DNA of 64,000 nt from Eledone cirrhosa (taxonomy: Eukaryota): positions 79,546,001-79,610,000 of the forward strand of contig OZ024745.1 in NCBI GenBank assembly GCA_964016885.1, given 5' to 3'. The position numbers and the translations under genes were made by a program. Positions 1 through 64,000 of this stretch are shown here, in pieces (the stretch's first letter is position 1; every line of letters begins with the position of its first letter). The notes under the pieces are model-generated. The model searched no databases. It saw only the letters and a list, made by a program, of their open reading frames with translations, and was not told the DNA's origin.

Positions 1-85
1 GATATGACAAGAACTTGAGACAAAAAAGTTTGCTTTGATTTTCTTCAAGATAATATATCATCATCATCATCATCATCATATATAT

Positions 86-330
86 ATAGTTAGTGAGAAT
101 GATTCTGTGGATGAGAGGAGTATCATTCAGAGAAATGAATTGCAGATGATGATGGGATTAGAGCCTATGTTGAATGTTGTGAAAAGAAATGGAATGAGAT
201 GGTTGATTCATGTGTTGAGGAAAGATGAAAGTAGCTGGGTAAAAAGAGTGATGGAAATGAATGTGGAAGGAAGTTGGGTAAAAGGAAGACCAAGAAAGAC
301 ATGGCTACAAATGATGAAGAAAGAAATGTT
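86..330 (+). mobile_element. RTE-clade LINE 3' ORF fragment
   Basis: Translation contains VKRNGMRWLIHVLRKD..WVKRVMEMNVEG..KGRPRKTW, the typical RTE C-terminal region; resembles 6406-6693. Confidence 0.7.
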
Positions 331-1095
331 GGGTGAAAACAATAGGGTAAAATTGAGTGGCTGTGAGGTTAATGTTGTGAACCACTGACTATTACTTAAA
401 TGTTAACGAAACAACTCTGGAATGCTCCATAACAAAGCTCACTGCTTGTTGCATATTGTCAGACTAACAAAAGACAGTTAAATGGTTAGCAGTAAGATAT
501 ATATCCTATACATGTCAGCATCGAAAATGATTGTAGAACAGTATTTTTCAAGCGACACAGTTTGATTCTCTGTAGTGGTAGCTGGCAACTATTTTCTCTC
601 CTTAAGGATATTTTACCTGATTTTTCAAAGCTGTTCTTTATTATTTATAGCAAATTCTGTATTTGAATTCCAACATTTCAAAAAGAAAAGCTTGGTATTG
701 CATGTGCTAAGTTTTCAGCTGTTCAACAAATTATTCAACTGTGACAGGGGGTCGTAGCTGGAAAGCTGACTCAAATAGGGTTTGATAAAATATGCATATT
801 CAATTGTGATTTATTATCAAGATGTCTGGTTAATTCTTTCAATTTTCTAACAATAACAATGCAATTTATACTTTTCTCAGACAGTATTTATAAATATATA
901 AAGAAAAATAATTCAATAAAACATAAGCAGAAATACGTATTATGCCAAGAAATTTTGAGTGGATTATCTCATCTCAAAATGTAATAATAAAAAAACAAAA
1001 CAACTAAATTAAATCAATGTAACATTTGGTATGATTGAAATAAAAAAAAAATTAACTGTTTTCGTGTTTTTTTTTCTTTCTATTTTCTTTTTTAG

Positions 1096-1261
1096 ATCTA
1101 CAGGTTTTAATGGGAAGTCTGTTGTACTTACATCAAGATATTGAAAAGTCACCCTATGCATATTTATTTGAACCTATTTATTGGGCAGAAATATGTGATG
1201 TTTTCACACGTGATGCCTGTTCATTAATGGGACTGTCAGTCGAAAGTCCTCTTACAGTCAG
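1096..1261 (+). CDS. RMND5: RMND5/GID2 E3 ubiquitin ligase, internal coding exon (upstream exons lie outside the window)
   Basis: Acceptor tttag at 1091-1095 and donor gtaagt at 1262. Translates to (D)[54 protein letters not shown](S), matching the RMND5 CRA region as I recall it. Confidence 0.93.
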
Positions 1262-1542
1262 GTAAGTAGATCCATAATAATTAATTTAAAATAATGTATA
1301 TTAACTGTTAACATCCTGCACTCCATGAAACCACATTAGCAAGATATTCTTGAAAAGTACAAAACAGCACTATTAAAAGGTTTTTACTTGAGTTTACTGC
1401 AAATCTTCACAATGCTCTGTCCATCATCATCATCATTTTATGTCCACTTTTCCCTGCTTGCAAGGGTGGGACGGGAACTGATTCTGTCCATCAGTAAAGA
1501 TAATTTAAATCAACAAATCTTCACAATTCATCAGTAAAGATT

Positions 1543-1826
1543 CATCATTTCATTTTTCATCATTTCATTTTACGTCCGCTTTTTCCCTGCTTGCAAGGGT
1601 GGGACGGGAACTGATGCTGGCTTGATTTCTACAGCTGGATGCCCTTCCTAACACCAACCTCATTTACAGTGAGTGCTGGGTGCTTTTTTGCCGTGGCACC
1701 TCCACGACCACTTTTCAGTGGCATGATATGGACCCCAGTCCCTATCATCTCATTTCTACAGCTGAGTAAACTGGAGCAATGTGAAATAAAGTGTCTTGCT
1801 CAAGGAAACAACACATCACCCGGTCT
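1543..1826 (-). mobile_element. 5'-truncated copy of the tRNA-derived SINE at 2973-3318
   Basis: Near-identical reverse complement of ~3040-3310, with an (ATG)n-type tail at the left end. Confidence 0.8.
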
Positions 1827-2592
1827 GAATTCTATAAAATTTTAAATTAACAAACCTGTTTTTAGATATTTTCTGCTAAAACATTATTATCCAATAATAA
1901 CTGACTATGGGATTTGACAGGTCATATAAATCAATTTAATCTGAAATTGCAAGGTGAAAACAATTAGCAAAGTATTTAGAGCATAACTTTTGCCCAAGTA
2001 AAGTTTAATAATTTGGTTTAGTGTTGTGGAGAATTTCAAGAAACAGGAACATATTTTTCTTCTTCCAGTTTCGGGAATGTTTTTTTAATCTTGATGCAAA
2101 GGTGGAAGAAATCAGAATATTTCCAGAATCTATTTTGCTTCAACATTGAAGCATTCTTAAATGAGTTGCATATTTAAATGAGAGACCTGTAATCAAATGA
2201 CATGTTAGAAGATAAGCATATAGTTTTCTCTGTTGATGAGTTTTTCCTGTTGTTTTGTTGTACTTGTATAAGCACAGTTAAACATAAAGTATGTCAAATC
2301 CTGCTAGAAAACAAATTTATTCAGGGACCATTAACCCATTCATTACGTTATTTCTAGTGAAAGACACTCCTTAGTCCCCTTGGTGACAATTTTTCAAGTA
2401 GCCAACAGTTTCATTCTTGTGATGAAAGTGGATGAGCTATAATGGTTGGATGAGGATTCAGGACCTACTGATGTCACTTTTTTCCCAGATAAGAATCGAG
2501 GACATACAGCATCATATATATATGAGCATTGGTGTACTTATCCATGGTCCTCGACTCTCAGGAATGAGGATGGGAAGAGATTCAGACCAGAC

Positions 2593-2626
<34 letters not shown>

Positions 2627-2831
2627 ACGGAGGAAATGTGGTAAGGAACCAGGTGGACCATAACGCACCAAAGTACTCAATACTTAGGGTAGTAGAGTGG
2701 GTAATAGGAACGAGTAGGACCCCGACGGCTGAGCTCAAGCCGTTTCGACGGCTAATTCTAGACTCAATTAGCCGTCCAGAATTAGCCGTCGAAACGGCTT
2801 GAGCTCAGCCATCGGGGTCCTACTCGTTCCT
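2627..2831 (-). mobile_element. PLE terminal-repeat (pLTR) fragment with inverted duplication, inserted in (TA)n
   Basis: Same sequence as 40005-40140 and 44183-44320. 2773-2831 is the inverted copy of ~2703-2760, and (TA)n flanks both sides. Confidence 0.75.
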
Positions 2832-2972
2832 ATATATATATATATATGTATCTAAAGTCATCCATAAAGTCGTCTGTGTTTTAAATTCCTATTTATATCA
2901 GTCAAGAAGTCAAATTCTCCGTTTTCCTCTCAGATCTTCAATTAATATTTTATATATTTTTAATAATATCAT

Positions 2973-3318
2973 GGAGGCACATGGCTTAGTGGTTAGAGCA
3001 TTGGCCTTGCAATGGAAAGGTTGTGAGTTCAATTCTCAGACCGGGTGATGTGTTGTTTCCTTGAGCAAGACACTTTATTTCACATTGCTCCAGTTTACTC
3101 AGCTGTAGAAATGAGATGATAGGGACTGGGGTCCATATCATTCCACTGCAAAGTGGTCGTGGAGGTGCCACGGCAAAAAAGCACCCAGCACTCACTGTAA
3201 ATGAGGTTGGTGTTAGGAAGGGCATCCAGCTGTAGAAATCAACCCAAAATCAGTTCCCATCCCACCCTTACAAGCAGGGAAAAAGCGGACGTAAAATGAA
3301 ATGATGATGAAAATGATG
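2973..3318 (+). mobile_element. Full-length tRNA-derived SINE with RTE-related 3' end
   Basis: A box TGGCTTAGTGG at 2982 and B box GAGTTCAATTC at 3025. The 3' part (actgtaaatg..ggaagggcatccagctgtagaaa..ggacgt..gatgatga) is shared with the LINE 3'UTR at 6868-7035. Confidence 0.85.
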
Positions 3319-6300
3319 TCTCTTTCCGTTGGACCTTCCTAAAAACTAACCTTCTAGTATTGTTATTAAACAATTATTCTAGAACCTTCCTGCATCTCGC
3401 TCGCAAACTTTGTAAACACTTTGCTCCTTCTCTCATACCCCGCCCCGCCTGATCGCAAGTATAAAATAAATCTTGCTGGCTCCCAACGACAGAATTTATC
3501 TATCAAACTATCTTACGGGCGATCTGTCGATTTTGAGAATGTAAGCAAAACCTTTCTTTTCTTTGTTTCCATAGTCTCCTCAATTAAGCAGTCTTTTAAA
3601 CTCTTATTTATACCACTCTAAAATTCAAATTCTCTGATTTTAAATTATTATTTTACATGTTTTTAATATGTCTCAATCTGTTGGATCCTTCCTAAAAACT
3701 AAACTTCTCCTAAAGTCACCCATTTCCTGCCCTACCACCCCTACACACCACCATTGCTATATGGTCCAACTCAGCGGCTTTAGTAAGTTCTCTAACAAAT
3801 CAGTATAGGAAAGTTACCACCCCGGTTATTACTCCTTAAGTTTAGACCTGTTTGATGGGTTGACTGCGGAAATTTGAAAAGTCTAAGCACTCAATGACAA
3901 TGTCACAGATAAAGATAAATTCACCTCCCGCTGCAAGACGAGAATACAAGGACCCCTCTGTATTTCAGACACAGATGACCAACAAAATCCCGTCTTCCAC
4001 ACCCTTCCCTGCTCCTCCAACCCATCCATCCCACCCTCCCAACTTCAGAGTTGGTACCATGAACGTAGGCACATTGAAAGGTCGCTCAAATGAGGTTGTA
4101 GAGATGCCACGTTGGACAACATAGTGATGGCTATGATGGAATCCATGGAGGTTGGAAATAGAAATGAGGAGGGCTTCAGAATCCTGGAATTCTGTGATGC
4201 AAATAGCCTAACTATCTGTAACACAAACTTTAAAAAACGTGAAAACCACTTGATCACCTATAGATCAGGGGAACACGCCAGCTAGATAGATTATATCCTT
4301 ACTAGAAGACGGGCCAAAATGTCTGTTGTAAACACTAAATCCCTCCCTCGTGAAGAATGCACCTCCCAACATAGCCTAGTAGTTAGTGACCTCATAGTCA
4401 GGAATAGACGTACTCGACGACAGAAGAGGCCTACCTTGAGAAGAATATGGAAGTTGAAGGACCCCATAGCCAGTGACAAATTTAAAAGCTTATTACTTGA
4501 TGCCTTTGACAATAAGGAAGAGCAATTAGAGATGTGGCAATATAGAGGAACAGTGGCAATCCTTGAAAGTGAAACTGCTGAAAGCAACGGATGAAATCTG
4601 TGGCTGGAGCAGACCTATTGGCAGGAGGAGAGTAACTTGGTGGTGGAACAGTAAGGTGGAAGAGACAATCAAGGCCAAAAAGCAGGCTTGGAAAGTATGG
4701 CAGGATGGGGGAAGTAGAGAGCACTATCAAGTGGCCAGGAGAGAAGCTAGGAGACAAGTGTACCTTGCAAAAAGGGTAGCAGAGGATAGAAAGTTCAAGC
4801 ATGTTCTACAACGTGAGGTGTTCAGGATTGCTAGACAATGTGTCAAGAAAAACCATGATATTGTCGGAGAGAAGTGTGTCCGCAATGATAATGGTGTACT
4901 TGCGCTCACTGATACTGATAAGAAGATAGCCTGGAAGTGTCACTACGAGAGACTATTAAATGAGGAGAATAAATGGGAAAAAGATAGTCTGCCCCAAATC
5001 GATCCAATAGAAGGACCAGCGGTGCAAGTTAAAGGTAGTATAATAAGTAAGGCAATCAAAGATATGAAGACAGGCAAGGCAGCTGGGCCTTCGGAGATAG
5101 TTGCTGAGATGTTGAAGGCATCTGGTATGGTGGGACACACTATGGTCACCCGTATAGTTAACCAAGTAATACAGAATGGGGTCATACCGAAAGACTGGCG
5201 TAGCACCATCATCATTAACTGCTACAAGGGTAAAGGGGATGCTCTAGATAGGGGAAACTATAGAGGCATTAAGTTAGTTGACCAGGTCATGAAGGTCACA
5301 GAAAGAGTTATAGCGCAACTAATCAGAGAGCGAATTGATCTAGATGAAATGCAGTTTGGGTTTGTGTCAGGTAAAAGTACCACAGACGCTCATTTCCTTG
5401 TACGACAACTACAAGAGAAGAACCTTGCTAAAAGTAAACCCCTCTACTTAGCTTTTGTAGACCTGGAGAAAGCTTTTGACAGAGTCCCTCGCTCCATTAT
5501 CTGGTGGGCTCTTAGAAAACTAGGTGTAGATGAATGGCTTGTGAGAGCTATACAAGCTATGTATAATGAAACAGTCAGTAAGGTTAGAATTAACAATGAA
5601 TATTGTGAAGAATTTAGTGTAAAAGTTTGTGTTCATCAAGGCTCTGTCCTTAGCCCCCTCTGTCCTTAGCCCTTCAGGCTATAACAGAGGAGTTCAAGAC
5701 CGGCTGCCATGGGAACTCCTATACACAGATGATCTAACACTCCTAGCTGAATCAATGGCTGAACTAAAGAAGAAATCCCAAACATGGAAGCATGGCCTAG
5801 AATCAAAAGGCCTTAAAGTTAACTTCTAAAGTTCTAGTTTGTAGAAAGGAAAATAGGGCACAGGTGCCCTCAGGGAAATGGCCATGCTCAGTGTGTAGGA
5901 AAGGAGTAGGCAGAAATTCCATTTTATGTCCCAAATGCAAAGTATGGGTTCATAAAAGATGTAGTGGGATCACAGGTAAACTATCTAAGAACGTAGACTT
6001 TATATGTGGCCAATGCTCAGTTGCAATAAGTAGCAAGTGTCCAAAGGATACTAGCTCCTTCTATTGCCCAGATGGTTCTATAGAAATAGTAGACACTTTC
6101 CGTTACCTGGGTGACGAAATCAGCAGTGGTGGAGGGTGCTCTGAAAGTACAGTAGCCAGAGTCAGAACGGGATGGAAAAAGTTCAGAGAGCTTATACCGC
6201 TGTTGGCCACAAAAGGTTTCTCTCTAAAAATGAAAGGCAGATTGTATGATGCCTGTATATGAACAGCTATGTTGCATGGCAGTGAGACATGGGCATTACG

Positions 6301-7035
6301 TGCAGAGGACCTGCGTAGACTGGAAAGGAACGAAGCATGCATGTTCCGTTGGATGTGTAATAGTAATATACGTGAACGGCAAAGTATAAATGAATAAGTG
6401 AGAAATTGGGAATAAGAGGGATCAGATGCTGTTTACTTGAGAGAAGACTACGTTGGTATGGTCACGTGATGCAAATGAAAGACAACAGTTGCATAAAAAA
6501 GTGCAGGGCGATCAAAATTGATGGTAGTTACGGAGTAGGTAGACCCAGAAAAACCTGGGATGATCTGATAAATTCCGACCTCAGACACTTACATCTTTCT
6601 AAGACAATGTCTCTGGACCGAGATCTTTGGCGCTACGCAGTAATACAGAAGACCCGCCTTGCCTATGTACAAAGCGAAACATACAGTCAGTAGGCACCTC
6701 TTAACCAAATATACACCCCAATCCACTACGCCTACCCTATCCTCCCACTCCCACCAACAGCACGAGAAAATGAGATCGAGATCGTGTAGGTGTCACGACA
6801 AAAAAACACACAGTCCACGCTGTAATGTGGTCGTATAGGTAACATGGTAAAAAGTTCCCAGTTCCACACTGTAAATGTGGTTGGTGTTAGGAAGGGCATC
6901 CAGCTGTAGAAAACTTGCCAGATAGTCCTATATGAGCGAGACACGGTCACCCGACCAGCCTTGCCTCAAGTGGGACAACTCCCGTCTAATCCATGCTAGC
7001 ATGGAAAAATGGACGTTAAACGAAGATGATGAGAT
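3319..7035 (+). mobile_element. Near full-length, disrupted RTE-clade LINE (APE endonuclease + RT + PHD-like finger) in an RMND5 intron
   Basis: EN start GTMNVGTL; EN end NTNFKK..ITYRSG..IDYIL; RT motifs YRGIKL, QFGF, AFVDLEKAFDRV, HQGSVLSP, YTDD, FRYLG; C-terminal RLRWYGHV..GRPRKTW; (GAT)n tail. Has stops, frameshifts and an internal EN deletion. The 5' boundary is approximate. Confidence 0.9.
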
Positions 7036-8179
7036 GATAATATATACTATATTATATAAAATGCACGGCAAACTGGCATATACCTTCCTAGATACTCGGA
7101 GTTTCCCGAAGCAAGCTGATGTTACTTTGTTCATCAGCAATTAGAATGTACTTCAGTAAGGTTCCTCTTGAAAAACTATCCCTTAGCATACATGTAAATA
7201 TATACACATACTCACACACACGTAGCATCCGTGCACAGGCACACACTCACACGTATCCCACATTCATATGCACACATATGCATATATCTGCACCCCACAT
7301 AAGTGTGTATGTTTGTATATGTGCGTCCAAGCCCATATATACGCATGCACATATACAAAGTGCCAATGTAGAATTAGCACGGCTGACGAAGCTCAGGAAA
7401 AACGGCATAAAATCTTTACTGTCCTCTAACTCCTTCTTCACCATCTGGACTATGTTCAATTAGGAACTTTAAGTTGTCAACAATGGCCTTGTTATTCATG
7501 TCAGTGCAAACTGCATGCACTTCCACCTTACATTTCCACTCCTCAGGCCACTTGTATTCTTTTAATCTGTCATGGTTCACCATTTTTGGAGCCAGGTACA
7601 ATATAATAAGAAAGCAATACTAGTTTACATCAGAGCCTTCAAATAATATTTTCTTTTTCTTTTAAAAAGAGGTGTCAATATAAAATCCACACCCTGTACA
7701 CACACATACACACACACACACACACATGCACATATCTTCACAGTCTGTGCAGAACAGGTAAAATTTGCTGACAGTCTTTTTGATTTGGACTGTTTCGTTA
7801 TTTGGTTTCCAAAAGGTTAGGATGGTTGCTTGGTGGTCTTGGATCATTTTATCAGTGACTGGTTGGTGTCTAGGCATTTGGTGACCAAAACCAGATATAT
7901 TTTCTGCTGGCATGGCACAACTTCAATAAATTGCTTAAAATATTTCTATCCTAAATTGATTTATTTAAGAAAACTAGTTCATGAGTTTTATTGAGGTTTG
8001 ATATATTTACACAAGCCCCCCCCCCCCCCATGTATGTGTATGTACATATATATGTATATCAAGTGTAAAACTAATAATATATTTCATTGTACTGTGTCAT
8101 TTGCTTTGTTATTTCGGTTTGCCTTTTGCATATTTATGTGTGTGTGTGTGTGTATATATATATTTCTAATGTTTTCTAG

Positions 8180-8282
8180 TATGCGTGCTGGTTGTATTGC
8201 CCTGCCTCCATTGCTCAGCATTAGACAAGTTATGCAACAACGCCATTGTACGAGTGTTTGGACAGCAAAAGATGAACTACCT
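8180..8282 (+). CDS. RMND5: RMND5 coding exon
   Basis: Acceptor ttctag and donor gtgagt; phase-compatible with the previous exon. Translates to (S)MRAGCIALPPLLSIRQVMQQRHCTSVWTAKDELP. Confidence 0.93.
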
Positions 8283-9095
8283 GTGAGTATAGATAGAATT
8301 TTATAACTATTTATTTTGGGTTCAAACATATTTTTGATAGTTTGTTTATAGTCACCACAGCCTGGCTTTAACAGAGCCTTACTCTGTTGCAAATATTTGA
8401 ACTAAGTCACCAGTTCAAGAATACCACTCCCTCACTGCTTTTCCAGCAGTCTTTACGGCTCTAAAATGAATTAGAGACATTACTTGAAACCTATTGAAAG
8501 GAAGTGATGTGCCTCTCATCTCTAGTTGATAACCAAAGTTAAACATTTTTATGTATGGAAGCATGACTTTTTAATAAAGTTTTATAGTTGTTACTAGGTT
8601 CTAATCAGGCTTTATAGCTACAAATTTAGCCGTTACTGGGTTAGAGTTGTAATGTAAGCTTTGTGAATGTACCAGAATAAGATTGTTAATATCATGAAAG
8701 GCAAAATTATATTTCCTCCTTAAGATGTTTCTCCAAAACGAAGATGCACAATTAAGGGGAGGTAATCCATAGCACTAATGATTGTGGGGATTACTAAAGT
8801 AAATAGTATCTCTACAATGTCCATTTGATACTATGTCTCATAGCACATTATATCACACAACATTCCACTCCATCCCACACCACCCCACATCACTCCAACA
8901 TCCTACACCACAACACCATCTCACACCATCCCACCATCCTACCATCCTGTATCACTCCAACATCCTACACCACAACACCATCCCACTCTACCCCACCAAT
9001 CTACACCTCTCTACCACCCTACATCACAGTTAATATTCTCTCCCTTGTCTTACATCATAACGAATGTCCTATATATTTGAATATCTGATTTTCAG

Positions 9096-9250
9096 GTTGA
9101 AATAGATCTTGGTAGTGAATACCATTATCACTCAATGTTTGCCTGTCCTATTCTAAGACAACAGAGCAGTGATAGCAACCCACCAATGAGATTAATTTGT
9201 GGTCATGTCATATCTCAAGATGCACTAAACAAACTGACTAATGGAACAAA
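9096..9250 (+). CDS. RMND5: RMND5 coding exon (RING, N-terminal part)
   Basis: Acceptor ttcag and donor gtaagt. Translates to [51 protein letters not shown](K). Confidence 0.95.
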
Positions 9251-10439
9251 GTAAGTCTTCAATACTTTCACTTCTCACACTCTTCTAGTTATTTCTTTAG
9301 TGGATTAACATCAATAAAATCATATTTACAAAGTATTGGTGTGTTCTAGAATCTGAATATATAGCTTAAGTATCTTAATATGAATCTGTTAAAGTTAGTT
9401 AAACTGTGGTAGTTATAGAGAGGAAAGTTAGGAACTTGTTTCTATCATCCCATATCTTTAAAAAGTAGCCAGGGATTATGGGGTAGTTCAATTAATCTAA
9501 AAGTTAAGCAATGAGTCCTAATTATTCAATAATTGGGGTTTGAATTGTAATTGAACTTTTTCTCCCTATAAGGAAAATCTTATTAATTACTGGTTTTTGC
9601 TATAGATTTATTATCCTACATCGTCATTTTTATAGCCACTTTCTATGCTGGTGTGGGTTGAGGAGTTTGTCACTGTCCAAGTCATTTCTTATTTGAAGTT
9701 ATTACTCTGCTAGATGGTTAGGAGGATGACATCTTACTTATAAGTTCTATTTTTGGCATAGTTTCTACAATTGGATATCCTTAAAAACTGTACATTGATA
9801 TAAATATTTACTTTAGATTTTTTAGACTGGTTTTATACTTGTTACATTTGCTAACTGAAATAAGTTTGTCTTGGTGTGAGTACTGACATTTTAGAGCAAA
9901 ACTTTTCAAAAATCAAAAAACTGATGTCTCCTTACTAATTAACAAACTTTACAAAATGGTTTTTGGTGATGCTGCCCACAAAATCATATTTACAGACTGT
10001 TTTTTTATTCATCCCCATCACCTTGATCATTGAAATGCTATGCTGCAGTATTATTGTTTACGAGGGACATAAACACAAATGTAACCAATAGTCTTAAGCA
10101 CTGTTGGTAAACTGGGGCACATGCATACATACATGCATTTATATATATATAATCTGCAGTATTTGCAGTCAGCTCTTCAAATGCCTTTCAGGGCTCAAAA
10201 GTCACTTAAGATCTCACACAAGGAAAGATCAATTATAGTCCAAGAAGAGCTGAAGTTCTGCAATGAGCAGACAACCACTGTAAGTTGGTTATACAGGTGC
10301 CATGACAAAAAAAGCACTTGATTCACGAGAAAAGATCCCAGTACATGCTGTAATATGGTTACTGATAGGGAGGGAATCCAACTATAGAAAACCAAGCCCA
10401 AAACAGATATATATGACTAAACTCAGCACATGATAACTC

Positions 10440-10487
10440 GGCTAATCCATGCAAGCATGGAAATGGACATTAAACAGTGATGATGAT

Positions 10488-10519
<32 letters not shown>

Positions 10520-10820
10520 GGAGTATGAGCAACCAGTCTTAAATTCCTCCATTATAGCCTGAATTCGTGGACCACCTCTAGCTCGTAGTTGTTGGTGGTG
10601 GTGGTGGGGTTGCTTGACACTTTGGCCCAGTACATTGGTTTTCTTTAGACTAATGGTCAGGTTAAATTTCTGGCAGGCCCTGGAGAGTTTGTTCATGAGG
10701 TGCTGCATCTGCTTCTCAGAGTGCACTGCATCATCCGCAAATAGAATTTCTGTGATGAGTACCTAGCGAACGTTGGATTTCACTTTCAGCCTAAACAGCC
10801 TCCAGTCTGATTTGGAAAGG
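10440..10820 (-). mobile_element. RTE LINE RT fragment plus tail remnant
   Basis: LFADDA, then HSEKQMQHLMNKLSRACQKFNLTISLKKTNVLGQ (RT motifs 5-6). Confidence 0.7.
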
Positions 10821-10899
10821 TGCATTGAAAATTGCTTGTCACATCTTATTAGTTTCATGCTTTAAATGGTCAGAATCACAAAGGAGAAACATTATATAT

Positions 10900-11830
10900 A
10901 ATATAATCTTTAATGGTATTCTATCAAGATCTTCGATCTGCCATTGCCAAAGTCCCAAAAGCAGATTTGATTCTTCTCCTTGGTGATTTTAATGCCAGTG
11001 TTGGTAGGGATCATGAGACTTGTGTAAGTACTGTTCTGGATGCACGAATGGCAATAGTCTGCACCTTCTTCAGCTCGGCACTGAATGTGAACTAGCCATT
11101 TGTAACTCTTTTTTTCTATTAGAAGGACACTCTTAAGTTTACTTGGATTCACCAAAGATCCAAATTTGAGCATATTCTTGCATATGTCGTAAACAAGATC
11201 TTCAGGGTGTCTGCCCTTTCCAGGTTGTGTGGTGCTGAGTGTGTGCTAGTACATGGCAAAATGAAATTTTACATCAAAGATAAAATCAAATTTAATGGGT
11301 TAAGGTTTCCTAGATTTGTAGACGTGTTGAGATTGCAAGATCTGGCAGTTCATAAGGATCTGAGAAAGTGATATTGAAGAATCTGAATTTGACAGCACAT
11401 TGAATTAGTTTAAAACGGCAGTCTACAACATTAGTGTTGAAGTCTTAGGTCTCAGGAAAAAGTTACATCGGGACTGGTTTGATGAAAATGATTCTCAGAT
11501 CAAGCAGTTATTGAAGGCAAAAAATGCTCACTAAAGTTTTTGAGTCCTTCAGATAAAGATGTTCTGCTTTGCTTCAGTCCTTCAAGGATGCAACATTTTT
11601 GCTCCAGCATGGAATCCTTCAGTTGAAAAAATAAATGGTGGTGATATTTCAATGCAGATTCAGGGTGCCTATGAGTGAAAGGATTCCAATACATTAGATC
11701 ACCTGATCAATCAGGCCATTAGCCCTCAATCTGCATCCATGGTACCACTCAGGTTCAAGGATGGGTCTCTCCTTTTTAAAGACTCAGACAATGTAATGGA
11801 ACGCTGTAGGGAGCATTTTGCTGATTTCTT
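10900..11830 (+). mobile_element. Degenerate RTE LINE endonuclease/tether fragment
   Basis: FYQDLRSAIAKVPKADLILLLGDFNASVGRDHE, followed by DWFDEND and ERCREHF-like remnants. Confidence 0.65.
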
Positions 11831-12700
11831 TTGTAGACTCAGTACTGGAAGATATCTGGTCGGAGCATGTCTACGGAAAGGTTGATCTTTCTCATGCCGG
11901 GCTTGCTAGTCATTTAAGAGCTCACAGTAATCAGCTGTCTGGGGCTGATTATGTTGGTGTCCTCCCTAAAAAGTCTGTTGGGTATTATTCCTAAATTAGA
12001 AATCAATATATTTCATAAGGCAATCTTTCATTTAGAATAAGGTAGTTAAGAAAATATTTTATTGGTTTAGTTTCAATATTTTCTTAAGATATTTCTACAT
12101 TTTTAAAGTTTTATTTAAGAACAATTCCAATAATGACATTTCATTCTAGTATAAACTAAATTAGTTAGAATCTGAGTAATTTCAACATAGCTTTTTCTAT
12201 CTCTCTCTTTTGTTCATTTCTTTCACTAAATAAGATATTTTAATTTGTCAAACCATGAATCTATATTTTCAAACATACATCTGTGCATGTTTGAATTTAT
12301 TGCTCTGAACACCCACACACATTATCTAAATCTTAATGAAATTTCCGTTTTTTTTGTTTTTTTTTTTCCACGATTTAATTAAAATTTCAAAAATTAACTT
12401 TACTTTGTAATATTGTATGTAAAATTAGTATGTTATTTTCCTATACAATTAAATTTAAAACAGTTTTGATGTTGGTAGAATGTGTGTGTGTGCATATGTA
12501 TGTGTTTGTGAACATATGTATAAGTGTGTGTGTGCATGTGTATATTCTTTGACATAGCAGCAGTTGGAACACGGTTACCTAATTATATTGGCGGTTAAAA
12601 ACCTTTCTACATTCAAGTACATGTACTAACTTATTGCTAAATGCCTGTTGTGCTGTTTTTGTGCAAACAGTACAGTTTCGGCATTCCTTTCTCGTTCCAG

Positions 12701-12764
12701 AGTCAAATGTCCATATTGCCCCATGGAACAGATACCTGCAGATGCTAAACGAATATACTTCTAA
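12701..12764 (+). CDS. RMND5: RMND5 last coding exon
   Basis: Acceptor ttccag; translates to (K)VKCPYCPMEQIPADAKRIYF*. AATAAA hexamers follow near 12814 and 12912. Confidence 0.95.
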
Positions 12765-14771
12765 AAACAACTTGACTTTTTTTTCATTTCATAATTTCTC
12801 TCTCTCTTAAAAAAATAAATTCACATCCTTAATTTATCCATTGTTTTATTTCTATCCCCCCACCCGTCTCCTTACTTTTTTTCTACTTTGTGGACTTATA
12901 TTTACACTTTTAATAAAAAGAATCAGTTTTCTAAGTCCTCGTGAAAATGTATTTAAAACTTATGGGATCATATGAAAAATAAAAAAATTCTTTAATTAAA
13001 GGTCTTTATTTCTTATTTATTTTTTTATTTATTTAATTACTTATTTATTCTTTTACTTTTTTATTGGTTTCAATCATTAGGCTGTGGCCTTGCTGGGGCA
13101 TGCCTTAAACAATCAGTTTTCTAAGACCTCTTGAAAATGTATTTAAAAATTATGGTATCTTATGAAAAATAAAAGAATTCTTTTATTAAATGTTTTTATC
13201 TCTTGTTCTTTAAAACTTATCTTCTGTATGTTATATGACCACAGCCATTTAGAAAGAATCTGCCTAATCTATTTTGAGCATAATTTGAGATGGTGGTTGT
13301 TCTATGTTCTCACAATAACAATATTTCCTGAATAATTGGTTAGTGAATATTGTTATCATCATTGTTTAACACCTATTTTTCCATGGGTTAGACAGGTTGT
13401 TCTGAGACAAGTAGGATCAGCTGGCCACGTCTTGTTTTTACAGATCTCTTTTTGGCTTGGTTTTTATGGCTGGATGCCCTTCTTAATTCCAAACAATGTT
13501 GTAGCATGGACTGGGTAGTTTTTATCGTGGCACCAAAACAACCATCTAACAGGATGAATTGTGTACTTTATTGTCATTGTACCAGTATGACCACCTACCA
13601 GACAGACTGCTTTTTGTCTTGTCACAAGCATGACCACCTTACTGGGTGCTTTTTTTTTTTTTCATGTCACTTGCACGACCAACTTACAGGGTGGAGTGGG
13701 TTCAGTTTTCCATGCTTGTATGCATGGGTTGGATGGAAGAGGTTTTCTAATGATTCTTGTAACAATTCTGTGTTAGGATTTCAAATTTCTTAACGTTTTG
13801 TTCCATATTGAAGCCGTATCATCTAATATAAGGAAGGAAATTTTAACCCCATCCACTGTTATTCCTTTCCTACTTTTTCTCAACCTGATATGCCTCTTGT
13901 AAAATGTAGGCACTTCTATATAAGGGTCTTTGATATAAATTTATGGAATAATGCATATGTGTATGGAACCAAGTCTGTATAAGATGGATACCCACTGTGT
14001 ATTCAGCACTAGTTTATTTTGTGTATTTCACAATATTTAAGTTGGTACATATGTTTACCCAGCGTAGTTGGCAACCTTGACTATTGTAATTTAGTAGTCA
14101 CAGTCATTATACATTTGTCGGCTACTGAACATGGTAGATCAAGCTGGCTGATACATTGAACATTGGTATATGTGTGAGCTACTCTATGAGAGGGGAAAGG
14201 TTGGTACCTTGAATATTAGGAGTTAGCAATGATGGTCTTGTTGCATACATCAGCTACCCGATGCCGTCAGGATGTAAGATTATAAATATTTTAATTGGCC
14301 TAATTTCATATTGTTTTTATGGCTGAGCAAGAAGAGAAAGAGTTGCATCCCTTACCATTACCAAAGTATCTGCAGCTGTCAGAAGGAAGGGAGATAAAAT
14401 GTCTCACTTTATGGCATGTGAAACTGTAATAAGGTATTGAGTTGTCTAAACACTGATCACATGGATACAACAGATAGGACTTGACTTGCCCCCACCCCCA
14501 ATAAACAGCTAATTTTATTATGATTTGTACATACGATATCCCATTTGTAATCAAATGTTTCATGAGCTAACTCGCTTGCATAGGTACAAGCAATGTTAGT
14601 CATATCATCAGGTGAGTGTACAAATTAATGGCTGAATGAGATTTAGCTAAATGTCTCGTGGGAAACTTTAAGAGAAAATAAGAAATAACATGAAAGAAGA
14701 GAAGTGATAGAGAGGAGGTAACTCTGGTATGAAAAAGATTCCATTAGAAAATAGTTGGAACAAGAAAAATA

Positions 14772-16087
14772 CGAGGGGGTGGGGGATCAAAAAGTTCGCG
14801 GAATTTTTCAGAAAATATTCTATTTTTCAAAAAGTATGATTTACCTTCAATTTATTTTTCTACATAGTTGCCATCCAGGTCAATACACTTCAGAAGGCGA
14901 TGCTTCCAGCTTTGTAAGCCGTCTCTAAAGAAAGTTGAAGGCCTTGTTCGAAGCTATGTGTTGGCAGTGTTTTTAGCTTCTTCAACACCACTAAAACGGG
15001 TTCCTTTTAGCATTTCTTTGAGTTTTGGAAAGAGGAAAAAGTCTGATGGGGCTAAATCTGGACTATAAGGCGGGTGAGGAAGCACTTCCCATCGAAATTC
15101 TCGAAGAACTTCTTTTGCAACCCGCGCAAAATGCGCTGGTGCATTGTTATGGTCAAACAAGATCCCACCATGAAGTTTCCCTTTTCGTTTCTTGACTAAT
15201 GCCTCTTTCAGTTTCCTTAAAACATTTGCATAGTAAGCTCCTGTCACAGTTCTTTGACCTTCAAGATAATCTATTAGTATCACCCCATCTGAATCCCAGA
15301 AAATGGTGGCCATCACTTTTTTATCCGACTTTTGAGATTTGAACTTGATTGGCCCCGATGATTCACGTGGAAGCCACTGTTTTAACTGCTGTTTGGATTC
15401 AGGATCATACTGGAAGATCCAGGTTTCATCTCTGGTGATGATTCTGGTCAGGAAATGCTCTTCATCAACTTCAAATTTGTTTAATATCGCCAAAGACAGA
15501 TCACTTCAAAGAATCAGCTGATCAGGGCGCAACACTTTTGGGACCCATCACACTGAAAGCTTGCTTAGTCCCAAATTATCATGCAGAATTGAATTTGCCA
15601 AACCATATGAAATGTCTAGGGACTTAGCTAACTGATTAACTGTTATTCTTCAATCTTCTTCAATTAAAGTCTGAGTAGCCTCAACGTTTGGTCATTTTTT
15701 GATGTTCCTAGTCTTCCACTGCGATGGTTGTCTTCAAGGTCGGCTCTCCCTTGTTTGAATCGCTGAATCCACTTGTAGACAGCAATTTTCTTTGGAGCAG
15801 TAGTACCGTAAACTTTAACTAAAGCCTCTATAATCTGTGTCCCTTTCCATTTGAGTTTCACCAGAAACTTGATATTCGATCTTATCTCAAAATAACTATT
15901 TTCCATTGTTCCAAAAAGAGGTTTTTTAGAGAGTGTCAGTACTGTACAATAGTCCGCGCATGACTGACTGCAAGTGACTAATAGCAAGGTAAACACCCAG
16001 TGACAATGTTCTGACATGTTTAATATTGTTTTAACCTATTTTTTTCTTACTACGATAAAATTCCGCGAACTTTTTGATCCCCCCTCG
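14772..16087 (-). mobile_element. Mariner (DD34D) transposon, Hsmar2/irritans-like, full length but defective
   Basis: TA target duplications at 14770-14771 and 16088-16089. TIRs CGAGGGG..GATCAAAAAGTTCGCGGAATTTT. Transposase motifs AVYKWIQRFK, ITRDETW, HNNAPAH and YSPDLAPSDFFLF, with frameshifts and stops. Confidence 0.95.
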
Positions 16088-17280
16088 TATATAGAGACTG
16101 CTAGTTGATATACCGGATAGACAATTAGGTAAGAGTTATATTGAATGGAAGGAAAGAATCAAATAAAGTCAACAATAAAGATGGTGTGTTTGTGGTCAGA
16201 GAGATAATATATAATCTGTCATTAGTAAAGAGGGGCACACACAAAGTTAATGAGAGAATATGTGTATTAGAATATTGTATAAGGAATGAGGGACTCCTAA
16301 CTTGTAGGGTATTTCTAAGGTAGGTTTTGTCCATTTAGCTGTGCAGCCATTGGCCGGATGGTTGGTGTGAACAGTTCCTGAAAATCTCACTTTTGGAATT
16401 GAGATATTCTTTAGATAATTTTAAGCCCTGAGGTATTCTGGTTTTCTTGCTGGTACAAAGTTTACATTTCCTTGATTCGTTGAAATATGGATTACACTTT
16501 TCCAGTATTCTCCATTTTATTTTATGGGGTACACATTATTCCTTTAATTTCCATACAGGTTTGGCCAGGGTAGATATGTACTCCTCTTGAATGTGCAAAT
16601 GTGTGAGTACTTAACATACATGTACCTGTCTAGTGTCTGTGCATGTATTTTTGTATTTGTATGTTTGTGTTTTATTTTCGTTCTTATATATTTTGGTGGT
16701 TCGACGAAAAAGGGATCAATAAAATAACAAGGTTTAAAAAAATAACAACAGTTGATACTTGTAAAAATGTTTAGACATTAAATTACTTTGAAGTGGTGGC
16801 CCAAAATAGCTGCAGTCTAATAACTGAAATCAGTGAAAGAATAAACAAAAAACTGTTTCTGCATGACCTTCACTGTGACAGATGAAATGAATTAATCTAA
16901 AGAACCAGCACGTCGAACAGGAATGTCAACTTCACAAACATGTTATCTCTCTATAAAATGTTATCTTCATCTGCAACATATAGCGGTCATCTGTCTTGTT
17001 GCTCTGTGAGAGATAACAGTTATGAGGCAATTTTTCATTACAAAATGTATTACTATGTAAAATGTGTAAGAATGTCTAGAAGGTAAAAATAACAACTGCA
17101 GCAACAACAACAACATTAGTCTCTAATTCTCGACTATATATCTAATAGAGCCAATTACACTAGTTTCCTTTAACTAAAACTTTCATTTGTAATGAATTTG
17201 TTGTGTTTATATATTCTGCATAAAGCTTGTACTGTGGGACATGCCCTTCATCAGTTGTTGACTGATGATTTCTATGATCT

Positions 17281-17792
17281 CATATCATCATCATCACCGT
17301 TTTACGTCCGTTCTTCCACGCTAGCATGGGTTAGACGGGTTGTCTTGTTGTGGGCAGTGTCTGGTCGGCTGACCATGCCTTGCTCATACAGGAACTGATT
17401 TGGGTTGATTTCTACAGCTGGATGCCCTTCCTAACACCAACCTCATTTACAGTGAGTGCTGGGTGCTTTTTCGTGACGCCTACACGTCCACTTTACAGTG
17501 TGGACTGGGTGCTTTTTTGCAGTGGCACCTCCACGACCACCTTGCAGTGGGGGGTGTGGGGGCATATTGTCTATATGCTTCAGCTTGTACCCATGGAAGG
17601 TCGGGTACTCTGTATTACTGCGTAACGCCAGAGGTCACGGTCGTGTGTCATTGCCTTTGAGAGGTGTAATTGGGTAAGGTCAGCTTTTATCACCTCATCC
17701 CAGGTCATCTTGGGTTTCCCCACTCCGCGGTTTCCATCGACTTCTAGTGCTCTGCACCTTTTTATGCAGCTGTCATCCTTCATACGCATCAC
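17281..17792 (-). mobile_element. 3' end of an RTE LINE related to 3319-7035
   Basis: MRMKDDSCIKRCRALEVDGNRGVGKPKMTWDEVIKADL..DRDLWRYAVIQ, plus the shared 3'UTR and an (ATG)n tail at ~17281. Confidence 0.8.
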
Positions 17793-18237
17793 ATATATAA
17801 ATATATATTCTATTTGTTATATATATATATATTCTATGCCAGAATCAGTTCCCGTCCCACCCCTGCAAGCAGGGAAAAGCGGACGTAAAATGAAATGATG
17901 ATGATATATATAGTTGAAAAAGGGGGTAAAGTTCCATAAAAAAGTTTACACTGGGGAACATTTTTGAAAAAAGTTTTAGTTGTCTTGCTTTTTATAATTG
18001 TTCCTACCTAATTTGATGGTTCAGAAATGCCCTCAGAAATATTTTATCACATCAAGTTTTTTTTTTATTAAACAGGAATTCATTTTTTACAAAAAAATGT
18101 CAATTTGCCATTAAATACAATACTGAAATAAGAAACAGAAATCAAATAGTACTTTTCATTGTTTAACAAATATATTGCTTAAAATGTTTAATTACACATC
18201 TTAATATTGATATTTGACAAACTGGAGTTTCAGCTAC

Positions 18238-18790
18238 TCAAAGAGTGAATCCTCTCTTTGGTGCTTTGTGTGAATAACTTGCATTACGACAGTCTCTTTG
18301 CAGACACCAGCTGTAGTCAGCTATCATGTTTGAGTTCCACCTGTCTTGATACTTTGACTCCATGGTCTTGATGTTTTGGTGGAATTTTTTTCCTTGCTCA
18401 TTACTCATTGCACCAAGATTTTCAGGGAAGTAGTCCAGATAACTGTACAGGCAATGGACTTTTACACTTATGTTGCAGCCAACTGCTTGAAAACTGGTTA
18501 ACAGGGCCTGCAAAAGTTCTTCATAATTTGACAACTTCCTATTTCCCAGGAAATCAGATATAACTGCAGCAAAAGCATTCCACACTTGATTTTCAATGCC
18601 ATATAAAATCTCCTAAAACTGCTTATCCTAATCTGTGGCCCATCAAACACACCAGCCTTAATTTTCTCACAAGACAAATCTAAAAACTTTCTGCTAAAGT
18701 ATTTGAAACAGTCACCATCCTGGTCGATGGTTTTTACAAACTGTTTCATCAGCCCGAGCTTGATATGCAATGGGGGAAGCAAAACCTTTC
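18238..18790 (-). mobile_element. DDE transposase C-terminal remnant, Chapaev-like
   Basis: LPPLHIKLGLMKQFVK..KIKAGVFDGPQIR..FLGN..KVH..YLDYFPENLGAMSNEQGKKFHQ..MIADYSW, frameshifted. The superfamily assignment is from recall. Confidence 0.65.
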
Positions 18791-19705
18791 TGTGACCTCA
18801 CCTTTACACTATTAAGAGTGCATTCGACATACCAATTTTCATAAGAAATAGGTAAAGGATCAACAAAACATGTCTCATTTGGTTTGCAATGATAGTCGCA
18901 CTAAATCAAGCAAAGTGTGGGCAAATATAGTAAATTCCACAAATATACTTGTATGATGTCAAGGACTACACAAATGTGTTGTTTATTAATAACTAATTGT
19001 TTAAGGGATATTTCTGTCATCATCATGGCATTTAAAACTGGTTAGACTGAAAATAGTGAATGTTGCTCACATTTGATGCTTTTTATTTATTGAAAATACT
19101 TAAAATCATGACTTGTTTTCACTTTTGTTGTTGCATTTACTTTAAATGACATTGAAAAACTATGTTGTCAAAGCTCCATACATTGGACTATATTTTATGA
19201 AACCAAATCCATCCTTAAAAATGGTGACAATACCGGAAATGCTGAAAAATTGAATACGTGATATGATAGATGAAAATGGATTTCATCTTTGAAAGCAGCA
19301 CCTCTAAATTACTAGGAAACATTTCTCCAACACCAGACAGAAAAAGATCATGTTCCCCAGTATTAAAAGTAAAAAGTAAAAGTGAAAAACATAGGGTATA
19401 TTTAAAAATTATTTTTTCCTTTAATCCGATGGATTGAATATTTTTATAATTGTTAAATGATTTGAATTGTCTCAAATATTACCAGTTTTGGTTGGTATGT
19501 CAATCTTATCAGATTTAAAAAAAAGTATATTCTCATATTCTCTTGGCAGTTAGAACATACGTGAATTTTCTGTCAAAATTTCTTTCTTAAATATATATAT
19601 AAATGTATATATACAGTGGCAGACTGGGTCTAAAAATATTGGTTGCCAGAAGATGAAGGAGGCCCACCTACATATAGGATGCTATCATTTAATTTTTATA
19701 ATGAA

Positions 19706-20604
19706 CTAGCAGCAGGACCCGGCGTTGCACTGGGTAGGAAACATGAATTAGCACACTCATATGAGTATTTCATTGACACATGTACCAATTACATAATTCT
19801 TTGAGTGAATCAATGTGACAGCATAGAAATGGCATTCTTTACTTTAACATCTACCGCTGTCACCACCACCACAACAACCGCCACTACCATCATCAACACA
19901 ACAACCATCAGCAGCAACAACAACACCACCACCACCACTATTATCACCACCACCATACCCAACACCACCACCACCACTAACACCACACACACACACCACA
20001 ACCTCCACCACTACCATCACCCCCACTACCACCATCACCCCCACACCTCCTAGCCCCCCCCCCCCCACACTCACCACCGCCACCACCACCAAACACACAC
20101 CAGCACCAGCACTATCACTACCACCACCACCACAACCACGACCACACTCACCGCCACCACCACACACACACCAGCACCAGCACCATTACTAACATCATCA
20201 CCATAACCACACTCACCACCACCATACACACACCAGCACCAGCACCATCACAATCACACTCATCACCATCACCAACAACAACACAACCACCACACACACA
20301 CCAGCACCAGCACCATTACTAACATCATCACCATAACCACACTCACCACCACCACCACCATACACACACCAGCACCAGCACCATCACAATCACACTCACC
20401 ACCATCACCAACAACAACACAACCAGCCCACATACACAGCCCCCCCCCCCACCATATACACATCAGCACCAGCACCATCACTATCACCACCACCACATAT
20501 ACACACACACCACCACACCATAAATAGTAAACACGTGAAATGTTTTGGAATGTCAAATTCTCGACAAACACTCAGAGCAGTCAGTATATATAATATATAA
20601 AAGA
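19706..20604 (-). mobile_element. Non-autonomous Helitron-like element containing a CAC/ACC-rich satellite
   Basis: Minus-strand 3' end reads acccagtgcaacgccgggt (hairpin) then cctgctgCTAG|T; the 5' end reads TCTTTTATATATTATA. Confidence 0.55.
19860..20520. repeat. Degenerate (CAC/ACC/CA)n low-complexity satellite with an internal ~135 bp duplication
   Basis: Direct inspection; the Thr/His/Val/Gly-rich ORFs here are spurious. Confidence 0.9.
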
Positions 20605-20989
20605 CTGAAACGCGCCCTTAAGCGTGCACACAGATATATATATATATATATGCAAAAGTTCTATTTAAAGTTGTTGGGATACAAGTAAATATTTTTATAA
20701 CTGATATAAAGCACTCGACAAGTTTTTGGAGTAGATATACGATATTAATAAATGGAAACTATATTTATAAAACCATATTTATTTCATTATACATATTTCA
20801 GGGATACCACATTAAATTATGGTATGCCTTCATCAGACAAAATTCTTTCTCTCCGTCTTTTTCCAATTGTGCTTAACACTATGACTTATTAAAACAATGT
20901 AAACAAATCACTATCCAGACAGCCTCCAAAAGTAATGGTTGTATTTTAAAAGGGTACGTCAAAGCTATTTGTAAAACTGTTATATATTG

Positions 20990-21054
20990 TATTTTGTCTG
21001 ATGAAGGCATACCATAATTTAATGTGGTATCCCTGAAATATGTATAATGAAATA
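20990..21054 (+). ncRNA. Type I hammerhead ribozyme motif (inverted copy at 20780-20843)
   Basis: Stem I TATTTTGT/ATGAAATA, core CTGATGA (20998-21004), stem II AGGcATACCATA/TGTGGTATcCCT, GAAA (21035-21038), mini stem III, predicted AUA cleavage after 21046. Confidence 0.7.
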
Positions 21055-21104
21055 AATATTGTTTTATAAATATAGTTTCCATTTATTAATATCGTATATA
21101 TATA

Positions 21105-21228
21105 TATAATTGTTTCTACTTTTGGCACAAGGCCAGGAATTATCTCAGTGTATTACTGGTACTTTATTTTATCGACCCTGTAAGGATGAAAGGCAAAGTT
21201 AACCTCGGCGGGATTTGAACTCAGACCA
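21105..21228 (-). mobile_element. tRNA-derived SINE fragment of a second family (other copies ~42098-42220, 50065-50250, 51655-51865, 55815-55950, 57800-57935)
   Basis: B box GAGTTCAAATCC followed by the conserved core gaggttaactttgcctttcatcc..gtcgataaaataaagtacc, which recurs across the window. Confidence 0.75.
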
Positions 21229-21229
21229 T

Positions 21230-21742
21230 TCTTCTCCCCCACCCCTCTATCCACACACGCACACACACTCCGACCTACACGCCACCCCACACACACCTCT
21301 TCCTGAACATGCAACCCCGTTCTTCCCCCAACCCTTGCTTTCACATACACACACACACACACGTACACCTACACACACACACACCACCTTCAGCCCTCCT
21401 CGTTCGGACACCCCGTCTCCCTCTCCCACTCCCCCCGCCACCACCCCTACAAGCCCCACACCCTTCCACCACCTGTTTTACCCCATTTTTATTTTATTTT
21501 ATTTTGATCATGTTTTTATTTTTAATTTCATTCGCACGGTTTCCTCCCACCCCCTTTTCGCTATATGTCTCTCCACCACTCCCCTACACACCCTTTGAAC
21601 TCTCTTCCCACACACTTTTCACCTGAAGAAGGGCTTATGCCCGAAACGTCGTTCCCCACCACCACCCCACTCTCAAGAGCGTGAAATTAATAAACATTCG
21701 TTGTACTGCCTCTCTGTTTTGTTCCTGTTCAAATTTTCCATT
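21230..21742 (+). mobile_element. 3' fragment/pLTR of the Neptune-type PLE at 26022-29655
   Basis: Diverged reverse complement of ~26022-26610; contains a hammerhead core and ends in (TA)n. Confidence 0.8.
21621..21652 (+). ncRNA. Minimal PLE hammerhead ribozyme (second copy 26113-26144, minus strand)
   Basis: AC-CTGAAGA-A-GGGC ttat GCCC-GAAA-CG-TC|GT, with the palindromic ACGT stem III typical of dimeric PLE hammerheads. Confidence 0.75.
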
Positions 21743-22174
21743 ATATATAATATATACTAATATACATCTATACATTGCTCTGGTAGCGGTTCGTTTGTCC
21801 ACCTCTTTTGCTTGCCGTTTGTTGTATATGATCCTAGATGTGTGTGTTACCTGCTTGTGTGTTTATTTTTATTTTTCCCTTTTCTTTTGTCGCTTTTTAT
21901 TTGTAATATGATATATAAATAAAAAAATAAAGAAATCAATATTATGATGACGGTTGTTGATAAAATTTCGTCATTACTGATTAATCATATATATATATAT
22001 ATGTATATGAAACGTGTATATAAAACGTGTATATAAAACGTGTGTTGAAACCGATAGTGTTATACTTTGGAAGGGTGTGTTTCTTATTGGCAACATGACC
22101 CTCCCAAAGTATAACACTATCGGTTTCAACACACGTTTTCAGATAAAGAATCTTGCTAAACAAATTCAGAAACG

Positions 22175-22240
<66 letters not shown>

Positions 22241-22242
<2 letters not shown>

Positions 22243-23021
22243 GAATGAAAAATGGCGTGCTGTGTTGTTTCATATGTGATATACAAATTAAAATGAAGAA
22301 TTAGAAATAGAAGCCAGGACTATCCATCATCAGTGGTCTACTAGCCATCATAGGTATTTCTTCGCATTAAAGACCAGATACCTCAGGCTAGCGCGAACAA
22401 TAACTAAAATAAGTTATTGGGATAAAAAGAATTGGGTGGAGAAAGAGAGAGAGGTAAACAAACACGAATGGTGAGGCAACGTAAAGAGAGGAAAAAATGA
22501 GAAAATCAAGTCAATGATTCATTTGAACATAAGAACTTGCGAATATTGACGAGAAGACGAGAGACACATCCCAACCATGCGAAAGTAAGCGAGGAAAGAA
22601 TTTCGCACGGTGTGGGACGACGGAGGAAGTGAGAGAGAGGGTGAGTAGCGGAGAGTGAGTGAGTGAAAGTGTGAGGAAGAGGCTAGCCGAGAGAGGGTGA
22701 CTAGCAGAGGGGGTGAATGAAAGTAAGAGGGAGAAGGAGAGAGAAGGTGGGGAGAGAAAGAGGATAGCAGTAAAGGAAGAGAAAAAGACAGGTCACAGCG
22801 AAGGGGAAAGCATATAGGAATGAAAAATGGCGTGCTGTGTTGTTGCATATGTGATATACAAATTAAAATGAAGAATTAGAAATAGAAGCCAGGACTATCC
22901 ATCATCAGTGGTCTACTAGCCATCATAGGTATTTCTTCGCATTAAAGGCCAGACACCTCAGGCTAGCGCGAACAATAACTAAAATAAGTTATTGGGATAA
23001 AAAGAATTGGGTGGAGAAAGA
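22241..23021. repeat. Two ~205 bp direct repeats (22241-22445, 22816-23021) around a GA-rich spacer, flanked by (TA)n
   Basis: Near-identical copies read directly from the sequence. Confidence 0.85.
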
Positions 23022-23136
23022 TATATATATATATATATATATAAAATGTGGGTAATATTAAATATTACCCAATTACAAGTATGAGAATAGCTCAATGTAA
23101 AATAAGAAGTATATTACACACACACACACACACACA

Positions 23137-23702
23137 TCTCCTTATAATATATAACCAGCAATTTCTTTGTCTGTCTGTCCGACAGTGGAAACACGTGCGC
23201 GCGTGCGAATGTTTTTTGCGCACGCGTAGAGAGAGAGTGAGAGTGAAAGAAAGAGACAGACTACGAGAGGGGGATAGCGGGAGGGAGAGAGGGAGAGAGA
23301 GAGAGTGAATAGACGCTAAAACACGTGCGCGCGTGCGAATGTTTTTTGCGCACGCGTAGAGAGAGAGAGTGAGAGTGAAAGAAAGGAGACAGACTACAAG
23401 AGGGGGATAGCGGGAGGGAGAGAGGGGGGAATTGAGGAGTGCTACAGAAACATATATACATTTCTGTGTGTGTGTAATATATATATATATACACACACAT
23501 AAAATATATATATATACACACAGAAATATATATACATTTCTGTGTGTGTAATATATATATATATACACACAGAAATATATATACATTTCTGTGTGTGCAA
23601 TATATATATATATATACACACACAGAAATATATATACATTTCTGTGTGTGTAATATATATATATACTAGCAGAAAACCGCCCCTCGGGTGGTTTTCTGCT
23701 AG
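23137..23702 (+). mobile_element. Non-autonomous Helitron-like element with internal minisatellites
   Basis: Starts A|TCTCCTTATAATATATA..TGTCTGTCTGTC and ends in hairpin ccgccc-ctc-gggtgg plus CTAG|T. Confidence 0.6.
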
Positions 23703-24560
23703 TCTATATATATAAAACTGAGGATGTCTGTCTGTATGTGAGTTTGAATCCGTAAAACTCGAGAACCACCCAACCGACTGTTTTCAAACTTTTATACATG
23801 TAATATTTATGTTTTAGGGAGTGTTCTGAGCAAAGAAAATTTCAAATTTTCAATGCCGTAGGGACCGCATTAGGCGATTTAGCGATCTCTCTCTATAATT
23901 CTTAGTCTTTCTCTTTTTAGATAGATACATACATATAACGTCGCGCCCTTATAATATCTGTCTGTATGTCTGACTGTCTGCATTACGTCACTTCCCTGAG
24001 GACGTGTGTGTGTGTGTGTGAGTTTGAATCCCTAAAACTCGAGAAGTACCGAACCGACTTTTTTCAAACTTTACATGTGTATTACTTATATTTCAGGGAG
24101 GGTTATGCACATAAAAAATTCAACTTTTTGATCCCCTAGGACCCGCATTAGTTGAAAAATGCCAGACTGATTTCCTTGAAATTGTAACTATGTATTAGTC
24201 AGTCTCTTCTTCATACCGTGAGCAAAGAAAATCCAACTTTTTTATGGCCTAGGGCCCACATTAGGTGAAAAACTATATTTTCAGCTTTTTAGGGCTTTTT
24301 TGAGGCGTTACATCTAGCTGATTTTCCCGAAATTTAAAGGCATATTATGTAAATAAAAGAAATTCATTTTCTTGATCCCCTAGGGCCCGCATTAGGTGAA
24401 AACCTGCATTTTTCCTGCCTCATCGAGGAAAATCTTAAAGATTATCCATCAGAGTATTCGGTTTATTTTCTTTACATATTGTCCACGCATGCAGTTTTTC
24501 CACAATTAGGTCTGTTGGCGGCCCGCGTTCCAAAATACCTTATCCCGTGCAACGCCGGAT
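23703..24560 (+). mobile_element. Non-autonomous Helitron-like element (3' CTAG lost)
   Basis: Starts TCTATATATATAAAA..TGTCTGTCTG; carries internal subrepeats; ends cccgtgcaacgccgg, the same hairpin type as at 19706. Related to 46164-46712. Confidence 0.55.
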
Positions 24561-25871
24561 ATATATATAATTACAACAGTGACATAAAAAAGTACTTAAG
24601 TTTCGTTGGGTTCTCGACCCCAACTCATGCAGCCTGTCATAAGAAACACACACGTATTTTACCATTCTAGTAAACTCACCTTGCTAAGTTAAAATGTCTC
24701 ATTGGCGAGATTTAATAAGATAGAAATATATCCGATAATTTCACTAAATTAGCATATAGACAACGTCCAATCCTATTGTATTGGCTAAAATTCTTCTCAA
24801 AATTTTGATAATCTTAGGCTCTTGCTAGCTTCTCACGATTTGAACTAATCTGTTCTCCATGCAACCACCACACAAAAAACAAAAAAACAAAAAAACAAAA
24901 AAACAAAAAATAAAAACAAAACAAAACAAAACAAAAACAAACGAGTGCAGATGTAACCACTCCAACTAAGCATCTACTATTTTGTATGATCTCTTGGTGA
25001 TGATTTGGTCTTTCCTCTCAGCTTTGGTTTTTCTCTCACATATGTGTCTGTCATATCAACGATAGAGCATTTACTGCTTCCTAATTCCAATGCCAGCCAG
25101 GTAACATACTGTGAATCTAATTATAAACCCACGACACCCCACCTTTACTGGATCAATGTATACTGCTGTCCTCGTGCTTCATACGATTTTTTTTTTCGGT
25201 GTTTCTTTTTGTTCGTAATTGGCCTTTCCTCATCTAGCACCAGTTTACTTCTTTCCTAATCATAGCTTTCCCAAATATAGCTCTGTATTTCATGAACAAT
25301 CTAAGCAAATCTGTTTAATTTTCTAGCTGCCAATCTACTGCTCTGTTTTTTTCTTAGTGGTAACAAAACCCTTTTGAGTGCAGAGACAGTTAATAGTTTC
25401 CTGGTATTTGTAACACTCAATGTAACAGATAGAGAGACAATTGATATAACTATTCAACATAAAAGTTTCTTCTGACTATATCTCAACTCGAAATTTTATT
25501 AATTCCAGTATTATAAATATTTCTTGATCTTTAGATCATTGACAAAAAATTACGGGTTATGCTGATATATTTTGCAATTGTAGGACTTAACTCATAGCCA
25601 CTGGATTGTTTTAAAATAGATGACAGAGCAACCCTACAAAGCGGCCAGTTAAGAAAACAGAAATTTGGAATGAAAATCAAAATCCGTTGAAGGATGGAGA
25701 AACGTATGACAGACAGCGTCCATACTGAAACTTTACACACACACAGACATCGGTTACTTGATTAGAAATAACTTTCTTATCAGGGAAATTAAATGCCAGT
25801 TCCTTATAGACTCACAAAACGTCATTTTTGCATTTCTGTGTTTGTTTTGCTTTGTTTCATATATATATCTA

Positions 25872-25962
<91 letters not shown>

Positions 25963-26021
25963 TTGTATAAAATGTGCATGCCTGTATATATATAAATGCA
26001 CACATATATATATATATATAT

Positions 26022-29000
26022 ATAATGAAAAATTGAACAGGGACAGAACAGAGAGGCAGTACAATAAATGTTTATTAAATTCACGCTCAGGAGAGTGGGG
26101 GGTAGGTGGGGGACGACGTTTCGGGCATAAGCCCTTCTTCAGGTGAGAAGTGTGTGGGAACAGAGTTCAAAAGGTGTGTAGGGGAGTGGTGGAGAGACAT
26201 ATAGCGAAAGGAAACGGTGCGAATGAAAAATTAACAAATAAAGACAAAAAATATAATAAATAAAAATAAAGCATGATCAAAATACAAGGAATGAGAAAAT
26301 TTGAAAATAAAGGCATGATCAAAATAAACTGAAATTAAAAGGGGGGTAAACAGGCGGTGGAAGGGTGTGAGGTGAGTAGGGGTGGTGGCGGGTGGAGTGG
26401 GGAGAGGGAGGCGGGGTGTCCGAGCGGGGAGGGCTGAAGGTGGTGTGTGTGGTTAGGTGTGCGTGTGTGTGTGTGTGTGTGTATGTGAAAGTGAGGGTTG
26501 GGGGAAGAACGGGGTTGCATGTTCAGGAAGGTGTGTGTGTGTGTGGGGGGGGGGGGGTGTTTTTGTGGGTCGAAGTGTCTGTGCGTGTGTGGATAGGGGG
26601 GTGGGGGGAGAGGAATCAGGAGGCTGAGGGTGTAAATATGTGGTGGGAAGCACGTGTGTGTGGTTTAAGCGTGTTGTGGGTGTGGGTGGCGTGTGGATAA
26701 AAAAATTTTTTTTTGGGGTGTGTGTGTGGGTGAGTTATATAGTTGATGGTGTAAGAGGATGGTTGAAAAATTGGTAAGTTTCACGGATGTTTGGAGATTT
26801 GGTTAGAAGTCAATTTCGCGTGTGGGTAATCCAAGAAGCGGTGGTCGGAAGAGGAGAGATGTGGGGTGCGCGCGCAACAGGAAGTGGTCAGCAGTGGGAG
26901 TGCTGTGGTCAGTTGGTGCAGAGAGGTGGTCGGAAGGGCATAGCAGCAGTCGGCGGAATGGTAGGGAGGCGAGGATGGGTAGGTGTGAGAGTTGGAGTGA
27001 GGAGGGTGTGTGTGTGTATTAGTAGGGGTGTTAGTGGGATGAGTGAGTGTGGAGCGGGGAGAGAAGGGTGTGTGTGGTTCTATGGAGGGAGTGTGGTGTA
27101 CTGGTGTGTGTGTAGTTTGGTGAAGAGGTGTTAGTGGGTGTTAGTATACGGGAGGTGGGGAGGGGTGGAATGCAGGTGTGAGTGGGGCTTAGTGGTGGTA
27201 GGGTGTGTAGAGTTGGTGGTGTACGAGGGTGTGTGGGTACGTGTGCGTGGGGTTGGGGGGTGTTAGTGATGTTAGTTGCGTGTGGGGTGGGTGGTGTAAG
27301 TGGGTGCGTGTGTGCGTGTGATAAGGAGGGGGGAGGAGGAGAAGAGGGGAGGGAAGGGATGTTAGTATGTTAGTTGGGGAAGGGTGGTCAGATGAGGGGT
27401 GGAGTGGAGGTGTTAGTATTGTTAGTGTGGGGTGGGCGGTGAAAAGGAGGGGTGTGTTAGTGGTGTGAGTGGGGGATAAGTGTGGGGGGAGGGGGGCGGT
27501 CGAACGCTAAAGGAATAAGGGTGGGGAGTTCAGGCCGGGGGGAGTGTGGGTCTGTAAGATGAAGATAGTGCGTTGTTCGACCGTAAGGCGATGGGCGGGT
27601 GTTCCGTGGCACTGGAGTAGGCCACAGACTGTGAGATGGCGTGCGGAGTGTCCAGGGCCACCAAAGTGGCGGGCGATGGGGGAACTGCCCCCGAGACGAA
27701 TATCACGGAGGTGCTCCGTGACTCGGTCCGCCAGGCGACGTCCCGTCTGTCCGACATAAGTCGCGCTGCACTCCGTGCAACGAAGTCCGTAGACTAGGTT
27801 GGAGGAGGTGCAGCGGAAGGCATGCCGGACCGAGAGAGAGTGGCCGTTGGGACCCTGGAAGGTGGTGGTGTTGGTGATGTGGGGACAGGTGTTGCAGCGG
27901 GGCCTAGAACAGGGGAAGGAACCGGGGGGGGGGGGAAACGGAGCGTGGGTTGGGGGGTAGGGAGCTGTGGACGAGGAGGGTGCGGAGATTGCGTGCGCGT
28001 TTGAAGGAGGGGAGTGGTGGGGTTGGGAAGATGTGGGAGGTGGAGGGGTCGGACTGGAGGCGTCGGAAGAGGCGGCGGATGGTGCGGTGGAGGGGTAAGG
28101 TGGAGGGGTGGTAGGTGATGGGGAAGGGGAGACGGTGGGTGGGTGTGCGGTGGTGTGGGGTGAGGGTGGTGGAGCGGGGGATAGCACGGGCGCGGGTGAG
28201 AGCGGTGTAGACGAGAGAGGGGGGTAACCTCTGCGGATGAAATGGCTGACTAGGGAAAGGGCCTGGGACTCGAAGTCAGCATCACGGCTACAGAGGCGGC
28301 GGATCCTGAGAAGTTGGGAGTAGGGAATGGAGAGTTTAGTGTGGGTGGGGTGGGAAGAGGTGAAGTCGAGGTAAGAGTGGGAGTCGGTGGGTTTGAAGAA
28401 GGCGGAGGTGACGAGGGAGTGGTGGGAGGGGTCGAAGGCGACGGAGATGTCTAAGAAGTGGACGTGGGTGGTGGAGATAGAGGTGGTGAAGTGGAGGGAG
28501 GGGTGGAAGGAGCAGAAGAAGGAGAGAAAGGAGTCGAGCTGTACTCGGGTGAGGGTCGTGGCTCCGATACAGTCGTCAATGTAACGACCGTACAGTTCGG
28601 GCGTGGGGCCGGTGTACTGGGCAAAGATTTGGGCCTCAACATGGCCAACAAAAAGGTTGGCATAGTTCGGGCCCATTCTTGTGCCCATGGCTACCCCCGT
28701 GACCTGTTGGTAAAACTCACCCGAGAAGGAGAAACAATTTAGGGTGAGGACCAGCTCGGCGAGGCGAAGGAGGGTGGGGGTGGAGGGAATGGGGGAGGGA
28801 CGAAGGTCGAGGTAGTGTTTGAGGGCGCGAAGGCCGTCGGCGTGGGGGATGACGGTATAGAAGGACTTGATGTCTAGGGTGAAGAGGAATGGCTGAGGGC
28901 CGGGTAGGTAGGTGAAGGAGTCAAAAAGGCGCAGGGCGTGGTTGGTGTCGGAGATGTGGGAGGGGAGGGTGGTGACAAGGGGGGCGAGGAGGGAGTCGAG

Positions 29001-29655
29001 AAAGGCGGAGATGAGTTCGGTGGGGCAGTTGCAAGCGGAGACGATGGGGCGGCCGGGGTTGTCGGGTTTGTTGAGTTTGGGGAGGAAGTAGATGGTGGGG
29101 GTGCCGGGGGTGCGGACGATGAGGTGGGAAGCGGTGGGGGGGGGGGAGGGGGAGGAGGCGATAAGGTCTTTGATGGTGGAGGAGACTAGTTGTTGGTAGA
29201 GGGGGGTGGGATCGGAGGGTAGAGGGCGGTAAAAGAGGGGGTTACAGAGCTGCCTGAGGGCTTCGGCCGTGTAGAGGTCCGCGCGCCATACCACCACGGC
29301 GCCTCCCTTGTCCGCCGGTTTGATGACGATGTCATCTCGGCTACGGAGGGAGCGGAGAGCGAGGAGTTCGCCCCGTGAGATGTTGTGCCGTTTGGAACGG
29401 TGGCGGAAGTCAAAACGATTTACTGCGCTACGGCTGGCATCGACGAAGGCGTCCAGGGTGCTAAATTGCCCTGGGGCCGGCGTCCAAGAAGATGGTCGTC
29501 GGCCCAGGGCGAGAAACGGGTCTGGGGCGTCCGGAGCCGGTGGCGTTCGGCTGAAATGTGCCTGTAGCTTAGTGCGTCGCACGAATCGCTCGACTTCCGT
29601 TCGGGTGCGGAACTCGTCGCTGAGCGGAGTGTGGGCTATGAAGCGAAGGCCTATA
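26022..29655 (-). mobile_element. Penelope-like retroelement (Neptune-type; RT + Zn linker + C-terminal GIY-YIG), 5'-truncated
   Basis: RT motifs KPADKGGAVVVW, PGRPIVS, LDIKSFYT, GVAMGTRMGPNYANLFV, RYIDD, FLD, SHP; linker CSRPRCNTC; EN VYGLRC..YVGQTGR..R..EH..HF..H..E..GLN. A long C-rich 3'UTR and pLTR with hammerhead end in (TA)n. Confidence 0.93.
27507..29655 (-). pseudogene. PLE RT/GIY-YIG ORF, 5'-truncated, with two compensating frameshifts
   Basis: The Pro/Ser-rich stretch at ~27935-28225 is an off-frame reading; the alternative frame gives FPITYHP..IRRLF..FKRARNLRTLLV. The first ~30 aa of the listed ORF come from the neighbouring LTR and flank. Confidence 0.8.
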
Positions 29656-29685
29656 GTAATAATAATAAATTTGAAGACTAAAATC

Positions 29686-31836
29686 TGTAGCGGTTGTCTC
29701 CCTTGTTTTGATTGGGATCTAGACGGGAGTTGGAACCCTTTCTGCAACTTCCGGTCAGAGCCCTATAAAACTAACAACTTTAAGCTTCCTTTCTCTCTTT
29801 GCCTTTTCGGCACCAGGTCAAGAGCCTCTCATTGGGCTCCGCCATTAATTTGGCCAACAGGCGCCTGGCCTTAGCCAGGCGTCCTCTGCCAGCCGCGTTT
29901 GCCTGGCAATCAAAACGGTAACTACTAACTTTGCTTCATTCTAACAACATCCTCATCTTTGACATGTCAAGTATACTATCTACCATTGTTAATTAAATAT
30001 TATACACACAAACCATGTCTCGTTTTGTTACATTCATACAACCCAGTAATCTCGCTATATTGGTAACCCTGACGTGATACGAACACGCAGCCGTTCATCG
30101 CTATAAGTGGTCACCCCCCCCCCAAAAAAAAAAGAAAAAAATAGCACATCTGGTTTTGTGAGTAACATTACGAATACACAGCAAATTTAGCGACAAACTA
30201 TGAAAATACTCAAGGACACGCACACACGCACATGTGGAATTCGCACAGACAGACTTTTTCTCTCACGCATCAATTAACTGTCGCATTTCACCAATATATA
30301 TATATGTTTCTCGTTTCTTACAACGAACACTTTCAAAACAAAAAAAACCAAAAACATTTCACGATATATATATATGTTTCTCGTTTCTTATAACGAACTC
30401 TTTCAAAACACACACAAAAAAAAAAAAGAAATTTGATATTCTTTAAAAAACATTTCAACAGGAACATTTATTTTCGATGAACCATTGCCTTTTTGTTCAT
30501 CGTTTTCTTCATCGTTCAAGTTTTTTGTTTTTTTCCAAAGTTCACACCAATAATTATGCTGAGTGAAGCCTTTCTTTTTCAGCATTGTCACTTTCAAAAT
30601 TGCACTATTCAAAATTGCACTATCATTTTCTCGCGCGTTAGAAATATTATTTTTTTCAACCTTGTATTGGCACGTGTAGGCAGCACAAATTCTCGATTCA
30701 CAGAGATGTCTCTACTCACAGACAGCCGCACGCCAGAGATAACATTTATCACCAGGGATTCTTCAGCCTTAAGCTATATTCTTCTATTTGCCGGTTTATA
30801 AATTTACAATGTAAATTTACCGTTGATAACCGCGCATTTATTAAGAATGCTTATTTCTCTGGTCGCTGGCCTCTTGACCCTTCCAGGTCAACGCATTCTC
30901 AACATCGACCATCAACTTCGGCTGCTATTTCTAGCACTTTGCGCAACTCATTTTTTCTAAAAAAATTTTTTTTTACTGTGAATTTAAACACCGAATACGC
31001 TCACTCAGCGAGACAACAGCAGCAGCAACAGCAATATAACAGCAACAGCAATACATCAATACAGCTTCACCAAAGCCAGAGAATTCATTTTTGCAGCACT
31101 CTTCCTGTGAGAAAATCCATTCGGAGGTTGGAAATTTCACGATATACCACATAACAGAAACCACCTGCATTCATTCTCTGGAACACACTTTCTTTCCTGC
31201 TGTCATGTGATTGCACACCTGTGAACTATATTTTGAACTTTGAGCTCTTCTATTACTTTTACTTTATTACATTGTATCTTTGGGTGATGGATAGATGGAT
31301 GTCCAGTCGTTCTCTGGCCAAGAGCGGTTGGCTACCTTGATATCTATCATTGATTTTTCCAAACATTCTTTTGTCGTAATTTTCATGCCTGTTACAACAT
31401 TCTCGCCAACTTGCTACATATTTTCATTTCGATTTTTATACACTAAAATTCTGGCGGGAGGTTATGTAGCGGTTGTCTCCCTTGTTTTGATTGGGATCTA
31501 GACGGGAGGTGGAACCCTTTCTGCAACTTCCGGTCAGAGCCCTATAAAACTAACAACTTTAAGCTTCCTTTCTCTCATTGCCTTTTCGGCACCTGGTCAA
31601 GAGCCTCACATTTGGCTCTGCCATTAATTTGGCCAACAAGCGCCTGGCCTTAGCCAGGCGTCCTCTGCCAGCCGCGTTTGCCTGGCAATCAAAACGGTAA
31701 CTACTAGCTTTGCTTCATTCTAACAACATCCTCATCTTTGACATGTCAAGTATACTATCTACCATTGTTAATTAAATATATCTACACAAACAATGTATTC
31801 CTTGTTACATTCATACAACCCAGTAATCTCGCTATA
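29686..31836 (+). mobile_element. Non-autonomous LTR retrotransposon with tRNA-Trp PBS (CsRn1/Kabuki-type signals)
   Basis: LTRs at 29686-30059 and 31465-31836 (TGTAGCG..CGCTATA); 4-bp TSD AATC (29682-29685, 31837-31840); PBS TGGTAACCCTGACGTGAT at 30061-30078; PPT GGCGGGAGG at ~31453; no recognisable coding capacity. Confidence 0.92.
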
Positions 31837-32022
31837 AATCCAAAGAGGGCTCGATAAGGATAAATATATATCAAATATATAAGAACCGTAGAGCAAATAT
31901 TTATTAAAATAACAGATTAAAGTTTAAGCAAAGAATCGCTGCTTTCACCCTTAACGGGATCTTTTGAAACTCAAAAAGGTGAAAGCAGCGATTCTTTGCT
32001 TAAACTTCAATCTGTTATTTTA

Positions 32023-32079
<57 letters not shown>

Positions 32080-32379
32080 ATTATGTCTCATATAAAATAA
32101 TACAACTGGCTATCTGCAAAATACGTATAGTTAGCACCCCAAACGTATAATTGGGATTATACTAAAGTATATCCTAATGTTTGTTGAGTGAGACGGAAGC
32201 CGGTCGGAGTATTGCTTAAAGCTTTCTCTGTTAATGTATTAAATATATATATATATATATATATAAGTTGAAATAAAATGAAAACGAAATTTCATTTCTC
32301 ACTCTTAGTACGGCACTTACTTAAATGTAAGTATGTGTGTATACGTACATACATATATGTATACAGACGTACAGTAGCA

Positions 32380-32443
<64 letters not shown>

Positions 32444-32511
32444 TGCTACTGTACGTCTGTATACATATATGTATGTACGTATAAACACATACTTATATAT
32501 ATATATATATA

Positions 32512-32625
<114 letters not shown>

Positions 32626-32865
32626 AAGTTTTATTTAAATTGTTGGGTTACAACGAGTAAATATTTATAACTGATATAAATGTATACACATGTATATATA
32701 TATATACATGTGTATGGGTGTGTATTTATGTCTGTATACACACAGAAAAAGTGATACATGCTCACACACACACATATATATATATATACACAGTTACTAA
32801 GTAAATGAATATAAATGATTGGTTGGTTTTTGATTTCTCATTATATATATATATATATATTTCTC

Positions 32866-32913
<48 letters not shown>

Positions 32914-33609
32914 CGTGTGTGTGTGTGGTGGGGCGTGTAAGTTTCTGATAAGTGGTTGAGGAAAATATTACGAGTTTGTTTCTGTCTTCCCACTCTGAGA
33001 ACAACAATTTCACAGATTTGACTGAATATCTTGAGGTAAGTCTGCATCTATTTTCTGGTTCTGTGATTGTTGTTGCTGTTGTTGTAGTAACTGTCGTAGT
33101 GTTTGTTGTTGTAGTTGTTACTGTTGCTGTTGTAGTTTAGGTCCAGATTAACTCTGATTGTGCAGACCTATGACAAAAACCTTTCAACCACAATCAACTC
33201 GTCTTCTTTTTTTTTTTTCTTCTTGAAATATTTAGGAAACCGTTAATTTATGCGTTTTTCATTAAAATATCAGGGGCGAGGTGTGATTTAAGAAGCATTT
33301 CAATGACTGGTATATCTAGCAGTAAAATACGACTAGATAGAAGCTCCCTCAGTAAATTAAAGTGTAGTAGAGTACGAGTGAAAAAATACAGTAGGAAAGA
33401 AAATTTGGGATAAAAGAGCGAGAAAGAGAATATATAAATCAAAGAGAAATGGGGAGAATGAATGAGTGCACACACACACACACATATGTATATCATCAAC
33501 TATAATAATAGGGATGAGCGTGTATCTATTTATATATTTGAAAAGTAGATGAGTGAAGAATGAAGGAGTAATGATTAAACTAGAAAACAGCGACCAGCAT
33601 TCTAAATAT

Positions 33610-34160
33610 ATAAATATATACCAGGTCCGAACACAATGGAAACAAACTTCCACTGTCACTGCCTCCATCTCTCCCGCTCTCTCCACCTTTCACTATTGTG
33701 AGCAAATAGGGGCCCACGCGCTGGCCGCCCTGAGGCCCCGGCAAACAGAATAGAGAAAACGTTTCCCCGGAGGATGGCGGGGGAGACGCGCTGCAAGAGC
33801 CATTCCAACTCACGAGCCTCATACCTGGGGGCAGCCAACTCTGTGCCGATGGTGGTGAGAGGGAGGTGGCCTCAGGGTCAAAGACACCAGAAGTTTCCAC
33901 TGCCACGGGCTCGACTGCAAACCTGTTGGAGAGCAACCGATATTTGGAGAGTTTACCCTTCTCGGCCCAAAGCGTAGAAAAGCCTGGGTTAGTCGCAGAC
34001 TACACCAAGTTGCTACAGGAGAATGTGTCGCTGCATGTGGCATCCCAGATTAGTGGTTTACCACCGCGGTCCAGCCCCGCCGACTCGAGCTGGGCGGGGA
34101 AGCCTGCAGTATCCAAGCCATTCCAGCTCACAAGCCTTATACCTGAGGGCAGCCAACTCT
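33610..34160 (-). mobile_element. CRE-like non-LTR retrotransposon, restriction-like endonuclease 3' fragment
   Basis: WDATCSDT..AEKGKLSKYRLL..FAVEPVAVETSGVF..WLLQRVSPAILRGNVFSIL across frames. Confidence 0.75.
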
Positions 34161-35131
34161 GTATATATACATTTTCTATTTGGGTTCAACGTAATCCTGT
34201 TATATAATTCTGCAAATAACACCTGATTAAATCGTCTAGCCTTGCATCGTAATCTGACGATAGGGCTGGGACATCTGAATATCTATAGTGCTTTCTCGGA
34301 ATTAAAATTCCGGCCTTCTGTTGTTTTAGTGAATACTTAATTCCGTTTCTACACCAATCACGGGATACATCATCTACGATGGTTGATTTGCTTATCGTAG
34401 AAAGAGAGTTCGTTTTTTGTTTTCCCTTTTTTCTGTGTTTTCTTCTTTTTAATGAGTTCGTATTCGCCGCCATCGGTCTGAATTGAATTTGGTGATTTGC
34501 TGTAGCTGTTACCGAGTTTGGTGTTAAACCGTGATCTCTGTTGCCACAGACGCTGTTGTTGTTTGTGTTGTGTCAGTAAGTCGGGGATCACCAGCTGTTG
34601 TGAGACGGAGAATACCGTTGCCTTTGGTTTCCTACAGAAAATGCATCCGAAGGCTGTTCCAAAAGTAAGGATCACCAATGTAGCGAGCAGGAATGTGAGT
34701 TGAGTATAGCGATGGAAGGAATTGGCTTGAGTTGTTGTTGTTCATTTGAGCGTGGCAGAGTTTGTAGTAGAGATTGTTGTTCGCTTGCTGGGTGATTATG
34801 CATGAGGTAAAAATTGTCCCACTGTGTGAAATGCCTATGAATAAACTGTGGATAGAAAAAGCTATCTCACTTACCGCTTTTCATAGGCGCCGCTAAATCC
34901 CATTGCTGGTTTCTCCTCTTCCACGTGCGTCCAACTCATTAACACCGGGAGCTGCCAAAACTCGCGTCCACACCGTTCCTGGTCACCACTAGAGAGAGAG
35001 GCCGATCTGCTGGCCCTTCCGGTCGAGCACCCTTCAGGCCAATCACCCTTCCGGTCAAGCACTCTTCCGGTCGAGCACTCCCCAGCTTCCGGCCACCGCA
35101 CGCCACACCATACCCACACGCCCCCCTGATC

Positions 35132-37990
35132 TCAGGGATCAATTTCCCCCTCGTCCTTCTGCATATGAAAGTCTGCTGTCCAGGTTGGTGGTTTGCGACT
35201 TCTTTGCGATCTCCGCAGTGTTGGGGCGGCACTTTGGGTTTCCTCTTCCTCGGCGTCCGTTGACACAGTAATTCTACGGACATCCAGGACATGACGTGGT
35301 ACCTCGTCCACGGACACATTGTTCTGGGAATTTACGGCCGTCACCGTTCCCCTTCCCAATTGAGATGTGCAACGTGCATCTGGGGGCTTAACCCAGACTT
35401 CTTCGCCCACCTGCACGAATGCACTCTCTCTCCCCACTGGCCGTTGTGGTGGCGTGCACGGGTGCCGCCACTCGTATCTGAATACTGCTCTGTGTGGCAC
35501 CGATTCCTCGACCTGTCCCACCCGAGGGGACATGTTGTACCAGAACACTGCCTCCATTGGTGAGATATGGCCCCGCTCCGCCATTGCCTTGATCATCCGG
35601 TGGTGTCGCTCCACAATTCCATTCCCGCTCGGCCTGTGCGCTGCTCTGAAGAAACGGTCCACCTTCCATCCATCAAGCATCTCCCTCAGCGCCCCCGAGC
35701 GGAACGCTGCGCTGTTGTCCATCAGCAGTTCGTCCACAGGGCCCCGCTCCAAGAACACCTCTCTCAACGTCCGCATGATTTCCTCGGCCGTTCCAGTCTT
35801 CATCTCCCTCCATATCGCCATCCGTCCTGGTCCACAGTCGACCATCGAGAGGTACGTTCCCTGTCGGTAGTGCGTTACATCCACCGCCAATCGCTTCCAG
35901 TTGCGATCCACCGGGAGGCTTCGCGTTTCGTGCACACCCGGGGCGGGATCAATGGACTGACATCGGACGCAGCCTCTAACCACCCTTTGAACACTGTGTC
36001 TGTTAACGTCCGAGTCGATTCTCCTGGCTAGGAACAGGCTCCTATCCACTCCCATGTTGTGCATGTCATGCAATCCTTTCAGATCCGACTCGGTCAGCCG
36101 ACACACGGCAGCTATCTCATCTTCTACCTCCTCCGGCGCTTCCATCCAGGCTTTCTTCACCCTAGTTAAGACGTCCGCCCTATTTTTCTCTGACGGCACG
36201 AAAACTACGCTCAGCATCAGGTCGAACTCGGTGGCCAACTCTCCTAAAGTTCCCAGGCGGCGCTTTATCAGCATCTCCGCGACCCATCTCGTTCGCACTC
36301 TCTTCTCACTGGTGAGCACTGATCTCACCCATCCGAGTACAGTAGCCGAGTCGGTGCGTATCTCGATGGTGCGCAGTCCCCACCTCAGGGCGAGGTTCAC
36401 CCCTCTCAACACTGCGTCCAGTTCGGCCACATTGATGTGGTTGCAGTCGTCCTTCTTCCTAAGCCAGGCTGCATCCTCGACCTCAACACCTCCTATCTCC
36501 AACGTGACACCCAGCGCTATGCTGCTGGCATCGCACCATACGGTCCCGCTCTGCGATTTGGGAACATACCAGCGTCCCCGCACTGGGTCGTCGGCCTTCA
36601 CCCTCCCCACGATCTCCTGCATCATGGCCACCGTCCTCTCTCCCACTCTGTCACTCCAAGTCACCTCTCCCGCTCGTCTCTTGACATAGCTGCATGCCGT
36701 CCGGAGCCACCCTGCAATCGGGTAGTGACCCACCAACTTTCCACACACCGAGAAAAGCTCCCGCCTACTCGTACTTGGGCCCAGTTCTGGAACTTCATTT
36801 CCCCTCTGGAATACCAAGACGCCCGTCATGTCTCGCCGTAGCCTAAGTCCCAGCGCGGCTCCTCCCTCCAACGCTTCTGACAGCTTCGCAGCCAGTCCAT
36901 ACCCCTGTAAATGGCTTGTGACCTCCGCCGCCGACACCACAGACTCGTCCACTAGGATGTCGTCAATGTAGGAGTTAGTGGCCCTCTTCATCTTGTCGGC
37001 CTTTCCCAGAATGGTCTTTAGGACCGTCGCTATGATCTTCGGTGCGGAGCTCAGCCCGAAACCGAGCCTGGTCAGGCAATATGTCCGGCCCTTATACCTG
37101 ACCAGCTGATACTGCCAGAGCTTCTCATCTATATGCAATTGCAAGTATGCCGACATTAGATCTACGATTGCTGAACCCCCCGTCATGCGTCTCCACTCAC
37201 GCAGGGTTTCCCCACAGACATCCGTGACCTCGCCACCCGTGTGGCATGACACGTGCTCGTTCAGCTCCCGAAAGTCCAGCACCGGCCTCACCTTGTTCTT
37301 CGTTGGTTGCGCCACCGCCATTAACGGCAATACTCCGCACTTCACCTTCTCTTTCCAGGGAAGCAGTATGCCCTCCTCAATCCATCTCTCTACCTCTCAC
37401 TCGAACTCGCTCCTACTGTTTCCCTTCAATGTGTGTTGATAGCAGCCCACTTTGGTCTTCAGTGTTGGTGGTTCTCCCTTCCAGTACCACTCAACAACCC
37501 ATCGCTGCCCATCGAACACGGCCTTGAAGTCTTTGTTCTGCACAGTGTAAGCGGGGTATTTCTCCTCGTGGGCCTTCTGGTTCTCCTGTCGCGTACTCAC
37601 AGCGCATACCGATGCAGCGCCGCCAAACGACACACCGACGTTGTTCACTGTGACGCCTCCTAGACGGCCAATTGCGTCCATGCCCATAACCACGCCGATC
37701 CCATCCACCACGTTGTCAACTACGATGGCAGAAAGCCTTATTTTCCTTCCCCGTACCGCTATCTCCACCTCGCTGCGACCTCGGCATTCAATTTTCCTGT
37801 CGACGACTGCCCTTACACTGCTCTTCCCTCTCCACTTCTGCGCCACCCCCGCGGTTACCAGTGTCGTCGTACAGCCCGTGTCCACGAGGGCTCGCTGTGC
37901 CTTTCCTCTCACGAAGACTTCCACCACGGGCAGCGCCTCTACTCGTAAGGGACAACTACCGGCGCAGTAGTTCCCCTTGGATCGTTTCCC
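35132..37990 (-). CDS. pol: Gypsy Pol (PR-RT-RNaseH-IN) in the -1 frame, with one in-frame TGA at 37397-37399
   Basis: ALVDTGC; RPVLDFRELN, VDLMSAYLQL, GFGLSSAP, YIDDILV; CDASS, AELDAV, RTDS; H..CVRC, LAVDV, MDNS, GIVERHH. ORFs 37397-37927 and 35132-37345 share a frame (EFE*EVERWIEEGILLPW). Confidence 0.9.
37933..37990 (-). promoter_or_regulatory. -1 ribosomal frameshift signal: G GGA AAC plus a predicted H-type pseudoknot
   Basis: Slippery heptamer at 37984-37990 is in the gag frame; 5-nt spacer; stem AAGGGGAACUAC/GUAGUUGUCCCUU; loop GCGCC pairs with downstream GGCGC. Confidence 0.82.
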
Positions 37991-38697
37991 TGGTCGCAGT
38001 TAGTAGCGATGTGGCCTGGTCGCTTACACCGGTAGCATATTATTTCCGGCCTTGACTCTCTACAGTCTCTAGCCATGTGCGGGCCCTGGCACCTAAAACA
38101 GCGACCTCTAAACGTTCGCGGGCGACCGCGTGCCGTGGTTGCCTCCCTTTCACCATTTCGCTGCCAGCTGTCTTGAGCCTCTGTAGTTGCTATCGCCGCG
38201 ACACTCTTCTTGGCATCTTCTGCTATGATCCGGGCTTGTTCCACCAGTGAACACATTTCCATTTCTTTGTAACCCGGGACTTGCTGCAGTTTCACCGCTA
38301 TGTCGTCTGGAAATCCATTTATGAACGCCAACCGCACCGTGCGTTCGCATTCCACCTGATATCCAGCCAATATAGCCAATCGCCGTATTTCCGCTGCGAA
38401 AATGTCAACGCGTTCACCGTTCCATCTAATTCTTGCCAGCTTAGCAAAATCGGCTAACGGTCCCCCTGCGAACGCTTCCATCATGCGCCTCTCAATCTTT
38501 TGCGCATCTCTTTGGCTGTGTTCATTCAACTCAAGGAAGAGTACCAACGCGCCCCCCTCGAGGTACAGTGCCATGAGGCCAGCCACATCTATCTTCTGTA
38601 AGCTTGCGACCAGCCGGAATTTTCGCAGCCAAGCGACAACATCGCCTTTACCGGTAAATGCCCTAATCGCTTCGCTCGTTCGTAGTCTCGTCGCCAT
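37939..38697 (-). CDS. gag: Gypsy Gag with two Zn knuckles
   Basis: 252 aa; knuckles CFRCQGPHMARDC and CYRCKRPGHIATNC. Confidence 0.9.
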   Translation of the reverse strand: MATRLRTSEAIRAFTGKGDVVAWLRKFRLVASLQKIDVAGLMALYLEGGALVLFLELNEHSQRDAQKIERRMMEAFAGGPLADFAKLARIRWNGERVDIFAAEIRRLAILAGYQVECERTVRLAFINGFPDDIAVKLQQVPGYKEMEMCSLVEQARIIAEDAKKSVAAIATTEAQDSWQRNGEREATTARGRPRTFRGRCFRCQGPHMARDCRESRPEIICYRCKRPGHIATNCDQGNDPRGTTAPVVVPYE

Positions 38698-39945
38698 ATC
38701 CTAATTTGTCTTGCGGTACGTGATAAAAAAAACCCAACAGACTCCTCTCTGTTTTTCCGGTAGCTTTTTTTTTTTCTTCTTTTTTTCTTTCAATCAGATC
38801 TCAGTTTCCAGTGCCGAAATAGCTTGTGGTTAGAAAAAGCTATCTCACTTACCGCTTTTCATAGGCGCCGCTAAATCCCATTGCTGGTTTCTCCTCTTTC
38901 TCGTGCGTCCAACTCATTAACACCGGGAGCTGCCAAAACTCGCGTCCACACCGTTCCTGGTCACCACTAGAGAGAGGCCGATCTGCTGGCCCTTCCAGTC
39001 GAGCACCCTTCCGGCCAGCACCCTTCCGGTCAAGCACTCTTCCGGTCGAGCACTCCCCAGCTTCCGGCCACCGCACGCCACACCATACTCACATAAACAA
39101 ATAAAACATGATCGCAACTAAAATACATTTACGAGGCTATCAAGGACAATGTAATGAAAACAAGACTTAAGTTGTTGTGATATATGCGTGTGTGCAATGG
39201 TGCAAAATATGGTATTTACCGTACTTCTGGTATTTACCGTACTTCGTTTGTCTGACAGTGAGAGAAAGATCAAGAGAGAGAAAGAGGGTGAGGAGGAAGA
39301 GAGAGAGTGTGAGAAAGCCCGACAGGGATCTGTGTGAGATTTTTTTTACTACATCTTAACTGGTTGAAATCATTTGTGCAACTCCTTGCTTTGACTCCGC
39401 AAGTTGGCTATTTCTCAGAATCACACATCCTGTTTCCAGAACTTGAGAATAGACAGATGGTGTTTTCGATGTTAAAATCGTAGACGTCTAAAAAAACGAT
39501 TACGATAGAAACTTATCTATGAGGCCACACAAAGTCAAGCTTTTGGTGGCCGCTTGATAGAGCGAATGAAACTCTAGTGAAGAGAGTGTCAAATTATTCC
39601 CCCCGTCCCCACACACACATATTCGAAATATGGGGCGGACAAAGGAAAAAACCATGGAAAGATACACACACACACACATATATATATATATAACTATAAA
39701 TATAATATATATATATATATATATATTTGGATTTAATGCTCTGAAATAGCGATATATATGTGAAGACAAACATAGAATATTCGAAAATATTCTGTATGTT
39801 TATAATAAACATTTTGAAGACCCAATCGCTTTTTATCGAGAATCTCAAATTGTAATACGTGACGTATTCTATTCTATAGCGATTGGGTCTTCAAAATGTT
39901 TATTATAAACATACAGAATATTTTCGAATATTCTATGTTTGTCTT

Positions 39946-40004
<59 letters not shown>

Positions 40005-40006
<2 letters not shown>

Positions 40007-40760
40007 CGAAGGAAATGTGGTAAGGAACCAGGTGGACCATAACGCACCAAAGTACTCAATACTTAGGGTAGTAGAGTGGGTAATAGGAACCAGTAAGACC
40101 CCGACGGCTGAGCTCAAGCCGTTTCGACGGCTAATTCTGGACTAAATGAAAATTTATCCTGGTATTTAAATAGCCGAGCTTCTCAAGGGGTAATTCCATA
40201 TATGGTCAAAGTGATTGTCAAAAGTTAGTAGTAATTCTGTGGTGGCAAATTAGTAGGGAAGATGGTGGCTAAACCTGCCAGTAGGAGAAAAAAAAGGGGG
40301 GGTGGTGTGGAGGGGGGTGGGGGGTGGAGGGGTGGTGGTGGTGGTGGTGGAGTAGACCCAATCATGCGTTGGTAGTGCCGGCTACAGCTGGGCATGAGGT
40401 CAAAGAAGATACTGGGGAGGGGGAGGGGGAGGAAGTCGAAACGGTAGGTAGAACAATGAGGGGTAAAAATATATATATGAAAGAGAAAATACTGAGAGTG
40501 ATGAAAAGCGAATAAGTGTAAAGAAAAAAGAATATATAAGCAAGTTCTACGACCTAAGTCTCTAGCTATTGTTAGGCTATATAAATAAATAAATAAAGAA
40601 AGAAAGAAATAAAGAAAGAAATAAAGAAATAACGAAATAAGTAATTAAACTAGGTGGAACGGAATAGGAAAGGACCCTTTTAAGAGGTATAAGTACGTAA
40701 ATCATACGGTGACGGGTCAACAAATGGGGCCAAAATACTAAAGAAACTACCACGAAATAA
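40005..40760 (-). mobile_element. 3' portion of a (TA)n-targeting PLE, same family as 44183-45618
   Basis: Collinear similarity to 44183-44820; starts at (TA)n. Confidence 0.75.
40098..40191 (-). ncRNA. Type I hammerhead-like motif with variant core UUGAGAA
   Basis: Stem I ACCCC/GGGGU; extended stem II CGGCUA/UAGCCG; GAAA; stem III ACGGC/GCCGU with palindromic loop UGAGCUCA; GUC site. Confidence 0.65.
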
Positions 40761-41254
40761 ATAATAAAGGTTTCTACCCCGGGCACAAGGCCAACAACCA
40801 CCCAGTGCAGAAAAGTAAACTAGTACGAGATAATAATTCTGAGTCCCGAAATTTATATTTATAGTTATATATATATATAATATCGTACATTGTTACGTTT
40901 CTATGACAATGTAACTCGATATATATATATATATATATATCGAGTTACATTGTCATAGAAACGTAACAATGTACGATATTATATATATATATAACTATAA
41001 ATATAAATTTCGGGTTACATTGTCATAGAAACGCAACAGTATACAACGTAAGTGTGTTTATTAGTGTATTAAAGTTTCTTGTTTCATGTGCAATGTGAGT
41101 ATTTCCGTGTGGTGCGAAGATGGTGCATGTGTCGGTGTGCACGTGGGTGTGGGATACGGTGGGGACAGGACGGTGCATTCAGACCATAGGGGGTTTGCAG
41201 AAAAAAAAAATATATATACGGGGATTGTCATGTTGCCAATATTGTGTGTATATA

Positions 41255-41425
41255 TCTATCTATCTAGGGCGGGTAAAATACCCGAGATCCATGGACGAGT
41301 TCTCTCCAGCGGTCTCTGTCCCTCATTATCGCTGCCATGTCCTGCGTCTCCAACAGACCAGTGTCTGTCCTTAGGGCATCAACATATGTTAACTTCGATC
41401 TTCCTCTTCTAGAACGGACATAGCT
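41255..41425 (-). mobile_element. LINE (RTE-like) 3' end with (ATAG)n tail
   Basis: [30 protein letters not shown]; same family as 47790-47978. Confidence 0.75.
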
Positions 41426-41430
41426 TCGGC

Positions 41431-41566
<136 letters not shown>

Positions 41567-41633
41567 CACACATATATATATATATACACACATATATATA
41601 TATACACACACATATATATATATATACATATAT

Positions 41634-41703
<70 letters not shown>

Positions 41704-41884
41704 CGTTTCTGAATTTGTTTAGCATCATTCTTTATCTGAAATCGTGTGTTGAAACCGATATTGTTATAATTTATCATAAATTTATTATAATAAATTGAAG
41801 TGAAAGCAACTGGTGCGTGTGTTTCTTATTGGCAACATGACCCTCCCAAAGTATAACAATATATATATATATACATATATATAT

Positions 41885-41915
<31 letters not shown>

Positions 41916-42015
41916 AATTATCGAGAATCGGAACCTCGGCCCACGAAATAACGAAACACAATCTTCGAAATGTGTGGCAAAGTGCTCAATAGTTTGGATA
42001 AACCAGAGCTATAAC

Positions 42016-42050
<35 letters not shown>

Positions 42051-42525
42051 TGTTATATTTGGGGAGGGTCATATTGTTAGTATATTAGCAGAAATAATAA
42101 TTGTTTCTACTTTAGGCACAAGGCCAGCAATTACCCCACTGTATTACTGGTACTTTATTTTATCAACCCCGTATGGACGAAAGGTAAAGTTAACCTCGGC
42201 GGGATTTGAACTCAGACCATAAAGACCGTAACTCTTTGCTGCAAAGCATGGCATCAGAAATTGGCAGAAATAATAATAGAACACACTCAGTTTGATTTGG
42301 GTTGGTTTTCGCTTCTGTATTTTTTATATGGCCAAAGTTAATTTATCTGGCAATCAATGTTTATCATTGATTGACCAACGGTTAAAAATACATCTGAACT
42401 TGACATGCGATTGCAATACCCTCAGCAGAGTTTGTAGCCATCATGTATATTTATATCTCTGTGTGTGTTTGTGTGTATGAGTATGTCAGCAAAGCTAATT
42501 TTCACTTTGTTTTATTAGTTTCTCG

Positions 42526-42720
42526 ATGGCTAAACAAGCGGGACTCAGAAAGTTCATGATCGATGCTGATCCAGGCATTGACGATGCGCAAGCTATCCTT
42601 ATGGCTATAGCACGACCTGATATAGAAATTATTTCGCTCCACATACACGGTGGAAATACAACTCATCACAATGCGTCGAAGAACACATTGAGACTGCTTC
42701 AGGCATGCGATAAGCTAGAG
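42526..42720 (+). CDS. Nucleoside hydrolase (IUNH family), coding exon 1
   Basis: MAKQAGLRKFMIDADPGIDDAQAILMAI..GGNTT..NTLRLL contains the DxDxxxDD Ca-binding motif; donor gtaagt at 42721; an acceptor (ctaat..tttattag) lies 7 nt before the ATG. Confidence 0.93.
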
Positions 42721-43574
42721 GTAAGTAATTATAATCATCATCATCATCTTGCCGTGCTGGTTTCATGGATCACCATGTCTCTCCTTCTCTCATCTGCCTC
42801 GGTCCTCGATTGCTCGTGACAGATCCTCTAGATTGCATTCAGCATCCTCATATAACTATTTTATATAGGTTCTGTGAGGATTGCTCACATTGGAATGTCC
42901 ATGCTTTGATGTCCATAACAACACCTCGCTGACAATTTCATTCTTTGCTTTCCAGCAGTGTCCCACAAATCAGGTTCGTCTCTCTCTCTCGGATGGTATG
43001 AGAGATTGCAGGTAGATTGCCGTAAAGTTTTTTTTTTTGTAGGTTGTTGCTTTCAGGATATGTTTAAAGCCGCTCTGAGGATTCTCGTGTATGTTCTTTC
43101 ATCAAGTTTTTTCTTGATGAAAGAACATACACGAGTCGTTTAGTGAGTGTCGACGTAGTAAACATGTACATACAGCTTTGTGATATCTATTCGGGTTGTC
43201 TAACTTCTGAGTTTACCTACAACGACCCTAGTGACAGGCTGTATGGACCCTGCTTTTCCCTTTCACTGATGCAAAGTGAGGGGCTACATAGCCAACATTG
43301 ACAAACGGAAGCCGTACTATATGTATAAATGGTTGGTTGGCGCGTGTACACATACACTTGAAAGGTCAATTATACAACTTCTACTACAGTAACAAATGGG
43401 ACATTCTTTTAATATACATAATTTAGATATATACGATGGGCTTCCGTATAGTTTCCGTTTTCTAAATTCCACTCTACTCACAAAGAATGAACAAAAAGCT
43501 ACTAATACCAAAACTTTCATCGATCACACAGATACACACTCACACATACTCACACACATATATACGCGCGCGCA

Positions 43575-43677
<103 letters not shown>

Positions 43678-43807
43678 TAAAAATAGGCCCAAAACAACAT
43701 ACGACATATTTACTGACTACAAAACCTCTATTCAAATTATATGGTACGTTATAAATACTGCATATAAAATAGAGGTGTGACTCATACAAACGCTAGTAAT
43801 AAATACA

Positions 43808-43877
<70 letters not shown>

Positions 43878-43937
43878 TACAAACAATGTAAAAAGGAGGT
43901 GCGACTCAAAGCCGTATACACATACATATACATACAT

Positions 43938-43995
<58 letters not shown>

Positions 43996-44135
43996 CTTTA
44001 ATGTAAAACTTTAAATAATGTGTGTGTGTGTGTTTATGAATGTATGAATGTATAGAAAACTTTTCTGTAAGTGTGCTTTTAATCTATTGTAAAACTATAT
44101 TCATTGAGTAATCAATGAACCATATTAATATTTGG

Positions 44136-44182
<47 letters not shown>

Positions 44183-44185
<3 letters not shown>

Positions 44186-45618
44186 CGAAGGAAATGTGGT
44201 AAGGAACCAGGTGGACCATAACGCACCAAAGTACTCAATACTTAGGGTAGTAGAGTGGGTAATAGGAACGAGTAGGACCCCGACGGCTGAGCTCAAGCCG
44301 TTTCGACGGCTAATTCTGGACTAAATGAACATTTTTATCCTGGTATATGAATAGCGGAGCTTCTCAGGGGGTAATTCCATATATGGTAAAAGTGATTGTC
44401 ACAAGGATTGGTCAAAAGTTTGTTGTTGAGACACATAATTCTATCATGGCAATTTGTGGAAGGAAGGGGTAGCTGAACCTGCCAGTAGAAGAAAGAGGGT
44501 GAGGGGGTGGAGGAAACCCAGTCGTGCGTTGATAGAGCCAACTACAGCAGGGCAGGAGGTCAAGGAAGTATACAATAAGTAAAACAATATGGGGTAAATA
44601 TATAGAAAAATAGCGAGAAAGTTAAAAAAACAATTAAATATAAAAAAAAACCATTTCTGGTTACTATTCCCTAAGGACAGCTATCAAGTCTCTCACTGGT
44701 ACTGCTAGACTAAAGAAAAGTTTACTAGGTGGGACGGAATTATAATGAGACCCTTTTAAGAGGTAGTAGTAATCAACCGAGTATATCTTACGGTGACTAA
44801 GAAACTACCACGAAATAATAATTCAGAATCCCGGGAAAAGAATACTAATACTATCTCTATGGGTGCCGCTACGATACAAAAATTCTAGTGCAAACTACAT
44901 AAATGCTCGTACGAAGTATATGAAAAATTTGATACGGAAAAATTAATTCAGAATGCCCCCCCACCCCCCCCAATACTGATATACGAGAAATTAAAGCAAA
45001 GATACCACTAAGAAATGTAGAAAGCACGGAAAAGGGGCAGCCATCGGATACGAAAGCAAGTATCCGGGGTCTATCGCATCTGCTATAAAAAGCGGAGTCG
45101 GCCAATTCTATCATAGAATAGGGGAAGCAGGTGGGGGTACTGAGGCTACAAAGGACGAGGGGCTGCCTCGGGTGGGCGAGAAATTATAAAGGACGACGAT
45201 AAAGAAAGAGGACTGGGGTGGAAGGACTAGGAAGGGATGGGGGAAGAAGGAAATATAGAGGAAGCGATAAAAAGATATAAAAGATCTTACGTCTACCTTC
45301 GCAAGCAGGGGTTACCCATTACAAAGTCGGCAAGTGGGGTGTTACAGGCCTTGTCTATCCCCACCCCCCGGGTCATTATGGGGTTTGAGGGCGAGGTAAG
45401 TCCTACGCAATCTGTGTTTACATGCAGTTACCAGTTCATCTTTCTTGTTTAGAAGTTGGTCCGTCGAAAACAGCATTTGTAAAGTTTCCTCCGACCAATC
45501 CTTGTGACAATCACTTTTACCATATATGGAATTACCCCCTGAGAAGCTCGGCTATTCATATACCAGGATAAAAAATTTCATTTAGTCCAGAATTAGCTGT
45601 CGAAACGGCTTGAGCTCA
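44183..45618 (-). mobile_element. 5'-truncated PLE with ORF C-terminus, 3'UTR, pLTR and inverted 5' pLTR copy
   Basis: Minus-strand 45492-45295 reads EETLQMLFSTDQLLNKKDELVTACKHR (an LNKxxEL..C.H GIY-YIG tail); 45493-45618 is the inverted copy of ~44288-44413; microsatellite flanks. Confidence 0.8.
44277..44372 (-). ncRNA. Type I hammerhead-like motif with variant core CUGAGAA (partial inverted copy 45534-45618, + strand)
   Basis: Same three stems as 40098-40191. Confidence 0.65.
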
Positions 45619-45756
45619 CACACACGCACACACACAGACATATATATATATATAATATAAAATCAAAAGATGGTTAAAAGAGTTCCATGTATTTTATTAT
45701 GCGCATTTAAAAAAAAAAAATTTCATCATCAGATGATATTTGCGTTATCATCAGAT

Positions 45757-45812
45757 ATCTGATGAGAACGCAAATATCATCCCATAATATTTGTTTTTGA
45801 AATGCGCATAAT
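45757..45812 (+). ncRNA. Minimal hammerhead motif within the fold-back at 45652-45856
   Basis: CTGATGA (45759-45765), stem II GCAAATAT/ATATTTGT, GAAA, palindromic TGCGCA, UA site. Stem I is clipped by the inversion junction. Confidence 0.6.
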
Positions 45813-45943
45813 AAAATACATGGAACTCTTTTAACCATCTTTTGATTTTATATTATTTATACTCCAGTCCTATAAACTGTTGAGTGCTACTTATCCGATA
45901 TTTGCATTGCTTTATTGTGCTACAATAAAACTCACCTCCTACA

Positions 45944-46007
<64 letters not shown>

Positions 46008-46124
46008 TACATATATATATATATGCATACATATATATATATATATGCATACATATATATATGCATACATATATAAATATATATACATACATATATATAT
46101 ATATATATACATATATAAATATAT

Positions 46125-46163
<39 letters not shown>

Positions 46164-46708
46164 CTAGCTGAGGTACCCGGTAATACCCGGGAGCGGGGTT
46201 ATTCCCAGTTCCCATTAAAATGTCCAATGCCACTCAGACCAAAAATAAATTCTACAGCAAGCAGAGAATATTAAGTTGATTTATGTAGAACATTTTCAGC
46301 CCACAACAGCTGAAGCCAAATTTCGCTCATCAGTTAATCAAAAATCAGCTTACGCTCTGCTTGAGTGGTCTGGATAATATTATTTAGCATAAAGCCATCC
46401 TTAGCATATAATCTATCTGTGTTTCAAGTTTGAAGGAAATTGGTTGAGAGCTTCAAATGTTATGGCAGAAAATAACATTCATATGAACATTTGCATACAA
46501 ATTTCCTATTCATTTTTTAAAAATCGATGCAGACTGGAAATTATCGATTTTTTAAAACTTCAAAGTACGTAAGAAATCGAATGGGCATGAGCCCCACACA
46601 TGTGTCAAGTTTCGAGATCGGTTGGGTAGTTTTTGAGTTTTAGGTTCACAAACAAATCCACAAGCCAACACATACACACACAGACAGAAATTGCCATTTA
46701 TGTATATA

Positions 46709-46712
<4 letters not shown>
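46164..46712 (-). mobile_element. Non-autonomous Helitron-like element
   Basis: Minus-strand 3' end cccgggtattaccgggtacctcagCTAG|T; the 5' region resembles 23720-23780. Confidence 0.55.
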
Positions 46713-46782
<70 letters not shown>

Positions 46783-46861
46783 CATATGTATATACATGTA
46801 TATACATGTATATGTATATATATGTATATACATATGCATATACATATATATATATATATAC

Positions 46862-46892
<31 letters not shown>

Positions 46893-46893
46893 C

Positions 46894-46966
<73 letters not shown>

Positions 46967-46974
46967 TATATACA

Positions 46975-47012
<38 letters not shown>

Positions 47013-47036
47013 CATATATATATACATCTCTCTCTC

Positions 47037-47126
<90 letters not shown>

Positions 47127-47193
47127 TCTCTCTCTGTATATATATACATATATATATACATCTCTCTATATATATATATACATATGTTTATAC

Positions 47194-47224
<31 letters not shown>

Positions 47225-47315
47225 CATATATAGATATACATATATAGATATGTATATATATATATACATATATATATATAGATATGTATATATAGATATG
47301 TATATATATATATAT
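46700..47315. repeat. Long compound (TA)n/(TACA)/(TC) microsatellite, one of many (e.g. 25874-25960, 32370-32620, 41430-41700, 43578-43676, 45945-46160, 50575-50775, 52062-52131, 58400-58450)
   Basis: Direct inspection. Confidence 0.95.
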
Positions 47316-47484
47316 TGTTATACTTTGGGAGGGTCATGTTGCCAATAAGAAACATATATATATATATGGTATAAACGTTTGTATTTGTAAAGCCAAAACA
47401 ATGCAGGTATGAACATAGAATATAAATGCAAATGCAAAAGATATTTTTGACAATTAGTCTTTTACCTTAAATTTATTTAAATGT

Positions 47485-47519
47485 CCTTAATTTTCGAGAT
47501 AATATCTCTTCTTCGGAGG
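47485..47519 (-). ncRNA. Minimal hammerhead motif with core CCGAAGA
   Basis: CCU-CCGAAGA-A-GAGAU auu AUCUC-GAAA-AU-UA|AGG. Confidence 0.55.
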
Positions 47520-47789
47520 GAAGTAAAGCGGTTAAACTAGCGTTCTAAATAGCTCATATCACATGTTCCGCAAATGACCAGCTCATAGCCCTAATCGATT
47601 ATAATCAGCTTCGACTCTGGGATCAATTTGTTCATTCTTAGTATAAACACTCGGTATAACAGACAAATGTCGGTGTTACTGCACATTTTTAATAACAAAC
47701 AATATCCAATTCAGGTGACAACTGTAGTGATGTGTTATAACTCACTAATTGGCTATATCTACGTCAGGTCCGCAGAACCCGCTTATCAT

Positions 47790-48315
47790 ATATCTATCTA
47801 TCTAAGGCGGGTAAAATTCCCGAGATCCATGGACGAGTTCTCTCCAGCGGTCTCTGTCCCTCATTATCGCTGCCATGTCCTGCATCTCCAACAGACCAGT
47901 GTCTGTCCTTAGGGCATCAACATACGTTAACCTTGGTCTTCCTCTTCTAGTGTGTCCATGTAGGGGCTCCCAAAGGAGTACTGAGTATTTGGGAGCAAAG
48001 ATTGGGAATACGGAGGATCATGTGGTTGAGAGGAAGAGCAAGGCCTGGGCGGCGTGCCACAGCTTGAGATCGGTGTGGAAGTCGGACCTTCGTAGGGACC
48101 TGAAAATCCACCTCTTCATTGCTATAGTGGAGTCTGTGCTGCTGTATGGGTCTGAGACTTGGACACTGACCAAGAAACTCACTCAGATGGTGGATGGGTG
48201 CTACACGAGAATGCTGAGGATGGCTCTGAACATTAATCAGTATACACTGAGGATGAAAAACTCAGAGCTGTATGGGAGCCTCCCAAAAGTCAGCTCAAAA
48301 GTGACACAGAGGAGA
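47790..48315 (-). mobile_element. RTE-like LINE insertion with 5' inversion
   Basis: 47790-47978 is the 3' end on the minus strand; 47979-48315 is the adjacent upstream coding segment on the plus strand (EYLG..VESVLLYGSETWTLT..KVTQRR). Confidence 0.8.
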
Positions 48316-49499
48316 CAGCCACCAAGTATTAAAGAGAATATAAACACTTCCATATAAATGGTTCATACACCTAGCTCCACATATATATATACATAAATAC
48401 CATTATTGAAATATGCATATATATGTATAAATACATACATATTTATAGATGCACATATAGATATATGTGCATCTATAACGGCACAGAACCAAGAACGACG
48501 TGGTTGCGAAGCGGTCCTTTTAACCACACAGCCAAGCCTGCGCTTATCATAATTTAAATTTCTCGCTATGGATGACTGCCATTAGAATATTCTGGGTCAC
48601 ATTCCTGACAGTAATATTTCTGCCCACGTTTAGCAACAATTACAGAAATACTAATTGAACGGATAGAATGTGTGTGGTATTCATTCCGATTCCCTTCTCT
48701 CCGTGTTTTTGCGTGGTACGTTGCTTTCAAGATGTGTCAATTCAATATGACATCAAACACTATCAGTCACTAGCAAAACATCAAAAACGTGTGGGAAAAT
48801 TAAGTAAACTCATTCAAGAAGACCGTCGCTGAACATCCTATCAGTTCTCACACGATGGAAATTAGTTCTGGAGTCTGCCAAGAAATTGTCATCGAAAACC
48901 TGAATATACATCGGGTTGTTATGAAGCTGATCTCAAAGGCTTTTGACACTCGATGATAAACACTTACCTGATCGATTACCTGTAGCGTCACCGCGTTTCC
49001 AAAATGGAAATTTAAACTTAAGGAGGCATCGCGCCATGACAGTAGATGAAATTGAAATGAAATTGCTGACGGATTTGAACAGGCGGCCTTCAGGAAGAGG
49101 AATTCGCAATGTGTTTGAAGTGTATATAATACGCTGTGATTGTTTGTATAAGTTCTCATGGGTATGATGCCTGAATATAAATAATATATGAAATGCATCA
49201 TCTAACTTTCTGACACCACCTCGTATTGTGAAATGTTACATATTTCGAGGTTTTAAAAAGTCTAGATCGATGGTTCATACATTTTTATTCCTGGTTCATG
49301 TAAGGAAAAAAAAATATGTTGGCATACTTTGTACATAATGTAAAAACAGCGTTAAAAAAGGTATTTATACATTCCATTTTTTTATATTCTATATTTATAC
49401 ATGCTCGCCTACAAATATAAAATAATTTAAACAAAAGACAAATAATTTTTTCGTTTCAGTAAATAATGCAGTTATTTAGATCTGTAGTTAGGTCCTCCA

Positions 49500-49935
49500 C
49501 CATCCCGTGGAAAGACTGCGCTCTCAATATGAGCATCAAGCTTCCGAAGACTAGTTTGTTCGGTGGAACTGTATAGCTGCAAAACCGGGACACTGAAAAT
49601 CACCGATGTTAACAAACTGATGTCGTTTGAGATAACGTATTACAGACAGGCACTGCTCAACAGCTTGAAGGACCAGAAAACTAACGAGTTGGTCCTGGAG
49701 GAGATGGAAACAGAGAAGCAAATGGTTGCGACCGTAAGGAAGCTAAAGTTACAATACTTTGACCATCTCATCAAGGCCCAGAATCTCTGTGACCACATAC
49801 TGGAACGACGAATCGATGGCAGATCGAGAAGATGACCAAGGAGACGCTGGAGCGATGACATCGGGGATTGGAGGGGAAGAATGCTGGTGAAGTGCACGGT
49901 TGTGGTGATAGAGAGGAGCCAGTGAATAAACATTT
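49500..49935 (+). mobile_element. Degenerate RTE LINE 3' fragment
   Basis: LYSCKTGTLK..LMSFE..RKLKLQYFDHL..ILERRIDGRSRR*PRRRWSDDI. Confidence 0.65.
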
Positions 49936-50452
49936 GTGTAATTGTCTTTGGTCACGGTTCCCAAGTAATGGGAAATGAAGAAGAACTCGATAAGGATGAC
50001 TACCATGAAAATATTCTGAGTCACATTCCTGGCAATAATTACAAAACTATTAATAAAGCGGATATAATTGTTTCTACTTTTGGCACAAAGCCAGCAATTA
50101 TCCCAGTGCATTACTGGTACTTTATTTTATCGACCACGTAAGGATGAAAGGCAAAGTTAACCTCGGCAGGATTTGAACTCAGAATGGAAAGGGCCGTAAC
50201 TCTATGCGTAAAAGCATGGCGTCCGACCCTCTACCGATACTGCCAATCCACCGCCCTCGGATATAATGTTTGGTGGTATCCATTCTAGTGTTCTGTTCTC
50301 TGAGTTCAAATCCCGTCGAAGTCAACTTCGGCTTTGATCATTTCGACGTTGATAAAATATATTTGGGTCAATTTAATCGACTTTACCCTTCCCCCAGCTT
50401 ACAAATACACGCACGCACACACACACACACACGCACACACACACACACTTAC

Positions 50453-50488
<36 letters not shown>

Positions 50489-50570
50489 GCACAAACACAC
50501 GCACACATGCACACACAGACACACACACTCACACATAAACACGTACACAGACATATACACACACGTAGAC

Positions 50571-50674
<104 letters not shown>

Positions 50675-50699
50675 AAGATAGAGATAGATAGATAGATAG

Positions 50700-50777
<78 letters not shown>

Positions 50778-50807
50778 TATTATATAATTGTATTTTAACT
50801 TCTTCAG

Positions 50808-50982
50808 ATTCCTGTTCATGAAGGCAGCAACCTTGCTTTAGTAACACAACTGGAGAAAGGAGATAACTACTTTGGTGTTGATGGTTTTGGAGGTTCTCCA
50901 GACCCGAACATACCATCTCTAGACTTACTAAAAGAGGAGCATTCAGTTTTGGCTATGATTAAAAAAGTAAAGTCATATCCGG
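50808..50982 (+). CDS. Nucleoside hydrolase coding exon 2
   Basis: ttcag|IPVHEGSNLALVTQLEKGDNYFGVDGFGGSPDPNIPSLDLLKEEHSVLAMIKKVKSYP(G)|gtaagt. Confidence 0.92.
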
Positions 50983-51886
50983 GTAAGTATAATGTACTTA
51001 ATTTATCTGCTTTTAAATCCACCGCCTGTAGACCTATATTATCTGTGGTAATCATTGTAGATTATGGGGCGATTTCGTTTCAATTCCCATAAGAACATAG
51101 TGGGGTTTTGTGCCTTTGTGCCTTCGCTTCCACCAACAATCTGCCCTCATATGTCGTAATATTACACTTAGGTTCCATTTGAGCTGAGCAAGCTCCTGGA
51201 TATCCGGTTCAATACCCGCTCAAAACCATTTCATTTTATTTGTATTCCTAATTCTGGTCGTGGACTCGATTCCTCGACCGAGTTGTGTATTGTGTCTTTG
51301 AGCACTTCATTTCATATTGATCCAGCATACTCAGCTGACAATGAGTACCAGCAATAGCTGGGGGTTTAACCCTGTGATAGACTGGTGTCCTGTCCAGGGA
51401 AGAGTCTTGAACTCTCAATCACTCAACACCAAGGAAACCAGGATAAGCAGCGGTCTAATGAGCCTCCAGGCATTAGACTTTTTAATTCTTTCACCCCCTC
51501 CTTAAGATGTTTACATGTCGCTGCTCCTGGTTGTTCAAATAAGAAATTGTAATTATTATACAAGATATTAGGGCGATGGATTAATCGACTTCCTTGTCTT
51601 CCAAAGTGATTGGCCTTGTGCCTAAATTAGAAACCATTATACAAAATATTATGGTGGTGTATTGACAGTATCGGTAGAGCGTCGGACAACATGCCTTGTG
51701 GCATAGAGTTACGGCCCGAGTTCAAATCCTGCTGAGGTTAGTTTTGCCTTTCATCCTTACGAGATCGATAAAATAAAGTACCAATAATACACCGGGAGTT
51801 GATTTAATCGATTTCCCCTTCCCTTTAAATTGCTGGTCTTGTGATAAAAGTGGAATCAATTATACAAGATATTGTTTTTATTTCAG

Positions 51887-52003
51887 GAGAGATAAGTGCT
51901 GTTGCTCTGGGTCCACTCACCGATTTAGCCCTAGCACATCGTCTTTACCCATCGTTCAGCAATAAATTGAAGGACTGTTATATAATGGGAGGTAACTACT
52001 TAG
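51887..52003 (+). CDS. Nucleoside hydrolase coding exon 3
   Basis: tttcag|EISAVALGPLTDLALAHRLYPSFSNKLKDCYIMGGNYL(G)|gtatgg. Confidence 0.92.
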
Positions 52004-52059
52004 GTATGGCCACTTTATATTATATTGTTGCTTCTCTTGCTCTTCTTATTCTTTCTTCT

Positions 52060-52134
<75 letters not shown>

Positions 52135-52804
52135 ATTAACATTAACTGTGTGGCGGGCCGCCAAATGGATCGTTTCTGCTGTTGACGTCTTAGACTCCTT
52201 AATCTGTCGCCCATGGTAGACTTAATCAACGTTACAGCTTGATGTTTGGATGACTTTAGCGTAGTTCACCCTGCTGTAAACATTCGGGGTAGTAATTCTG
52301 TTTGATGATCATTTCCTCGCTACTTCCCCTCAGTGTTGGAGACCCTAAAAATGACGATTGGTGTTGCTCTTTCTCTTCTCACGAAAGCCGTAAAAAATGT
52401 TGGTGGTTCTGGAGTTGTACATGTCTGGAAACAAACAATTACGTTGTGGAAGAGTCATTTTAGCCATAGTTGTATTTGTCTGGCAAGTAACTTGATCTGA
52501 AGCTGTGTTTTGAAACTAAAGCAATTAACATTAATACCTTGGTAGAATCATACTGAAAAATAAAAATAATAATGTAAATTCACTTTTAAAATATTATTTA
52601 TTTCTTGGTGTTAAATTTTTGTCGCACTATTTGCGAGTTGCATTGGAATTGTCAGTGACCAGGTCGCAGAGAGTACGACGAAAATTTTGATGCCATGAAA
52701 TAAACGATAAATATAGTAAAGTTAACAATTTTTGCGTTTTATGAATAATTAAATGACTGTAATTGCCTGTGTTATATTAGAATAGGCATGGTAGAAACAA
52801 CAGA

Positions 52805-53265
52805 GTTGGGGGACAGATGTGGTGAAGAAAGATGGGGGACAGATGTGGTGAAAGATGGGGACAGATGTGGTGATGGATGGGGGTGGAGGTGGTAACAGAT
52901 GGGGGTGGAGGCGGTGAAAGATGGGGGTGGAGGTAGTGAAAGATGGGGACAGATGTGGTGAAGGATGGGGACAGATGTGGTGAAAGATGGAGTTGGAGGT
53001 GGTGAAGGATAGGGGACAGATGTGGTTAAAGATGGGGTGGAGGTGGTGAAAGATGGGGTGGAGGTGGTGAAAGATGGGGTGGGAGGTGGTGAAAGATGGG
53101 GTGGAGGTGGTGAAAGATGGGGAGAGATGTGGTGAAAGATGGGGGACAGATGTGGTGAAAGATGGGGGACAGGTGTGGTGAAAGATGGGGACAGATGTGG
53201 TGAAGAAAGATGGGGTTGGAGGTGGTGAAAGATGTGGGACAAAGATGAAGAAAGATGGGGGTGGG
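52805..53265. repeat. G-rich minisatellite (~21-24 bp unit GATGGGGACAGATGTGGTGAAA / GATGGGGTGGAGGTGGTGAAA)
   Basis: Direct inspection. Confidence 0.9.
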
Positions 53266-53791
53266 GGTCTGTAGGTACAGAAAGATGTACCTACATGTTT
53301 TTCTGACGATCAAATGGCAGTAAGTAGAGACGCTATCTTAAAAAAGAAAAAAAAAAAAACAGGAAAGAAAGAAAACATTTTGTAATCGAGCCAAAAGTTT
53401 ACTTGCTAGGTGGTTGCTGAATCTATTAGAAATGTCAACAAAATTTCACTCAAATTACATCCATTCGTCTGTAAAAAGTAAAACAGCAAAAAATATGTTG
53501 GAGAATGTAGACTTAGTTACATAGTTTGAAGGAAGATTGAACAGGATCGTCTGTTCAATTAGGGCTGACATAAGGTCAAAAATCAACCTTTGTATTGAAG
53601 AGTACATATACTGGACAACTGGACAACCGGACGTGTTAAAAAACAAAATGTAGAACTAGATGAATGTATATATATACCCGTGACTCCTGATGGAGTCGTA
53701 GGGCCGCCGTAGTGACACACGGCGTTTCTGGGGCATTTTATAACCTAACGGAACCCATCTCCTCCTCAGGTCTGATCACAGCTGATTTCTT

Positions 53792-53843
<52 letters not shown>

Positions 53844-54444
53844 AGAGGAAGAATTGACCCCAGTATTGAACTGGTACTTTATTTATTGACCTCGAAACGT
53901 CGTATGTCAATATGGCTCCCCACGATTCCATCAGGAGTTAAGAATCCATAGATGCAATGTCAAACAACAGCCTTTAAACTGAAGGGGCGAGAAAAGACAA
54001 GACTGGAGCTTTGTGTCTCAGAGATGAAATAAATGCCAATGTAGGCGTCTGAATAATGTGTTCTATGATGTATTATTTGCATTGTAGAGTATAATAGAAC
54101 AAACATGTTCAAATAAGCAACAAAGATTATAATATCGATAAAACTAGCAGATGAAGGACACATAGAAGAGATTAACAGATGATTTTAGTGATTCTAGAAT
54201 TTATCTTTCAGGTAGATGCTTTATTTTATAGTGAGATGGAAAAAACCATTAAATATGTTACCGACATATATCCCAGTTTTAATATAAATCTGATTGTATT
54301 ACAAGTAATAATGTCCTATATAAGATATAACTATTAATATTGTTAAATATATCTTCTCTTATTACAATAATATTCACAGCATTGGTAAATTTTTCAGTTG
54401 TACGTACTTAGCTGTTATTTTTATTATTATTATTATTGTTATTA

Positions 54445-55111
54445 CTCTTTGAGTCTCAGTCATTGATGTTAGTTAACTGGAAAGTTTGTTGAGATGAATA
54501 TCAAGCCACTACCTGCAGCCTCAGATATTCAGGACGTATCGGAGGGTTCTTGCTGTTCCCAGCAAGCATGCCCTTTGAAGCGTTCCAAAAAGCGTGAAGG
54601 GGCCAATTTTCTTTAACCATCCCTGGAAACTTTTTGAGATAGTACCTAGTGCGCCTATGACAATCGGGATCACTTTGAGTTCATGGCAGTTCCAAATCCT
54701 TTTTATCTCCCACTTTAAGTCCTGGTATCGGTTAATTTTCTCCCTCTCCTTCTCTTGCACTCTCGTGTCGAATGGGCAGGCCACATCCACAATCAGGCAC
54801 AATCTTTTTTCCTTGTCCACAACCACCAGGTCAGGTCTATTGTGTTCCAGTTTCTTGTCCGTCTGTATCCTAAAATCCCACAGCACCTTCACCTGATCGT
54901 TTTCTATCACCGACTCTGGCTTATGCTCATACCACTTCTCAGAATGTGGTAAATTGTTTACTTTGCATAGGTGCCAGTGGATCACCCTGCCCATCACATC
55001 ATGTCTCCAGCGCTTATAGTGAGTCTGGGCTAGGTGTTTACACTCGGATACAATGTGAGCCACAGTCTCCTCTCTCTCCCCACAGATCCTGCACAGTGGG
55101 CTAGCCTCCCC

Positions 55112-55112
<1 letters not shown>
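54445..55112 (-). mobile_element. R4/Dong-clade non-LTR retrotransposon 3' fragment inserted in (TAA)n
   Basis: CRICGEREETVAHIVSEC..RHD..WDFRIQTD..RPDLVVVDK..IVDVACP..KINRYQDL..PIVIGALG; (TTA)n on both flanks. Confidence 0.88.
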
Positions 55113-55142
<30 letters not shown>

Positions 55143-55159
55143 GTTGTTGCTCTTTTTTT

Positions 55160-55798
55160 TTGCGTGTTGTTACTGTATTACCGAGCACAGCCATATGTAC
55201 CTCGGATGCATGCAGTGTTATTGTTTCCATTGTACTGAGAGTGCTATCAGCCGAGTCCACCACAAAGAGTGCTCCGCCGCCTTCCTTTAACCGAGAAGGG
55301 CAGGCAGATTTTATCTACCTGGTAGCCATGGTGAAAGATGTCGTGTAGTGGACACGTTTGAAAGGATTGAAGACAAGCACTTTCCTCTTGGGCGAAGCCG
55401 TGATTGGCTTTTTCGTGTTTCACTTGAAGAGGAAATCAAGGTAGAGAGGGAAGTACTGCTTTCCAACCAGTTTCTTGAAAGGTGAGTGAGAGTAGCGAAC
55501 ATGGCCCGAGTAAATGGGCCTTCTCTAAGTGTGCGCCTGTAGATTGGAAGAGGACAACTGGGATGAGGCACTTGACTTAGCGGTCAAGGAGACTGTGGCT
55601 TTCTGTGGGTTTTCTTCGTGTGACCCTCGGAAGACCCCCCCTCCCATTGGAGAATTTTTTTGCTTGAATATTTAATGTTTTTCTTTGTTTTCTTGTTTTT
55701 GTTAAAATCTTTTTACGCGCCCAAACCCACACTGTGCCATCCTGTACCATCCTGCGCTGTCCTTAATATTTTCTTTATGCGTGACAAATAAAAAAAAA
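55160..55798 (+). mobile_element. Probable L1/Tx1-like LINE 3' fragment with AATAAA and A-tail
   Basis: Remnant FIYLVAMVKDVV*WTRLKGL..EIKVEREVL..FLER*V; T-rich 3'UTR ending aataaaaaaaaa. Confidence 0.45.
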
Positions 55799-56510
55799 TG
55801 ATTATAATTATCATTGAGTTCAAACCATGAAAAGGCCAACTTTGCCTATCATCATTTCGGGGTCGCTATAATAAAGTACCTGTCAAGTACTGGGGCCGAT
55901 TTAATCCCCCCACCCATCAATGATTGGCATTGTGCCTATAGTGGAAATAATTATTATAGCTGTTCACATTATATATTTTGATTTCTGTTTGTGAGCATCT
56001 GGTATTTTCTTGTAATTATTTAAATTTAAGTCTAAAGTTTCACATGTTACCGTCATTTCGTATGTGTGAAGATATGGGATATGTACTTAAGTGGATTTGC
56101 GTGAGAATATTTTCTATTATCGTTGCTAAAAACATGCTCCAAACCATTGCCTTTTCTCATCAAATAAACATTTCAAAGAGGTACAATTTATGTTTAGTAT
56201 ATAAATATTGATTATAGTTTGTTAATGTTTTCAGTAAGCCAAAATACACCAATATATTTAGAATAATAATCTTTTATCAGAACACAAAAGACCTTATTTT
56301 GCCGGAGAATATTATGGTATTTTTGTCTTGACACTTTACAAATAAATGTAATTATGTACATAATATATCTTTCAATGTAATTTTTCATTGCCATAGAGGT
56401 TATCAGCTTCATCTAAATACGCCATTCGATAATACAATAAGAAATAAAGAGAAAACTCATTCTTTTCAGAGTTGGTATATTATTATAACATGTAAAAGTA
56501 CATTAGTGAA

Positions 56511-56790
56511 GGGGTGTGGCTTAGTGGTTAGGGTGTTCGGCTCACGATCGTAAGGTCATGAGTTTGATTCCCGGCGGCAAGTTGTGTCCTTGAGCGAGAT
56601 ACTTTATTTCACGTTGCTCCAGTTGGCAAAAATATGTTGTACTAGTAATTCGAAGAACCGGCCTTGTGACATTTTACGTCATACTGAATCTTCCTTTAAG
56701 GGTTTGTGGAATGCTCAAACACTTGCACGTTAATTTCATGAATCACATGGAACACTCGTCGTCGTAACCGACGGAATGTTAGTTAAAAGT
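56511..56790 (+). mobile_element. tRNA-derived SINE (related heads at ~57100-57410 and ~60330-60680 on the minus strand)
   Basis: A box TGGCTTAGTGG, B box GAGTTTGATTCC, then gttgtgtccttgagc..ctttatttcacgttgctccag, shared with the 2973 SINE. Confidence 0.7.
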
Positions 56791-58640
56791 ACGTTATATG
56801 TGAAGACGGTCAATTCAGCAGATTTGTTCCGATAGCCTGAGTTCAAATCCCGCCGAGATCCACGGTCGATAAAGAAAGTACAACCTCTCTCATTCTAGTT
56901 GACATACTCTTTGTGGGTGTATGTGTCTGATCGCGGATGCATGGACATATAAAATACTTAGCAAAGGCATGGAACATACTACCATGTCATATCCCATTGC
57001 GACTGACATTTGTAATTATTTTTTATATGATATATTTTATCAGAATATAATAAATATAATAATCCTTTTAATGCGTGAAACTTTGCGATCAATGACTGGT
57101 GTTAAAAGGTAAAGACCTCCTTTCGGTCACGAATGACCATGGATTTTGCACCTAGAAATTTCCCCTCCGAGGTACAAGCCCAGGTGAGGTGTTTTGTCGA
57201 AGACCAGCTGTCGCCCATGCACACCAGTCTCCCCCTCCATGCCACCGATAATGTCTAAGGGAAAGGCAAAGACCGATACAGCTGAGTGAACTCGAGCAAC
57301 GTGAAAAAAAAAGTCTTTATCAAGGACGCAACACATCGCCTGGTCCAGCAATTGACAAACACAACCTCACAATTATGAATCTAACGCTCTAGCCACTAAG
57401 CCACGCGCCTACACTGTTCTGTGGGTTGTATTGTTGTTTATAGTATTATTTCTATTGTGTAGAATATATAAAAGGTGAGTTAACATTACTTTTGAGCGGT
57501 GATTATATTTCATATGTACTATGTGAGTTGTGCTATGTGTTAAATATCAGGTGGTGGTTGTGAAAAGTACGTGCTTTTGTATTATATATACTGGTTCATA
57601 GATATATATACATATATATATATCTATGAACCAGTAAATCCCGATGGAGTCGTAGGGGCAACATGTAGTCATATGCCATTTCTCGGACACTTTAATACCT
57701 GGCGGAGCCCATCTCCTCGCCAGGTCTGAACACAGCATATTTCTTTCAGAGAAGAGTAGAGAGTGAGAAATGAAATGAGAAAGATTTGACTTCACTACCA
57801 GACAGATACTTTTTTATCGACCTTGAAAGGATGAAAGTTGACCTTGGTGGGATTTGAACTCAGAGTGCCGAAAGCCGGAACGAATACCACTAAGCATTCT
57901 ATCCGACGTTCTAACGACTTAACAAATTCGCCGCCTTTGTGTTGTATATTGAGTGGTAATTGAATGGTGAAGAACGGGATTTGTAGTGTATTGGATGCAT
58001 CGATGTATCGAGTGTCGATTATGTAAGAATGCGTGATGATATATTATTTTAATGGGTGTTGATTACGTAGAGTATGTATTGTGTGAGCTTCTGCTATTTA
58101 ATTCGAGTTTGTCTTGCATATAGAATGGGTTGTGCATAGCAGAGTATTCCCTGGATGGAGAAAATACGAAGGATTGATACAAATGGTGCAAACAAGAATA
58201 TAGGAATTTTCAAAGCTAATAGTATAAAGAATGGAATAATGAAAGACAAAATCGAGAGATAATATTTCTGAAAGGTAAAGCGGATATTAAGTCGGTGGCT
58301 GGACTAAAAAGTCACACTCGTTCAGCGCATCGGTAGGGGTTCTCCTACACGGATATAAAGTAGTGGCCGTACTCGAAAACGAGTTGGCAGCCACCATTTA
58401 TGTATGTATGTATGTATGTATGTATGTATGTATGTATGTATGTATGTATGTATGTATGTATGTATGTATACATTTTTTCCATACTCAGTCTCGTTAGCAA
58501 AGCATTATAACAAATGCTTTCCCAGGGACCACTGCATAAAGGTGAGGTTGGCTCGGTCTCTTAAAATGCTTCATACGAAGAACATCCGCAATATATATAT
58601 ATATGTAAGTGTGTGCGCGCGCGTGTGCGTGTGTTAATGC

Positions 58641-58671
<31 letters not shown>

Positions 58672-58690
58672 TAACAGATTAAAGTTTAAG

Positions 58691-58730
<40 letters not shown>

Positions 58731-58734
58731 ACAG

Positions 58735-58871
58735 GCAAAGGAAACATAACCAAGGCTGCTGAATTCAACACTTTTTACGATCCTGAAGCGAGTCAAGTAG
58801 TCTTGACAGAGTTTCAATGCCAGATCAATTTGTTTCCATGGGAACTGTGTGTCAGCAGTAGGATGCCATGG
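58735..58871 (+). CDS. Nucleoside hydrolase coding exon 4
   Basis: ttttacag|KGNITKAAEFNTFYDPEASQVVLTEFQCQINLFPWELCVSSRMPW|gtaagc, containing the AEFN..DPEA motif. Confidence 0.93.
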
Positions 58872-60697
58872 GTAAGCATGCTTTCTTTGTAATTTCGTAA
58901 TTTAGCGATTATTTTTCAAGATGGAAGAGTGTGATTTTAGGGAAATGCAGCTGTTATTTCTAGCAGATCCTATGACCACATATAGACTCTGTTTTTGTTG
59001 TTGTTTAGTCCCAAACTAGCACTGATCAAGTAGATCTATGACCAAAGACATTCCAGCCCAAACAGTCCAATATTTTACCTATGTCCAAAGAATCATGCAC
59101 CACATTATCCAATTTGTCCTTTTCCAAGACGGTTTGGGGAAGATTTGACTGCTATTTTTAGTAAACCGAACGACCATGCAGCGACTCCCTTTGAGGCTTG
59201 TTTTGTACAATTACTGTTATATGTGATGGAACTTTGATATATTTCATTATTCGTACCTTGTATCCCCTAACACAACACAACATGTTATATCCTGTTTATA
59301 TTTTGATAACAATCTTGCTGTTTTTAAGACATTACTAAATTACGATTTTCCGAAATTCACACAAAATCATATAGGATTATAGAAATACTGAAACAAGTTG
59401 CGCTTATGATATCCCATATGAGGTTAATGCAGTAGGACTATTTTAGTAAGAAGTGTAATCGGATTAAGCACTCCTTAAAGCGAATGTTTACTAATGTATT
59501 CTCTTAATTATTAAGAGAATGTATTAAGACTTAATACATGGCAAGGATAAACTGTAATTTGTAGATGGTGGAGTAATACATACTCTAACCCATTCTACTG
59601 ACATTAGCGTATTTATTGGGGTAAGATTATAGTCGATTGTTCTGACTTCCAGTGTATTACTGGTACTTATTGAAAAGCAATGTAGATACCGATGGGATTT
59701 TATCTTAGAATATAAAGAGACCGTACTAAGTACTGCCAAGAATTTTGGCCTGCCAGTATTGATTCTGCCATTAACCGTTCTTTCTATTAATGATTGATAA
59801 CATAATCTGCTGAATCGATTCTATTAAACGCCTAGTAATTATTTTATAGATACCCAGAAGAAAGGAAAACAAATTTAAAATCAGAGACGAAACTTTATAT
59901 TGTAATTAATTTAGGATGGACTGGGGCTTTGTCCATAGGGAGTTTTGTAATCTCAATCGCTTAACGCCAAAGAAACTGGGATAAACACTGGCATAATGGT
60001 GGATTTAAACTCATGGCGTAAAAAGACATCACTAGATACCGCAAGGTCTAACCTACAGATTCTATCAATTAATGTTTTCCAACATAGACACAACGCCTCA
60101 CATTTTAGAAACGAGTGGTACACAACTTGTACTTTATTTCATCAATCTGAGAAGGATGAAAGAGAAAAACAAAGTTGACAAAATAAAACTCAGAACTACT
60201 AAAAGACATAACGGAACACCGAAAGGTATATATTCTGATGCTCTATCGATTCTGTAATTCACCGACCTCCTTAATTAATATCGATTGACAATTCAGACAT
60301 AAGGCTGCATATGTGTGTGGCAGCGGGGGTAGGAAAGACCAGAGTACTCATTGTATTAACCGCTGAAGGACAGCAAAAAGTTTTTCACCTAGAAAGTTCC
60401 CCTCCTAGGCACAATCCTAGGCAAAGAGTGTTGTGGAAGAGCAGCAGTCACCTATTCATACCAGACTCTCATCTCCATGCCACCGATGTTGTCCAAGGGA
60501 AAGGTAAAAGCCAATATAGCTTGGCACTAGTGATGTCACGATTCATTTTTGAACTGGAGCAACCTGAAATAAGGGTCTTGCTCAAGGACACAACACATCG
60601 CCCAGTCTGAGAATGGAACTCACTCACAGCATCACGATTGTGCACCCAATGCTTTAACCACTAAGCTACGTGCCTTCACTATCATTTGTATAATTAT

Positions 60698-60769
<72 letters not shown>

Positions 60770-60816
60770 CTCTCTCTCGTTCTCTCTCTGTATATATTTA
60801 TGTATATATTCTCTAG

Positions 60817-61140
60817 GATTTCCATGATAAACTGCGTAAGAAACCAGGCAAAAAAGCCATATTAATGAAGACTGTGGAAACCAAACTGCTGGATAAATGG
60901 AAAATGAATGGATCTTATATAATATGTGATGAACTGGCTATGGCAGGAGCTATCGATAAATCAACGATAAAACAATTTAAAGACGTTTCCATTGATGTTG
61001 AACTGCAAGGCAAAATGACGAGAGGACAGCTTGTCATCGATTGGGATAACAAGAGCAAAGGTGCTACCAAAATCCGAGTGGTTACTGAACTGGATATGGA
61101 TCGAGTTAGACAGTTGGTCCTTGATGCTTATAATAGTTAA
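60817..61140 (+). CDS. Nucleoside hydrolase last coding exon
   Basis: ctctag|DFHDKLRK..SYIICDELAMAGAID..DVELQGKMTRGQLVIDW..DAYNS*. The five exons total 948 nt with consistent phases. Confidence 0.93.
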   Translation, partial: DFHDKLRKKPGKKAILMKTVETKLLDKWKMNGSYIICDELAMAGAIDKSTIKQFKDVSIDVELQGKMTRGQLVIDWDNKSKGATKIRVVTELDMDRVRQLVLDAYNS

Positions 61141-61790
61141 AGAATTTTTTTTGAGAGAGAGAATCTCAAAAAAGAAACTATGAATGAGCACGTGCGTTTA
61201 GAAGATGATGGCGAGTGAAATTTGAAAGTTGAATTCGAAGCTTTAATAACAGGGCTTATAAGCCGCACCCCTTTTTGTGGGTGAGCGGGTTGGTGTCAAT
61301 GGTTTTTACACTTGTCCGGCAAACAAGAGGGTGTTTCGACCCCTATGTAGGTTCGATTCCCATTTTATTCTGTTCTGGCAGTGTGTACAGCCTGTTATTA
61401 GACTATTTTCAAAAGAAACTACGAATGTTTCAACACAAGAAAATCCAGTGAATATCAATAAAATGAATTGAAATTGTTTTCATTTTGTTTGTTGTTTTTA
61501 TTTCGCCATCAAATCAGAGTTGATCGAACAAATTTATGAACAGAAGTGACTGTTCATCTTGGATTTTATTCAGGCATAGTGTATCTGGAAAACGCCATTG
61601 GTATATATATAAATATGTAAAAGGTAAACAGAAATAACAACACAATCGGTACAGAATATGGAAGGAATATATTAGGTTAACGCTTGAAATATCAGGAAGA
61701 GGGTCTTAACGTTTCGGACGCTAGTCCACCAGAAGAAAGAATGAGAAATAAGATTGATTGAGGGGACGGGTGGGTGGGAATTGGAAAAAA

Positions 61791-61841
<51 letters not shown>

Positions 61842-61960
61842 TAGTATATCTACCAACATATGTATACAGATGCATACCCATGCTAGCAAATATATATGTT
61901 TTGTCTTAGTAACTTTGTGGTTCTATGCAAGAGGATGCCTGGAAGCTTAGCGGAGAATAG

Positions 61961-62041
61961 ACTCCCTGATGACGTAAGGCTTCTCTATGGATACGCTCCG
62001 TAACCATATTTATCCCCTTACAGAAACTAATTAGTTGGAGT
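61961..62041 (+). ncRNA. Type I hammerhead ribozyme, canonical core
   Basis: Stem I ACTCC/GGAGT, CTGATGA (61966-61972), stem II GTAAGG/CCTTAC, GAAA (62023-62026), palindromic CTAATTAG, GUU site after 62036. Confidence 0.78.
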
Positions 62042-62096
62042 GAAATTTTAGTAAGTAAGTCAATTTTCATAACTTTCTTATTTACGTCTTTCATAT

Positions 62097-62150
<54 letters not shown>

Positions 62151-62480
62151 CTGATGGTAGCTAAGATGCTTCCATAGGCGGTATGCTGGTTGAGCACTCT
62201 ATCCTCTTACAAAGCAGAGTATGATAGAATAGAAAACGAAAAATCAGTGATGCTTCTGAACTCAATTTATTGTGTTACAATTGTTTCGCCGGCGGACAGC
62301 TCGAGACGCGATCATTGTGTGGAATATGCTCCGAAATCATTAGAGGTGTCCGTCGAACCTGCGGGTCCAGAATCAGACAGATCCACATAATGATCGCGTC
62401 TCGAGCTGTCCATCGGCGAAACAATTGTAACACACAATCAACTGAGTTCAGATGCATCACTGATTTTTCGTTTTCTATTC

Positions 62481-62576
<96 letters not shown>

Positions 62577-62704
62577 TGTAGTATAAGTGATTCAGTGAAT
62601 TACTGGTGGTGGTATCAAAACACTCGATGCATAGGCAGAGTGTATATATTAATAAGAACGATGAAATTTCGTTTACATGTAATTAGATTTTTATTGTGTA
62701 TCAA

Positions 62705-62794
62705 CCTATTACGCGCGTTTCGCAGAGTATTGGCTCAGGGTCACCCGTAGAAGTTATGGATCCGATTCCATTAGCAATCTGCTCTTCAGACAGG
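62705..62794 (-). ncRNA. Type I hammerhead ribozyme, canonical core
   Basis: Stem I CCUGU/AUAGG, CUGAAGA, stem II GCAGA/UCUGC with a large insert, GAAA, palindromic CGCGCG, GUA site. Confidence 0.82.
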
Positions 62795-63132
62795 CGACGC
62801 AGCAAAAAAATATAGTGTTTGTTGTGATTTGTGAGATGATGGGTGTATATATAAGCATCGGCCCTATTTTCTTTTTATATGTGGGCGTAGTGGATGTTGG
62901 AATGCAATAAATAGGGCAACTTTGTGCGTATATATACACGTATATTTATGTATGTGTGTGTGTGTGTGTCACGCTACGATGATCCAGTATAAGGTCAACG
63001 CATCTGTAGTGACAATTCTCATTTGACGACTACGGCCACCAAGTAAATAAAAAAAAAAATTGATGAATGAGAATGAAACATGTAAATCAATTAGATAATG
63101 TATCAATTATTGAACCTTGGTGATCTAATTTT

Positions 63133-63208
<76 letters not shown>

Positions 63209-63213
<5 letters not shown>

Positions 63214-63922
63214 TAAAATAACAGATTAAAGTTTAAGCAAAGAATCGCTGCTTTCACCCTTAACGGGATCTTCTGAAACTAACAAAGTCAATCTGTAAAC
63301 GCAGAACTGGATATTTCAAAAAACGTTGCAACCGGAGGAAGACAGGAAGACGATACTTTGGTTCGTGGTAACGTTCGCTGGCAAAGAACGGGAAAAAACG
63401 AATAATACGTCATTAATAGGAGCGGTGAAAAACAATTACGCGCAAAGACAGAACCACATTTATGGTATAAAAGAGGTCGTAGACTAATGTTCTCTTAGGT
63501 GGTGCATAGAGATGTTCTCTGGCAATGAACGAAAAAACGAAGATAATACGTCATATGTGGAGCGTGGAGAACAATAGCACGCAAAGACAAAACCACGTAA
63601 ATGGTATAGCAGAAGTCGTAGACTAAAATTCTAACTAGAAGACCAAATGAATCTCCGCTACAGAGTTAAGAACAAGTAAATAAATACAATACAGAAGTAA
63701 TAGAAATAAATAAATACATACACGCAAACAAATACGTACATACACAAGCATACGCAAAACCTTACCATAGGTATACAAAACCACGCACATATAAATATGT
63801 GTGTGTGTGTATGCGTGTATACAAATAAATAAATAATTATATAAACGTATATAAATAAATAAATACGTATATAACAAGCGAACACACATACCTACATATA
63901 AATACACGAATGTTCGGAGACA

Positions 63923-63940
<18 letters not shown>
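63209..63940 (-). mobile_element. Probable PLE 3' end/pLTR next to (TA)n with ~140 bp internal tandem repeats (other copies 31899-32028, 58665-58693)
   Basis: Shared terminus tttattaaaataacagattaaagtttaagc; hammerhead-like motif at 63230-63280; repeats at ~63372-63630. Confidence 0.55.

Positions 63941-64000
<60 letters not shown>

Follow-up and report, generated by a model that had tools for sequence, protein, structure and literature searches.

Which RNA primes the reverse transcription of an LTR retrotransposon that shows no TGG start behind its 5' LTR? The question is raised by a 4,247-nt element on the minus strand of the window, that is, the whole stretch of 64,000 nt of Eledone cirrhosa DNA analysed here. 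On the sequence evidence, the 12 nt that follow the LTR are very probably a primer site, the primer being a piece from the 5' end of a tRNA, which in this host is tRNA-Phe.

The element and the 12 nt behind its 5' LTR

The element is flanked by a 5-base target-site duplication (GTTTA on the element strand; 39094..39098 on the 5' side, 34842..34846 on the 3' side), and has the direct TG...CA LTRs and the polypurine tract of an LTR retrotransposon. The 5' LTR (269 nt, 38825..39093) and the 3' LTR (272 nt, 34847..35118) were 96.3% identical over 272 nt in a self-BLAST comparison, and a polypurine tract region (35119..35133) adjoins the latter. Gag, protease, RT, RNase H and DDE integrase were all identified. 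The gag frame (252 aa, 37939..38697) encodes two CCHC-type knuckles and overlaps the start of the pol frame. The aspartic protease part of pol (37397..37999) is separated from the RT by an in-frame stop in the window copy, and the remainder of pol (35132..37396) comprises the RT with its catalytic motif YIDD, a DUF7047 domain, RNase H and the integrase in this order; the acidic motifs of RNase H were seen in the translated Pol. All of these features lie on the minus strand. Two further RVT_1 frames in the window, at 4530-5669 (+) and 27507-29762 (-), probably belong to non-LTR elements.

The family of the window element comprised 1,315 candidates in the 3.0-Gb host genome, 40 of which were scored. 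Among the 16 copies with two LTRs, the LTR pairs were 86-99% identical. An exact 5-base duplication flanked 12 of these copies, one had a duplication of 7 bases within a TA run, and none was clear for the remaining three.

On the element strand, the 5' LTR ends in ...CCACA at 38825 and is followed without a spacer by AGCTATTTCGGC (38824-38813). This boundary is fixed by the second LTR and by the GTTTA duplication. The first-pass annotation had reported the lack of a TGG start and the zero spacing, both of which are present in the window, and had read the 12 nt as the exact complement of tRNA-Phe nt 1-12, a reading for which a comparison with host tRNA-Phe was named beforehand as the test. The host tRNA-Phe(GAA) genes proved to have the 5' end predicted. 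A 19-nt pattern opening with the complement of the 12-mer had 234 matches in the host genome and none for the control pattern, and ARAGORN placed the start of a tRNA-Phe(GAA) gene at the matched base in nine of the 10 loci fetched, the tenth containing another such gene. Among 58 tRNA gene calls from 26 overlapping host loci, 16 tRNA-Phe calls matched the putative primer-binding site (38813..38824) from position 1 at 12/12 bases and six at 11/12, whereas the best non-Phe isotypes in this partial host tRNA set reached at most 8/12. The 12-mer was the only exact complement of at least 9 nt between tRNA-Phe and the whole element, and tRNA nt 13 (C) is unpaired with the last base of the LTR.

Two extensions of the pairing were considered and rejected. 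A second tRNA-Phe pairing site in the element came down to one chance-level 8-mer, and inspection spoke against a duplex that continues from tRNA nt 13 into the LTR end.

The host genes have peculiarities of their own. At loci L034-L040 (G000:C4, from about 117.36 Mb), tRNA-Phe and tRNA-Asn genes are repeated in tandem with a period of ~1.26 kb, and many of the units carry substitutions. At L351-L366, one and the same 5' end is combined with different anticodons in several host tRNA-like genes, like in a tRNA-derived SINE family.

Conservation of the site among copies and families

Conservation was assessed both within the window family and across related elements. The site was exact in 21 of 30 window-family copies (the best 30 of the 40 scored) and carried one substitution in the other nine, with a spacer of 0 in all. 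The single substitutions fit decay after insertion.

Alignment searches with Pol yielded 76 loci in metagenome contigs and two in a prokaryote collection. Of these 78 loci, 43 had no gag match and one started inside gag, which left 34 usable. CAAGCTA occurred near gag (700 bases before to 60 after the gag start) in 33 of the 34, where a given 7-mer would be expected by chance in ~5% of such intervals. The 33 loci represent 27 further families with unrelated LTRs; with the window family, this makes 28. A canonical TGG site was found in none of the copies and families examined, and the expectation that the site would be kept directly at the LTR was borne out by the 12-mer, with at most one change, in 30/30 copies and by a site of the same kind behind CA in 33 of the 34 loci.

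The CAAGCTA search fixed positions 1-5 of the site, and only later positions were free to vary. Position 6 was identical in 28 of 28 families and positions 9-12 in 27, 28, 26, and 27, respectively. Positions 7-8, which face acceptor-stem nt 6 and 5, read TT in 14 families, CG in eight, CC in three and CA in three. Conservation dropped to 16/28 and 9/28 at positions 13-14, which places the end of the conserved block opposite tRNA nt 1. Within the LTR, conservation over the 28 families did not extend beyond its last few bases. A site mimicking the 3' acceptor strand of a tRNA with its discriminator and CCA was also considered and rejected, with A at 16/28 and C at 6/28 for positions 13-14.

The LTR edge was confirmed independently of the motif in L204, which has two LTRs, and in the CC-variant family L197, whose contigs depart from the reference at base 171 in 4/4 runs. 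L197 was present in jellyfish metatranscriptome runs; as contigs, these show neither level nor strand. The one usable locus without the site was L254, in which the junction appears, by eye, to be deleted. L237 and L238, which are one family, agreed with the CA variant at 10 of 12 positions, with mismatches at the two facing tRNA nt 1-2, and L240 was mismatched at one position. These mismatches in L237/L238 and L240 are not explained by strict re-copying from one tRNA.

In the host genome itself, a pattern excluding the usual LTR end of the window family found 92 matches with the host-type 12-mer (control 1). The 30 of these that were examined fell into eight LTR groups, with gag behind the site in 26. 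In five copies at L345-L349 (G000:C25), the 5' LTR is missing roughly its last 32 nt and the 12-mer is retained; the loss is apparently a short-repeat deletion.

Self-priming was weighed against these data. The first-pass annotation had offered a U5-leader hairpin as an alternative, and such a hairpin can fold in the window family: a U5 arm (38837..38847) can form 11 pairs with the site, G-U pairs included, at a predicted energy of about -10.4 kcal/mol, compared with -18.7 kcal/mol for the tRNA duplex. In the L257 family, a 12-nt run, mostly G-U, exceeds all 60 shuffles. The U5 arm is not kept lineage-wide, however, and the 10-nt pairing run in U5 of the window family was equalled by 15% of shuffles. 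For 26 of 27 families, pairing with the upstream 300 nt was no better than in shuffles, the best Watson-Crick run being 7 nt. Spliced joints reached a p-value of 0.05 or less in 1/34, with a best run of 9 nt. Over the 30 copies, the U5 arm varied at 18 of 300 positions and the site at nine of 360, and no matched change was seen. A self-primer would also drift with the LTR, whereas the site is constant although the LTRs are unrelated; what has been conserved is the match to the tRNA, not the hairpin. We therefore regard priming from a U5 hairpin, a Tf1-type 5' end or an LTR splice junction, with a tRNA match that arose by chance, as extremely improbable. The hairpin may regulate access to the site in the window family.

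In the window family, a splice-donor-like site (38847..38855, minus strand) precedes the LTR end by 28 nt. Only some related families have one: L195, L372 and L373 carry it too, the overall distance from the LTR end being 20-28 nt. Splicing from it would take the primer site out of the message.

The conserved block could also have a partner or a role other than a tRNA-Phe primer. Another RNA might end in the same 12 bases, or tRNA-Phe might be bound for packaging, dimer formation or translation control, with priming by some other means. Such roles gain some support from the short leaders of many families, which place the site close to the gag start codon. When the 12-mer was sought with a T run behind it, as at a polymerase III end, seven places came up, of which five were antisense element copies and two had no gag behind; a dedicated small RNA with such an end was not found. 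The site abuts the LTR without a spacer, exactly at the required primer end, and no TGG site is found there, which argues against a role apart from priming. We consider this group of explanations improbable.

A predicted route of priming

Priming by a very short 5' piece of tRNA-Phe, as the first-pass annotation had suggested, is thus the reading that gains support from the host tRNA 5' end, the lack of TGG and the conservation of the tRNA match. As to how the piece would arise, our analysis leans slightly towards a 12-nt 5'-terminal piece of tRNA-Phe that would prime the minus strand once the element's own RNase H has released it. The site is complementary to the 5' strand of the acceptor stem, nt 8-9 and most of the 5' strand of the D stem (together nt 1-12). 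The element RNA would invade the 5' strand of the tRNA, the zinc knuckles of Gag assisting, and the tail of the tRNA from nt 13 onward would stay unpaired at the edge of the LTR. By analogy with Tf1, RNase H would cut the RNA at the edge of the duplex, in trans, leaving a 3'-OH on U12, or on G10 should integrase later trim two bases. A search for LTR-LTR junctions, which would reveal untrimmed cDNA ends, found none. The RT would extend the primer into U5, and plus-strand synthesis would run off the primer 5' end, regenerating exactly 12 bases. By such run-off copying, the site would be reset to the tRNA of the current host.

RNase H is preferred as the cutter because the Tf1 enzyme acts in cis on a duplex of the same geometry, formed by 11 bases at the 5' end, and cuts it between nt 11 and 12 (PMC7175516). 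The Tf1 cut is reported to depend on a complex mRNA structure (titles cited in PMC4600332); a conserved RNA fold was not found in the lineage studied here.

The same site and primer would also result if the host made the piece: cleavage of the tRNA in the D region would yield a 5' fragment that anneals, and its few unpaired 3' bases would be trimmed to nt 12. Such a supply, the main rival explanation, agrees equally well with all of the sequence evidence, and we nevertheless rate it as rather unlikely. Many tRNA nucleases leave a 3' phosphate, which is not extendable. One and the same fragment would have to be supplied in molluscs, crustaceans and the hosts in the jellyfish samples. Fragments of tRNA 5' ends that arise by a cut in the D region do exist, with Dicer responsible for some and unknown nucleases for others, but the reported cuts lie in the D loop, past nt 12 (PMC4307339), so that a trimming step is needed.

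The tRNA might even stay uncut, with the RT initiating in the manner of a retron, from the 2'-OH of whichever internal base of the tRNA stands where the duplex ends. Retron RTs prime from a 2'-OH, and such initiation would account, without a nuclease, for pairing that ends inside the tRNA; the RT of the lineage is, moreover, distant from known LTR RTs. With RT, RNase H and integrase, its Pol is nevertheless composed like that of LTR elements, for which we know of no 2'-OH priming, and we regard this explanation as very improbable.

With a cut 5' piece of tRNA-Phe as the predicted primer, the lineage can be compared with known systems. One of these is half-tRNA priming, which is also used by Ty5. 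The half-tRNA elements (copia, Osser, Bryco, Gymco-II, Bianca) likewise employ a 5' tRNA fragment with an internal 3' end at the LTR edge, but there tRNA-Met or tRNA-Ile is cut in its anticodon stem, and the elements belong to Ty1/copia only (PMC6317226). In the window lineage, by contrast, the site pairs with nt 1-12 of tRNA-Phe and has no complementarity to the anticodon-stem region, the cut is predicted in the D stem, and the integrase comes after RNase H. In Tf1/Tf2, Tj1 and the Tf1/sushi group, an 11-base 5'-terminal RNA pairs with the site and is cut by RNase H at 11/12 (PMC7175516; PMC4600332), a geometry and length that match the site of the window lineage. The Tf1 primer is the element's own mRNA, whereas the partner here would be a host tRNA in trans, there being no family-wide self-complement. 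Canonical priming from a tRNA 3' end, as in most Ty3/Gypsy elements, BEL/Pao elements and retroviruses, goes with the same LTR-site-gag-pol-PPT-LTR layout, TG...CA ends and 5-base duplication, but with a TGG start that the window lineage lacks; in host Gypsy controls, read by eye, TGG stood within 7 nt of the LTR in nine of 14 loci. Judged by its sequence, the element is one that works like a half-tRNA-primed element with a Tf1-like geometry and falls under neither definition.

The variation of the site was examined with regard to the resetting that run-off copying would bring about. Pairs of families from the same assembly agreed at positions 7-8 in 10 of 12 cases (shuffle mean 3.8, p-value 0.001), with six of the 12 pairs falling within clades of related elements. 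A quick tree was built from 31 rows of Pol, with three short rows left out; on it, the site variant changed at least nine times (minimum five), and the row nearest to the window carried CC. In the window's own genome, a C-variant pattern had one match (control 3), which was a mutated copy of the window family. The pattern used to look for exact gene starts in the host covered the CG, CC and L256 variants and found none. Taken together, the variation would fit a site reset by each host's tRNA.

A 14-mer scan of viral contigs returned 120 stretches. The complements of the variants in phage contigs start prokaryote-type tRNA-Thr, Ile, Met and Leu genes, with tRNA-Phe in one call over 30 loci. As the complements open other isotypes too, the variants need not mean Phe. 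Phage tRNAs with variant starts, being mostly Thr, were dismissed as a guide to eukaryote hosts.

A survey from 2019 distinguished three types of LTR primer, namely whole tRNAs, half tRNAs cut in the anticodon stem and self-primers (PMC6317226). A 12-base 5'-terminal tRNA piece would be a fourth type. Its geometry would combine the half-tRNA route with that of Tf1 and would open the identity of the cutter to direct test. We found no description of this route in the literature searched, a body that lies apart from Repbase Reports and most subscription papers, nor in passages of PMC4600332, PMC8220671 and PMC13524379. The feature is real and lineage-wide, and it is probably a new form of LTR priming. 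Primer-site pipelines that look only for tRNA 3' ends (as in PMC6317226 and PMC13524379) would score the lineage as having no primer site, which may explain the oversight. Fragments from tRNA 5' ends would find a target in the site as well; silencing work, among the papers listed, has concerned 3' fragments.

Placement of the lineage

The element had been labelled Gypsy in the first-pass annotation, a label that neither profile nor BLAST tests supported. At E 0.01, the 32 Pol proteins of the alignment gave no match to the Gypsy RNase H profile (PF17917/PF17919), a profile that finds 150 elements over its cut-off in this host. In BLASTP searches of RT-RNase H against 11 host Gypsy proteins, the best E value was 2e-4, compared with 1e-56 between two Gypsy types. 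The order PR-RT-RNase H-IN is that of Ty3/Gypsy (Metaviridae) but is not diagnostic, because it is common to BEL/Pao, retroviruses and Kuafu. Structure matches to the lineage Pol were 9-18% identical. Fold searches with a predicted model (pTM 0.51) gave distant retroviral and caulimoviral matches only, and the top sequence matches among solved structures were retroviral integrases. A Gypsy placement thus appears doubtful.

Other known groups were considered as well. Peptidase_A17 (PF05380) and related profiles, used as the BEL/Pao test, were absent from the 16 families matched by the 32 Pol members; a BEL/Pao reference was sought in the host genome and none was found. The Ty1/copia traits of an integrase before the RT and of RVT_2 were absent. 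By eye, we take the RT and RNase H motifs to resemble those of DIRS, but the element has a DDE integrase and direct LTRs instead of a tyrosine recombinase and split or inverted repeats.

Kuafuorterviridae (Troyka), described by Gong and Han in 2024, are likewise a neglected animal LTR lineage with the order PR-RT-RNase H-IN that was filed under Gypsy (PMC11673190), but the window lineage does not belong to them. Their RTs carry IADD, VADD or LADD, the elements are mostly 5-6 kb long, and Troyka is reported to make 3-base duplications (a title cited in PMC11673190), whereas the window lineage mostly has YIDD or YVDD, a length of ~4.1-4.3 kb and a 5-base duplication. Among 120 homologs, the pattern picked YIDD in 63 (as in the window) and YVDD in 11, with no match in 20, and it picked none of the three Kuafu motifs. 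Five motifs of the lineage were absent from the text of the Kuafu supplement (PMC11673190), a text with gaps and cut lines. The Saci2/lennie Gypsy clade of flatworms shares with the lineage LTRs of the form TGT...ACA and family-specific primer sites (PMC12471100). It differs in its 4-base duplication, its length of 4.7-5.2 kb, its Gag-Pol of ~1,400 aa in most families and its named primer tRNAs, Leu, Gly and Lys (PMC12471100), and is set apart here by description, not by sequence.

The lineage occupies Atlas clusters of its own, which bear automatic names only, and DUF7047 was present in 32 of 32 Pol proteins. It is a large lineage, which at an E value of no more than 1e-30 comprised 1,285 cluster representatives, fragments included. 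The named relatives came from octopods, sea hare, mantis shrimp and porcelain crab, with one family in jellyfish samples. Viral contig scans found no relative, and a gag scan of metagenomes gave no matches. The lineage may be an unnamed LTR superfamily. More broadly, we propose a large, unnamed, DUF7047-bearing superfamily outside Gypsy, BEL/Pao, copia and Kuafu that would prime by a fourth route, invading the 5' end of tRNA-Phe, using its own RNase H to cut behind nt 12 and re-copying the piece in each cycle, such that the site follows the host tRNA. This combined proposal is tentative, plausible but short of probable.

Two minor observations concern the distribution of lineage sequences. A 3-kb contig in a bacterial metagenome-assembled genome (L191) encodes a lineage Pol with 43% identity and is probably host contamination. 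A GATCA-like word stands directly before the polypurine tract in many families that are unrelated to one another, among them the window family (35119-35133) and L193, L200, L207, L226, L227, L235 and L237.
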